The position numbers were made by a program, and so were the translations under genes. This document shows positions 1 to 64,000 of a stretch of DNA of 64,000 bases, one piece after another (positions within the stretch are counted from its first letter, which is position 1; each line of letters opens with the position of its first letter). Under the pieces are notes generated by a model, which was given only the letters and a program-made list of their open reading frames with translations, was not told where the DNA came from and did no database searches. This stretch comes from Perkinsus chesapeaki ATCC PRA-425 (lineage: Eukaryota > Protista > Perkinsozoa): NCBI GenBank assembly GCA_013115145.1, contig JAAPAO010000003.1, positions 62,001 through 126,000 on the forward strand, read 5' to 3'.

Positions 1-370
1 AACTTGCCCAAACAATAAGATATATTACCATCCATAAAGAGAATAGTCCTGAACCTCTATTACTCGAGATAAGTCTTATGACCTATTAATTACAGTCGAG
101 TGCCCTTCTGCAATAGCTACAATGCTTGCCAAGGCTTCACGCTTACGCAAGACATTTTATTATTCATCGACTTCTCAGAAAATAAGATACATTAGCATCC
201 ATAAACTACATGAATCTATTACTAGCTATTATGACCATATCAAATCCTATCGGGACCCTGGGACCGTCTAAGGACCTTTAGTCCCTCGAGGTATGCGAAT
301 ACCAACTCAACTAGTATATACGAAAATGCACAAGAAGTGAGATGCTATAAATAGAAACATAAGGACAAGG

Positions 371-730
371 TCAAGGGAGGCACCAAACCACAATGGCTAG
401 GAGGATGAGTAACTGACATCACGACAAGGCTCCGCCGGCATATGGAGGGACACCGTACCAGCACCACAACGACAACGTGTTTGAATATCCGCCAACACTT
501 ATTCTTTTTCTTCTTAGGATGGCCCTGCTGGGTGTCGTCAGGATCAACCTGAGTAGAGGGCAATGGCCCAAAGCAACTGGTATCTCAGTACACTTTCCGG
601 TGTATGAGGCTCTGGAGCCTCTATGTCCTCCACAGTGGGGCCTGGGTCTGGCTCTTGCTCTTTGCTCTGAAAAGGGTGCAAATATTCCCCCAGTGACATT
701 GGAAGTTATCTTTACATGGAATGCTCCCAT
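371..730 (-). CDS. Small (73 aa) 4-exon protein with N-myristoylation motif and C-terminal transmembrane anchor
   Basis: Exons 730-716, 666-592, 548-459 and 412-371 with GT-AG introns of 49, 43 and 46 nt splice in frame. Product: MGAFHSKEQEPDPGPTVEDIEAPEPHTPESVDPDDTQQGHPKKKKNKCWRIFKHVVVVVLLLILLAIVVWCLP*. Confidence 0.7.
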
Positions 731-867
731 ACTGGACCGAAGAGGGAGCGCTGAGGTACTTTAATTTGATGAAGACAAGCTCAAACATGAACTGCAAGAT
801 TCCACTCCACTGTGCATCCCTGCAACACAACTCAACAAGCTACTGAAAGCTACAGAGACTAGTCGGC

Positions 868-1884
868 TCACGAAGGGAGAACAAAGAACACTATTATCCA
901 CACAATGAGTATCTGTCATAGGAGTAATGGAGGCTCGGCGATGCCGTCCGGGCTTACCAACAGGAGGATCGATATACACGCTACTTTACGCCAAAAGTTC
1001 TTCTTCTTGCTGTGATGGGTCTCCTGTAGCTCCTCCACAACCTGCCAAAAATTAGTCAATTAGTTTCCCAAAATTTTCCGAGATTTTCACAAATTTCACG
1101 ATTTTCCAATGCAGTGAAGAGATTCCGATGCTCAACTCTGGATGCCTGATACCAGGCTGCCTCAGCAGCCACCAAGGAGTCATTAAGGGACACCAAATCT
1201 TGATATTCAGAGGAGCAGCGGGGTACGTGGCAGTGAGGTGAGCAAGGCGGACCTACACCGCCAAGAGTTCTAGTCCCGAAAACACAGCTACACTACTGCT
1301 GATATTTCTTGTCTCATTAGGAAAATATATTCTAGTGAACATCCTATCATTGGGGGCATCTGGTAATTTTTGAGGAACACCTTTCAGTAATGCTGGGTGA
1401 ACCCTAGCAGCCAGCACGATCTCCCTCGACTACCTTCCCAGTGGAATCCTTAGCTTGCTCCATTTGCTCGTCCACCGCATCTATCGTATCCTGTTGCTTC
1501 ACCACTTCACCATGCAATTGATGATACATATCCTAGCTCAAACCATGCACCTCGCTCTCAGCCTCCTGCGCTACTACCTGTACCACGCCCATATTCTTAT
1601 CGACCTTTTTAAGATCCTTCAGCTTCTGACGCTGCAATGCTTCATCCAGTGAGACATCTTGGTCCTGATCACCCACGGCTTAACCAACCTCCCCGACTGC
1701 ATTCCCACCTGCAGTAGAGGCTCCCGAGCGGATGAATAGGAGCTCGACGGTGTGAATGGATTCAACGACTCCGGGTACGGTTGCCGAGGCTCTGAAACCA
1801 CACAGGTTTACGCCGCTATCCCAACGCAGCGGCAGTGGATCGAGGCAAGAAATACAACGTGAGAATACGCCTCTCCCGAAGCAT
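868..1884 (-). CDS. Syntaxin-like Qa-SNARE, short (~137 aa), tail-anchored
   Basis: Exons 1791-1709, 1664-1578, 1532-1434, 1041-958 and 912-868 splice in frame. They give the SNARE motif EALQRQKLKDLKKVDKNMGVVQDMYHQLHGEVVKQQDTIDAVDEQMEQAKDSTGKVVEEL, then a basic linker and the TM segment VACISILLLILIVWIIVFFVLP. The first exon (1884-1869) is a best guess. Confidence 0.8.
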
Positions 1885-1945
1885 GGAGGAACACCAAATG
1901 TTGCCAGAAAGAATGCAATCGATACTTCTTTTTGCTCTAAAACTA

Positions 1946-2051
1946 ACTACTCGTTCCAGATACCCAGCCTGTTGGACCAAGCTTCTGCCCCGGCCCATGG
2001 GTCTTATCACTGCTACTGATGACTCGAATAAGGTAGCCGATCGCATTGGGC
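1946..2051 (+). repeat. Dispersed ~106-bp genomic copy of importin-7 exon plus intron flanks (source 27241-27346)
   Basis: Direct sequence match ACTACTCGTTCCAGATACCCAGCC...GAATAAGGTAGCCG at both loci, about 95% identical, including splice acceptor and donor. Confidence 0.95.
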
Positions 2052-2318
2052 CCACATTATATCTCTGCATCAGCAGGGGCGTTTTCTGAGGGACTGAACT
2101 TCTGTGAGGCTAGCGTTAATTTTCGAAAATATAAGGAGAACGAGTTCAGCGTATCAAGTCCCGTGTAGTACTCTTCGGTAGGCCCGTGGATCCAGGCATG
2201 CAGCTCTAAGGGGACAACACAATCCTGCATACGTCACTTAGCACTGTACAACTCAACCAGGGGAGTCGAAAACGTCAAGACAGCATAAAAGAGCAGAAAC
2301 AGAGGAGAAGCACTCAAA

Positions 2319-5182
2319 CTACAGCTTGCTGCCATCGAATCTTGGGGAGTACCAGCCGAAGGGCTTCTTAGCCACGTACTTCACCACCTGCTTTGGTTCA
2401 AGGTAACTGACAATGAAAGATTTACCATAACATTGCTCTCATTATGTATTTCCTATAACTAACTGTTCTACCTTCACGCAAGAATGTCAAGTACATTGAA
2501 AAGGGCAAACTGCCAGTAGCTATTGGCTTTCCTATACGCGGTCATTTTTCAGTATATGAACTACTGTACGCTAAGGCCGAAACGGCTTGCTTCCCTCCGA
2601 CTTTTCTCACCTCCAGAATCCAGCATCACCATTGTCCCGCCCCATGCCCGAGCGTTTGACGCCACCCCAAGGCAGCTGGGTGAAACATGGCTGACTGCAG
2701 TTGATCCACACTATCCCACAACGGAAGGCCCTCATCACTCTTTCACACCGAGCTGGATCCCCACTCATAACAGCTGCGGCCAAACCGAACCTACCAACCA
2801 GTACGGCCTTAATACAACGGCAGCTCTTGTGAAGTCCATAGGGGTTATTCTGAACGCATATAAATGGCAAGAGACGGGACATAGTACAGAGTTTGGTAGA
2901 CACTGCTGCATATAGCACATTCAACGTTCATATGATCTAATACAGTCCATCGTTGAGTGTTCCTCTCGGTCTCCGTATCACCTAGTGTTATTGGCTTCTT
3001 GTACTGCTTCCTCTTCGCCATCAAAACCTCTAACAGACAGGACGGGCCCAAAGATCTCTTCAGTCCATATCTGAGCCCCCTATTGAGCATTAAACGGCAA
3101 GGAGTACTACCTCCGAGTCGGTAGGGACATCTACGAAGACAGTGGGCTCGACATAGTAGCCTGGAGAGCGAGAGTTCCCGCCGCACAGCAGCGTGAAACC
3201 GCTCGCTTTAGCGCGGTTCACCATACCTGCCAGAGACCTTTCCCAGCCTGATTAAACGTCGCTCACCTGTAACCTTGTCAAACTGTTTCTTAGATATCAT
3301 AGGACCAAGCCTACCACTTGTCTTCTCCAAACCGCCTTCTAACAGTTCCGTTGGTGAACACAGAGGCACCTTCTCCACCTCAGTCTTGAGGCGTGCCAGG
3401 AACTTGTTCTTAATACTGTTGTGAATCTGAAATATGAGTATATAAATGAGGATATCTAAACACTCAATAGCGCTAACCGAAATCTTTACAACACTCGGAA
3501 CTTTGCTGAATTCACCGGCACGTTCCACGACCCGCCCCATCGATCTCGCCGCTAACTCTCGGGAGCTCATTAGCTTACCAGAAGCCTGCTGGTGGCGCTG
3601 CAGATCTGACCATTAGTCCAAAAGCAGCCAAACATAACCCATTCGATCGCCTGCTCGATCTCGGAGTCTTCAAAAATGACAAAGGGAGATTTCCCGCCTA
3701 GTTCGAGACCAACATTGTGTACGTATGGAGTGCAGGAACCTGACCGAAAGCAGGCCATCATTATCATACGAATACATCCCTTATATAGAGCCATGTTGAA
3801 CAAGTTGAAAGCAACTCGAGCACTTCTCTCCTGCAGGAAGTCGACACTACCTACCCATCACTAGCTTCCCCGTAGCCTCTGAACCAGTGAAGGTGACTTT
3901 ATCAACATCAGGATGAGACGTCATAAAACTGCCAGTGGAGCCATCACCGCTGATTACGTTAAGTACCTGTGAAGGGAAGGTAAACTGACAAATCAAAGAG
4001 AACACTGACAGAACAGTATAGGCATTAAATTCTCCCGGCAGCCGTTGCACATAGAATGGATAGTCTAAACCATTTTTGGCGTTGGACTATAAACTCGCAC
4101 CCGCGCAGAGAAAACCGTTAAAGATACCAACTACCAACAATGACATTTCCCATCGAAAATCCTGGGATTTCGGCAACACAAGCGTATCTTATTCTCGTTA
4201 GATCGCATAGTTACCTCACTAGTCTTATAAAAGCGCCAAGTCAAAAACCGTAAAGTAAAATACAACTATGCAGTAAACTCACCCCATCTGGCAAGCCAGC
4301 TTCCTTGGAGATAAGCGCGAGCTCCATTGCAGTGATAGGCGTCAGTTCACTAGGCTTCAATACAACAGAACAGCCAGCCGCCAAGGCGGGAGCCACCTAA
4401 ACCAACGGATCTCCAATGACGTGTCGATAAGGCAACTACCTTCCAAGTGGCCATGAGGAGAGGGTAGTTCCAGGGAACAATGGCCGCCACGACACCACAG
4501 CTCTCGTAGTAGAGAAGGCCTTCGAACTCCTCCATTCCTAGGTCCACCTTTGTCCCTTGCTTTTTGTCTAATTCGATTGCCTTATCTAAAGGAGGCATAC
4601 CTAGGCCGACCAGGGGGATGGCCTACCGGCAAAGTACTCGAAAGAGCCAGCGACGTCATCAATGTCCCATTCGGTTTCCTCAATAGGCTTCCCAGTGTTA
4701 ACAGTTTCGACTCTGGCAAGAATGTCTCGCCTAAGTTGTAGAAGTCCACAATACCACACATACTTAAATCTACCTGGCCTTCACTCCCTCAGCGATGCGC
4801 TTCATAATGGCCGCCCTGGCCGTGCCAGATATCCTCGACCAGACGCCGCTGTCGAAAGACAGTCGGGCTGTCTTCACGGCGAGATCGACATCATCCTAAA
4901 CAAAACAAGACTATTATAGAACCCAGAACGGACTCCACTAGAGCCCCGACGAAACTCTATCCTAGAGTCACTTTAAGAGAGAGTTTCGCCAGGTTCCGAG
5001 ACCATGCTCACCTTTCCCGCGCAGAGTGCTTTGGCGATAACGCCTTCTGTGGCTGGGTTAATAATATCCAGCTCCTTAACTGGTTCGGTCGCACAAGGCC
5101 CTCGGAAAGTACCATTGATAAAGTGGGAATGAGGAGATGCGCGCAAGGCAGAGCCAAAAGAGGTGGGTGAGATGCCAGTCAT
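2319..5182 (-). CDS. BADH: Betaine/aminoaldehyde dehydrogenase (ALDH10), multi-exon, PTS1
   Basis: Motifs [52 protein letters not shown] and [18 protein letters not shown]; C-terminus [24 protein letters not shown]. Confidence 0.95.
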
Positions 5183-5614
5183 TAGAAATAAGGAAAACAG
5201 CGGAACGAATGGGGACGACTCTTCCAAAGCTAACATCAGAGGAAATGAACAACAAAAAGAGCTGATTTTCACTGCTGCGACGCCGAGGAATGCGTGCATG
5301 ACGCAAAAGTACCGCGCGCCAATTAATCTGGCGCCCTCGTAACATGGGCCACGTTCGTTGTTAGGTGGGGTGGATAGCAATTTGAACTTCACGTGAATAA
5401 TTGTTGTTTGTGGGCGAGCTGGTTCGTAGTGGTCGTCATAGAATCCCCCGTTGGTATTGTAATTCTCGTTTTCCGATAGTCTCAACGATTCTGCCTTTTA
5501 CTGTACTTCGTGCACTGACAATTTTCCAGTACTAATGGCTCATTAGTAATGGGAGCTTCGCTAGACCCGAACTTGGGAGGCGTCCAGTTTGTGATCTCAG
5601 TATATTGTTATAGC

Positions 5615-6981
5615 ATGGCTGCCCATGGATTCTCGCACACCGAAAAGCGCACTATAAACAAGCTCGTTCTCGACAACGATGATGCCAAAGTTCCCCCACC
5701 GCAATGTGAGCACGGCCCGGCAGTGAGGTAACAAGTACTACTCTCCCCGTTTTCAAGATCGATTTCGCATCTTATAGGGTCTAGTGCTCCTAGACTAGGA
5801 GTCATAGTAAGAGGATTCTACGGTTTGCAAGGTCTCCAAGCAATTCATTCTAGAGCGGCGCCGCTGGCTCAGTGGTGGCCAATGACATTGACTCCATGTA
5901 CACTATCTAAAGTGTTACGGTTGATACATTTCAATAGTCTTACGGAGGAAATCTCCATCGTTTCACCAATTCTCGTTGTACCTTCCGTGGACTGTGTGAC
6001 TTTCTGGACTATTATCTCAGGTTCCGACGAATAACGAAGGCAGCTGATGGCTCTGTACAGGATTCTCGAGATTTCTACGCATGCAGCGCGATCAGGGACC
6101 GAAAGATATGTCCATTGTTCTGTTGGGTGGATGAGTACGAGCGACACGCCGAAAACTCGGCGAAACGTTTGAGAACTAGCGGCCCGGAGAGAGAATATGA
6201 CAAGACTAATAACAAAGCAAATGCCCAGTACTTCTTTTCTGGTGAAGCAGTAGGTGTGATTAAGAGATACGTAGCCAAGCACGGTTACCATCGCGTGCTC
6301 TGCCTTGGAACTCCCGTAGTGTATCGCACACTCAGCGATAGTAAAGATAACGTGGATACGTTCTTGTTGGACATGGATCCCGTGGTTGTCCAGAAGGCCG
6401 AGTCTTCCGGAGCACGGTTTAATATGGTCAATGGATATTTCTTCGACGATGCAGGGAAGGACCGGAATGAGGGTTGGTTAAGAAGTGGCGGTGTGGATAT
6501 CGTTGTTGTGGATCCCCCATTCCAGCCTGAGCTCGTTCCTGCAATATGGCGCTCCTTGCGGTCCCTCTTGGGTTCAGATGCGTTCAGCAAAGTCGACGTT
6601 CTCTTCGCTTTTCCCTACTTCTCCCGGGATGCTTTGCAAGAATCACCATGTGCCCCGAAGCTGTTCATGAACGAGTACAGGGTCGACTATGCTAACCATA
6701 AAACGTACAAGGCTGACAGAAGCCCGGTCCGGTTCTTCACTCGTCTTCACGAGCTCACAAACCTGCCCAGCTCGTCGTATAAAGTCTGCAAGAAGTGCGG
6801 TGGCAAATGGGTCCATAATTCCAACGTTCACTGCGATCTCTGTGGAGGGTGTATGACAATACACGGAGCCAAGGCGTGGGAGCACTGCTCGAGGTGCGGC
6901 AAATGTACTAAACCTGGGCTCAAACACTGCGACAACTGTACCATATGCCTCCCAGTTGGTCATCAGTGTCGCTCGTGTTAG
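5615..6981 (+). CDS. ZCCHC4: rRNA N6-adenosine methyltransferase ZCCHC4-like
   Basis: N-terminal CEHGP (GRF-type zinc finger start), VLCLGTP, LLDMD, RFNMVNGYFF, DPPF catalytic motif, VDYANH, and a C-terminal array of C-x2-C / H-C-x2-C zinc fingers. Confidence 0.9.
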
Positions 6982-8224
6982 CCAGTTGAGGGCGTAAAGT
7001 TGTTAGTTGACGTTTCTCACTTTCTCTCGGCAATTAGTTAGTAATGGAATGATTCAAGAGTTCCCAACTAAGACGTTATGTCTCAACTGACGTTAGGTTG
7101 GGCGGCTTTCATCAATTTACTGGCACAAACTTTTCTCAACGAGAGAAATACGAAACCAGCCTGAGGAAGTCACCCTTCCAAATTGGACTTCCCATGGAAC
7201 ATAGGGAAATTATATTCCAATTGGAAGTTCCAATGGGAGGCTCCCGTGTCTCGCACATTAGCCGGGCATTGCCCGGCGCCGCCGGGCCGGCGGGCAGCGA
7301 TAGAGAATATGATGTTACTCGAAGTCCGATTCTCGCACATATCCGTAATGTCGTTACAGCTCCGAATTTGTTTCGGGCATCCAATTCGTGGAGTCCAAGT
7401 TTCGCCACTTTACAACTTTCAAACTTCCGCAAGAAATTTACAGAGCAAAAAGCCTCACTCGTAAGGGAGCGAATTGTGAATTCGCGTACCGAATTGTAAA
7501 TTGGCTAACGAAGGCACTTTAACTGCCTTTCAGTGCCACTTAAAGTCACTCAAAGTGGCCACTGAGGCCACGATAAGTTATCGTGTCCAAATGGACTTTG
7601 AATGTATGTGCTATATACTAGGGCTGTACTGCAGCATGTAGTCATTGACTACTAGTCAACAACCAGTCGTTCCTAGGCAAAATTGGACCGCAACAAGAAC
7701 CTACGAAGGACCAATCACATCCTGCCACCCACAAGGAAGTTACCGGTAGTAACACCGTTCGGGAATCTCGCCAGTTCTCGACTAGTCCCTTGCTTGCGAG
7801 GCGACGAGGCGGTCTCGTCGAGGCCTGTGGCGGATCAGACGTTCCCAATGCTGCGCATGCAGCATTGGGACTACCTCACCGATGTATCACTATTGTGGTT
7901 TGTCAGACCAACTTGGTCTACCACTAGTTGATCTTGGCCGAAGCTAATAACAAAACGCCAGTTGTGGGAAGTTACTTGTAGCGAGACATTTGAGCAGTTC
8001 GCTTGGACCTCAATTAATGTATCGCCCTGACATGACAGTGTCATGAATCATCCGTCCTGATTTGACATTCTTCTCCATTTGGACTATCAGAATTCCTTTC
8101 AGACCAAAACGCCTGTGGATGTATCTGGTAAGACTTCCACCATCAGCACGAAGACGCAAAGGCGACTTTTGGATCTTAACCTCGAAGGTTGCGTGGAAAT
8201 GTAAGCTGGGTTCGACTTACTCGA

Positions 8225-8388
8225 TGATTTATCAGTCTACAGATTACGCAACAGGGATCAATATAATTGAAAGAGTATTGCAATTAGGTATGATCTAGCA
8301 ATAATATAGTGTCCGAATAATAATAATTGGCTACTACAAAATATCATTAGCTAAGCTTAAGTAGACAGAGTTATCACACAATGGATCA
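8225..8388 (-). repeat. 3' LTR (164 bp) of the 2.2-kb element
   Basis: Matches 10241-10424 with about 9 substitutions and one 20-bp indel; preceded by PPT. Confidence 0.9.
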
Positions 8389-8553
8389 GTTTCCCCTCCA
8401 TCTTGACAAATAGCAATGATATGGTAGTAAACTATCATAGTAGACCTTAGGAGACAATGCCCCACTGTTGTAAAACTGCTCTGCCAGCTCTATCAATAAG
8501 TTTATTTTTAAGGAGTTTGAATGGCCCAGCTTGAATTGCGTCCAGATTATAGG

Positions 8554-9620
8554 TTATCCTAGTCCCAACCGGATACCATTTGTGAGTAGCTGCTTTACGT
8601 TCATAGAGATCGAAGTTGACATCATCCTTATCACAATATGATATGGGTGAACCACACCCGATTTCACCATCATTAACAATGATAATTTATCATTCTTAAG
8701 AAAGAACAACAATGTCTCAGGACTTGCAATGGCTTGATCAATAGCTTCCTTATCAATTCCAATTACTCTAGTAGGGCCAAATATAGACGGATTAACCACA
8801 TGAAGATGTTGGCGAGCCACCTTGAATTCATTATTATTGGCATCACATAAGGTAACCTCATTATTATGAACCGATATAATTTGAAAAGGGCCTTCTCCCA
8901 TATAATAGACCAGACTCCCAATATCCAGCTGTGGTTTATGAACATATAATTTAGCCAGACGGCGTTTATCATAATTCATAGTAGATGTATCAGTATAATC
9001 CAAACGACGAGTAGGAATAATTACTGATAAAGCACCATTTATTTCATCAAGTAACTTTGTCACATCCATATTAGTGACTTTACTTATATCAATAGTAGCT
9101 GGGTCTTGTTGATCTTGGAGTTGACTTATATGTGATAGTAATGGTACCAATTTGTTACCATTACTATCACATATAAGTCAAGAGAGGTTTGTTACTAACA
9201 AACCTCTCGCTTGAACTTCTCCAAAAACTAAAGTGGATGGAGTCATCGAGACCTCAGCGTTATCACCAAAGGCACCTAGATTACTAGCATTAACACATTA
9301 CTGTGCCAAAGCAAGGTAAAGCGTAAGCGTTAGCAAACGGACCTTTCCTTCACAAACATTATTACCAGTAGGAGCATAAGTTAAGGAAAACAGTTTCCTT
9401 ACTCCAGCTAATCTACAGACTCGAATTACAAAATCTGAAGAAGAATACTGAGCATGATCGCTACGAACATAGGTTGGTAAGCCAAAATATGCCATCCAAG
9501 AACATACAAAAGCCACGGCTGAAGTACGGCAGCCTTACTACGGCTAGTACAATCCATAACCCTAGTATATACTGTATATGAATTAAACTCATCAGTAATT
9601 ACTAGGATATAAGTTATATC
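8554..9620 (-). pseudogene. Degraded retrotransposon integrase (core plus GPY/F C-terminal part) in broken frames
   Basis: ORFs 9426-9656, 9298-9516 and 8554-9150 carry successive pieces of a DDE integrase. Confidence 0.8.
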
Positions 9621-10240
9621 ATATAATGTACTGGTTATATCACATAACCAGTACATTTGAAAACAGATGGAATATCTGCCAAATCAATAGCAATAGCAAT
9701 AGAACTCTCCAGGTACAATATCATAATCGAGACAGAAGGCAATGTCTTCGTCTTCTGGAGTCTCTGGGTGTGCCTCAGCGAAGGCTCTTATGGATGCCAC
9801 AGTGTATCCAGTGCCCTCCGACTTCTCCAAGTCCCTTTTCATGCAAGCCCGCGCATTGTAGACCGCTTTTTCACCTTCGATTTTGTCGCCGTTTCTCCCT
9901 CAGGGAGGAGTTCTCGCAGTCTCAAGCTGCTTGTCGCCGCTCGGGACTTCATTTTAGCCTCCATTTGATCCCTTATTACTGTCTCCGCCTCCTCGGATAA
10001 GATGGATCTCGAGGACACTACGATGCCCCGATGGTCGTGCTTATGACATGGTGGTTGAGGCAGACAAACGGACCACTCCCCCCTACTGCGCCGGATTTGG
10101 GCCGTATAAAGGCATCCGGGATCGGGGGCAGCAGGAAGCATTCTCCGTCGATGATGTCCTACAATTAAACTGGTCTTCTCACCGTTATAGGTAGCAACTA
10201 CATCATTCCTTGGGGTCGATGTTCCAGGCATACTTAATAC

Positions 10241-10424
10241 TGACTTATCAGTCTACAGATTACGCAACAGGGATCAATATAATTGAAAGAGTATTTCAAT
10301 TAAGTATCATCTAGCTGCTATTGCTAGATTCTAGCAATAATATATCGTCCGAATAATAATAGTTGGCTACTACAAAATTTCATTAGCTAAGCCTAAGTAG
10401 ACAGAGTTATCACACAATGGATCA
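10241..10424 (-). repeat. 5' LTR (184 bp) of the 2.2-kb element
   Basis: As for the 3' LTR; carries a 20-bp insertion at about 10316-10335. Confidence 0.9.
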
Positions 10425-10429
10425 CTCGA

Positions 10430-10890
10430 CGAGAGTATGTAAGTGCACTTGTTGTCCCGTTTCGTTCCAAAACTGTTGTATGTCGGCAATGCCGACTCGG
10501 CATCTGTTGGTTGTCCAAACGATGTGGATAGGAGTCGCTGACAGAAGGAGTACTTCCCGAAATGGATTTGAACTAAACAGTGGCAGACGATGGGATATCT
10601 GCTCATCATTCTCACCTCGAAGCGGCGCCTGGTAGCGTCCACCGATGTGCAAGATGGAACTCGGATTTCTCGGAGAAATAGGATGAAGTTCTTCATTGAA
10701 GGTGAGTTGAGTCTCCGTCTTTCACGTATTGCCACGCATGTATGGCCACACCAGGAAGCGTTGGTCCCATCACGCGTTGTTGCATCGTAGTGCGTCGCAC
10801 AACTGCCTATATGATACCACTTCTCGCACGTATCGCATTTCACCATTTCATCGCCATCGCCAACTTCCCCACATGTCGCACATTCGTCCG
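10430..10890 (-). pseudogene. PHD-finger-containing ORF remnant, probably transposon-derived, interrupted by the LTR element
   Basis: CATCGEVGDGDEMVKCDTCEKWYHIGSC...WCGHTC fits C4-H-C3 PHD spacing. The frame continues about 39 codons past the reconstructed empty site (8219-8099). Confidence 0.7.
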
Positions 10891-10993
10891 GTATAGGCTG
10901 CCTATACCAATGCCTATACGAATGTGCGACAATATGCGTGGTAGACGACATGTATTGCCGGATATTTCCTTTCAGGCTCAGGGTGGTTCAATA

Positions 10994-12012
10994 CATTGCG
11001 CGTCAAATTCTTATCAACTACTTTGGAAACCTATCTAACATGGGGATATCACACTAACTAACATGTATAAGACCTTCGCGAATCTCTCAATAATGAGTCT
11101 TCGCACCATCGTTCAAGAGCACTACAGTCAATCGCTCTTCCATAGACCCTGTACAATTCTTGATGATATCTGCAGGCATAGCAGTCCACGCCGCCCACAG
11201 CCTTTGCCTGAGTTGATCTTTGCAGCGAATAACCGGCTTGTCAGACCCATAGATCTGCTTCACCAGGTAGGCCCATATATTCTCAATAGGATTAAGGTCA
11301 GGGCTCAGAGATGGCCACTCAACAGTAGCCACCCCCTTGCCCTGAAACCAGCTTGCTGTACTACGGCTCGCATGGCAGGGAGCATTGTCCTGTTGAAATA
11401 TCAAGTCGTCGGTCTCATTCCTCTGTAAATACGGCAGCAGCTCACTCTCCAAAACATCCTGGTAGACAGTGCTATTCATTCTCACATTAACCTCAGCAAG
11501 AGAGACAGTGTGGTCGGAGCGTATGGCACCCCACACCATAATACTGCCGCCTTGGGAGGATCGCCCACTACGGAGCTGTTCCAGCTCACCAGGAAGTCGC
11601 CAGGCATAGAACACACCGTCGGCGCCATCGAGACAGAAGCGCTTCTCGTCGCTGAATATCCACTTGTCAAATTTGGTATTATGCTCAAGGCGGTGTTTCG
11701 CGAAGCCAATCCTGGAGGTCTTGTGCGCTTCAGTAAGTGGTGGAGTCGCCTTCAGAGCTGCGAATGATGCACCTTCGGCTTTGAGAAACCTTCTCACAGT
11801 TGCAGTTGAGACACCGAGCTGTAAATTAGCGACCATCTCTAATGTTACCCTGTACATAATGAATAACTCGCCGCTTAGCACGGTTGTCAAGCTTTGGACG
11901 TGGCCCTGGCTTCTTTTTCGGGGTCTCTTGTCTTTTAGATCCTACTATTTTGCATACTGCGGACTTGGTGATAGAATATGCTTGTGCTATAGCCTTCTGC
12001 GTGAAGCTTCGA
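10994..12012 (-). mobile_element. Truncated Tc1/mariner (DD34E, Tc1/Tc3-like) DNA transposon
   Basis: WIFSDE, FQQDNAPCH and WPSLSPDLNPIENIW with D-34-E spacing. The N-terminal HTH part is in another frame (11826-12032), i.e. frameshift/deletion near 11840. One end TA|CATTGCGCGTCAAATTCTTATCAACTACTTTGG resembles a Tc1 TIR; the other end is lost at a palindrome. Confidence 0.9.
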
Positions 12013-12021
12013 GTCGAAGCT

Positions 12022-12876
12022 TCACGCTTCACGCTTCCTAATAGGAACTCCTAGAACATAAGACGTAGTATTAGCATCCCACGAGCCAAGGACGTTTAGA
12101 AACCCCTCGACCAACGACCAGCGTAACAACGCACCCAAGGTCATAATGGTGACGTCACTTGATAGACCGTAGTCATTTAGAACCACCGGAGTAAGGACGT
12201 TACCAACCTCCTCAGGGAAATACGTAATTCCACTCAAAACGAATCGTCGTAGACAAGGATCTAGTAGGTGCCAAGTCCGACCGTCTACGAGTAGGGGAGT
12301 CGTTAGCTTGAGGTGGCATACAGCTACTTCGAAATCATTCAAAATAGTCGTATCTATACGAGGAACCACATTCCACGTTAGAAGTCCGACAGTAGAAATA
12401 GATGGAGTCTCTACTCTAGTCGAATCCGACCTCACAACGTTAGACGTAGCTGAGAACGTAGACAAGGCAATAGTATAGTCGACAACCGGTAGGGTGACCT
12501 CACATGTAGTAGTCAACGTAGCCAAATCTGCCGTGGGGGACCATAGTTTTAAACGATAGTTGCTGATGTCTGTGCTCTCAGTACGTTGAAGTGGGTTGAA
12601 GTCGTCCTTAAGAGTAGTAGCTCCCAGTTGTAGAAGACGACGTTTGATTGCCTCATAGTGGTTGGAGCTTCTCTCACGTAGTTCTTCAAGTTGGCGAAGA
12701 CGTTGGGTGATGTTAACTGTGAGAGTGTCGTCGGTCGAGACTTCTACGTCATCAAGGAAGGCTTTGAAGTCGTCTTGAGAACTCATAAATGGTGGAATGG
12801 GAGACAGACAGCAAAATAGTGCTACAAGAGACAAAACGAGACATAATCCTAGTATATAAGGTACTATTCTAACCAA
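12022..12876 (-). CDS. Retroelement accessory ORF2 of unknown function (254-284 aa), probably 3'-truncated
   Basis: Long open frame in the same orientation 170 bp downstream of pol; its stop falls in the junction palindrome. Confidence 0.6.
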   Translation of the reverse strand: MVRIVPYILGLCLVLSLVALFCCLSPIPPFMSSQDDFKAFLDDVEVSTDDTLTVNITQRLRQLEELRERSSNHYEAIKRRLLQLGATTLKDDFNPLQRTESTDISNYRLKLWSPTADLATLTTTCEVTLPVVDYTIALSTFSATSNVVRSDSTRVETPSISTVGLLTWNVVPRIDTTILNDFEVAVCHLKLTTPLLVDGRTWHLLDPCLRRFVLSGITYFPEEVGNVLTPVVLNDYGLSSDVTIMTLGALLRWSLVEGFLNVLGSWDANTTSYVLGVPIRKREA

Positions 12877-15800
12877 TGACTACATGCCGAGGAACTACGT
12901 TCCATACGGCTAAGGCGTCGTTAGAGAAATACAAGAGTGAACAAGTGCGCAAGAACATAGCGCAGCTAAAATATTCAAAATAGATTAGACCAAGTAAAGC
13001 CGTGTAGTAGAAGCTCGAAGCTCCGAGCTTTTGCCAGCTTATTGAAGTTATTGGGACAGTAGTTGCTCCACTTTAGTTAGTAGGTCTGTAAGCTCCTTGC
13101 CCCGTCCCCTTGTGAGGGAGTTAGCCGTAGGTCGCACGTAGATGAGATCGTCAACGGAACTTGATATCAACCCACAGCCGTGGTAGTCGCTAGTCTTAAC
13201 CAGAACTCCTTCTTGACACACCGTCATTGGTTGTAGTTTAGCCTTCTCCATGTCGTTGTCTTCCTTTACGTAATCTAAAATACGAGCTAAACCATGATAG
13301 ACATCATTAACAGTAATAACTAGGGTACCGACTGGAGGGGGAGAGGTTACAAATTTACCAAAGACGTGTCTCTTGCTACTACCAAGGACTTGGCGTAGCT
13401 TATCCACGTTATAGTGTGACAGCTCATGGTTGACGGCGAGCACATCTTCTTCTTCCGAACGTTGATCCATAGCGTCATCAGGTACATCTAAGCCATCAAC
13501 ATCTTCGACTGGTAACTCGTCGTCCTCGTTGTCCAGAGTGTGAGCAACATCGTCGTTAGCAAAAGTAGATGATAAGTCTCTTCCTTGTACTTCATCATGC
13601 GTGTCGTTGACAACACCGTTTCCATCGCTTCCAGAGTTATTACCACTGAAGATGTCCGCATCTTTGGCGTCAGTGTGTGTGTTCTCAATCGACCTCGGCT
13701 TCTTCCGTCGTAGTAGTCGGAATTCTTGCTCGCTCTCAACGTCGTCGTCTCTCGTATCAGTAGGAGGCCAGTTAGTCTTGTTGTAGGCGGTTAGCGCTTT
13801 GGCCTCACGTAGTAGCTTTCCATCATTGTCAATGTCCACGTCCATGGACCGGACCGAACCATCAACATCAGAATAGACACGTGTGCCCTTTTCTAAATAG
13901 TTGTATATGATGTTCTGTAGTGCTGGAGTGTGGTGAACGTTGCGTAGAGCGAACGTTTCAGCTTGGCCGTAGCACAGAGGTACCTCGAGCTCGTTCAGGT
14001 CGTCTTTCTTCTTAACTCCTCCAACACCTGGTAACACTATAGAGGGCACCGCATCTACAATACCAGAGCCACGTATCTTAACGATAGTAGAGGGTCCTTT
14101 CCACGTAGAGTCCAAATGTTTGCCAACCTTAACGTCACCGGTCTTAGTTGTAAACACAATGTCGTATAACTTAGGCTCATAGGTAGACTCACGTTGAAGG
14201 GCATACCTCTCTAGAAGTCGTTCTTGTTTCAGCCTCCAATAGTCCATATAATCGTTGAGGGTAACCTTAACTTCCTTGCGGAGAGCCTCGACGTTGGGGA
14301 TGGTCTCACGTAAAGCTTCAACTGCATCAGTGTCGGTAAACTTGAGCTTTAGGGAGTCCCAGTCTATGAAGTCGTTCATACCTTCTTGATCGCCTGGTAG
14401 GCGGCCCTTGTAGACGTAGTGTAGCTCTGAAGGACTGACGTTAGCCCATCCTCTAGGGGTGGTATTGTAAGCCCTCACAGAGAGAAGGAAGTCGTTAATG
14501 TAGCTGTCGTTGAGATTGGATCTTTCAGTAGAGTGCCTGGATTCTCTAATCGCCTTCACGACATCCACCATATCCTTGTGGGAACGCTCCCAAAAGCTAA
14601 GATGTTGACCGTAGCCAGGGAGGGTATAGTGTTTAGTACCGTGGCGCCTAAGGACCTTCTTGACGTGCTTGGTGATAAGAGTAACCTTGTCGTTATCGCT
14701 CACTACCACAGACGGCGAACCGTGCTCACAGAATACCCCATGAACTGCATCAGCAACTGTCTTGGTCTTAATGTTTCTTAGTGGTCGAGCAGCAGTAAAG
14801 CCACTAACATAGTCTTGTACCAACAACACATAGTAATCTTTGTTAGGATCTAGTCGATCACCTGAGTCGTTAGATGTTCGACTGGGGCGGTCGTAAGGAC
14901 CTGCCACGTCTATACCAACTATCTGCCAGAGCCCAGTAGTCAATAAATCTTGGACCTTGTTGACAATGTAGTCGTATTTCCGTGTAGCCCTCGCTTTTGT
15001 ACAAGATGTACATGAACGTAGTGTCGACCTCACAACTCGGGTTATCCTCTTAGCATAGAACCGTCGTTGAATTAAGTTGGCTACACGTCTTGCTCCTAAG
15101 TGGATGTACTTGTAATGGTATACGACAGCCAAGAGTCGTTGCACAGCACGTGAGTAGTTACCAGTGCCAAGATAGATGACGCCGTTCTTATCCTCATCGA
15201 CCTTACGGAACTTTTCAGCACTGGGTTGTCGTCGTAGTATATCGTCCGCATCTAAGTAGCATATCTGACTCCACCGTCGTAGTTTGTTTGCCTTAACGCC
15301 AAAGTGGCTGTAAGGAGTCTTCTTCTTCAACGCCTTCTTGAGGTCGTTCAGATCTTCGTCAGTTTCTTGTGACCGTCGGATGCACTGGAGTAGACAGCGT
15401 TCATATGATCCATCTTGGAGAAGACGTTCATCTACCTCTTCAGGAGGCCGAGCGTATTGCGCCAAGGCAAATAGCTCAGACTTTTCTTCTGAGGTAAAGG
15501 AATTGTAGTTGGGGAGATCGATGCCGTCTACGTTGATAGTCATGATACTAGCACTGAGCGTCGGTACCGCATCATCTTGGTGACAGCCCTTGATGTCGTT
15601 CGTGGCGTTAGCCACGGGAGAAGTAGTTACAGAAGAGAAGTCCTTAGTAAACCCAGCCACGGAGTCGGGGGTCTCGTAGATCATTGATGGGGTACCAACT
15701 TCATCCTCACTGCCGGCCGTCGGTGTAGAGCAATCGTCCACGTCCTGAGTGTAGTCGTAGGCAACATTACTCACAGTCATAGCTTTGACTACGAGTGTGC

Positions 15801-18800
15801 CATCAATGCCGTTGTCGCTGCTTACCTTCGCCCTCGATATAGAATCAGCATAATTCAGTTCAGTGGGTACATGTTTGACCGTAACATCAAGTTGGCGACA
15901 CATCTCTCGTATCTCCTTAAGACGTCGTCTTTCAACGATAGGAAGTTTAGCATCCCTTCCAGGTCGGCGTAGTCGATATACGGTGATCTCGCTGTCACTT
16001 AGTACAACGCCTCGTCGCTCGGGTAACTGTGGAGAAAGGCGGTCTAGAGGTGCTTGATGTGGTCGTAAACATGTTCTAATGGGCAGGTAGGCAGACATTG
16101 ACTTCAGCCACGTCAGTGCATGATGTAGTGCAACAAGTTCTTTACGTGGAATACTCCATTTTGACTGTGTCAAAGGAAATATTCCTCCGCGAGCAGTAAC
16201 CCTTGTAGTGGTCGTAGTCGAAAAGCATCTGACGTCCACGCCCCAAGCCTCCGCGGAGGCGTCAGCACTGATCACCAAGGGCAGGTTCTCTAAGTCAATG
16301 AACCGGTGGTAGCCAACAGTGGTAGTTGTAGCAGTGCACAACGTAGTCCAGTCCTTTACGCGACGATAGAGGTCCTCCTTTATAACGTCATCCCAGGACT
16401 TATGGTTAGCACAAATGTCTCTCCAAATGAGGCGTCCTTGAAGGTCGAGTTCCACGTACAATCCAAGTGGATCATATAGTGATGCCAGTGCAGCGCAAGC
16501 TTGAAGTTTAGTGGAGTTATCATCAGGCACGTACCCGGAGTAGACGGCGTAGAACTTATCTTCATCTAGACGCAAAACGTATCCAAGGGTAGATTTCTTC
16601 TTGCACTCGTCGTTCTCGGTCAGGAGCCAGCTACAAAAGCTTTTGACGGGATCGGAATGAAACCCGTGCCCATTGAAGACGTAGGTACCAAAGTTGTAGG
16701 CCGCCGCAGCTTCTTGCTTAGTCTTACCACCGAAGTAAAGATCATCAACGTACTTGAGTAGTAGGACTTTAAGAGGTATAACCGGCCCGTTGTTGATATA
16801 GTCGAAGCCAGCCGCAGAGGGTCTGATTAGGACCTTCTCGAGCTGCTCTTCGCATAGTTGCTGATCAGTAGACGCCATAGTCTCAGTTGTCATAGCTGGT
16901 AGTCTTCTTGTCTTCTCGAGTGTTACCAAGTCGTCGATCTCGTTCGCAACGTCGTGGGTACATGCTTCTAACATGCACGGAGCATTATTGCTCCCAAACG
17001 CTATACTAGACCACAGTACGGTGTAGTTACCAATGCACGTGTAACAGGAATAAGCGACGTCGTAAAGCGATCCTTTCATTTGGCAGAATGCCTTCGAGAC
17101 ATCAGCGGACATGAAGTACTTAAGACCACGTAGGAGTAGTAGGACGCCCTGCAGGTCGTTTTGGGTCTTCCCTCCGCGTCGTGTGAACTTGTTGAGAGCT
17201 CTGAAGTCTAGCACGATCCTGCATGGCGTTGTGGGATGTTGGTCACGGAAGACAGTGTGGCTTGGAGTATAGTGCTTGGGCTTCACCACAGGCGTACCGT
17301 CGTAAGCCGTACCAGTTGTCAGCTCATCCCAGGCCTTCTGACACTCATCAAACGTTGGTGGGCCGTTGTCGTTATTCTTAACGATCTTACAGAACCCTCT
17401 TTTCACGTAAGCATTGAGTGCTTCCTCAAATGATTGTCGTTGTTGGGCTGAAAGTCGTCGTATAGAGGCTGCACCACGACTCGCCGCATTTTTGAAATTG
17501 AATGGCGGCCTCGAGTCGTCCCCCCATGGGATTCTAACGTATGCCCTGCCGAGTGGCGTTGTCTCATCATGACACCACGTTCTCGATAGCGCATCCCAGG
17601 GAGGAAGATTATCGTCGTTGTTGTCGAGAGTCTCGTCTTCTTTATCGTTGTTACAGGTCACATCAATAGTTGTAGGAAATTCTTTGTGGTGGGGGTCATT
17701 AACCATAGGAGAAGTAGATGTGGCCATGTAGTAGACGTATAGGTCGTTCAAAGGCTCGTTCTCCAAGTGGTTACACTTGCCTTCACCGCCATTAAAGTCG
17801 TTGGGAGTAGACTCTTCAATATTAGGATGTAGTATGATATCAGGTAGGACTGCTTGGAGTAGTTGATCGTCACTTAAACGTTCGGGCGCTGATTGTGGTT
17901 GGCCTCGTAGAAATATGTTCTTGATGTGGTTGATCTTGTACGTGAAGTGGATATCTTGTTGTCGTAGATCGTCGTTCGAGTCATCGGTGTCCTTCAATGG
18001 CATTACCATACAGTTGTCATCAAACCGTACGGCTTTGCTAGATGGTAGGTGACTGTCATTAGTGTAGACGTGCATGCCATGTGGGCCAATCCGAATAGTA
18101 GTTCGGAGCTTAGCCAGTGTAGGGCACCCCAGGAGGACCGGAACATTGAGGTCATCAGATGTTACAATGAAGTGGTCGTCTACAACAATGCTTCGAGTAG
18201 AGATCCTCAACTTCACAGTGCCGTCCACTTGTAAGGCCGTGCCATCTGCAACCATGATGTTGTGTACAATGTAGTCGTCAACAGCAGCGTGTGGTGATAG
18301 GTAGCGTAATGCAGATCTCGTTATTAGAGACACTTCAGCACCCGTGTCGAACAGAGCAGGTATTTCTTGTCCCTCTATAGTTATAGTTCCAACCAGCATC
18401 GACGTAGTAGGTGATGTCTTACCGTTAGACGATGTGGGAGATGTTGTTGCTTTAAGTAAGACACGTTTATCAAGGCGTTCACCGCTACACGTACTAGAGA
18501 TCATGTGCACCTTAGAACTCGGCCTTGGGGTAGACGGACGTTTAGCCGTTGAACCGTTAGCCTTGCTTAGCCGAGTCGTACAAGCGTATGCCAGATGCCC
18601 TGGATTTTGACACCTGTGGCAAAACAACTTGTCAGTATTGACCTTGCAGTCGTCGGTAACATGATTGGGGTTCCCACAGGAACGACACCGTTTGTCTAGT
18701 TTAGTAGGCTCATCAGCTAGACAATCCTTAGCAGCATGTCCACGTTGAAGGCATCTGTAACATTTGAAGCCAGTAAGGTCACGTCCCATACAGACGTAGT

Positions 18801-21800
18801 GCTTGTCGTTACCACTCCCGTCTGTTGAGTAGCCATTGCCGTTGCCAATAGAGTTCACCGAATCGGACCGTTTCATAGGAGAGTCACGTCGCCAAGGTCT
18901 TGTCCCTGGGGAGAAGCCCTCACGGCGTCGACTCTGTCGCTGCTCAGAGTAATCTTTTGTGGAGTTGTCGTTGCCGGTGGCCATATAGCTCTTCTGAGCA
19001 GTCATACGTCGTTGTTGTCGGAGTACGGCTTCTTTGAATTCAGCATAGTCAACCTTCTTGTCGTCCAAGTAGTCGTTCACCCTAACACGTAGTTCTTGTG
19101 CAGCAAGTCCTTGATATAACTTCCACTTGAGCTTGTATTCTAGGACCGGCGAGCCCATATGATAGAGTTCCGTGCTGAGATCTTCTAACCGTTCAATGAA
19201 GTCGTAGACAGTACCACCGCCTTGTATACAGTTGTTGAACTTGTGCTCGGTGTAGTGTAGGTGCTCGTCTGTATCGAACGCAGATTGGAATCTTTTAGTA
19301 ATGCGTCGTACTTGACGTTCATAGGATCGGTAGCACCTTGACGGAGCAGTAGTACCACTCGTCATCTCGTTCCAAACACGTCCATTAGTATACCTTTTCA
19401 ACCAGAGGTAGCGGACAACGTCCGGATGGCCTTCAGTCTCATGGCGCATCTCTGTTACCCAAGTCGTGCCCGATCTAGCATCCTTGGCACCGGTGAAATT
19501 CTTCTCCGGTTTCATTGAGCGAATGACGTTCTGCATAGTGTCGAAGTCCTTAACGCTTATAGGGTCTTGGCAACGTCGTCGACCACATCCTTCGCACCAG
19601 TTAACAGTTAAAGTCTCCCTCTGAGGCGGAGTGAAATACGTACCAGACGTGAGACCATAACTGCGGGAACCACGACGTGAAAGGCGTCGGTTGCGATGGT
19701 GAGAATACCTTGAGGAGCTCCTCGAGCTTGAGGTAGAGCGTTGGACTGGGCGGTGACGTCGTCGATTTTGTATCCTCACTGAGCAATCATCCGAATCTAT
19801 GGCAGGACGTTGTTGGTGTCCACTTCCACGAGCTCGTCCAGAACGGTCAGACCTTGAAGTCATTGAGCTAGTATCAGAACCGCGACGTCTATCATCACCT
19901 TTTGGCTTTGTCTTCCGCGAAACGTTATCAGCAACAATTCGCGGAGGTAAACCAGCACCCACGGGGGGAACATAGTAGGCGGAACGATCCACACGTACAT
20001 TAGGTAGGTAAACCGTCTCAGTGTGTGGGACGGTACCCTCGTTCCATGGTGGTATAGTAGTCTGCGAACGCGGGGGCAAATTAGGCGGGCCACCTCTGGG
20101 ACGTTGAACCTGGAATTGGTCCTTCCTAGCAGGTGGTCCTCCGGCAACAGATATATCATTGGTATTTCCTTGGATATTCCACCATTCCTCATTGTAGTCA
20201 TTGTCGTCGATACCACCGTTAACGGGAATATTGACGTTGTTAGTGGGGTTGTTAGAATTACCAAGGAAGACAGACATAACAAGAAAGTTAGAGTCGTAGA
20301 AGTAGTCAAATAGTTGGCGTAGTTGGTGAAGTACTCTACGCTAGTAGCTTTGCGTCACAATTGGTGACACAAATGATTAAATTTAAGGCTAGCAAATAGA
20401 AGAATCCTCGTAGTGAATGTTTCCCACAAACTGCCCGTCAGTAGGGGTCATAGAGTCTCGTCTCATCAGCCAGCATGTTTGCGAAGTACGCAATGTGAGT
20501 GTCGACCTTGACCATTTGTGACGCAGTAGTTTTATGAGAAGGGACAGTCTTTAGTACATTGTCACATACAGCGGCTACCGTATTGACGTACCACCCCGAC
20601 TGTTAGGGGATCGAGACAACGCACAAAGGTAGGAGAGTGACGCACGTGAAGCTTGTCGCTTACACGCCCATACTTCCCCATAGCTTCTTCAACAAGAAGC
20701 TATCCGCCAGAAACAAGGACATTAGGTACCTCTGTCGTTGTCCTCGAAAACAAATCGTCAGCCAGCAACCACCACATTACTGTGATGGTAGCCTCTTGCT
20801 CGATAGGTGTGACGCGAAACAAGTCGTCATAGTAGCCATCCATGACCTGTCGATCATCCACGTCACCGATGTACAACATACGGTTTTCCGTCTGTGAGGT
20901 GTCGGCAATTTAGCTCATTGACGCACCCCGGAGTACACCGCTTGGAGGATACCCTCGCACAGCGTCGCGGCAACTGCCGGACTAGCAGACCGTGAGTATC
21001 CTTAGTACGTGTGCAACTGCCTGACTTACACACGTAAGAGGGAGATAGGGGTGACCGTAGTGCTACTCGAAGATGTAGTCGTTGTGATATCGGTCACCTC
21101 TGAGCCATAACACGAAGTCGGTAGTACCAACTCGGTACCAAGTCGTTCTGGAAAGGGACCGACCATTATGTTATGGTAACTGGGACGTTGGAGCTGTCGT
21201 TCATCAACATGAAGTCTACGTAATAATCATTAATTACGGTCGAGTGGCAACTGCCTGACTACCACCCGAACGCTCCGTCGTCGTACTTCATTAGAGAATG
21301 GATCCTGCCGTAAGAACCCACGTGACATCATTATCACGACCAATAACAACTGCCTAACAGTTGCAATAGTTATCTCTCTAATGCTTCTACGTGAATGACC
21401 TTCTCATTGAACTCGCTTCGACTTCCTCGGGCTGGTGCACTCGCCCGGAAGTAGTTGTACCAGAAAGAGAAAGTCTACGTAGCTGGTCTCGTGTAGGTTA
21501 TCTTCTTACCAAACAAGGACTTCAGAAGATACTTTCCATCGGAGTAGTTGTAGATAGTAAGGTATACCACACTCATATGATGCTACGTAGTGATGACGTA
21601 AACCAGTGAATTATGTCTACTGGAAAGGCCGTCGTATACGTCAGCCTCTTTGCCAAGACTAGGACTCAGTACGTCACAGCAATAGCATCATAGTGTCGTA
21701 CCACTTATCAGAGACAAACCAAGGGGTTCGGTGTAGATGTGGGAGGAGTCGTCTAAGATTCATACCAGAGTCAATGGCATGCGGCCATAGGGTGAGGGGG

Positions 21801-22400
21801 CACCAGCTATGAAGGTTTATTCAATAGCTGATGCTGCCTCGCTAGTTGTCATAGTGAATGTAGTCCAGACCGCTGCCAGTAATGTCCTTACTGGCATTTG
21901 ACTCGTAGATGGCACCAGCGTACTCGTCATGTCGTTCCGCGGAAACGTCGCCAACGGTTACTATGTTGAATGCTAATCAGAAGAGGGCCAGTCTTGAGAG
22001 AAGCTCGTGGTGGTAACCTTCGGCTTGGACGAGCGGCGTGATGCATGGTGGGACCTATAGACAACGCAATCCCGGTAGAATGCGCGATACAGTGATGTAT
22101 AATTGTAGGAAAAGCGCAAGATACTTTCACTATATCGTGGTTGGCACATTGCCTCGTCCTAATCTTAACCATAGTGATCTTATCCTAAAATATAGAACCC
22201 AACAGATAGATCATTCTAATAATATCTCTATATAGTAGTACTAATAGCTATCCATTCAGCTACACACGGATGTAAGACCAAATTGCACTATCGAACGTAA
22301 ACACGTACGAATGAAGTACTGTTCACAGTTAGCTAAGCTACACTAGTCGCGAGATACGACCAGTAGTAGTGATCCAACGTAACAAGCGATAAGTAGCACA
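12028..22400 (-). mobile_element. BEL/Pao-like LTR retrotransposon, 3' end truncated; 5' boundary approximate
   Basis: Gag-pol ORF plus downstream ORF and ~2-kb leader. No LTR pair found; the 3' side abuts the Tc1 fragment at a 29-bp palindrome. Confidence 0.75.
13048..20277 (-). CDS. Gag-Pol polyprotein, 2409 aa (3x CCHC, aspartic protease, RT, Pao-type RNase H, integrase)
   Basis: Three CX2CX4HX4C knuckles; ALFDTGAEVS; RIVLDFRALN, ADVSKAF, FGSNNAP, KYVDD. Pao-type ASLYDPLGL, ADASAEAWG, SIPRKELVA, HVPTELNYADSISR. Integrase HHCC (HYKYIHLG...CTSC), GIDVAGP, VSDN, FWER. Confidence 0.97.
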   Translation of the reverse strand: MSVFLGNSNNPTNNVNIPVNGGIDDNDYNEEWWNIQGNTNDISVAGGPPARKDQFQVQRPRGGPPNLPPRSQTTIPPWNEGTVPHTETVYLPNVRVDRSAYYVPPVGAGLPPRIVADNVSRKTKPKGDDRRRGSDTSSMTSRSDRSGRARGSGHQQRPAIDSDDCSVRIQNRRRHRPVQRSTSSSRSSSRYSHHRNRRLSRRGSRSYGLTSGTYFTPPQRETLTVNWCEGCGRRRCQDPISVKDFDTMQNVIRSMKPEKNFTGAKDARSGTTWVTEMRHETEGHPDVVRYLWLKRYTNGRVWNEMTSGTTAPSRCYRSYERQVRRITKRFQSAFDTDEHLHYTEHKFNNCIQGGGTVYDFIERLEDLSTELYHMGSPVLEYKLKWKLYQGLAAQELRVRVNDYLDDKKVDYAEFKEAVLRQQRRMTAQKSYMATGNDNSTKDYSEQRQSRRREGFSPGTRPWRRDSPMKRSDSVNSIGNGNGYSTDGSGNDKHYVCMGRDLTGFKCYRCLQRGHAAKDCLADEPTKLDKRCRSCGNPNHVTDDCKVNTDKLFCHRCQNPGHLAYACTTRLSKANGSTAKRPSTPRPSSKVHMISSTCSGERLDKRVLLKATTSPTSSNGKTSPTTSMLVGTITIEGQEIPALFDTGAEVSLITRSALRYLSPHAAVDDYIVHNIMVADGTALQVDGTVKLRISTRSIVVDDHFIVTSDDLNVPVLLGCPTLAKLRTTIRIGPHGMHVYTNDSHLPSSKAVRFDDNCMVMPLKDTDDSNDDLRQQDIHFTYKINHIKNIFLRGQPQSAPERLSDDQLLQAVLPDIILHPNIEESTPNDFNGGEGKCNHLENEPLNDLYVYYMATSTSPMVNDPHHKEFPTTIDVTCNNDKEDETLDNNDDNLPPWDALSRTWCHDETTPLGRAYVRIPWGDDSRPPFNFKNAASRGAASIRRLSAQQRQSFEEALNAYVKRGFCKIVKNNDNGPPTFDECQKAWDELTTGTAYDGTPVVKPKHYTPSHTVFRDQHPTTPCRIVLDFRALNKFTRRGGKTQNDLQGVLLLLRGLKYFMSADVSKAFCQMKGSLYDVAYSCYTCIGNYTVLWSSIAFGSNNAPCMLEACTHDVANEIDDLVTLEKTRRLPAMTTETMASTDQQLCEEQLEKVLIRPSAAGFDYINNGPVIPLKVLLLKYVDDLYFGGKTKQEAAAAYNFGTYVFNGHGFHSDPVKSFCSWLLTENDECKKKSTLGYVLRLDEDKFYAVYSGYVPDDNSTKLQACAALASLYDPLGLYVELDLQGRLIWRDICANHKSWDDVIKEDLYRRVKDWTTLCTATTTTVGYHRFIDLENLPLVISADASAEAWGVDVRCFSTTTTTRVTARGGIFPLTQSKWSIPRKELVALHHALTWLKSMSAYLPIRTCLRPHQAPLDRLSPQLPERRGVVLSDSEITVYRLRRPGRDAKLPIVERRRLKEIREMCRQLDVTVKHVPTELNYADSISRAKVSSDNGIDGTLVVKAMTVSNVAYDYTQDVDDCSTPTAGSEDEVGTPSMIYETPDSVAGFTKDFSSVTTSPVANATNDIKGCHQDDAVPTLSASIMTINVDGIDLPNYNSFTSEEKSELFALAQYARPPEEVDERLLQDGSYERCLLQCIRRSQETDEDLNDLKKALKKKTPYSHFGVKANKLRRWSQICYLDADDILRRQPSAEKFRKVDEDKNGVIYLGTGNYSRAVQRLLAVVYHYKYIHLGARRVANLIQRRFYAKRITRVVRSTLRSCTSCTKARATRKYDYIVNKVQDLLTTGLWQIVGIDVAGPYDRPSRTSNDSGDRLDPNKDYYVLLVQDYVSGFTAARPLRNIKTKTVADAVHGVFCEHGSPSVVVSDNDKVTLITKHVKKVLRRHGTKHYTLPGYGQHLSFWERSHKDMVDVVKAIRESRHSTERSNLNDSYINDFLLSVRAYNTTPRGWANVSPSELHYVYKGRLPGDQEGMNDFIDWDSLKLKFTDTDAVEALRETIPNVEALRKEVKVTLNDYMDYWRLKQERLLERYALQRESTYEPKLYDIVFTTKTGDVKVGKHLDSTWKGPSTIVKIRGSGIVDAVPSIVLPGVGGVKKKDDLNELEVPLCYGQAETFALRNVHHTPALQNIIYNYLEKGTRVYSDVDGSVRSMDVDIDNDGKLLREAKALTAYNKTNWPPTDTRDDDVESEQEFRLLRRKKPRSIENTHTDAKDADIFSGNNSGSDGNGVVNDTHDEVQGRDLSSTFANDDVAHTLDNEDDELPVEDVDGLDVPDDAMDQRSEEEDVLAVNHELSHYNVDKLRQVLGSSKRHVFGKFVTSPPPVGTLVITVNDVYHGLARILDYVKEDNDMEKAKLQPMTVCQEGVLVKTSDYHGCGLISSSVDDLIYVRPTANSLTRGRGKELTDLLTKVEQLLSQ

Positions 22401-23309
22401 GTAAAAAAAGTCCTAAAAGATCCAACATGAGGTGCCAGCCGTTTCGTAACGACGGATCCGAAACAGTTAGTAGTCTCAGCTCGAAAAGATACGTTCTGAT
22501 CTTGCGTTCTTGACTTCACTAGTGGTTTTCCACGTTCCACGGTCGGGGACCGTGCATTGTGGGCAATTTCGTGCAAACTGCAGAAAACTGCGTTGAGGAA
22601 CTGTAAGATTTGCTGAGAGAGCAAGAATACGAAAACCGTTTCAACCGTAGATAATCTCTTGTTAGGGTAAATCTTGTTGTCTATCGGACTTCCTCGGGTT
22701 ACTAGAGTTTCTTATGGTTTGCCTCTCTTTAAATAAGTTGCTCTTCAGTTCTACTTTTCAGTGTTTTCCGCTTACCTCTTGTCTGTGTTGTTTCCCCTCG
22801 AAACAGGGCTCCTCCCGTATACCGTATACATTACTCTCTTTTCATCCCAGCATGTGGTGTTGTTTTCTCGGAGCCTGCTGTTATCGGGCCTTATTAGAGA
22901 TCAACAGTTCTAATCCTCTAGGTAAGAACTAGAGGTGTCTGGCAACCCTCCGGGACAAGCAAATATTAGTCATGTCTTTATGTGAAGAATAATGTCATCC
23001 TGAAGAGGTGAGGGCAATCGAATGTCATTGATTGGCAATCATGTTGTTTATCCTCCTCAGCTTGTAAATATACAACCATGAGGTCACTGCAGCGTGAAGA
23101 TGGACACCTTTGAATTTACCTTAAGCCTTCTAGTTGTGACCTTCAATGTGGACCGGAGTGAAAAGGTATGATATAGTGGCGCGTTGAGTATATGTGTCTT
23201 TGTGACAGGAGCTCATTCAGGATTGAGATGATGGAATAGCTTGAAGACTGTTTTTCAATGATTCGCTGAGTTTCAAATTAGATATAAAGGATGGCCATTG
23301 AATTCGTGC

Positions 23310-24040
23310 GTGCCAAGGTGATTTATCCTCACAACTGCCTCGCTAGGTATCTTATCCTGTCAGGTTTTTCGCTGGTGGCTTCGATCACAATTAGCCGAAT
23401 GTCATTCCCTATGAAAATGATGATTAAACAGCTCACCCTCCAGATACATGATTATTAAGGGGCTGGTATGTGATTCTCTAATATTTACCACGGTGTGATA
23501 AACATAAACCGTTTACCTCTCATTGGCTTAGCTGAGGTTCGAGTGAGTCATTTCTGTATTATATTTCCGCCATGGTTGCTAGCAGGCCCTGGTTGAGCTA
23601 TATGTTGAATTAGCACCCCTAAAGCCACCAAGCCTCTTACCAGATCCATTCCAGTGATTATTATCGGAATTATTCGGACAGTATCATGCAGTTTGTATAT
23701 GATATATCATTGTCCATGACTGTACAACATATAATGTTAAGTTTCTTTATACAATCCTTCATTTGTGTTCTAAGTAGTAAATACACCCGTAGCAACCGCG
23801 TAATAATCATTGTTTTGCACAACGGCTGTGCCATTGTATGTGCCAAGGTGATTTATCCTCACAACTGCCTCGCTAGGTATCTTATCCTGTCAGGTTTTTC
23901 GCTGGTGGCTTCGATCACAATTAGCCGAATGCCATTCCCTATGAAAATGATGATTAAACAACTTACCCTCCAGATACATGATTATTAAGGGTATGTGATG
24001 CTATTAGTATGTGATTCTCTAATATTTACCACGGTGTGAT
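23310..24040 (+). repeat. Direct repeat of ~190-200 bp (23310-23499 and 23840-24040): duplicated intron-exon module in a decayed spliced gene
   Basis: Near-identical copies starting GTGCCAAG|GTGATTTATCC...CTGTCAG|GTTTTTCGC; in-frame stops in the exon part. Confidence 0.85.
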
Positions 24041-24563
24041 TTTTGATTTGCGTTATAAGTAGTAGATACACTTGTAGCAAGGATACACAGTGCAAAACAC
24101 TTCGGAAAGCTTATGTCAAATCACGCCGATTCAGCTCACCATCCAGTGACCCTCGCATCAAGATAGATATTGCCACCTCTTTTTTCAAGAGTTGTAGGGG
24201 TAATGATAGTGGTACTTATGGTAGCATACTGTACGGCACTCACCCAGATAGTTATGGATAGCGACTTGTTATTATCTTAAGAGTACTATGTCAAACCCAC
24301 ATCAGCGCAGGGAGCTATCTGGTGGCCTTAGTACCCCTGAGCAGACCCTCGGAGGGCCAGTGTAATATCGGGACGGGGGATGAAGCTTATTTCTTGAGGG
24401 GAATAACGTATTTTACATCATAAAAACACGAGATTCAGAATAGGTTTGCACTTTCAAACTCAAAAGTGGAAAGTATTGAAACCACAGCAATGCGACACAT
24501 TCGTGAGAGTTGACAAGGGAAATTTCGGTGAAACTTCTATACTTTTCTGCTTTTCTCATTTAA

Positions 24564-25421
24564 GTCAGCAGGCTTCCGAGGAAATCCTCCCCTCTCAGAA
24601 GAGGCGCCATCGACGTTAGTGGCTTGGATCAAGACCAACGCAAAGTCTTCCAGAAGGTCGTGACCAGCATCAGGTCGACCCTGGCAAATGAGAAGGAGCT
24701 CGAGGAGCGTTACTTCTTCATCACCGGAGATGCAGGATGCGGAAAGTCCTTTCTGCTCAAGTCGATAATCCACGAGATAGGCACCGAGCCAGCCAATCCA
24801 GTGATATTGGCGTGGACCGGAATGGCGGCGAAGCAAGTCGGTGGTTTGACGATCCAGTCGTATTTCCGGCTTGCTTTTGATAAGACAGGAATGGTCGGCG
24901 ATAACGCGTTTATGCGTTCGACAGTAGAGTTGACCAGGAGGATGGTGATGGGTATCAAAGGGAGTGACGAAGAGAAGCGCTTGAAGCGTGGCGCGGTCAT
25001 ATATGTGGATGAAGTGGGGGCAGTCCATCACAGTGTACTTGATGCTATATCGGAAACGATCAAGATTATTCGCCAAGGGATGCCTTCCAGCCACCTGCCA
25101 TTTGGCGGTCTCCCAGTAGTTCTCTCGGGAGACCCATGCCAAATAGGCAGGGTCTCCCTTTTTGAAGGCTCATCCCGCTATAGTCCTGAACAGTATCCAA
25201 CACGGCCTTTTTGGGAATCTGCTTGCTGGGGGGAGATGCGTCCAACAATAATGTACCTGACAAAGTTCAACCGAGGCTCAGATAGTGAATACCTGGGACT
25301 TCTCAAAGAGATAAGGAGAAGTACGAGCGAGGACGACGGAGTTCCCAAGTTCAGCAGCTCCTCTGTGAGTGTGCTATCAAAAATAAGAGACAGAGATGGA
25401 GGAGCAGTGATGCCGAGGTAG
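24564..25421 (+). pseudogene. PIF1-family helicase N-terminal (RecA1) fragment, divergent second copy
   Basis: ITGDAGCGKS (Walker A), AWTGMAAKQVGGLTIQSYF, YVDEVG, PFGGLPVVLSGDPCQ and LTKFNR. No C-terminal helicase motifs recognised downstream. Confidence 0.8.
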
Positions 25422-26699
25422 GGTTTAGATCAGAATATGACAATTTAAATACATCATAGCATGAATTTCATACTTATATGGCCATACCTTTTATTGCTGG
25501 TCGTGCCAGATCTAGGAAACCAACCCAATGTGGGGTGTTAAAATATATATGACTCTAAATTCAGGATTTTATCTATTTGCCAAGGCATATCATGATACGA
25601 TACTATTATATTATTGTATATTATAGAATACAGCTTTCGCGTATAATTAGTACAATATTTATGTTTAATATGTTGCATATTATTTACACATTTAACCGAG
25701 TAGTACATCATAAATGGCGCAGACTATTTTTAAATTGCCATTAATTTAATTTCACTAATCTGTCAATATTCATATGCATAGTAAAGATATTTATGATGTT
25801 GCACTATTCGGCATAGTCATGATTATCATAACATATAACAAATACATCTAAATTAGTGAATTATTACTGAGCCTAAGAAGCCTTCCTGAGCTAGACTTCG
25901 AACTAAGCATATCTAGAGATTTCCATTGCGCAACTTGCAACTGTCATACTACATTTGTGATCTATGAAACACGAGATTTATATAATATCTTGCAGCAATC
26001 TGCGTGTTGTGACAGCTCGAGGACTATTGTGGAACCGCGTAGGCGACCAAAGTCTTTTTTATAATTATAATTCTTACCTAAGTGTCTCCTGGGGTCTGCT
26101 CTGGAGTGAAAGTTTCACTGTGAAACCAATCAGGTTCAACCACACTGTTATCTGTCTGAGAAACAAAGATGCCGAAGAGCACAACCATAAGCACATCCAT
26201 AGTCTACCTGGTCCGCTTCATAAGCTCATGGCAATTGATACAGAGGCATCTCCTTTACCACCATGCTTCCAGAAGAAGGACGTTGATGGCATGGGATACC
26301 GAGCTGCAATATCTCTAACATCGGCACTTAGGAGTCCTAAGTTAGGACTGAATTTCGTGGCGAGTGACATGAACTCTTTGAAAATCGCGGAGCGAAGGAC
26401 GCCGTGCCCCAAAACTCCACCCTAACGTTTGTAGCTCAGTACTAGCAAATCACTTATAGTGTCGCATAGGTGAGTTTCCGACTGCGGTTCGCTAGACGCT
26501 ATGGCGGTTAGCCTGGTGGAAGCTAACACCGATGTAATCTATCGCGAGACAGGAATAGTCTTCAATTTTCTGGGTTGATCATTGCTCATTCGTGGCTGTC
26601 ATGTCAATGCCGCATTATGCCACTGTAGGCTAGCTTGGAGGAGCGTCGGGAAAGGGAGCTCTTCCTCAGCAAGACTTCACTGTTGTTCCACGGTGTTCA

Positions 26700-29600
26700 A
26701 TGGCTGACATCTCGCCGGATAACCTATTCAAAGCTCTCACGGGTTCCTTCTCTCCGGATGCCAACCAGCGTAGAGAAGCCGAGAACTTCATAACCGCCGC
26801 CCAGAGGCAGCAGGGGTTCATGCAGGCTCTCTGCCGTGTGTGGATCGAGGATCAGGTAGTAGTAGCTAGAGGTGTCAGAAGCCGGCTTAGCATAGCCTTC
26901 TTACTTGCTAGGTCGAATCCGTAATCCGCCAGTCAGCGGCTATCCAAGTCAAAAACGGCATTAAGAATTTCTGGTCTCGTCGGGTCCAGTATGATGGCAG
27001 TGTAATAACACTAGTGCGGTTGTTGACTGTTTGACTGGTTTCTACTCTAGGTGCAGCAGATCACCGAGCCAGGTCCCTCCGGCTACGAGTTGTGCGATGC
27101 CGATAAACAGTTCGTACTTGACAATATAGTCGACATTGCTGTTCATGCTAAGGGAGATGCCAAGCTCCGTAACTTAGCCATTGAATGCGTTCGTGAATGT
27201 ATTCGCAGAGAGTACGTTGCTCTTGTAGATCCTTCCCATCACTACTCGTTCCAGATACCCAGCCTGTTGGACCAAGCTTCTGCCCCAGGCCCTGGGTCTT
27301 ATCACTGCTACTGATGACTCGAATAAGGTAGCCGCTCGATTTGGGCTAGGATCATACAGCTTCATCAGGTTATGGTCGGTCTTTTGGTGGTAAGGAAGAT
27401 CTCTAGGGAGTTCGAAATGAAGGCCCGGGGCCGCCCCGGTCGTGAGAGCTTGGACGCAGTGGTGATACCAATCGTGCGGCCAATGTCAATTACTAGTTCA
27501 TTATTGGTAGATCGTACAGGCTCTCCCACCAATGCTTCAACTAGGAGAGAAACTCTACTCGGGTGCAGAGGCAATGGACACTCAGGCGGTAGTAGCTGGC
27601 GCGCCGCTGGCTGACGGCAGATAGCTGCTGTTGATCAGATCGACATGCTTCGCGTTATCGCAAAGACCTTCCATTCGTGCATCCAAACCTCCCTGCACGA
27701 GTCTCTCATCACTGACCATGCCTCATGTAAGGAAAAGGCAGGACGGAGGGATCGAACTTGCGCGGGTTTTTTACAGGCGGTAGATGGATGGAGTTGTTCC
27801 TGAAATGCTCGACCATGCTTACTGTTCCGGTAAACAAGCTTCCTGCCGACAACGATATGAGGCAACAGATGCCGTTGGCTAAGGTGAGATTTCGTAATTT
27901 GGCGGCGCGTGACTCTGCTGTTTCCTTGGTAGCTCCAGAAGTGGACCATGAGGAACATTCATCGCTTCATTGGTCGTTTCGGCAACCCTCGTTTGGTAAG
28001 GTGGCATTCCTGTTATATTTTCTTGACCTTCTCCAACAGGTCGCCGCCCACGAATCCGATGCGAACGTCGCCGCGGTGATGACGAACTTTGCCCAGTGGT
28101 GGCTGGACACTTTCGGTCCTGGGATGACCCAGCAGATGATAGAACTTCTCCAGAGACGGGCCACCCAAGGCATCTTCGTCAGCGATCAGGTAACAAGTCG
28201 GCGGTGAGTAGAGGTAATATGTGAGCAGGTGCTGTGCCAAGTATTTGGCTTCGTTGCGGAGGCCGTGCAGCACGCAATCACGTATAAGATAATCAAGCCA
28301 CATGTCCAGTAGGAGGGGAGCTAGTTTTGAGGGAAAGACGGTATGAGCATGCGTGCACAGGTTCCTTGTCCATGATGTTGTCCTTCCTGTCCTGGCCTTC
28401 TCCCAGGAGGACCAGCAGCTGTGGGAGTCCGATCCTGAAGAAGTGCGCCGCTCTTCTGGTTTTTAAGGGCCATTCTTATGTGTATTCAGTACATTCGTCG
28501 TCAAGCTGCCTGTGAGGCGATCTTCTCCGACCCAAGGAGCGCCGCTGGGGACCTACTCCGAGTAAGCCCTATCCGTAGCTATTAGGCGGTATCCTCTCCC
28601 CCTGCAGGCATTGGTCAGCTATCGCGGTCGCGACAGCCTCGCTGTCATTATGGTGTCTGTGTCGGCAGATCTCGACGCCTGTAGTAGAGTTGGGGACAAG
28701 AATGACATGCAGGCCTGCTGCAAGTAGGCTCGGAGCTTGGATGTGGTGATGATTGTTGGCCATCTCAGGAAGGACGGAGCACTCAACGCTCTGGAAAATA
28801 TAGCTGAACAACTAGCCATAGCCGCGGTGGACAAATCAGGTGAGGTATCTCCAGGCTGAATTGGGGAAAGGAGCGGTAGGTAAAAGCAAGAAGTCTAAGA
28901 AGGGAAAGAAGAAGCAGTCCTCGGCCTTGGAGAACCAGCTGCCTAATGTCGACTCCCTGCAGCAGATGCTGGTCAACGTGGTTCTGCCCGAATTCAAATC
29001 CCAGTGTGCCTTCCTTCGACTGAGGGCGTGCTCGACCTTTGCGGCCTTCGTCACTGAGAAAATCAGCTTCAGTAACGAGGTTTTTAACGCAGCCTTTGTG
29101 GCCACCAAGGCTTGCCTTAGCGACAGCGAGCTCCCGGTGGGCCATTGGTCTTTTGCCGTCTGCATGAAGCATCGCTCGCTTTGGTAGGTCCGCGTCCAGG
29201 CTGGGTCTTCCATCAAGGCCTTCTTCTCGGACTGCTCCGATCAAATGAGACCAGTGGTTGCCCAATCTGTACGGCCGGAGGGATGCATTCACGTCCGAGT
29301 AGCCCTGCTTAGGTCCCCGAAGTCATCGATAGGCTACTTCGGCTCACACAAGAAGTCGACAGCGAGTCATTGGCATCAACGTTGGACACTATGGCAACCG
29401 ATTTCTCGGATGCAGTCGGACCGTAATACAGGGAGCTCGGAGCGTGCTTCTTACGATGCCTTAAGATACGCTTCTCAAGCTGTTAACCATCTCGTGCCGG
29501 CTTTCTTGAGACAGATGAAGGCTGAGGAGAATGACGATGATGCTACTATGGTAGGTGGTGGTGCTGCTGCGGGGGGGTGGCTCATGATGTGGTTAGGCTG

Positions 29601-31722
29601 CCATGGGCACTATACAGACAATTCTCTCATTAATGGAGTCGGTCTTCAAGAACCCAGCTGCCCTGGCTCAGTGTGAGCAGTCTATTTGTAATACTGACGC
29701 ATCGCCACTGTTGGAGGCAATGGCTTGATCAGGCGCCCTACTGGATGCTTTATTCGTCCCTGATGGAATTGACTACCTGGAAGATGGCCTGGAGATTCTC
29801 ACTGGCGTTACCTTCACTGCGCCCCAACCCCTACCAGAGTCCCTCTGGAAGTAGCAGTCTCCCCCTCTCTCTTGGAGGTATCTTTGCCTTCTAGGTACTA
29901 CTGTCTCATGTATCAAGCATGCTGTGGTGGTAGCCTACCTGGCTTCGAGCTCACTGGACCTTTAGCGGAGGTAATGCAACCTTGGGGACTTCACTAATGC
30001 AACCTTCATTACACTACTTGGCCTGGTGGCTATTAATCTGGTATACTACTTATATTATGAGATGTGCTGTTATATACATTTATAGTTAATACTCCTTATT
30101 AATCATACCTCGTCGCTCTACCTTGTGAAATTGGGGCATGGTAGATGGAGCTTGGGTGAGTATTATCTCTCAGGGATGGGCAGCTGACTACATTGAGAAC
30201 ATGCTTGGGCCTCTGGACAACTACCTCTCTCGCGGCACACAGACATGGCTCACCGGCAGCAGCCCAACTGGTATGCGGTACACTGAGATGCTGTATAACA
30301 TAGTAATATATCGATGGAGGGGGGGAAAGGGGAGAGGTGGTGTTCAGGTAAAGAAGGGCTTCGAGATGCAGGATGACTTCGCTGCGGTACAGTCGGCTAA
30401 GATCGCCGCGCTTGTATTTGAGAACTGCAAGGCTGGTCAGGCTGATGAGTGGATCGAACCGTAAGCAGCATCAGCTATATCGGGGATATTGTAAACCCCT
30501 TTCACCATGGATGGTTGTACGACTAGTAGATCTGTTATTAGTGTAGTATATCGCTCGAACCCCATCATTGGTTCGTTTATTACAGTCTACTGCTATCCTT
30601 CGTATCTTTTTTTCCTCTCTGCCTCCCCGCGGACCAAACGGTATGGGAGGGGTACTGCTGCGGGGGATTCTCTATCATGTCATATTTGCCTTATTAATAT
30701 TTTTTTAATTCACCATCGAATCTTCATCATCTCAGATACGTCAGCTTCCTCGCCGGAGCTTTGAAGACTTGCGACAAGTCAAAGTCCAAGCAGGATCTTC
30801 TGAGGTGGATTCTCTACGCTTTTGTCATGATGCTGTGGTACTCCCCGACAGCCTTCATTGCGGTCCTGGACAAGCACAGTCTTACTCTGGACGTTCTGTC
30901 TGCCATAGTACAGGTGAGGTTGATGCTTCAACGGCGGAGCGAAGCGATACATGTTTGCCATTTTAGGGCGCCAGTTTGTTGCGCTCTCATGACGAGAAGA
31001 AGGCTCTCATCCTCGCTCTTGGCAATTTACTTCGATCGATGCTCCAGCTGCCTTCCCATGTTCAGGTAGGGTGCAGAGTGGCTGTGGTGGGTTGGGTGGG
31101 ATGAGGCGTTTGTTAGGGTACCTGCCAGAAGGTGGTTCAAACAGTCTACGAGCAATGTAAGGAGGTCCAGTCGATGAGATTGAAGGCTAAGGAGAAGGCT
31201 GCGCATAAGGGGGATGATGATGAGGACGATGATGGCAGCGATTGGGTCGATGAGGGTAGAGATTCGTGGCGTAAGGGCTTTGGGGAAAGGTGTTCTCAGA
31301 TGACGATGGGCTGATCCAGGATCTTGGTGACGATGAGGACGCCTCGGCCTCGAGACAGGTGAGCTGAGGGGAGCTGTATGAGGTTGAAAAGATATTTTTT
31401 AGGTTATGTTGATGCAGGAAGTGAGGGCACAACTCATGGCTGTATTGAGCGGTGAGGTGTCGGATGACGATGATGATAGCGATTATGATGACGATGAGGA
31501 GGACGAGAACAAAACTAGTGCTCTGGTAGGGTCTAGCAGGATTTGAGGAAGGAGCGGTATGGCTGTTGCTATTAGGACCCCTATGATGAGTTCATGTACA
31601 TGGGGGAGACTCTGTCCCAGTGCCCTGCTTTATTGCAGCAAATAGCGCCACAGGACCAAGAGAACTGGAAGAAGATCATCCAGGAACGAGCCAACCAGCT
31701 GGCGCAGAAGAAACAGAATTGA
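26700..31722 (+). CDS. IPO7: Importin-7/8 family (IBN_N plus Cse1-like), multi-exon
   Basis: SPDANQRREAE, RQSAAIQVKN, DQELWESDPEE, SDPRSAA, LRLRACS, YIENMLGPLDNYLSRG and an acidic C-terminal tract; ends QKKQN*. Confidence 0.9.
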
Positions 31723-32005
31723 AGAGCAGCGGATGAAGTTGCGAGCTCCCCGAATTGGCGTCGCTCCGCCCGCATTGTTTTATAACTGCACTCATCATTG
31801 AATAGTTTCTCCACCGTTGACAAATACCACCATAACACGTACCGCTCCTTTCCTAAATCTTGAGGAGACATCGGGGCGATGATCGGCTCGGGGAGCCCGC
31901 AAAGTAATGTACAGAATTACGTAGCAATTGTTTGAGGGTGGCGTTGAGTTTCGTGGCGCGTGACGATTTGGGCTTCTCGTAGCTGAAACCTATTTTCCTA
32001 TAAGA

Positions 32006-32947
32006 ATGTCGTCCACGCCGCCAAAGGTAGATGCCACAGCAGTCCCGAATGTGGTGCAGTATGACCAATTTGCGAGGGAGTGGCAACAGATCATGGGCCA
32101 GGACAACTTTGATGGATTCCGCGTTGAGGCGGGCAAAACCGTCACCAAGAACATGCAGGCCAATCACTCCCTCTTCCTGGGCACGTCCCTCAGCCCTAAT
32201 CAGTACCTCTATCAGTTCGGTCCTACCTATGCAAGCGATGACGGACGCACGGTGATGGTTGGCAGGCTGGGAATGGACGGTGGAGTGAACGCTCGACTGA
32301 TGAAGAAGCTATTCAAGGGAACCGATTTGAAGATTAACGCGAACTCGAATCTCCACGACCCTCAGAGGAACATGTACGAGTTTACCGTGGACCAGCAGGG
32401 CGAGGATTGGGCTGCCAGCGCCAAGCTGGCGTATCAGGGCACCTGGATTTCCAATGTCAGCTTCGCCCAGGAGGTCACTAATAACCTCTCCTTGGGTGGG
32501 GAGCTCACGCACGTCGCGGTCAACGGTGTTTCGATCGGCGGCCTCGGCGGGCGCTATGTCTGGGGACCGAACTACTTGAGTTTCGCCCTCAATCGACAGC
32601 CTGACTTCAAGCAGGGCCCGCAGGCTAACGTGCACTCGGCCAAGATGCAGTTCGTTCGCAAGGTCTCGGATAGGCTCGCGATCGGCAGCGAGCTCGAGTA
32701 CAGTCAACCTGAGCATGAGAGTCAGCTCCGTTTCGGATACGAGTACACTTTCCGCCACGCCAGAGTTCAGGGCTTGCTGGACACCTGCGGCAAGGTGTCC
32801 TGTTTCGTGCAGGACTTCATGGGCTTCGGCATCAGCGGTATGGTTGACTTTGTGAAGGGAGACTATCGATTCGGGTTCATGATGCACATGGTGCCTCAAC
32901 CCGAGGACGCTGGAGCTGCTGCTGGCGGCGGGCCGATGGCGGCGTAA
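32006..32947 (+). CDS. TOMM40: Mitochondrial import receptor TOM40, intronless
   Basis: YDQFAREWQQIMGQDNFDGFRVE, HSLFLG, YQFGPTY and GRLGMDGGVNARL; beta-barrel-like pattern. Confidence 0.9.
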   Translation: MSSTPPKVDATAVPNVVQYDQFAREWQQIMGQDNFDGFRVEAGKTVTKNMQANHSLFLGTSLSPNQYLYQFGPTYASDDGRTVMVGRLGMDGGVNARLMKKLFKGTDLKINANSNLHDPQRNMYEFTVDQQGEDWAASAKLAYQGTWISNVSFAQEVTNNLSLGGELTHVAVNGVSIGGLGGRYVWGPNYLSFALNRQPDFKQGPQANVHSAKMQFVRKVSDRLAIGSELEYSQPEHESQLRFGYEYTFRHARVQGLLDTCGKVSCFVQDFMGFGISGMVDFVKGDYRFGFMMHMVPQPEDAGAAAGGGPMAA

Positions 32948-33165
32948 GATAGCTATGAGGAAAGTTTATGAAGACTGTTGATGCTTAACTTGGAGGCAAT
33001 TTCGGCGGGTACTAGTATTGAATTGTCATCGTCTGTTGTTGCCGCTGCTGCTGGCTTGGAAGTTTCAGAGATAATACTAACACACTGGTCTCTATGGTAG
33101 AAAGCTTCCGCGTTGTTGTTGTGTTGGTGAGTGATCACTATAGTCAGTAGGGCGGTGGTAGGAGA

Positions 33166-34600
33166 ATGGCTAGCAATCAGCCTCCCACGCTTCATGCAGC
33201 CCAGCAAGGGGCTAGGTGCCGTCCAACGGATGTGTGTGACCTGCTACTGGAGAGGATAAGGCAGGTGATGTGGCTGGGTCGGACATAGGGAAGTGACAGG
33301 GTCATGTCTCGAGGGTCATGACGTTGGGCATAGACGTCGAGGACATCATGGACATAGAGCTGCTACTGCTGCCCTGTGTCTAGTGTGTGATTCCCTATCA
33401 GGGCGTCATATACTAAACGGGCAGAGGATGGGTCATGTCTCGAGGTTCAGGTCCTTCCGGCCTGTGACGCTGCCCGGCAGATTGAGCTGGCTCAGAAGGT
33501 AGTATGAGGAATGGTCGGGGTGGGATAGAGTGGTGGTGTAGTTGCGGCAGTTGGCGGCGGAAGCCAGCACTTTGAAGCAGCAATTGCTGTCACACGCATT
33601 GCAGCCTGTGGCGTCGCAGCAGAGGGTTCTGGTCTTGATGCAGCGAGCAAAGGAGTTGCTAGGGGAAAAGGTGGTGCGTGGGAGGGCGATTGAGCAGGTT
33701 TCGGCTGGGGACAAAATCTTGTGCAGAAGTTGTCATTATCTCTCCGCATTACGTCGTGCCCAGGTCCACCATGAGATACTTCAGAGAGCGGTATCGATGA
33801 TCAAGACGGGGCCGCAACAGGGCGCTATGCAACAGCAGCAGCAGACCAACAATGCTGTAATGCAGGCCTACCTAAGGAGCCAGGCGGCAGCGCAGAATAG
33901 AGGGAACGCTCAGGCGGCGGTGAGTCAGGTGAAAAGATTCTAAATAGGTTGATTGGTTGACTTTGGTGATTTAGAACTCTTCTGCAGTGGCCGCGGCGGC
34001 AGCTGCTATAATGCGACAAGGTAGGCACCGGTAGAGTGAATCGATTCTAGTATAGCTTCCCAAAATTAATGCTGCTTTACTAGGGCATGCGGTGTTGGCA
34101 GGTCACCAGAACGGTGGTGTACAAGGCGGCGTGAATTCTCAGATGGCAGGCCAGGGCAGAGGGGCTATCAACAACGCTCAGTTTATACAGCAGTTGAGGT
34201 CACTACAACAACAACAGCAACAGCAACAACAGCAAAGGGTAAGGGCCGGTGCCAGGCTAGGGCAGAGCTGCCGTGGCAGGTGGCCCAGAGTCACTTGGCA
34301 CCACAAGGCCAGCAGGCAGGGACAGGAGGGAGCACTGGAGTAAACAGCCAGTTGGCTAGTACCCTTCAGGATCAGATTAATAGGGTAATATCTTTGAGGG
34401 GGGGCATGAGTGGTTGACGATGACCTTTCACTAAGGCTTTGGCATTGTTATAATCTTTCACACTTCATGGCTCCTGATACATTGCCATCTACACCGTACC
34501 TGTTTATGATGCTACGTTTCGCTATGTGAATAGTCCCGTCCACCACTAGCTACCCCTATGGATACCGGTAAATGCTCACCGTGAGTGAGGGCGGCGTCAT
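33166..34600 (+). CDS. Hypothetical glutamine-rich multi-exon protein; 3' end approximate
   Basis: ATG 33166 with plausible GT-AG introns; coding-like exons 33542-33930 and 34092-34240 with poly-Q. Confidence 0.55.
34204..34235 (+). repeat. CAA/CAG poly-glutamine tract
   Basis: CAACAACAACAGCAACAGCAACAACAGCAA seen directly. Confidence 0.9.
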
Positions 34601-35142
34601 CTAGGTAGCTGTAGGGAACAAAAGCCGTTCATTTTGTCTTACTCCCAAGTTGGGAGTCCCGACATTTCCAGGTGGCCAGTGGGGCTCTTTCAGAGCCCGG
34701 GAAAATTAAGGCAGTCACCGCAATAGGTCCGGAAAATGACAGTTCGATTTTCAGTGGGAAACTTTCGCGTGCTTTGGTGATGGCGCCACGGAATCTCCGA
34801 TGGCGCCGTATATACGTGCGTCACTGTGCTTGCTAATAGAGTAGAATGTCATAGAGCCGTAGAGGAACATATGGTCTCCCCAGTCCGAGGCATTGGATGC
34901 TTCTATTGTCACTAGGAAATTTATGGAGGAAGATCTGTCGTATTCGAAATACTTCTAGGGCCTCCGGGAGGCCAGATGACTCCCTGGGGTGGGGTCAGCG
35001 GGGTGATGCGTTGTTTTAATATAGAGTCGTAGGTGAGCTGTAAGGAGATCTCTATGCTGAGAGTGTGAAAGTCGACCGAAACCTACCCTTCTTCCTTTGA
35101 TGCACGGCTTAAGCTCAGATACTTTCACCGCGTCCAAGCCCG

Positions 35143-37077
35143 ATGTCTTCCCCAGTCTCGGTCGCGGCCAACGATCCAGCTAAACGGGCTCGCATCGACC
35201 CGGCAGCATCGCCTGCAAGGTCCCATGCAGGCAGCACTAGCGGCAACCTGCTTCTGCCACCACCTGCCACCTCGCCGACCTCCGTCTCACCGCAAAGGCC
35301 ACCATCAACGCCTCGGAATCCAAGCGCCTCGCCGGTTGTGAGTGCTGCTGGTGATGCTGGGAAGGGGGGAGCGGATGCATTGGACGCTCTCGAGCAGCTT
35401 ATTATGGCCCAGCAACGAGCGGCTAGTACCCCACCGCCAATGTAAGGCGGCGACTAAAGGCTCCGCAGTGGTATTGGGTATCTTTCTCGGTCAGGGCGTC
35501 TCCGAGTGCCTCGCCATTGACGATGGGAAGTCCGGGTCCGGCAGCCAGTCCAGGTTGGGAAGCTGGCTCGCCATCTGCGGTAGGCACCTTTCCGAGCGTA
35601 TCTTAGCTTTAAGCGTGCTTCAGAGCCCTTCACCTTTGTCGTTGGCATCGACGCCGCAAATCGATATGGAGAGTGTACGGAGAGCCCATAAGGAGCAGAT
35701 GGTAGCGGCTGATCGCAGCAGTCGGATGGAGATGACGGATTTCAGTTGATGAGGATCGGACATCGCGTGCAGCGAAGAGGAGTAGCGCTGGCTAGTCAGG
35801 AAGTGCTGACCGCCTTGGGTGACGTGATGGAGCATTGGGCGGAGGTGGCGCAGCAAATGCTGCATAGAATTAGCAAACACAGGTAGGGAAGCTGGAGAGA
35901 GAGGAAGGATATTGTTGTTAGAGCCGAACTTTATCCGTCCCAGATTGCACGGCATTTGTCCCAGAGTCGGGACACATCCATTGAGGAGTGGTATAGGCGG
36001 AAGAAGGTAAGGTGGGGTTGATTGATAAGGGTGCTTCGTACTGTAGTGAACAAACAGGAAGAATAACTGCAGAACTGTGGGGAATGGACCTTTGCTGGTT
36101 TTTTGTCGTGGAGAATGGGTGGTGCCCTTTTGTTTTCCCACAGCTAGGCTGGGCTACCCTATCAACTCCTCCTTGAAAGCATGTCTTTTACTACAGCCAA
36201 CGGTGTTTATATGAAGGCGTTTTGCGGTACCAGTAAAGTCCGTCGAGGAAGCACATCTTTTCGGGGTATCTTGTATTGTACTGCCTGAGACTGGCTACTC
36301 GATCCGCCCACCTCACTCTTCGGTCAGTGAGCCATTTGTCCTCCGGAAATATGTTCCTACTGCGGAGATGCAGAAAAGCATGGCACGTCTCAGGAGCAAT
36401 CAGCCTACATGGGTGCACTATGCAAGGCGGTTATAGAGCATCGAGACCGGGCTGCCCAAGAGGCAGCCGAGGCTCGAGCGAACCGCACTGGGACCGGCCA
36501 AGGAGCGAAGTCTCGAGCTGCGGCATCCCGGGCAGCAGGGGGAAGTCTTCCGTCTCCTGAGGAGATGCGACAGCAGGAAATGGAGCAACAGCAGGCCATG
36601 CACGACCGGCTGGTGAGGACGTTTTATCTTACCAGACTACTTCAGTTGTAGGTCACCGGTGCTACACGGTCGTTGGTGAATGCTGAGAGGATGTTGTCCA
36701 CGGATGAGCAGCGGAAACAGATAGTTGCCGAGGCATTGGAGCAACATGTGCGGGGAAACGAGGGGAGTGGGAGAAACGGTTATGTTGAGTAGGTTACCAG
36801 TATACAGGATGTCCGGAAGGTTGGTCTGCGGGACCTTATGGCTCTTCTTAAGATGCCTCCGCCCAACGGACATAATACTTGGATTCATGGCATTCCAGTA
36901 AGCGACGGGGCCGCCCTCGTCTCTATGGGAAACAACACGCTCCACAATATTGCGATTGGTATAAATCTGTATTATTACTCCAAGTCCTTATCACCATATC
37001 ACTTACTATGGTGGAGCGTAGCTCATATAGCTACGATCCTCATCATTACCATCCATCCTCCGACCCGGCGTTCGTAG
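35143..37077 (+). CDS. TAF4: TAF4-like TFIID subunit (S/P-rich N-terminus, histone fold, conserved C-terminal motif); 3' end approximate
   Basis: LMRIGHRVQRRGVALASQEVLTALGDVMEHWAEVAQQMLHRISKHR resembles the TAF4 histone fold; RKVGLRDLMALL resembles the TAF4 CCTD (TRVNLRDL). Recognised from memory. Confidence 0.55.
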
Positions 37078-37325
37078 TCTTTAGTACCTCTATGATGCGT
37101 GTATGTGTGTCAGCGTGGGTGGGTATGTAGCGGTTTCAGGTACCAGAAGGAATGCGGCAGCGGCTGCTGGTGGAGATATCTCAAGGAGCGTATACGCGAG
37201 AGTATAATATAGCGAATGACCAAAGAGCCTCAGGAGGAGCCCGCGGATAGCCGCTTTTCTTTCCCTAAGGTGTTTAGTAGTCTTTTGGGGCAAGAGTGTT
37301 CCTAGACAGTTGTACACCTATTAAG

Positions 37326-39128
37326 ATGGCCTCCCCTTCGACATCGAAGGATGTATACAGTGGGGTTTGCCAGTGCCAGCGGCTTGGCGCTATCTTCTGC
37401 GTTTTCGTGCTGCATTTTGTCATAGGCGGCTTGCTGCTCATATCGGTTCCTGACTTGCGAGATTTCGGTGAGTCGCTCCCCGGTTTAGCCCTACGAAAAG
37501 TCTCGTTTGGCAGGCTCGTATAAAGGCAAAGTGTCCGTCGCTCTTATGGTGCTTGCTCTCGTGCTTTACCTCCGAACAGCACTGTGTGATCCGGGCTATT
37601 TGAGACCCAATTACCAGCCGCTTCCCAACGAGTTCGCTGGTACAGACGGCGTGGACCTTGAAATGGGCGAAATGGACACTTCTGTGTAAGGAGATGGGGC
37701 TGCATGCTCCGTCGGGGTGGCAACCTGGAGTCTAGTCGATCGTCTTGGAGAATATATTTTGAACCGGTCCTCAGCTGGGGATTTCTAGGGAACTGAATAT
37801 GTCTTTCGGCGTAAAATACTTTTACGCAAATAAATATATGAAAAAATATATAAATATTATGAAAAATTTGGAGCTTATATTTTTATGATACGTTGCAGGA
37901 AATGCATTGAACTTCAATGATTGAAGTAAAAGTCCGCCTCTCGGATGTCACGTGGTTCTAGGATGCTAGGATGTGGGTGAAGCAGCCGAGCTCGCCAGTT
38001 TGACTTCACGAGATCGGATGGAATCTTTTTCGCTGTTCGGCGATTCCCCACTGTTGAGCTTGAATGCGGATGACGAACATTAATGATTCTATTCAGAATG
38101 GGCAAGCCGTCAGACGATACCGCCGAAAGTTCGCGGGCATCAGAAGCGCGCCAGCGGACGCCAGAGACGGATGGCGGCCACTCGGACGAGGATAGTGGAG
38201 AGCCTGTGCCCCGTCAGTTCGGGGTACCTTTACGGTTTTGCAAGAAGTACGTGGACAGGCAGCGATCAAGCCTTTAGGGAGCGTCGCCTTCGGCAGGTGT
38301 GAAGTCTGGCAACCTTTGCGTTGTAAGCACTGTGCTGATTGCAATCGTTGTGTCCGAACTCACGACCATCACTGTGTATGGCTTGGCACATGCGTCGGAG
38401 AGAACAACCGAGTTTGGTTTTACTGGTGAGGACAGCTGCCTATCTGCTCACTACCGCTATTACCTTCTCAGGTACCTCTGGGCACAGTGGGGTGAGCTGC
38501 TCTGGTACTTTGTGCACGGCATTAAAAGGGCGCTCCAGTTCCCCACTGAGCTCCAGAAACAAAGCTTCGCCCAGGTTTTCGGAGTAAGCTGACGCCGACA
38601 TTGAGATATGGCTTCATGTGATCTCCAGTATGGTATCCTCAGGTCCTGATTATTGCGGACTTCATGGCACTTCTGTTTCTCATCATGCTTACTTGCTTAG
38701 TGTGCTATCACACATACCTAGCTTGCCGAGGAGTCACTACATGGGAGAACATATCTTGGTGAGGTCGATAAAGATTCATTTGAGCTCGATTCAGTGCCTA
38801 GAACAGACCGTGGACAGAGTGAAGCTTGTCAGGTATCGAATATCATACCTCAAGCGTATCCGTCCGAGTGATGGAACGCCTTTTTCGCGTTCCTTGGCGA
38901 TTAACTTAGCAGCATACTGTTGCCCGCCCTCTGGTAAGAAAGAGACTCAAGATAACCTCTCTACCTTGTTGTTTAGGGTGTTGCTGGAATCCTTGTTTGC
39001 GTCGTGCTGAGAGGAAGGCTTCAGACCTTGTTGTCTATGCCCCTGGTGGAGAGGCGTTGTGGAAGGTTGGACCGCCGACGTACCCCTGCATATGCTCGGA
39101 CCGTGTCTGTGGTTGCTGTATTGAATAG
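37326..39128 (+). CDS. DHHC palmitoyltransferase
   Basis: DPG motif, [33 protein letters not shown] and TM segments; [10 protein letters not shown] near the C-terminus. Confidence 0.92.
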
Positions 39129-39668
39129 GCTCATTCTCCTATCTGAGGTACCTCGGGCTCGCATACGCTAATCAAGGCCTTTTTAGTCCCGCATGTGCAG
39201 CCTCGGCTACCCCAGTGACTTCGTTACACCTCCAACTTGACGTCGTCAAGCTACAGATGCTTCCTGTATTTTTGTTATCCTGCTGCTGTTGGCTACTATA
39301 TAATTGCACCAGTATTGTGAGCGTAAAATTGATTTCCTGCAACTGCCCATTGTGGAGCTGTTTAGTGGAGATATCATCCTATTGTTGAGTTCATGAATTA
39401 CTATGGTACCGGTGAAGCTAACTTTGGGGCAACCCAAACCACGCTCGACGCGCGGCTACCGTAGTTGAGCTATATCGCGATTCGGTGACTTTCTGGTGAT
39501 TAAAGCACCCTAGATAGAATACGGCTTTGGCGTGGCCCTTGGACCATCGGCGGCTTCCCCGGTTTTGGAATCATCGATTGAATTCAATAATATCTATCCT
39601 GTCGGGTATGGTGCCGTGGCTCGGGCTCCGGTTGCTTGTTGAAGGCTTACTTTCCATATTTCATCGGA

Positions 39669-40642
39669 ATGGAGGAGCTCTCAGCTGTAGTTGAGCAGAT
39701 AGAAGATCTTACCAAGCACGCAGCTCAGCCATGCAAGAGTGTTGAGGTACCCTCACCTTGTGTCCCCTATTGTGAGGCTTATCCTGCGCAGGCTGCCCAT
39801 ATGAAGGCAATGCAGCGCATCAAGCATGTTAAAGAGGAAGTATCGCGTTTGGAGAGAGTCGTCTACCTGGAAAAATGCCGAGTAGACTTGGCGAGGTGTT
39901 CTGTGCCACTCTGACGCATCTCATCTTGATGGCTCCTTCGGTGCCTTGATTCTTGTTGTTACTAGCCAGAGATGTTTAGTACCTTTGGGTATGCTAGTTT
40001 TGGTCGTATCCTTCACCTGCATGGTCAGGAATGTGATGAGCTGGCGGAAGCTCTGAAGTGTCGGAATAAGGAGCTGGAGGAGGTATTCGCCCAAGCCAAG
40101 GAGAACCAGATCAACCTGTGGAACACAAGCGCCAATGCACCGGACAAGTGCGTTTCCCATTGCCTTTCGGAGTCGAGCTTACTCTTCAGAAGCCAGGACA
40201 GCGAGAAGGTCCCTTCCCCCAAAGCTAGCAGCGTCCCTTGTTTGCTGAGTGGAGAGGCGTTGTTGTCCAAAAGCCGAGCCTACGAGGCCCTGCTGGGCCT
40301 TTCTCTCGAAGTCGGTATCCTGACCACACTAGATCACATTCGTTGCTTTCAGTTCACTGGCCCTTCTGAGGCACGAGTGCGGTTGGATAATGTGGAGGGC
40401 TGCGAGGAGGCTCTTGTGTTTGTGTTGGCTTGGGACAGAGGGTCCCAGAAGTACAGCATCAAAAGCTGCGCACCTAGGGTAGAAGACTGCAGCATTGCGT
40501 CTTGCGATATCGTGGCTCTCAGGTTACTCTTTTGGACAAACTGGTGGCGAAGTTGAACTGTCGTATGTCCCCTTGCACATCACTAGGAGGCTTTCTGGTC
40601 GCAGTTAGGGAGAAGTATAAAAGCATGTACGGAAAGAAGTGA
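39669..40642 (+). CDS. SPC25: Kinetochore Ndc80-complex subunit SPC25-like
   Basis: Coiled-coil N-terminus, then YEALLGLSLE...FQFT...LVFVLAWDRGSQKYSIKSCAPRVE...FWSQLREKYKSMY, paralleling the Spc25 RWD domain pattern. Confidence 0.6.
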
Positions 40643-40749
40643 AAGGCAATTTGAATACCATGCCCAATTCAATATAAACTTTTCCTATCCTTAGCATGTT
40701 CTGCCTTTCGGTATGGTCCAGCTTTGTAGGACAGTAAATTAATATCTGA

Positions 40750-43302
40750 ATGCATCCTAGTCATATGAATGAAGTCATAGATCTCGATCCGGCCACACCC
40801 TCCGCTGCCGCCAAGCCTCGCTTCTCTCTCCCGCATGCCTCACCACCAGTTCCTGCGGGCTCCATTGAAAGTAGGTTTACCCTTCGAGACCGCCCAAGGC
40901 ATCTTGCTCAATCTGACAGGTTTCTTCTATGATGATCAAGGTGTACCTTCCGATACTATGCCACAGTGTATTATTGATGAGCCTCCAACCAAGAGAAGAA
41001 CGGTGCCAGCCTGGATGCGAGGGGAGCGCGAGGCCAATCCGCCGGCGTGGAAGAAACAAAGGGTGGGTTCCCGACGGCCAGTAGCTGTCTGAGATGCTCT
41101 ATGGTGCAGGGTCAAGGAGTATTCGAAGATGAAGGGGAACTGTCCGATCAGCAACGATATGTATTTGACTTGATTGTGAAACAGAAAAAGAGTATATTCT
41201 TCACGGGTGAGGCGAATGGGCGATTTTCCGGCTATTACGCAGTCTGGCTTGGACAGGAAGCGCCGGTACTGGTAAGACCAGGACGTTGAGAGAGGTCATC
41301 AAAGCTCTGCCGCAGAAGTCCACTTTTATAACGGGTGAACTCAGGCGAAATGCGAACGTTTTGTAACGTCTATTGTCCAGCTCTTACCGGTATAGCGTCA
41401 ACTTTACTGGACAGGAGGGCCACCACACTACATAGCTTCGCTGGGATAGGTCTAGCGTACTACGACATCGACAAAAAACTCTGTTACCTGTTGTTCTGTA
41501 TTAGGCGGGGGACCAAGCAGGATTTAGTGCGGTTCGTGAGGAAGAACAACAAGGCCGTTCAGAACTGGCAGGATTGCCAAGTCCTTATCATCGATGAGGT
41601 GTCGATGATGAGCGCTGATCTCTTCAACAAGCTCGACTACGTGGCGAAGGAAATGCGCGGCAATCGGGCTAGGCCATTTGGAGGCATACAACTCGTTCTG
41701 GTCGGCGACTTTTACCAAGTGAGCCGCTTGGCTGTTAAGTGTTTTATGTCACCTGCTCGCCAGTTGCCTCCAGTAGCCAAAAGCCGACAAAGTGAAGTAA
41801 ACGCAGACGAGGGTTTGAAATGTTACGAGTCGCCCGAGTGGGACAGAGCTATTGAGGTCAACGTCCGGCTCACGCAGGTGTAGGGCATCGGCGAGGACGC
41901 AGTAAGGTGACTCTGAGTATTTGAATAGTTATCGAACGAAGGACAAAGCTTTGAAGGATATGCTAGATGAGATCAGAGATAACAACCTGTCCCAGCGATC
42001 GATGAACTTACTTAGAAGGCTACAGAGGGACATTGTTACTCCGAATGGGGTGAGTGGTTCCGTTACGATCGGCTTGTCTCTTCATGCCCGTGCGTAGGTG
42101 CGACCAACAATTCTATATCCTACCAATGAGCAAGTTGACCGAAAGAACGCGGAGGAGATGAGTAGACTTCAAGGGGATAGCCAGACGTAGGCTTATCACA
42201 CTCGCCTGAGTATCTCCTGGTTTGGCCCTCATGCGTGTGCTTTCTCAGGTATGACGCAGAGGACTCGGGCCATCCCGATGACTTGCAGTATATCGATCGC
42301 TACACGCTATTTCCTCGAAGGCTCACCCTTAAGATTGGCGCTCAAGTGAGGAACTCAGACGTCACTGGGTCGTGGCATTAAAAGGCAGGTTATGTTGCTG
42401 AAGAACCAAAGTGGCGAGTTGGGGACTCGTCTGGTGAATGGGTCCCAGGGCAAAGTCGTGGGCTTCGTCCCGGCCTCTGGAGGCGTGTCTCCTAAAGGTG
42501 AGTCGTAGTCTGTATCATTCCGGATTACCTGTGGTACTGGCTGCTATTCAAGTTCGTTAGTAGCCTCGGATTGGTTGCTCCTCAGACGATCCGACCGGCG
42601 GCGGTTGGTCCGAGACAGCAGGGCCAATGTTGCCCAGGGTAGGCGATGCTGTTGCGTTGGGAGCAGTGGCGTTTTTGTGCGGTTTTCAGGTGCAGTTCTC
42701 TCACATGGGGGGAACTGTAGAGCAAACTGTAGACTATGAGAGCTTCGAGTTGGAGACTAAGAATAGGAAAATGAAGCGGAAACAGATACCACTAAAGCTG
42801 TCCTGGGCGATGACTATTCACAAGGTGATGCCCTCTCATTCCAGCAACAACCCGCAATGGGCATCATTCGCCCATCGGCGGTTTCCGAAGAAGATCCGAT
42901 GCTACGTTGTGTTAGGCCCAAGGTATGTCGATTGATTGTGTACAAGTCGACATTAGCCGAGTATTCGCAGAAGGTCAAGCGTAAGTAGAGATCCCCGAGA
43001 TTCCCACGGCGGCGTCCTACAAGTTGCACCCCAGTTACGTGGCTCTGAGCCGTGCTCGTTCGATAGAAGGCTTGCAAGTGCTGAGCTTTGACCCCCGCCG
43101 CTTCGGTTGCTCTCCTGAAGTCGTCGAATTCTACAAGAAGCACGTGAAAGATGCTCCTTTGGTGTATAACAGCTGCAACGCCACAACATCGATTGCCGAA
43201 ACCGTCACTAGTGGCGGCGGTGGTACTGCTGCTGCTGCGAATTCTTTGGTACCGAGCAAGTGGAATAATAAGAAGAGGGATCTCAAGAAGCGAGGAATTT
43301 GA
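40750..43302 (+). CDS. PIF1: ATP-dependent DNA helicase PIF1 (host copy), multi-exon
   Basis: SIFFTG..GTGK, LHSFAGIG, VLIIDEVSMM, PFGGIQLVLVGDFYQLPPV, KIGAQVMLLKN, RKQIPLKLSWAMTIHK and YVALSRARS. Confidence 0.95.
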
Positions 43303-43650
43303 TTACAGTTTACACACATGCATTTCTCCGGTGGCAGTGATTTGTGTTGACAGTCGCCCTGTCTCCCTACACAACTGAGAGTAGTCAACTTCCACAACAC
43401 CGAGTCACGTTATGGACGTGGCCAGCCATTCTGGGTGGAGCTGTGCTTGTGCGTGCAAGGTTGAAGACACGAAGGCTACGTAAGTCTAAGAGCCTGACTC
43501 TCTCTCTGCTATATTATATAACGCTTCTGACGAGACACGGTCAATGTTGGGCGAGCGCATCAGACTTGTTGATGCCCAATTCCGTTCTCGGAGACTGCCG
43601 TAAAACCGACTCACCCCTCAGACCTAATCACCGTCCCTGACTTGGTTGTT

Positions 43651-46600
43651 ATGGGCAAACGCCACTGCACCCGCCGCGCTGCTTCAACAACCGATGCAGT
43701 GCTGCTTGCTGCTGCCTTGATCATTGGAAGGAGCAAAGGAGCTCCGTGCCATGTCTTGTGGCTTCCAGATGATAGCCTGCCTTATTCTGTTACGATATTT
43801 GAGGGGATGAAGAAGTCGTTTCATGAAAAGCTGGTGAGTTCAATTGCCATTCAGGGTTTGACCGAGCTGCTGCAGTGAGTCGCAGGCTTCGCGAAATATT
43901 GTGAAGGTGGTCGGGGACGTTCATATATTTTCAGTTCCCACGTGGACCGACCAAGATGGAGCGCGAAAGGAGCGAGGAATTCGTGAAGGCATGCCCTGCA
44001 TACGATTTCGCCATGTTGCCTCCGCCCCCAGACCAGACAGAATGGTAAACTCAGAGCAGCCTTCGGAAGCGCACAAGGAATCATCATCAGGTTCGAGTTG
44101 GGCAAACCCGAATCCTTGTACAAGGATCCGACTGACAAGAAGCTTGCTCAGTCGATCAAATACGTCATTTATCACATTTGTCAACTTAATACACTCATCC
44201 CACTGGAGAGGATCTTCCTAGCGGGTATCTACAGAGGGGGAGCTGTAGCTATGCAGACTGCGTAAGACAGGTGCATTGCCTTCCATGTGTCATTTTCTTC
44301 ATTCTCTCAGATGGTATTATCCTGGCAAACTCGGTGGGATACTATCTTTCGCTGGATGGATCCCCCTCCGTGGTGGGGCGGGTCATGCTTGGGTAGGGGT
44401 AGGGGGAAGGGATCTCACGCGAACCCCATTCTATGCCCTTCCTGATATATATCTCGAGAGAGTAGACTACTCAGTACCGGATGAAGAATGGCGAGTCACT
44501 ACTCTCGTAAGAGTTCTCAGCCCTAGCCGCGATCATTTAGTGTCTTAGGCATTGGCAGGGTGCCGACAACTGGCATACGTTTCCCAGTGGCACCGGTGTA
44601 GCATACTCGATGTTCCCAACTTTAAACGAATGATGAGCTTGCAACGAAGCAAGAGCAACACGAGCATATCGATTGCGTTCGGCCAGTTAGCCTCTGAGCT
44701 CGTACAACCTCTGTGTGCCGTAATTTGGTTCGATCCCCCGGAGCGGCCGTGGCACAGGGCGAAGCTGAAGAGATCTGTAAGTGTTCCTCAAACTTGACCA
44801 AAGGGAAAAATCGTGGCTGCGATTGCGAATATATCGCGTTCGTTGAACGTTCCCTCCTACGGTCTTGAAAAGCACCCAACTTGGATGGCAATCGTTTGCC
44901 ACCTCCAATGGAGGAATCGGCCCTCTGGTGATTAATACTCACTCGATTTATACTCGAAATAAACACCACCGCAAACTCAAGATGAAACTTGAGGGTCCCA
45001 CGGTGGAGGGAATTACTCCTCCCAACTGATATAATGGGACTCCCACCATACCAGTTGTAGCATACGCTTTGTCAGGTAGAAGCTCTTTCGCAGAAGGGAG
45101 AGTTGTCTCTTATTTGCGGCGAGAATATATTATTAGAGCATGATTTCATAAATCCAAAGGACGGAAAGGCCTTCGCTGACGGGTAAGGCAATTGCAAAGC
45201 TATGGGAGACCTGAAGGCAACCTTGGACATCATAGAGTATCGTTCATATATAGGCTGTGATTCAGATCCGACAAGGCTGAGCTTCATTATCGTTTTCTTG
45301 CGACCTACAGACGTCTGCAAGAACTGAACATACCGCCCCACCGTATTGTACTTGTTGGCAAGGGCGTCGGTGCCACATTAGTGGGGCACATGGCGTAAGA
45401 ACAACAGCTGAGGAAAAGTTCACGCACTCACTTCTATTACAGATTGGAGAATAGAGCATCTATCAAACAGCTGGCTGGTGTTATCCAGGTCAACCCCTCC
45501 GATGTAACTGGGGACCTTGCCTGGTAGTAGCCATTTCAGTTCTCAGGTTCCATCTGCTACAGAACCCGACCGCACCGCTTCCGCTATACCAATGAGGCAA
45601 ATCAAGCAAAGGACGGATTCTGGGTACGACGTTGATGTCACAGCAACGTCGTGACGATGTCGTCGTCGCTCGTTGGCATCCGTCTCCACCGGTTCAGGGT
45701 TGAAGAGGAGGTGCTCGAGCATATGGCTAATCTTCTTTCGAGAGCCCCTCGACGATGTACTGTAGTCCTCTTGGTAAACGATATTCCAGAGCTGATCTCT
45801 TTCGGGTCTTGGAGCCAAGCGGTAAGCCTTAGTTGCTTTCGGACAATATACCTATAAACATTAGCTGGTGTACGCGCTATGACTTAGGTTGAAGCGGGCG
45901 CGAAGAGCCACAGGCTCAATGATAAGTGCAATGATGAAGTTAAGTTCGTTACTATTGTAGAGTCTCTCCTTTGGTAAGTGCTAGCTTGTGCCACAAGCTA
46001 GCGGGCACCCCAGTGCAAGTGCACTTGTGTGTCTCTCTGGCCTTCCTACATTCTTCTCCAGGGTGGACCTGTCCTCTCGCAAATCTGATGTCCTTTCCCA
46101 TGTGTTCCGACTTGCTGATGAGAACCGTCTAATAGTTTTGCTTCCCTACTCCCTGGGAAAGATATACGGGTGAGACCAGCAGTCCCTCTACGCTCGACAG
46201 GCAGCATGTCCATCAGATCTCATCTGTCGGGGAATAATATAGTGAATATAGGCTTTCCTGATATAATAACAACGAAAGCCGATAAAGGGCGTCAAGAAGC
46301 TCAGGTACCTTCTGCGCGTTGGAGTTCTTCTCGCCGACGATTCGAGATTCTCCAGTTCTGCTTCGTTGATGCGTTTATTTCAGGATACATTAACCCATTG
46401 CATTATTCCGTTCGCTCTGAGTTGGGCGTGGAATACCGCGTCTAAAGTAACAAGACCTATATCGAAATGCAGCAGCAGCGGCTGGGAGCTGCTATAAGGT
46501 GTGGTTAGTCGTTTTTACGAGAGTACCACTGAGAATATTAACTGAAGTGTCTTCCTCCTATGCCCATGCCCCCTACATGTTGCAAATGTTGCTTTAGTGA

Positions 46601-48991
46601 TGTTAACCACAGGTGCCAGTTCGTTGTGTTTGGTAAAATCTGTGACACTCGTTATGGTATGTAGGGCGGACCTATACCGTCTCAATCGTTGCTCTCTCTC
46701 ACGTTTAGCTTTCAATGTTTGGGTCTACAAAAGGGTGCATAGCGATCTCGAGCATGACGCTCGGCTTCAGCCGGTTTGGAGCGTCTGCTTGCAAGGTCTT
46801 CTGGTTGTATGAAGCCAGCGATCGCGATGCGGCCAAGGAACACTTCGGTGCTTCCAAGGAGGCATTTGATGTATGCTATAGCAGCATACAATAGGCAATT
46901 AGATTTGTTACTTCCAGGAGGTTGTGAGAACAGCAAGTGCTGCCGGTGAGCTCGAACGGAATTGCGGCAGGGCGAAGTTCTCCATGCTGTTCCCTCCCGA
47001 AGGCCAAGCTGACTGGTACGCCTCGGGTCTTCTATGATATACAGAAAGTTGCGATAGGTTCGACTCCTCCGCATCTTCGGTGCTTGTGGACCCACTATTT
47101 AGCACCTCGCTCAACTTCTTGAGCGGTATTGTCAACACGGTTGCCGCGCACAGCCCTACCGAGTCAGTGTTCCTGGTCGGCTATGGGTCCTCCGCTGCCA
47201 TGGCGGCCCACTTCGCGTGAGCATTAGGCTTTCGACGGCCCCTTCTGTATCACCACCTGTGCGCTTTCAGAAGTCTGTATCCTCTGAGACTTGGTGGCAT
47301 TATGGCGGATAATCCACAACCACCTATTGAGAAATCCAGTATGTCAGCTAAGGTGACAAACAGCAGGTTGGGGTCCCCTGTGCGGATTTACTCACGGACT
47401 GGAAAGCGGCAAGCAAGAAGGGTGAGTGATGTTGCAGCTTGTCCAAGTCTATGATAGCTATACTGACATAAACTATCAGGCCGGGGAAGCTATGGTTGAT
47501 ATTCAGGAAGGTGTTGATCTCTTAACCGACCTGCTGCTCCTCATGATCCGTCCTCTCTGCGCTGTTATTTGGGTGCTGCCAGACACGCATGAAGCAAGCG
47601 AAGTTCCGCTGGGAACTTCCACTGTGAGATTATCAGAGGCTGCGGGCCATATAACTGGCCTTCGGGAAGGCCAGCAGGACGACCTTATCGATACCAGCAA
47701 GTTCAGCCAGCACTGTGGCCAAGGTGTCGCCTATAGGAATGTCCAATTCCCGGCGTTGGCCTTGGAACAGATGGAGTACTTCAAAGGGCTTCTGTCTCCT
47801 CATCCACCTGCTAATGGCCGTCTCAGAAACGGAAAAGTCCCTGAGAGCACCTGTGAGCTGTGGTACGAGCTGATCATCCATTTATCCGAACATCGAGTAC
47901 TTCCACAGCATATCGTCCTTGGTGGCAGCCATGGAGCGGCAAACGCCATAGAGCAGTGCATGTGGGCCGAGGAGCTCATCCGGATGATACAGCTCTGTCA
48001 ACGTAGATACACCACTATCCATCAGCTCGGAAGTTTGGGAGGTATAATCAAATTGGCGGACGAGAATGCCGAGGTGAAGAGTGGAAAGTTGGGGGCGGCG
48101 GCGGCGGAGGATATCCTATCGTTTGTTAGTACGCCACCACAGCAAGGCTTCATCGTCGCCAAGAACTGCCCACGGAAACCATAGAGGTCACTATCTGGTC
48201 TCGGACTGAAGTGTCGCCACCATCACCAGCGCGAGCCATATTCGTTCATATGGATTGCTGTGCCTTCAGATGCATCTCAAAAGTCAGGAATTGCGCGAGA
48301 AACTAGCAGCAACTTTTGTGAAGTTCCTTACTGCCCCTCCGAGGCAATGCTCAGCTATCTTGCTCGTAAAAGACGCCTTCGAGGCCCACATGTTGGACTC
48401 TTGGGGGGATCAGGTGAGGCCGCGAGTGTTGATCGGACTATGTTTCAATGCCATCAGGCCAAGGAAATAGCAAAGAGAAAGAGCCTGGTGTTAAATCCGA
48501 TGTGCAACGGACGAGTGGAGTTTGTGACGATCATCTTGCCTTTAGTGGAGTAAGAGTATCACTTTTTCGTATATGGCCACTGGAACTCTTAAAGTTGTCG
48601 AGTGGCCATATACTTATTCTCACATCCAACCCGCCCTGCCCCAGGACAATTGGCGTACTTCGCCGGTTAATCGAAGTCCACTCTCCACCAGACTCAACAT
48701 TCATATTCATTCGTAGCTCGGAAGAAGATACTTCTGTCAAGCAACGGTGAGCGCTCTCCACTCTTTCAGCGCTGGCCTCATCCGCGCCTCAGGTTTGCGC
48801 TACGTTCTCAAGGGTATCACGTCATACCGCTCGCTGCAATGCCACCCGACGGCGACTTAGCTCCAGCTGTGAGAATGAACTTGCTCTCTTTTGCCATTCT
48901 TTTTCCTCAGATACGCGCTCATTTGGAACTGGTAGCCAACTCTGCCGCGGCTGCCCTCTGGACTCGGCTGGTCCGTGCGCTAGGCAAATGA
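43651..48991 (+). CDS. Predicted secreted protein with ~6 tandem degenerate phospholipase/carboxylesterase (APT1-like alpha/beta-hydrolase) domains
   Basis: Signal-like AVLLAAALIIGRSKG. Elbow-like motifs RIFLAGIYRGG (44208), RIVLVGKGVGA (45342), NVALVMLTTGA (~46585), SVFLVGYGSSA (47164), HIVLGGSHGAA (47909) and TFIFIRSSEE (~48697). Five of the six are followed by a LGGI/LAGV/KGCI-type strand. Repeated starts PCHVLWLP, PLCAVIWFDP, PLCAVIWVLP and QCSAILLV. Confidence 0.7.
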
Positions 48992-49557
48992 AACCATGAT
49001 GTTGTTATTTGTCGATACCAGCCTTGATGTTCAAAAGTACTTGCTTGTCAGTCCATCTTCAATTCAACTACGGTTTTGGTCGTGTGGACCGCGCTCGGCT
49101 TTCTCACGCTTTCTATCCCTGAAACTTCATAATGCGAGAAAACGCCTCTACCGTAGGCTCTACGGTTTCTACGCGCACCCCAACTTCGGCTTGAATGAAC
49201 ACAGCGGAACTATTCGAAAAAATCCTTCTGTAAAATATCAGGATGAAAAAGTCCAACAAGTCCTAGCTTGATCCTAGCTTTGGCGTTGACAGAGCTAACT
49301 CTCCGAAATTCCCCATTTTTACGAAAAAAGTTCTCCGAATTTTATACCACTTACTACTACTGAGGCGTATTACGATTATATTTTGAAACGTTGCGCTATC
49401 GTGGTAGTTTAGCAGAACACCGTATTGGTTATCTTTCGGCGATGTAGCCCTCAAGCAGAGGGCTTCAGCGCTCTTCTTGCTGAGTGGTTAGCAGAGAGAG
49501 AGGAAGAATGCAATTTCGCCTTTATTTCCGTCGATTTTCTTTTCGAAGTATTGTTCA

Positions 49558-51573
49558 ATGCAGCCCAGTCTCCCTCTCCAGCAGCAGCTCCTCCCTAGAA
49601 CCGAGTCCCACAAGCACGCCCATCCTCGGTGGCCATGGGTCTTGGTCACGTGCTTAGCTTTCTTGTGCTCCTTTGGGAGCGTGTGGATATATTTCTCGCA
49701 CCGCGGAGGTGAGATACTACTCTTTTTCTCCTGTGCACTGTGTAACAGACGGACTCCATTTTCCATTAGCTCTCTAATTCCGCGTGCGCAGGTAGAAGCA
49801 CTGTGGAAGGCGAATTCAAGATGGGCGGTTCCGTCAATCTCCTGTCTGAGGAATTCTGGACCCGTCTGGAGTATGGTGGCAACCATCTTCTTATCAAGGA
49901 GCCCAATATCTGCGACCCCACTGTCAAGCAGTACAGCGGCTACTTCACAGTCAATGCAACAAACGACAGAAAGTAAGAGCGTGCCTCTCTTCCTGGGTGC
50001 TGACGCTCAATAGGTATTTCTTCTGGTTTTTCGAGGCGAGGAATTCGCCGTCAACATCACCCACAACACTCTGGTTGAGCGGTGGTCCAGGAGCAAGTTC
50101 TATTCTGGGCTTGTTAATGGAGAATGGTCCATGCGGCGTTCTCGATGATGGTGTGACCACCCAGTTCAATGATGATGGATGGAACCATGCCTCTAACATG
50201 GTCTGGCTCGATCAGCCTGCTGGCACAGGCTACTCTATGGGCAAGCATGAACACAGTCTGGCTGAAGTGAGGGATGACCTCTACAGCTTCATACAGGCAT
50301 TTTTCCACCACTTTCCCCAATACAATAGAGACTTCCATATTACCGGAGAGTCATTCGCTGGGCACTACATACCAGCGATTGCGGACAAGATAGTGAAGGA
50401 AAATGAGAACATTCGTCAGAGTAAGTCCCATCACCAAATGAGGTGCAGTCGTCCGTGAGACTGCCACTAAGCGAACGTGCTCAGGAAACGAATCAACACT
50501 GCATACGTTTGTTGATTTGCGCGGTATGGCCATCGGGAACGGGGACACGGACACGCCACATTCAGCGCAATATATGGCCCAGATGGTGAGTTGTGCGACA
50601 TTTATCTGTAAAAGAGCTTCGCAGGATGCTGGTTGGTTCTTAGGCGTTTGCCGCTGGGGTTGTGAATCGCACTGTTTTTGATAAGATGATCGCATCCGTA
50701 CCATCTACAACCGAACTCATGCTGCGTTGTGCTGAAATCCTCGACAAAGTAGTGCTGAACTCGAGCACTCTAATGGCGGTATTCGTTCCGTCAGCTGAAG
50801 GAACCAGTTGACTTATCCGCTATACCGCAGGCTTGCTGGGACGCTAATATGGCGTACATGGTCAATATAATGCTACCTGTGCAGTCAACTGGGAGAAACA
50901 TGTACCAATTGGCATCATATTTCCTGCGATATGTGGCTCGATTCAGATACGATCTCCGACTGAATGGTACCTACAACCTGAGCCGCTACACTTCGTTTTT
51001 GAACACCCCAGAAATCATGAAGGCTCTCGGGGCTTTGAAGAATTGGACCACGATAAATGTGGGAGTAAGAAATATCACATATTTTCAACTGTACACTTGG
51101 GAAGTATTTCTCATTTTCTTCCATCTTTATTTTCACAACATCACATCCGCCCGATCGCTTCAATCAGGTAACTCTCGACTTGTACTTCGATGATGCTTAT
51201 CGTATTTATAACCCCGAGGTTGAGCGTGTTCTGGATTCTGGAATCAAAGTGCTTATATATGCGGGAGATCAAGATTACATTTGTAACTGGCTCGTTGGTG
51301 ATGCCTGGACGAAAAGACTACAGTGGCGTGGAGCCAATGATTTCGCTCGTGAAGATCTTCAGCCGTATACCATACGTAAGATCTTATCCCTTCGGCAAGC
51401 ATGGAGTGCAAATCTGTTCAGATAATGATGCAATCGGTGAGATCCGTCGTAAAAACAATTTGGCGTTCATTCGCGTATACAACGCTGGGCATATGGTACC
51501 TCATGATCAACCGAGGGCAAGCCTACTTATGATTGAGAATTTCTTGTCTGGTGATATGTTTGCCTCGTCTTAA
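49558..51573 (+). CDS. Serine carboxypeptidase (peptidase S10, CPY-like) with N-terminal TM/signal anchor
   Basis: KQYSGYF, YFFWFFEAR, LWLSGGPGASS, DQPAGTGYS, GESFAGHYIP, AIGNG, LIYAGDQDYICNW and NAGHMVPHDQP. Confidence 0.95.
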
Positions 51574-51691
51574 GTCGTTTGGATCTATCAGTGTGGTGTT
51601 GTCACCTACCCTAACATTAATGCACTATAACTCCTTGACCCCCATGGCTACAGCTACACCTGTTGTCACATCATCATCACAATCATTAACA

Positions 51692-52591
51692 TCACATCGC
51701 ATACGTGACAGTAACAGTAATACCTTCAAAGTCAGTGCCATTAATGCGATCTCCGAATCTTTTCCCGATTTCCTTGAGAACGTTCGCATAGTCTTGTCCA
51801 TCGACTGCAGCCCGTTTAACTCGACCGTCTTCTATAGCCTCCAAAAAACGCGTCTGTTTCTCTGCGTGAAGCTGACAAACTCCGTCTAGAAGAGCATGCG
51901 CCAATGCTTCGTCGCTCTGTTGTTCACCCTTCGGGAGTTTGTCTTCTTCACATATCCAGTTCCACAAGCCGTCCATAGCATCGATGCACTCATGAGGATC
52001 ACCCGGGTTGGCATCACCCTTGTAGAGCTTTTTTCCAGGTTGCTTGCCAGTAAGAGGATCGAGGAGGAAGACCCCGTTGTCCTTGTCAGACTTATATGAT
52101 AAGATCTGATATTTCGTCCTCACTCTTCGACGTTTTAGAAGCCCGGTCAATCTATAATGGCTAAAAAGGTAATCAATGGATGATCGATGGTTCTGGATAC
52201 CAAAAGGAGAAGGCTTACTAGTTGTAGAAGTAGTCATCACATTCTATGCCTTCAGTGGAGATATACCCACCGTCGAGCTTGAAATCGAAGACTCTTCCTC
52301 GTTGAACCACCCTACTGCTCTTCGGTTCGCCTTCCTTCCACGCCTCGTAAGGGATCTCAAACTTACAGACATTCCTCTCACGCTTGTTGGGTATGCTCTG
52401 AGAAACTCGTAATCAGATTGTAGGTATACAACGATCACCAAAAGCTGAGTTGCACTCACCGCAAAGTATGGCGCGGGCCTGGCACACGAACCAGCCACTC
52501 CCTGGGCAACTCTTCTGAGCGTTCTGTGAACTGCTGCACGTACGTGAACTGATAACACCAAGACGACGGCGGCAATTGGACGATTCAACAT
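51692..52591 (-). CDS. Hypothetical 3-exon protein with N-terminal targeting-like leader
   Basis: MLNRPIAAVVLVLSVHVRAAVHRTLRRVAQGVAGSCARPAPYFA, then two GT-AG introns splicing in frame into ORF 51692-52240. Confidence 0.6.
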
Positions 52592-52744
52592 GTTTTAATA
52601 TGTTCGTGCCAGGAGAACGGTCCGGTATGATCAGCATTGCCAGAGGTGAGATTGACAAACGCAACCAGCCACTGTGTGAATTCAGCAAGCGAAACGCATC
52701 GCGGGCTGTCGTTAAAAACGGTCGTGCATTAGTCATAATGATAT

Positions 52745-53834
52745 CTACTCATCATCAAGCTTTGGAGCCAAGAAGTAACGGACGAATCCTTTCTCGGGCG
52801 AGTCAGCTACACAGTAGTCAATCTAAATCAATAAGAACATATCACTTAACGGTACGCGAAACACTCACCATAAGGGGCGTGTCAGCAGAGAGACGAAGCG
52901 TGACTTCATCACTGAGAGCGCATGCCTTATTAGTGAACATGAGCAGGTAACGGAGTGAGAAGCACAGATTCTCGACAGCTTCCTTGCAATGAGTGATCTG
53001 TAATACAGCAAGCCAAAATGATATACGAACTGGCGCAGAACCAAGGTACCTCGACGTCGTGCTCCAGCTTAATTGATGATGATTTCACGTGGCCATCACC
53101 TGCAGTGGAAATGAACGTTGCAGCATACTGTAAGTGTCACATTTCATGGAGAATTTGACAGAGTTCTTATCGCAATCGATTCTCAGGTTCTCGCCACCGC
53201 AGTCTTTCAAGTCGCGGCAAATCTTAGCGAACTGAGCGCACTTCATCTTGATTTCACAGGCGTATCTGTAAATCACAACATGTCATCCAAGACAAGAAAA
53301 GCACTTACTCGCAATCAGGGACACCCAGCTGCTCGCTCTCGATATCCATTAAATTCATATCGCACTCAACCGCTCTTCCCTCGCCGGCAGAAGTGATGGT
53401 TAGAGTATCGCAATCCTGACAGAAGCATGATGGAGGCAACATATAGACGATATGTTACCTCCTCCTTCTTCAAGGATAGGGAGTCGTCATCGCGGCAAAG
53501 CTTGAGCAGCTTGGTCATGGCTTCGAAGTTGATGCCAACGCAGCATCTGCACAGGTCACTAAGCTGCCAAAAGAGGGTCTTAAATAAGTTACTCTCTATC
53601 GCATCTAAATTCGTCAAATGCGCTCTCCTTGAGCTCCATCTGCACCAAGGCCACGTGAGTAGTATCCATGGTCTGAACTCTGATGCCTAAAAGACGGAAG
53701 TTCTGTGAAGAGGCTCTGCGTGCGATGAAAGTACCCTCATCGCTCAGGTCAAAGTTGCCCTCTTTAACAATGTCGAGCACGGCAGCCACGACCTTCTTGA
53801 AGAGAACAGTCTGCTCAAGCTTGCATTCGAACAT
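52745..53834 (-). CDS. PCNA: Proliferating cell nuclear antigen
   Basis: MFECKLEQTVLFKKVV, QTMDTTHVALV, FDEFRCDRE, FAKICRDL, LSDEVTLRLSADTPLM and RYFLAPKLDDE*. Confidence 0.95.
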
Positions 53835-53939
53835 GATTTAGGTGGGACACGGATACAACAATCGTATCTTACTTCGCGCGATGACCCTTAACAGTTTTTC
53901 CGCCGAAATTGCGTACGCCGATGCAATCGATACTGATGA

Positions 53940-54010
53940 GTTCTATCGGGGGTTTGAACCCACGCCTCTTGGATCCAAAGATTGACGCTTATCCATCCGG
54001 CTATTTGGGA
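53940..54010 (-). other. Degenerate tRNA-like sequence (Pol III A/B boxes) in the PCNA/eIF2-beta divergent spacer
   Basis: TAGCCGGATGG (A-box-like) and GGTTCAAACCC (B-box-like) at tRNA spacing with CTTTGGA between; acceptor and anticodon stems do not pair. Confidence 0.45.
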
Positions 54011-54116
54011 AGAATCCGACGCGATGTAGAAAGCAGGGTAGCTATTTTGGGCGATTTGATCGATTTGGACTAGCGAGATTCCATGTGGGTCATTAAAGCA
54101 GGCATCTTCCATCAAT

Positions 54117-54848
54117 ATGGCTGACGTTGAACAGCAATTAGAAGCTGAGCACTTCGACTTCGGTAAGAAGAAGAAGTCCAGTAAAGAGAAAAAGGCGAAG
54201 AAAGAGAAGAAGTCTAAGAGTTCTCATGAGGGAGAGGTAATTTTCCACGTACTTGGCTCGTGTTGTCCTACTATATTATTGCGAGGCGTTTCTACATTAT
54301 ATCTAGCTCTCTGGCTATCTATTTATTCTTGTTAGGATGCTACCTTCGAAAGAGGAGTTGTCTATCCCTACGAGCAGCTCTTGGCTCGAGTTCACGAGAT
54401 GATCAACGAGAAGAATCCTGCCCTTGGTGGTAACAAGCGGGCAATGAGATTGCCTCCTCCGAAGATCGAACGTGTTGGCTCCAAGCGTGTCTCCTTTGTC
54501 AACTTCGGCGAGATCTGTGCAAGAATGAACAGGTCGAAGGAGCATGTGTTGCAGTTCTTCCTCTCCGAGCTTGGTACTACTGGCTCTCTTGCTGCCGACG
54601 GTCAGCTCGTCCTCAAAGGACGGTATATGGCGAAACACATTGAATCATTGCTACGGAAGTATATGAACGCCTATGTTATCTGCCCGATGTGTAAATCTCT
54701 GAACACTGAGTTCGTGCGTGATCCAGCCACACGTTTATATGGCATGAAATGTAACAATTGTGGTGCATCAAGAACGGTGCACGCTATCAAGTCCGGTTTC
54801 CATGCAACGACTCGCGCTGACCGAAAGGCCGCGAAGCTTGCTAAGTAG
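54117..54848 (+). CDS. EIF2S2: Translation initiation factor eIF2 beta subunit
   Basis: DFGKKKK lysine box, YPYEQLLARV, RVGSKRVSFVNF, FFLSELGTTGS, C-x2-C...C-x2-C zinc finger and IKSGFHA; one intron. Confidence 0.97.
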
Positions 54849-55820
54849 TAGTTGACCACTGCTACTGTATCTTGTCCACTTTAGTATCTCTGTTTGGTAG
54901 ACGGCACGGGAAGCACGGCTATGGGGAATCTCTTGAGCATTGCGTCTCCTTACCCCAGGGAAAGTCCTCGTGCAAGTAGTAGAAAGTACTGCCAGTAGAC
55001 TGGTTACCTCTGGTCATGCCACTCTCGTGTGACTGGGGCTGTTGCAGCAGCAAAGTTATGCCGTGGGTTGTGCTTTAGCACAGCTAACAGAATGAGGCTT
55101 ACTCTCCCGATGTCGTTCATCTACCAGCAGTTATACTTCAGTGTGACAAGGAAACCACTGTAGTATTTGCATACATTTTCCTCGATGGTTGATGTTTTGC
55201 GTTAACTAGTTTAATGTAACGTGAAGTCGGCGATTTCGTATGTTTATTGGTTTACTCGAATTGATAGCCAATCTCCAGTGTAACGTTCCCAGTGTAGAAG
55301 TATTATCTCGCATCACATGTGGTCATTGCTCTCTACAACATTTCTAGACCTATTTCGATAAAGCCGAGACCAAACTGCTAAAACGCTAGAGCGATTAAAT
55401 ATATCCCAAGACCAATTTAGTAGGGATAGACGCAAGTACCTTGTGAGCCAGGAAACCAAATTTTAGGGCCGAACTTTAGCCCACGTGAAGTGAACGATAT
55501 TTACTATGTAGTATTCATAGCATGGTAACATGTGTCCTATGATCATGCGCCTTGGCTGAGGCGCGCTAGGACAGGAATCGTGGAGCATGATTTTAGGCGA
55601 TCAATACGATTAAGCGGCATATCAACCACATTGATTTGGGGTTTCACTAAAATGGACCCTAACTCTAACTTTCCGGAAGTGGTGTAAATAATCCGGAAGG
55701 TTTTGCAAGTGTCCTGTTGCATGGGCGTCAGATTTGTAGATGTCACGCATATAGGGTCACTCTTAGGGTCACTCGCATCAACCAAAGACTGGCTATTTTG
55801 TGAACACCAATATGACACAC

Positions 55821-57885
55821 TTAATGGTGTTGTCTTCCTTCACGAGCTGTCGATCTCATTTCTACGTCCTTCATTTGCGAAAGTTCTGCCTCTATTCGGG
55901 GCAACCCGTATTTTTTGTGAAGAGGACCGTAAACCTTGCAATAATCGTAGGCCTCTCTCAGAGAACCTGTTGATGATACCATCGTCGTATAGATGAGCGT
56001 AACTGGTCGAGTGACGAGGAACGGGTCGTACCAAAGCAGCATTAAGGTCGCAACACCTAACACTGTCAAACCACGTCGACGGTCACAGGCTGCCAGACCC
56101 GGCTCCATGGCCATTACCTGTGCGGTTACATAGTTCATAATGCCGGTAACATCCCATGGCAGCCCAGCAAGGGCTACTGATGCTGTGATTGTAGCACCGC
56201 ACGAGAGGACCACACCGGATGCCGAGAAGTCTCCAGTTAGGAGCCGAGCAAGAACGATCGACAGACACAACACTAGCATGGCAACCTGGCCCTTATCGGC
56301 GTTCATGAGAGCACAGATTACGGCCAGACACCCCGCAACGGCGAACACAGCGATTGTTACTCCAATGTGCCTGAGGCACACCATGCCATTCTGCTCGGGA
56401 AGGAGGGTTGCTCGCAGCTCTACTGTGATGCGAAAGAGGCGATTCGCCATGTAGAGGTAAATAGACGTGGTGATTAGAAGGTTACAAAGCGGGTGGTCAG
56501 GCAGCAATACTAAAGTCTTCTTGGCGTTCTCGGTGAGCCAGATGTGGTGCTGTAACAAATACGTCTCTAATGTTATTTTGCCCATTCGAACAAGGGGCTC
56601 CAGATAGTGGGTGCGCAACCTGAGACAAGGTGTCTACTTTCATGCTTCGAGCATATTGCCCTTACCATGGCGTCAAGTTCCTCGCAAAAATAAATGTCAG
56701 AAGTGGCACAGCGAAGAAGTAGGGATGGGCGCGATTATAGTCCCCTTTCCGCAAGGAATGGACCTCTGTAAACCAACTGTAGCTTAGAAACCCGAGCACC
56801 GACAGAACACAGAGCTTAATGAACCACTCGTGGTGCTGAGGGAGCTTCTCAACAATTTCCATCCATTTGATAATGGTGGGGTAGGTGTAAGCAAAAACCA
56901 TACCAAGATAGGCAGACCAATGGTCGAGGCCGCTCCTGTAGTGCCACTCGTAGAGCACCCCTGCCTGCGCACCTTGAATGGGCGAGTGGGGCAGAACCCA
57001 GCCGAAGACGGCGTCGAACCAACGATGGTCAACATCCCAGATGAGATAGATTATCACACCTAGAGCTACAAGCTTGGCCCTCATCAGAGATTTGTCATAG
57101 TTGGAAGATCGGAACGTCCGCATAGTAAAGTATGCTAGCAGGAAGTAGAAGGTATGCAATGGTACAATATAATATAAAATGTAAGTTGTGTTCATCGTTA
57201 GACAGAGGAGTATCACCGACATGTTCAGTCGCCAAAGCATAGCTATGAGCCTCCCAATGCTATAGTCGTTTTGGGTGTAGAAGTAACTGAAGTTGCCGAA
57301 GCCAGTCATCCACACATAAGCGCTCACAAAGACCCGGATCATGTTGTAGATGTCGCTGGCGTGGAAGTAGTGATACGCCAGGAAGAGGAATTGCAGCCAG
57401 CCCTTGAGCTCTTCGGAGTTCTTTCGACCGAACACGATCAGCTTTGCTTCTTCTGGATTCCTCTCGATCTTTACCCAAGTGAGTGAGTGCAACATGAAGA
57501 CGATGAATATGAACCAGAAAGTATCCCTGGCGTACCGCCTCTCACCATGAGGGTAGAAAGGCGCCCACTCGCAGGCGAAGGCCCAGAGCAGGATAACACC
57601 CAACTGCGTGGCCCGCAGGGTGAGCTGCTTCCAAGAATTTACGGATCCATCGAACGGCTTCGCCCTGATGTCAGTTATTGCATTCACCACTTCCCCTGTG
57701 GGCTTTGAACCAACATTCTGGTAACGAGAAGAGCCCGTGCAAGCAAGGACATTGGAGATGATCTCGTCACTGTGCAGGCTCAGGCAGAGAAGAGCACAGC
57801 TTCCGAACACAAGGACGCTCATGAGAGTCGTCACCGGGAGAATATTTGACAGAGTGGGCTCCACTGGGCCATCTCCTGGCAGCAT
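55821..57885 (-). CDS. CASD1: CAS1-domain / RWA-like O-acetyltransferase, two exons
   Basis: EELKGWLQFLFLAYHYF, IRVFVSAYVWMTGFGNFSYF, LWRLN, YYIVPLHT, EWHYRSGLDH and GKITLETYLLQHHIWL. Confidence 0.9.
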
Positions 57886-57979
57886 GATGTGTCGCAAGCT
57901 GCCATAGCAACTTGTGTGGCAGAAAATTCAACATAACTCAACGCTTGCCTTATCGGACAACATAGCAAGAACAACATGA

Positions 57980-58891
57980 TCAGGCCTCGGTGAGGTCGTC
58001 ATTGAAATAAAGGTGGACTACTGGTATGTGTTCATCAGGATCGATGTCGAGGCTCTTTAGTAACTGAGAGGCGGTATGACAAAGCTCAGAGGCACGGGCT
58101 GTTTACCTGAGCTTCATCTGCCACTCCGTTCTCTTCTAGCGTCTTGTCCATATCAAGCTCCTTTCCGAGCCGCTTCCAAGTGTAGCTGCCGGCATGGTAG
58201 TTGTACTCTATGTACCTTTTCCATGCCATCAAAATGAGCATCATCGATCGGAGACTAACCTGTCCGATATCTCGGATATGGTCTCTTCCACTGGGACTTC
58301 CAGAATGCACGTCTGGTTCGTTAACACGTTAACAACACCAACCTTGCGAGTCGCGCTGGCAAAACCGCCGATGTGGTACTGCGGGTCTCGCCACCACCTA
58401 AAGCGTGGTAAGCAAGCCTCGAGGCATTTGACTAGCTTTTACGGGAGGTCAACGGCGTCCTTTCGATGGTCTGAATCGGGAATGGGGCTCGGCAAGTGGA
58501 GGTAACGGCCATTTGGACAGAGTGGCGCCTGAGAACAGCAAGTGAGGGCATAATGATTTTCCGTCATAGCCCACCCTCATATTGGATAGCTCCGGGTCGA
58601 TGAACAACTTCGGCGTCGGCAATCCTTCTTCATCAAGCTCGAACCAATGTGTGATGTTGGTCCCCGCCGCCTTGAGGATGGGCAAGCTCAGGGCCGACCG
58701 TTCTTTTGATAGCAGACCCGTGAGATCAAGCACCTTAAAACAGATGCGTAATCTCAGTAGAAGGGATGTCTTACTCTGTCATATATCGCTACCCAACAAT
58801 CGTTGTTCTTACTGTGGACGGCGATGTCAGCAGGTGTGTAGTATCGCTTCCTGCCGTACGAGGTTGGTAGATCTCCTCGGTGGATTTTCAT
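57980..58891 (-). CDS. CYB5D1: Cytochrome b5 domain-containing protein 1
   Basis: [53 protein letters not shown] and [11 protein letters not shown]. Confidence 0.9.
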
Positions 58892-58989
58892 GGCGAAAAA
58901 CGCGGCAAACAACAGCTGGCGATTTTGAGCGTCCCAGCAACGCGAAGCCTTCAACTATGAAACTATCTCGTCCTTCGCAACATGCATAC

Positions 58990-59919
58990 TCATGCAACTC
59001 GCGACTTTCCCGCGCCGTGGTGCGATCCAAATGCGAACATTGCCGCCCCAACAAGTGTAAGGGCAACACCGTAATACTGGACACCCATGAAGGCCTGGCC
59101 GAAGAGCATATTGGAGGCCAGCATAGCAATGGGCTTCACTGAGTGGGAGGTCACCTCTTTGTTGACGGTACCAAACTCTCTGGTCACATGCAGGCTGAGA
59201 AGGTTGAAGCTAACAGCTATCACGGCCGACACAGCCACGAACGTCGCTGTAGAGGGTAGCTCTCGCCAGGGGTGGGCACCTTCTACGAGACTTGAGCTGA
59301 CCAAGAGCATCGGGGCGGTGACAACTGCTGCGCGGTAAAGGAGAGTGTGAACATCGCTCTGCTTAGACCGTAATAATAAAAACTGTATATTGCCTCTGAC
59401 CGCTCTGGTCCACACTGCCAGAATCGATAACACCATGCCCAGCAGAGATGCCTTGGTAGCCATATGAGAATTGGTCAGGTGGTCAGAGGCGCAGACAATG
59501 CAACCAAATGCAAGGCATGCAACAGCCATGCCCATTCGAGGGGTGATGTCCAATGCTGTGATGCCGTCAGTGAGGCGCGCGGACAAAAATTGGGTTACCA
59601 GCGCCCATATTGGAGACGTTGACTGAATTATTGTGTGCCAGGATGGATGCAAGTAGAGCAAAGCGGCGTTACCTGCAGCTATCGATAACCCACCGAGTGC
59701 TGTCACCACTGTTATCGCGAGCATCGTCCCGCGGGGCACAGGCGCTCTGGGCAGACTCGCGCTGACTAGTAGAGTTGCAGCTTGGTGGGTGAATGTCAAA
59801 AATAGTGGGTACTTGAAATGATAATGGACATAGAGCCACTTGGTGCAGTTGGATTGTGCAATCATGCACAGGAGAAAGCAGACGAGCGATACTCTTCGGT
59901 CTGCCCACGAAAAGGACAT
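58990..59919 (-). CDS. Triose-phosphate/nucleotide-sugar transporter family (SLC35/TPT), intronless
   Basis: KWLYVHYHFKYPLFLTFTHQ, GNAALLYLHPSWHTIIQSTSP and FNLLSLHV; many TM segments. Confidence 0.85.
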   Translation of the reverse strand: MSFSWADRRVSLVCFLLCMIAQSNCTKWLYVHYHFKYPLFLTFTHQAATLLVSASLPRAPVPRGTMLAITVVTALGGLSIAAGNAALLYLHPSWHTIIQSTSPIWALVTQFLSARLTDGITALDITPRMGMAVACLAFGCIVCASDHLTNSHMATKASLLGMVLSILAVWTRAVRGNIQFLLLRSKQSDVHTLLYRAAVVTAPMLLVSSSLVEGAHPWRELPSTATFVAVSAVIAVSFNLLSLHVTREFGTVNKEVTSHSVKPIAMLASNMLFGQAFMGVQYYGVALTLVGAAMFAFGSHHGAGKSRVA

Positions 59920-60150
59920 GTGGTTCAGCGATCGGATAACTCTTTAAGCTGGGATTGCTAAATAACACACGTGAATTGACAAAACAACGCTTATAAGCGG
60001 TAAAATTGAAACGTATCCGAAACGCACGTCATGTCCAAATGTGAGGCTACTTCCCAGCCGCCTTAGCTGCCTCCAAGGTCGACTGTTGGCACATGTCGAA
60101 GAAAGATACTCCCCTAACAATAGGTAGGACAAGCTGATAAGGACGACTGG

Positions 60151-62020
60151 CTAAACCATACCCAGGAAGCATATCGATTCAATCGACTCTATCCAGAATT
60201 TCAAATTTTCGAAACTATCGGAACATCGAGATCTCGTGGAGAGCAAAGCACGAAGAACTTGCTGTTGTTCAGGATTTGCTGCCGGTGATGATATGCTTTT
60301 GGCGGAGAGAATATAACAATATGTGTATTCATCCAGTTTCATCCAGTGTAGTGTTGTCTCAATTAGCAAATCACTAGCAAATAGGAAGGAAATCATAGAG
60401 CTGGCTCAGATCACATCGACGACTTGCACATAGAGTTGCACTTACTTTGCCAGCATCTGTTGAGCCCTCCGCAGCTCCTGTCTCAAACGGGTATGCTGAT
60501 TCGGCAAGACCTGCGAAGAAGTATACATGTCGTCAGATACGGAAGTATCCGGACCCCTTACATTAGCCACATCTTTGCCAACTTCAAATGGATTGTCGAC
60601 AAATAGGTAAACTCCAGCACTTGGCGATGTCGCTCTGGACTGTGACGTGGAAGCTGACGAGTTTGCCGCTGCTACATCCCGTATAGCTATGGTACCAAAT
60701 TTGTACATGTACCTAAGCCTAAGCCTAGCAGATTGTTGTTCAGAGGTGGCATACCCGTAGTAGCGGAAGAACTCGTGGAGGAGGTACCCAACACTCTCAG
60801 TGTTACGACCGCCGTGCTCCTTGCATAGGTAGTCCAACTCGTCACTAACCATCTTAGGGTCGGTGGCGAATCTGCCAGCATTGGTGATTGGCATTTTATA
60901 GATGCCTTACCGGCAGTCTACTCCTTGAACGTAAAGTGGCGGCATGTTGTGTTGCAAGGCCAGATCCTGAAGGCTCGGCAGAACCGGTGCTGGCCGTCGC
61001 TGGAGGAAATGTATCATCATTAATATAAGCGAGAATGATGACAAGGTGCCTCGGGAACGATCGTTGATGCCACGAGCTTTGCACCAGTATCTACCCGAAA
61101 CCTTCAGAGCTGATTGTTCGGTGATTCGCGGCTACTTCACAGCGATTCCGAGTGGCCGCAAGCGTGGATCGATCTCCATATAGGCCCCGATGAGCCTTGA
61201 GTTCACTACTGCTAAGGTATTATTGACAGAGATGTCGGTAGCAAGCATCGAGCCTGGGACCTTCGGAGACCAGTGGATAATAGGTATACGCGCCGAGAAT
61301 CTTGGTTCGACAAAATGGGTGGTGACACGCGCCAAAGCGGCTGAAAAACCAATAAGGACAATCTTCCAGGAGTGAGCTCACTGGCTAGCTTCCGGAGAAG
61401 GACGATTTGCTCAGCTCTAGTCTGGTGGCCGGGAACCTGGCCGGACGCTGGACATAGAGGATGGTAATAGATCTACTTGTATGCAGACATCCACATCAGA
61501 GTGAGGTGTCCAGAAACCGTTAATGGCCGAGCCAAAAGCGTGGACCCTAATTTCGCCGTCTACCAGTTTTGACACTGTAGTTTGGAGGGCAGTCAGGAAG
61601 CTGAAGGAGCGGTGGATATTCGGAAGGTTGCTGAGGCCGACCTGTCCCTGTCCTTGTGGTCCTGGTCTGTCGGTCTGACCTCGGCCTCCAAGGCGTCTAC
61701 CTCTGCCGTTAACTTGACCATTCTGGGATCGTCACTACCGGCAATCTACGGACGCCAGTCACCCCCTCCCCACCTCCCCTTCTCAATAGTACCTTGCCGA
61801 CAGTCCTCGCAGAGGCGAACATGGAGAGATGAGCGTCTCCTTTGTATGTGGTAGCCCTAACGCCTGTGGCCTGCCTCGGGGCGACCTCTGCAGCTGGGTC
61901 GGTGGGCAGTGTCCAAGCAAGAGGCTCCTCCGGTCCTCCTAGACGAGTAGAAGCTGTGGCCGTAGAGAGCATTCGAATGACCGCTCTCGATGCATGGTGA
62001 GCAGTGTAAGGAGATAGCAT
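60151..62020 (-). CDS. Non-canonical poly(A)/terminal uridylyl polymerase (Cid1/TUT/MTPAP-like); ends approximate
   Basis: FGSAINGFWTPHSDVDVC (GS..DxD), ARIPII, DISVNNTLAVVNSRLI, LGIAVK/WCKARGINDRSRGTLSSFSLILMMIHFLQ, LLHEFFRYYG and VDNPFE. Confidence 0.88.
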
Positions 62021-62517
62021 ACCTTCAAGAAACTCAATTATCCGCAGTGCGCGATGGCGTTGGGAAGTCAGAAGAGAGCAAGAGTTACTCCCCCGATGTC
62101 GCGTGCGTGCACGATATCTTCACGAAGCTGCTGTTCTGCCTGGGTTTAACTTTCCATATGATGGCATCGTTCGTTTACTGAGCTTTTACCTTAATGGTAT
62201 CTAGATGTGTCATCGGGAACTTTACTCAGCTGAGTCAGCCTCTTCAGGTTCTTCGAAGTTCGAAGTCTGAACTTCCGAGTCTCTTTCGGTCATGGACATC
62301 ATTCAGCGCCTGAATTTCTGCCGATTGGTTCGCTTTAGTCGAGCGTCAGGATTGGCATTTACCTCATCAGAGTTTGGTGGGTGGTATAGAGTCTAGGCTT
62401 CACATTGCAGATACTATGAGTTGTAGGCAGAGTGTAGATTCGAGTCGAGAGTCTCCAACTCCCCCCACTGATGAACTCAGAAGTAAGTGATCATAGACAA
62501 CTTTTATTCATGGCAAT

Positions 62518-63240
62518 TAACGATATAAGATCACGCCCGAACTGCTTCCTCTTCCACTAGACAATGTTAGCGAGAGCGTTTGCTGTGCCGTCGTGCCTGA
62601 GGAAGACAAGATATAGGAGATTCTGGGATCGCTTCGACAGTGATACGAGCAAGTGATATTTGTAATAAAGGTGACCTACACTTTATCGTTGGACGTTTCG
62701 CTTGTTCCAGCACTCAACTTTCCGACAGTGGCATCGAACGCCGGCTCCGTTCCCTGAAACGGTGACAATAATGGATCTAGGGGCACTAGTACTTACCTCG
62801 TGGTTTCTCCTCATTCGTAGTCCTAGGTAAAATTGCACCCAGCTGGATGCGACGAGGATAACCAGTAAAATAATTATAACAACAAGTAGAGGCCCGTGGT
62901 CCTCGGGGCTCGGAATTGTTGCTTGTGAGGTTTGGAGCCTGAGAGAGAATCAGGATTTCAGGAAACTAGTCGAAATTTGTTACCTGTCTTCGACTTCCAC
63001 TTGAGTTGTCGGCCCTACTGCCGTACCAAAGACGGGGTCGAGGGTAATCCCTTCAAAAAGACCCGGCCTCCAGGTAGTTCCAGTCTCGACCGGAGAAGCG
63101 GTGCTGGTACTGGTTTCAGACAAGTAGAGGTCGAAGTTGCCCTCTATTTGACTGAAATCAAACAGCTCGCGGTCCTCATGGGCCACAGACGGCAAGCAGA
63201 TCATCATAGTGACGATGTAGATGAAGGTTTGACGCATCAT
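62518..63240 (-). CDS. Hypothetical type I membrane protein (signal peptide, S/T-rich ectodomain, single TM); 3' end approximate
   Basis: MMRQTFIYIVTMMICLPSVAH signal-like; spliced exon LLVVIIILLVILVASSWVQFYLGLRMRR is a TM segment with basic stop-transfer. Confidence 0.65.
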
Positions 63241-63600
63241 TTCAGTCGACTGGAGTAATCAACTTCACCTAAGGAGTAAGTGGCACTAGTCAACTTCATT
63301 GGATTAACTCGATTAATGCGGTCGGAGACCGGTCGCGGTAGAGCCGTGCGGTCGCGGGCCTCTACCACGACCGCATGCCTAAATGCACGATTATTCTTTG
63401 CCGAAATGCCTGGTATCTCCTTGTTCAATCATTGGTGGTATATTCAGCGTAAGCGTACCAACATGGGAATCGGAAACCGTCTAATCGATGAGAAGCAGAA
63501 CGGGAGCTTAGCTGAAGGGACTATGGATACATGTCCCAAACCCTTACCGTGAGTATATTGAGGAGGCTCGTTATAGTAATGATTTATAAGTTACCAGTTT

Positions 63601-63647
63601 TCTTACCACTGGTAAGACGGTAAGGTCCTGGCAGGACCTTACCGTCT
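63601..63647. repeat. Cluster of perfect inverted repeats (15-bp arm hairpin 63615-63647; 8-bp arm 63601-63617)
   Basis: AGACGGTAAGGTCCT-GGC-AGGACCTTACCGTCT and TCTTACCA-C-TGGTAAGA seen directly. Confidence 0.9.
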
Positions 63648-64000
63648 GCCGTCATGTTTAACGATTCTATTTGTGGCTTTAGCTTGTTTGTCTAAATGGC
63701 CATCCTGACAAAGGTAGCGCGGCCTGCTGTATGTCGGCAAGGGCTTTTAGGCGTTCATGCTGGCTCTTGCCGGACATTTTTCAATTCCAAATGGGTTAGA
63801 AGGATTGAAAGGCTGACAGCACCAGCGCGGTGAGAAGTGCCATCTCTCTGATATATAATCCAGAATAATGCAGGCGACCACCACCCCCAGTTATACCAGA
63901 GAAGGAAGTCCCTCCTCCAGTCGATCCATCAGTAGTGCCCGTCAACCCAGTCCTAGGCAGCAAGCGGCCAGGTGATTTATGCGATCGGCCTTATTTATTT

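What the first reader, a model, noticed from the sequence alone, without database searches (positions are those of the whole stretch)
43651..48991. Secreted hexa-repeat pseudo-hydrolase: six fused APT1-like domains, most lacking the catalytic serine
Seen: six nucleophile-elbow-like motifs where APT1/carboxylesterases have RIILGGFSQGG: RIFLAGIYRGG, RIVLVGKGVGA, NVALVMLTTGA, SVFLVGYGSSA, HIVLGGSHGAA and TFIFIRSSEE. Most are preceded by the expected amphipathic helix and followed by a LGGI/LAGV-type strand. Three domain junctions read through without a stop (…GQLASELVQPLCAVIW; …LTDLLLLMIRPLCAVIW; …ATFVKFLTAPPRQCSAILL), implying one polypeptide of roughly 1300+ aa. A signal-peptide-like N-terminus precedes repeat 1. 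Only repeat 5 keeps GxSxG. Established: APT1-type enzymes are single ~230-aa cytosolic domains, while dead alpha/beta-hydrolase folds act as adhesins/receptors (neuroligin, thyroglobulin ChEL). Inference: an apparently undescribed parasite lipid-binding, adhesion or scaffold protein.
Basis: partly seen in the sequence, partly recalled or inferred. Interest (0 to 1): 0.8.

Follow-up and report, generated by a model that had tools for sequence, protein, structure and literature searches.

The report
Two tandem dead-thioesterase genes in Perkinsus
This stretch of the oyster/clam parasite Perkinsus chesapeaki most likely holds two neighbouring sister genes, each for a probably secreted protein of two or three worn-out copies of a lipid-esterase fold without its catalytic residues; it is a genus-specific curiosity, not one giant six-domain protein.

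Summary

The single ~1300-aa six-domain protein is not supported.
- Every A-B-C unit in the genus ends in a conserved tail, ...WAW...(G/D)WE-x-(L/I/V), followed by a stop. In the window the stop is TAA at 46495-46497.
- The next unit opens with its own ATG (46715), a signal-like stretch and its own first strand.
- I therefore read two tandem paralogous genes: gene 1 at 43651-46497 (593 aa) and gene 2 at 46715-48991 (535 aa).

The family was found only in Perkinsus and is annotated "hypothetical". It shows moderate purifying selection (dN/dS 0.36). No RNA data were available.

Most likely function: non-catalytic secreted binding or scaffold proteins. Interest is moderate to low.

The parts
43651..46497 (+). 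Gene 1 (my model): 14 exons, 593 aa, signal-like start + A1 + B1 + C1 + conserved tail. Exons: 43651-43833, 43935-44044, 44091-44261, 44311-44506, 44549-44776, 45076-45182, 45266-45394, 45443-45503, 45547-45623, 45698-45821, 45888-45973, 46062-46169, 46217-46304, 46384-46497. The acceptors of exons 2 and 5 and exon 13 are the least certain.
   Evidence: Orthologue-guided spliced alignment. Splice-site scores from a matrix trained on the 26 P. olseni introns. All introns are GT-AG and there is no inner stop. Most intron positions are shared with P. olseni.
43651..43740 (+). Signal-peptide-like N-terminus of gene 1: basic start, hydrophobic core VLLAAALII, small residues before the first strand CHVLW.
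   Evidence: Maximum 9-residue Kyte-Doolittle mean is 3.33. The same layout occurs in P. olseni and P. marinus relatives. No signal-peptide predictor was available.
43741..44704 (+). Domain A1: APT/carboxylesterase-like (PF02230-type) alpha/beta-hydrolase domain. Elbow RIFLAGIYRGG at 44209-44241, with Tyr where the nucleophile Ser should be.
   Evidence: The exon with the elbow hits APT2 and APT1 chains (E 0.04, elbow aligned to GFSQGG). The orthologous domain of P0002 passes Pfam PF02230. The family profile hits SOBER1 and APT1/2 (E 1.4e-5). Family alignment.
44705..45746 (+). Domain B1: shortened alpha/beta-hydrolase domain homologous to A. Starts PLCAVIW; elbow RIVLVGKGVGA at 45342-45374, with Gly at the nucleophile place.
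45747..46301 (+). Domain C1: about 120-aa alpha/beta domain (strand-helix repeats). Starts PRRCTVVLLV. Its elbow-like strand-turn is RLIVLLPYSLG at 46126-46158. The fold family is unresolved.
   Evidence: Secondary structure in the model. No significant Pfam, profile, PDB or Atlas match. Most conserved part between two P. olseni isolates (dN/dS 0.08).
46302..46497 (+). Conserved C-terminal tail of gene 1 (...CIIPFALSWAW...SGWELL) and its stop codon TAA at 46495-46497.
   Evidence: The same tail ending (G/D)WE-x-(L/I/V)-stop is found at all six unit ends in two P. olseni isolates. It is also the end of gene model P0012 from a third P. olseni assembly.
46498..46714 (.). Spacer of 217 nt between the two genes.
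   Evidence: P. olseni has a 232-nt spacer at the same place, annotated there as part of a 373-nt intron.
46715..48991 (+). Gene 2 (my model): 12 exons, 535 aa, weak signal-like start + A2 + B2 + C2. Exons: 46715-46870, 46918-47015, 47058-47216, 47271-47421, 47480-47775, 47827-47961, 48007-48124, 48270-48413, 48458-48549, 48645-48746, 48793-48868, 48911-48991. The donor of exon 7 (48124 or 48073) is uncertain. The introns 47776-47826 and 47962-48006 are in frame and stop-free, so they could also be read through.
   Evidence: The ATG at 46715 is the first Met after an in-frame stop. It is followed by a stretch alignable to the N-termini of P. olseni units and to the first strand CHVLW of A1. 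BLASTP of gene 1 against gene 2: E 3.3e-16, collinear over the whole length, 21.7% identity.
46787..47548 (+). Domain A2: APT/carboxylesterase-like domain. Elbow SVFLVGYGSSA at 47164-47196, with Gly at the nucleophile place.
47549..48335 (+). Domain B2: shortened alpha/beta-hydrolase domain. Elbow HIVLGGSHGAA at 47909-47941. The GGSHG string is conserved in P. olseni but shifted one residue relative to the B1-type GKSEG.
48336..48988 (+). Domain C2: small alpha/beta domain. Starts PPRQCSAILLV.
   Evidence: 52% identity to P. olseni in the first exon. Low model confidence. No significant match to any family.

Best explanation
The locus holds two tandem, anciently duplicated genes of a family found only in Perkinsus. 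Each encodes a protein of about 540-590 aa that enters the secretory pathway. Each protein consists of:
- a full-length acyl-protein-thioesterase/carboxylesterase-type alpha/beta-hydrolase domain (A);
- a shortened copy of the same fold (B);
- a small alpha/beta domain (C), which may be a further truncated copy.

Shown: the A and B domains are homologous to each other and to the APT/PF02230 fold. The nucleophile serine is replaced in A1 (Tyr), A2 (Gly) and B1 (Gly). No Asp or His is conserved at triad positions in either family.

Inferred: the proteins are non-catalytic. They use the retained hydrolase scaffolds to bind a ligand (an acyl chain or lipid is the obvious candidate) or a partner protein, outside the cell or in a secretory compartment. 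Each domain is stabilised by one conserved cysteine pair at the starts of its first two strands.

The family grows by tandem gene duplication: two copies here, four in P. olseni, at least two in P. marinus. Automatic annotation tends to fuse the neighbouring copies.
For: Organism and synteny.

Real coding region: collinear 38.6%-identity spliced alignment scoring 1314 versus at most 189 in controls. dN/dS between two P. olseni isolates is 0.36.

Two genes:
- A conserved tail plus stop at the homologous place in 7 of 7 unit ends, and an ATG with a signal-like stretch and first strand opening each next unit in both species.
- Single-unit gene models P0011 and P0012 in a third P. olseni assembly. 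P0012 ends exactly at ...GEWEIL and P0011 starts at M...CRGVAL....
- In P. olseni the fused model has to skip the first strand of A2, which lies in frame behind the internal ATG.

Dead sites.

Secretion: conserved N-terminal hydrophobic cores; conserved Cys pairs per domain.
Against: - No transcript evidence of any kind. No RNA run holds the stretch, so the stop/ATG reading rests on comparative sequence alone.
- An in-frame splice from 46446 to 46709 is possible in the window and would fuse the genes.
- The hydrophobic core at the start of gene 2 is weak (maximum 9-residue hydropathy 1.86).
- No signal-peptide predictor was run.
- B2 keeps a conserved GGSHG, and some P. olseni B1 domains keep GxSxG in register, so residual activity is not excluded.
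- Ligand binding is pure inference.
- Several exon borders are uncertain.
Confidence: 0.6

Rival explanations
1. One gene, one polypeptide of about 1100 aa with six domains (A1-B1-C1-A2-B2-C2). olseni (KAF4666908.1, KAF...FOZ60_000257). The stop at 46495 would be removed by splicing from the donor at 46447 to the acceptor at 46709.
For: A stop-free 25-exon, 1111-aa model with GT-AG introns can be built in the window. Two P. olseni annotations give fused proteins of 1099 and 1111 aa. The spacer is short at 217 nt.
Against: The sequence beyond the putative donor stays conserved as coding and ends in a stop at the homologous position in all seven unit ends examined. Each following unit has its own in-frame ATG plus signal-like stretch. 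In P. olseni the fused model must skip the first strand of A2. A third assembly annotates single-unit genes that end and start exactly at these features. The same pipelines also fuse units to the unrelated PIF1 helicase (P0005, P0006), so they over-merge here.
Confidence: 0.17
2. At least one domain is still an enzyme. B2 (GGSHG, conserved between species) or the B1 domains of P. olseni (GKSEG, GESVG) would act as a secreted esterase or lipase, with A and C as accessory domains.
For: The GxSxG strings are retained and conserved in B2 of both species despite about 29% overall identity. In-register GxSxG occurs in two P. olseni B1 types. The fold is that of carboxylesterases.
Against: No His and no acid is conserved downstream of the elbow in any B alignment; the invariant columns are only P, C, W, I, G, G. 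B lacks the segment that carries the His loop in APT1: five strands, 151 of 218 residues aligned. The window's B1 has Gly at the nucleophile place. The Ser in B2 is one residue out of register. dN/dS of B2 is 0.84, the least constrained part.
Confidence: 0.15
3. The locus is a decaying or non-functional duplicate array, and the open frames are leftovers.
For: Catalytic residues are lost. Divergence is fast (38.6% identity to P. olseni, 21.7% between the two genes). No expression data exist.
Against: 26 exons stay open with intact GT-AG borders in the window. Orthologues are open in P. olseni, and gene models related to domain A exist in P. marinus (P0008, P0009). Intron positions are conserved. 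dN/dS is 0.36 overall and 0.08 in C1. Cysteines, tail and start features are conserved.
Confidence: 0.05

Closest known systems
Acyl-protein thioesterase / lysophospholipase / carboxylesterase family (Pfam PF02230 Abhydrolase_2: human APT1 1FJ2, APT2 5SYN, LYPLAL1 3U0V, plant SOBER1 6AVV, Pseudomonas carboxylesterases 1AUO and 3CN7)
   Same: Domains A and B have this fold. A passes the Pfam threshold in the orthologue. Helix, elbow and the following LGG strand align residue by residue. The best structural matches of both A and B are in this family.
   Different: The known members are single-domain proteins of about 220-230 aa with a Ser-Asp-His triad. APT1 and APT2 are, from my own knowledge, cytosolic. 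Here two (perhaps three) copies sit in one chain behind a signal-like sequence. The nucleophile is Tyr, Gly or Glu. No His or Asp is conserved. B lacks about a quarter of the fold. Each domain carries a conserved Cys pair.
Non-catalytic alpha/beta-hydrolase-fold proteins (neuroligins, thyroglobulin ChEL domain, gliotactin; Pfam PF00135 COesterase)
   Same: The concept is shared: a hydrolase scaffold that lost its nucleophile and is used outside the cell for binding. This rests on general knowledge, not on a test here.
   Different: They belong to a different alpha/beta-hydrolase family (cholinesterase-like, about 550 aa, one domain per chain). No sequence or specific structural relation was found here.
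Perkinsus 'hypothetical proteins' KAF4678095.1 (this locus), KAF4666908.1 and FOZ60_000257 (P. olseni), Pmar_PMAR003687 and Pmar_PMAR003688 (P. marinus)
   Same: They are the database entries for this very family. KAF4678095.1 is built from this window.
   Different: They are automatic models. KAF4678095.1 (630 aa) joins parts of both genes and stops at 48181. The P. olseni entries fuse two units, or fuse PIF1 with units. The P. marinus entries are fragments. None is characterised.

Membership tests
APT/LYPLA/carboxylesterase (Pfam PF02230 Abhydrolase_2) | Profile match above the curated threshold | tested here: met
   P. olseni orthologue P0002 scores 43.8 bits against a cut-off of 23, with stretches in A1 and A2. 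Single exons of the window are too short to pass on their own; the elbow exon gives E 0.04 to APT2. The spliced window protein could not be handed to the tool.
APT/LYPLA/carboxylesterase (Pfam PF02230 Abhydrolase_2) | Alpha/beta-hydrolase fold superposable on APT1 or carboxylesterase over the whole chain | tested here: met
APT/LYPLA/carboxylesterase (Pfam PF02230 Abhydrolase_2) | Nucleophile Ser in G-x-S-x-G at the elbow | tested here: not met
   A1 has GIYRG (Tyr), A2 has GYGSS (Gly) and B1 has GKGVG (Gly). B2 has GGSHG, but shifted by one residue relative to the family register. All A domains of three species lack Ser.
APT/LYPLA/carboxylesterase (Pfam PF02230 Abhydrolase_2) | Catalytic Asp and His in the C-terminal third | tested here: not met
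   No conserved Asp or His in the C-terminal third of the A or B family alignments. The alignment of that third to APT1 is by structure only and residue equivalences were not available, so this is a family-conservation test.
APT/LYPLA/carboxylesterase (Pfam PF02230 Abhydrolase_2) | Thioesterase or esterase activity | not testable with these tools
   Needs recombinant protein and activity probes or substrates.
Secreted protein (classical signal peptide) | N-terminal basic region, hydrophobic core and small-residue cleavage region | tested here: inconclusive
   The pattern is present and conserved in kind in seven N-termini. Core hydropathy is 3.33 for gene 1 but only 1.86 for gene 2. No SignalP-type predictor was available. 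There is no other strongly hydrophobic 19-residue window that would suggest a membrane span.
C domain as a third, truncated APT-like repeat | Significant sequence or structure similarity to A, B or PF02230 | tested here: inconclusive
   hhalign of C against A gives E 0.15 and against B gives E 0.31. Both are in the expected register but not significant. No Pfam or Atlas hit. The C part of the models was barely tested by the fold searches. One Atlas PF02230 match runs on into the first two C strands (residues 4-218). C shares the motif order Cys-strand, C-G/N-strand, helix, strand-turn with A and B, by eye.

The most novel reading that the evidence does not exclude
A family restricted to Perkinsus in which an acyl-protein-thioesterase fold was copied two or three times within one secreted chain, every copy lost catalysis, and the genes then multiplied in tandem. 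The proteins would act outside the parasite as multivalent binders of host or parasite lipids or acylated molecules, or as adhesins, in the oyster/clam infection. Their conserved C-terminal ...WE-x-L end would serve as a sorting or docking signal.
Probability: 0.3. Interest if true: 0.55.

Novelty: new variant of a known kind. Interest (0 to 1): 0.35.

Why it matters
If correct, it matters in three ways.

1. It corrects the public annotation of this locus in three Perkinsus species. Fused, truncated and helicase-merged models should become single-unit genes of about 540-600 aa.
2. It adds a rare case of an intragenic duplication of the APT/PF02230 fold, combined with loss of the catalytic serine and a secretory start. 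That makes it a candidate pseudoenzyme family in a commercially important mollusc parasite.
3. It gives a concrete, testable candidate for the poorly known secreted proteins of Perkinsus.

It does not open a long-standing question, and its function is unknown, so its weight is moderate.

Tried and rejected
- Pfam on single exons or ORF pieces of the window gave nothing useful. Megablast against plasmids gave nothing, as expected for a eukaryote.
- RNA evidence: no run holds the stretch. Two small same-species runs laid no contig.
- phmmer of the 252-aa ORF against the PDB gave nothing. The B+C profile against the PDB gave nothing meaningful. The first hhalign of A against B+C was not significant; it became significant only with cleaner, window-inclusive domain alignments.
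- ESM Atlas feature searches for B2 and C1 gave no usable hit.
- First spliced model: it produced micro-exons of 10-21 nt and a 34-nt intron. I rejected these as artefacts and rebuilt the model with splice-site scores and by hand.
- My own idea that the first strands of C complete the B fold: VIA alignments place the whole reference chain on B alone. One Atlas match and the long Foldseek alignments run on into C. This is left open.
- I first built and accepted the single 1111-aa fused model. I dropped it as the main reading after finding the conserved tail and stop and the internal ATG.
- dN/dS between the window and P. olseni was not computed, because synonymous sites are saturated at 38.6% protein identity.
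- Literature searches for the accessions and for Perkinsus secretome hydrolases found nothing on this family.
- Earlier notes of this scan contained nothing relevant.
Full report
**Where we are**

The window is from Perkinsus chesapeaki. An exhaustive HMMER search with the longest exon-like ORF (47426-48181) found only three proteins in 1.84 billion representatives:
- P0001, 89% identity, KAF4678095.1, "hypothetical protein FOL47_005374 [Perkinsus chesapeaki]";
- P0002, 1099 aa, KAF4666908.1 of P. olseni;
- an unrelated repeat protein.

The P. olseni gene lies between a PIF1 helicase gene and a serine carboxypeptidase S10 gene. The locus in the window has the same neighbours: PIF1-like ORFs up to about 43300 and an S10-like ORF from 49997.

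**Observation**

The region is split over three frames by many short introns.

I wrote a protein-to-genome spliced aligner. It reproduces the 27-exon P. olseni model exactly. Applied to the window, it gives a collinear, stop-free alignment over about 5.3 kb:
- score 1314, against 144-189 for reversed or shuffled guide proteins and 38 on the minus strand;
- 38.6% identity over 1026 residues;
- mostly 42-60-nt GT-AG introns at the same protein positions as in P. olseni.

The coding region is therefore real and conserved. Between two P. olseni isolates dN/dS is 0.36 overall. It is 0.08 in C1 and 0.84 in B2, on few substitutions.

**Internal structure**

Self-comparison shows that the region is a duplicated three-part unit, with matching pieces offset by about 2600-2970 nt.

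**One protein or two**

This is the main correction. Reading past the putative donor at 46447, the frame continues for 16 codons and stops at TAA 46495-46497 (...WAWNTASKVTRPISKCSSSGWELL-stop).

- The same tail, ending (G/D)WE-x-(L/I/V)-stop, closes all six unit ends I could inspect in two P. olseni isolates. These include the place inside P0002 that its annotators treat as an intron (EGWEIL, EGWEVL, SDWEFI, GEWETL, EGWELL, SDWEFV).
- Downstream, each next unit opens with an in-frame ATG, a signal-like hydrophobic stretch and the first strand of domain A. In the window this is ATG 46715 (MFGSTKGCIAISSMTLGFSRFGASACKVFWLY...). In P. olseni L001 it is ATG 13313 (M...FLASLLILT...VCKIICLSE...), contiguous with the annotated next exon.
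- In P. olseni the fused model has to skip that first strand.
- A third P. olseni assembly annotates single-unit genes: P0012 ends exactly at ...GEWEIL and P0011 starts M...CRGVAL....
- The same pipelines also fuse units to the PIF1 helicase (P0005, P0006), so over-merging is their habit here.

I therefore read two genes:
- gene 1 at 43651-46497 (14 exons, 593 aa);
- gene 2 at 46715-48991 (12 exons, 535 aa).

All introns are GT-AG and neither model has an inner stop. The two products are collinear paralogues (BLASTP E 3.3e-16, 21.7% identity). No further copy lies elsewhere in the window.

The spacer is 217 nt. Perkinsus mRNAs receive a spliced leader (PMC3101222), so closely packed tandem genes are plausible. 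That last step is inference.

A fused product remains possible, because the 46446-to-46709 join is in frame. No RNA data exist to decide.

**Domain A**

- Pfam PF02230 (Abhydrolase_2, the APT1/carboxylesterase family) matches A1 and A2 of the orthologue, 43.8 bits against a cut-off of 23.
- The window's own elbow exon aligns to APT2 and APT1 with GIYRGG opposite GFSQGG.
- A profile of the A domains hits SOBER1, APT2 and APT1 (best E 1.4e-5).
- The nucleophile place holds Tyr (A1 types of all three species), Gly (window A2) or Glu (P. olseni A2). No Asp or His is conserved further on.

**Domain B**

B has no Pfam or PDB sequence hit. With clean family alignments, hhalign joins B to A at E 1.9e-5 over 123 columns. 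The first strand (PLCAVIW / PCHVLW), the CG motif, the elbow and the following strand are in register.

An AlphaFold2 model of the window's own B1+C1, taken from P0001 residues 113-372, reaches mean pLDDT 72.6.
- Foldseek returns only alpha/beta hydrolases, and the nearest ESM Atlas cluster is PF02230.

B is shorter than A, with five strands plus a C-terminal helix. At the nucleophile place B1 of the window has Gly. P. olseni B1 types have Ser, Gln or Glu. B2 of both species has GGSHG, a literal GxSxG but one residue out of the family register. No His or acid is conserved in B.

**Domain C**

C consists of about 120-150 residues of alternating strands and helices. It is the most conserved part (PR-R/Q-C-x-V-x-L-x-V ... 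E ... W ... KC ...).

It has no significant similarity to A, B, Pfam, PDB or Atlas clusters. The fold searches were dominated by A and B and barely tested it.

By eye it repeats the order Cys-strand, C-G/N-strand, helix, strand-turn seen in A and B. The two insignificant hhalign hits fall in that register. A truncated third repeat is therefore possible but unproven.

**Secretion**

Gene 1 starts with a basic stretch, a strong hydrophobic core (VLLAAALII, mean hydropathy 3.33) and small residues directly before the first strand. P. olseni and P. marinus relatives have the same layout. The core of gene 2 is weak at 1.86.

Each domain keeps one Cys at the start of its first strand and one just before its second strand. 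A further pair sits in the tail. That is compatible with disulfides in a secreted protein, but no distances could be measured. No predictor was available, so secretion is likely rather than shown.

**Mechanism**

I commit, at about 0.6, to the following. The two genes encode secretory-pathway proteins whose hydrolase folds are catalytically dead and serve as binding or scaffold modules. The step from "dead fold" to "binds a lipid or partner" is inference from what other non-catalytic alpha/beta-hydrolase proteins do.

Residual esterase activity of B2 or of some P. olseni B1 domains is the main functional rival (about 0.15). A fused six-domain product is the main structural rival (about 0.17).

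**Comparison and novelty**

The closest known family is APT/LYPLA/carboxylesterase (PF02230). Fold and profile membership are met for A, and by fold and profile-profile comparison for B. The defining catalytic features are not met, so these are derived, non-enzymatic relatives rather than thioesterases.

I found no homologue outside Perkinsus in the searches that could see them, and no paper on these proteins. I rate it a new variant of a known kind: intragenic duplication of the APT fold, loss of catalysis, a secretory start, and tandem gene expansion.

Interest is moderate to low (0.35). The striking claim, six fused domains in one giant protein, is most likely an artefact of reading across two genes. 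What remains is a lineage-specific pseudoenzyme family without functional data.

**Limits**

There is no RNA evidence. Several exon borders are uncertain. The structure models rest on 12-row alignments. The spliced window proteins could not be submitted to Pfam, PDB or structure tools because they have no reference, so orthologue proteins, P0001 and single exons stood in for them.

Noticed in passing
window 43956-48181 (KAF4678095.1 = P0001): The public gene model for this locus (630 aa) is chimeric. It starts inside A1, skips the end of the A1 elbow exon and most of A2, joins gene 1 to gene 2 across about 600 nt, and ends at the stop of the 252-aa ORF (48182-48184), so it lacks C2.
   Followed up: yes
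L001 1-7890 and L002 1-3124 (P. olseni P0005, P0006): The P. olseni models of the upstream PIF1 helicase are merged with one or two further A-B-C units. P. olseni thus has four tandem units between PIF1 and the S10 peptidase, against two in the window.
   Followed up: partly
window 47776-47826 and 47962-48006: Two candidate introns of 51 and 45 nt lie inside the uninterrupted 252-aa ORF. They are in frame and stop-free, have GT-AG ends, and sit exactly where P. olseni has 41- and 45-nt introns. ORF scanning reads straight through them.
   Followed up: partly
window 46480-46497; L001 4280, 8217, 13078; L002 4221, 8119, 13084: The C-terminus (G/D)-W-E-x-(L/I/V) directly before the stop is conserved in first-type units across paralogues and species. 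It does not fit K/HDEL. A role as a sorting or docking signal is a guess. Second-type units (window gene 2, ending ...VRALGK) lack it.
   Followed up: no
P. olseni P0002 versus P0004 (L001/L002): Selective constraint is uneven along the protein. dN/dS is 0.08 in C1, 0.18 in B1, 0.28-0.40 in A1, A2 and C2, and 0.84 in B2. B2 is the only domain that keeps a GxSxG string in the window, yet it is the least constrained. Substitution counts are small.
   Followed up: partly
window 44777-45075: One long intron (299 nt) inside B1 stands out among 42-100-nt introns. It is matched by a 313-nt intron at the same protein position in P. olseni. I did not look for anything embedded in it.
   Followed up: no
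window about 41335-43300 and 49997-51200: The flanking genes are a PIF1-type helicase C-terminal part upstream and a serine carboxypeptidase (S10; WLSGGPG and GESFAGHYIP motifs) downstream. The order is the same as in P. olseni.
   Followed up: partly
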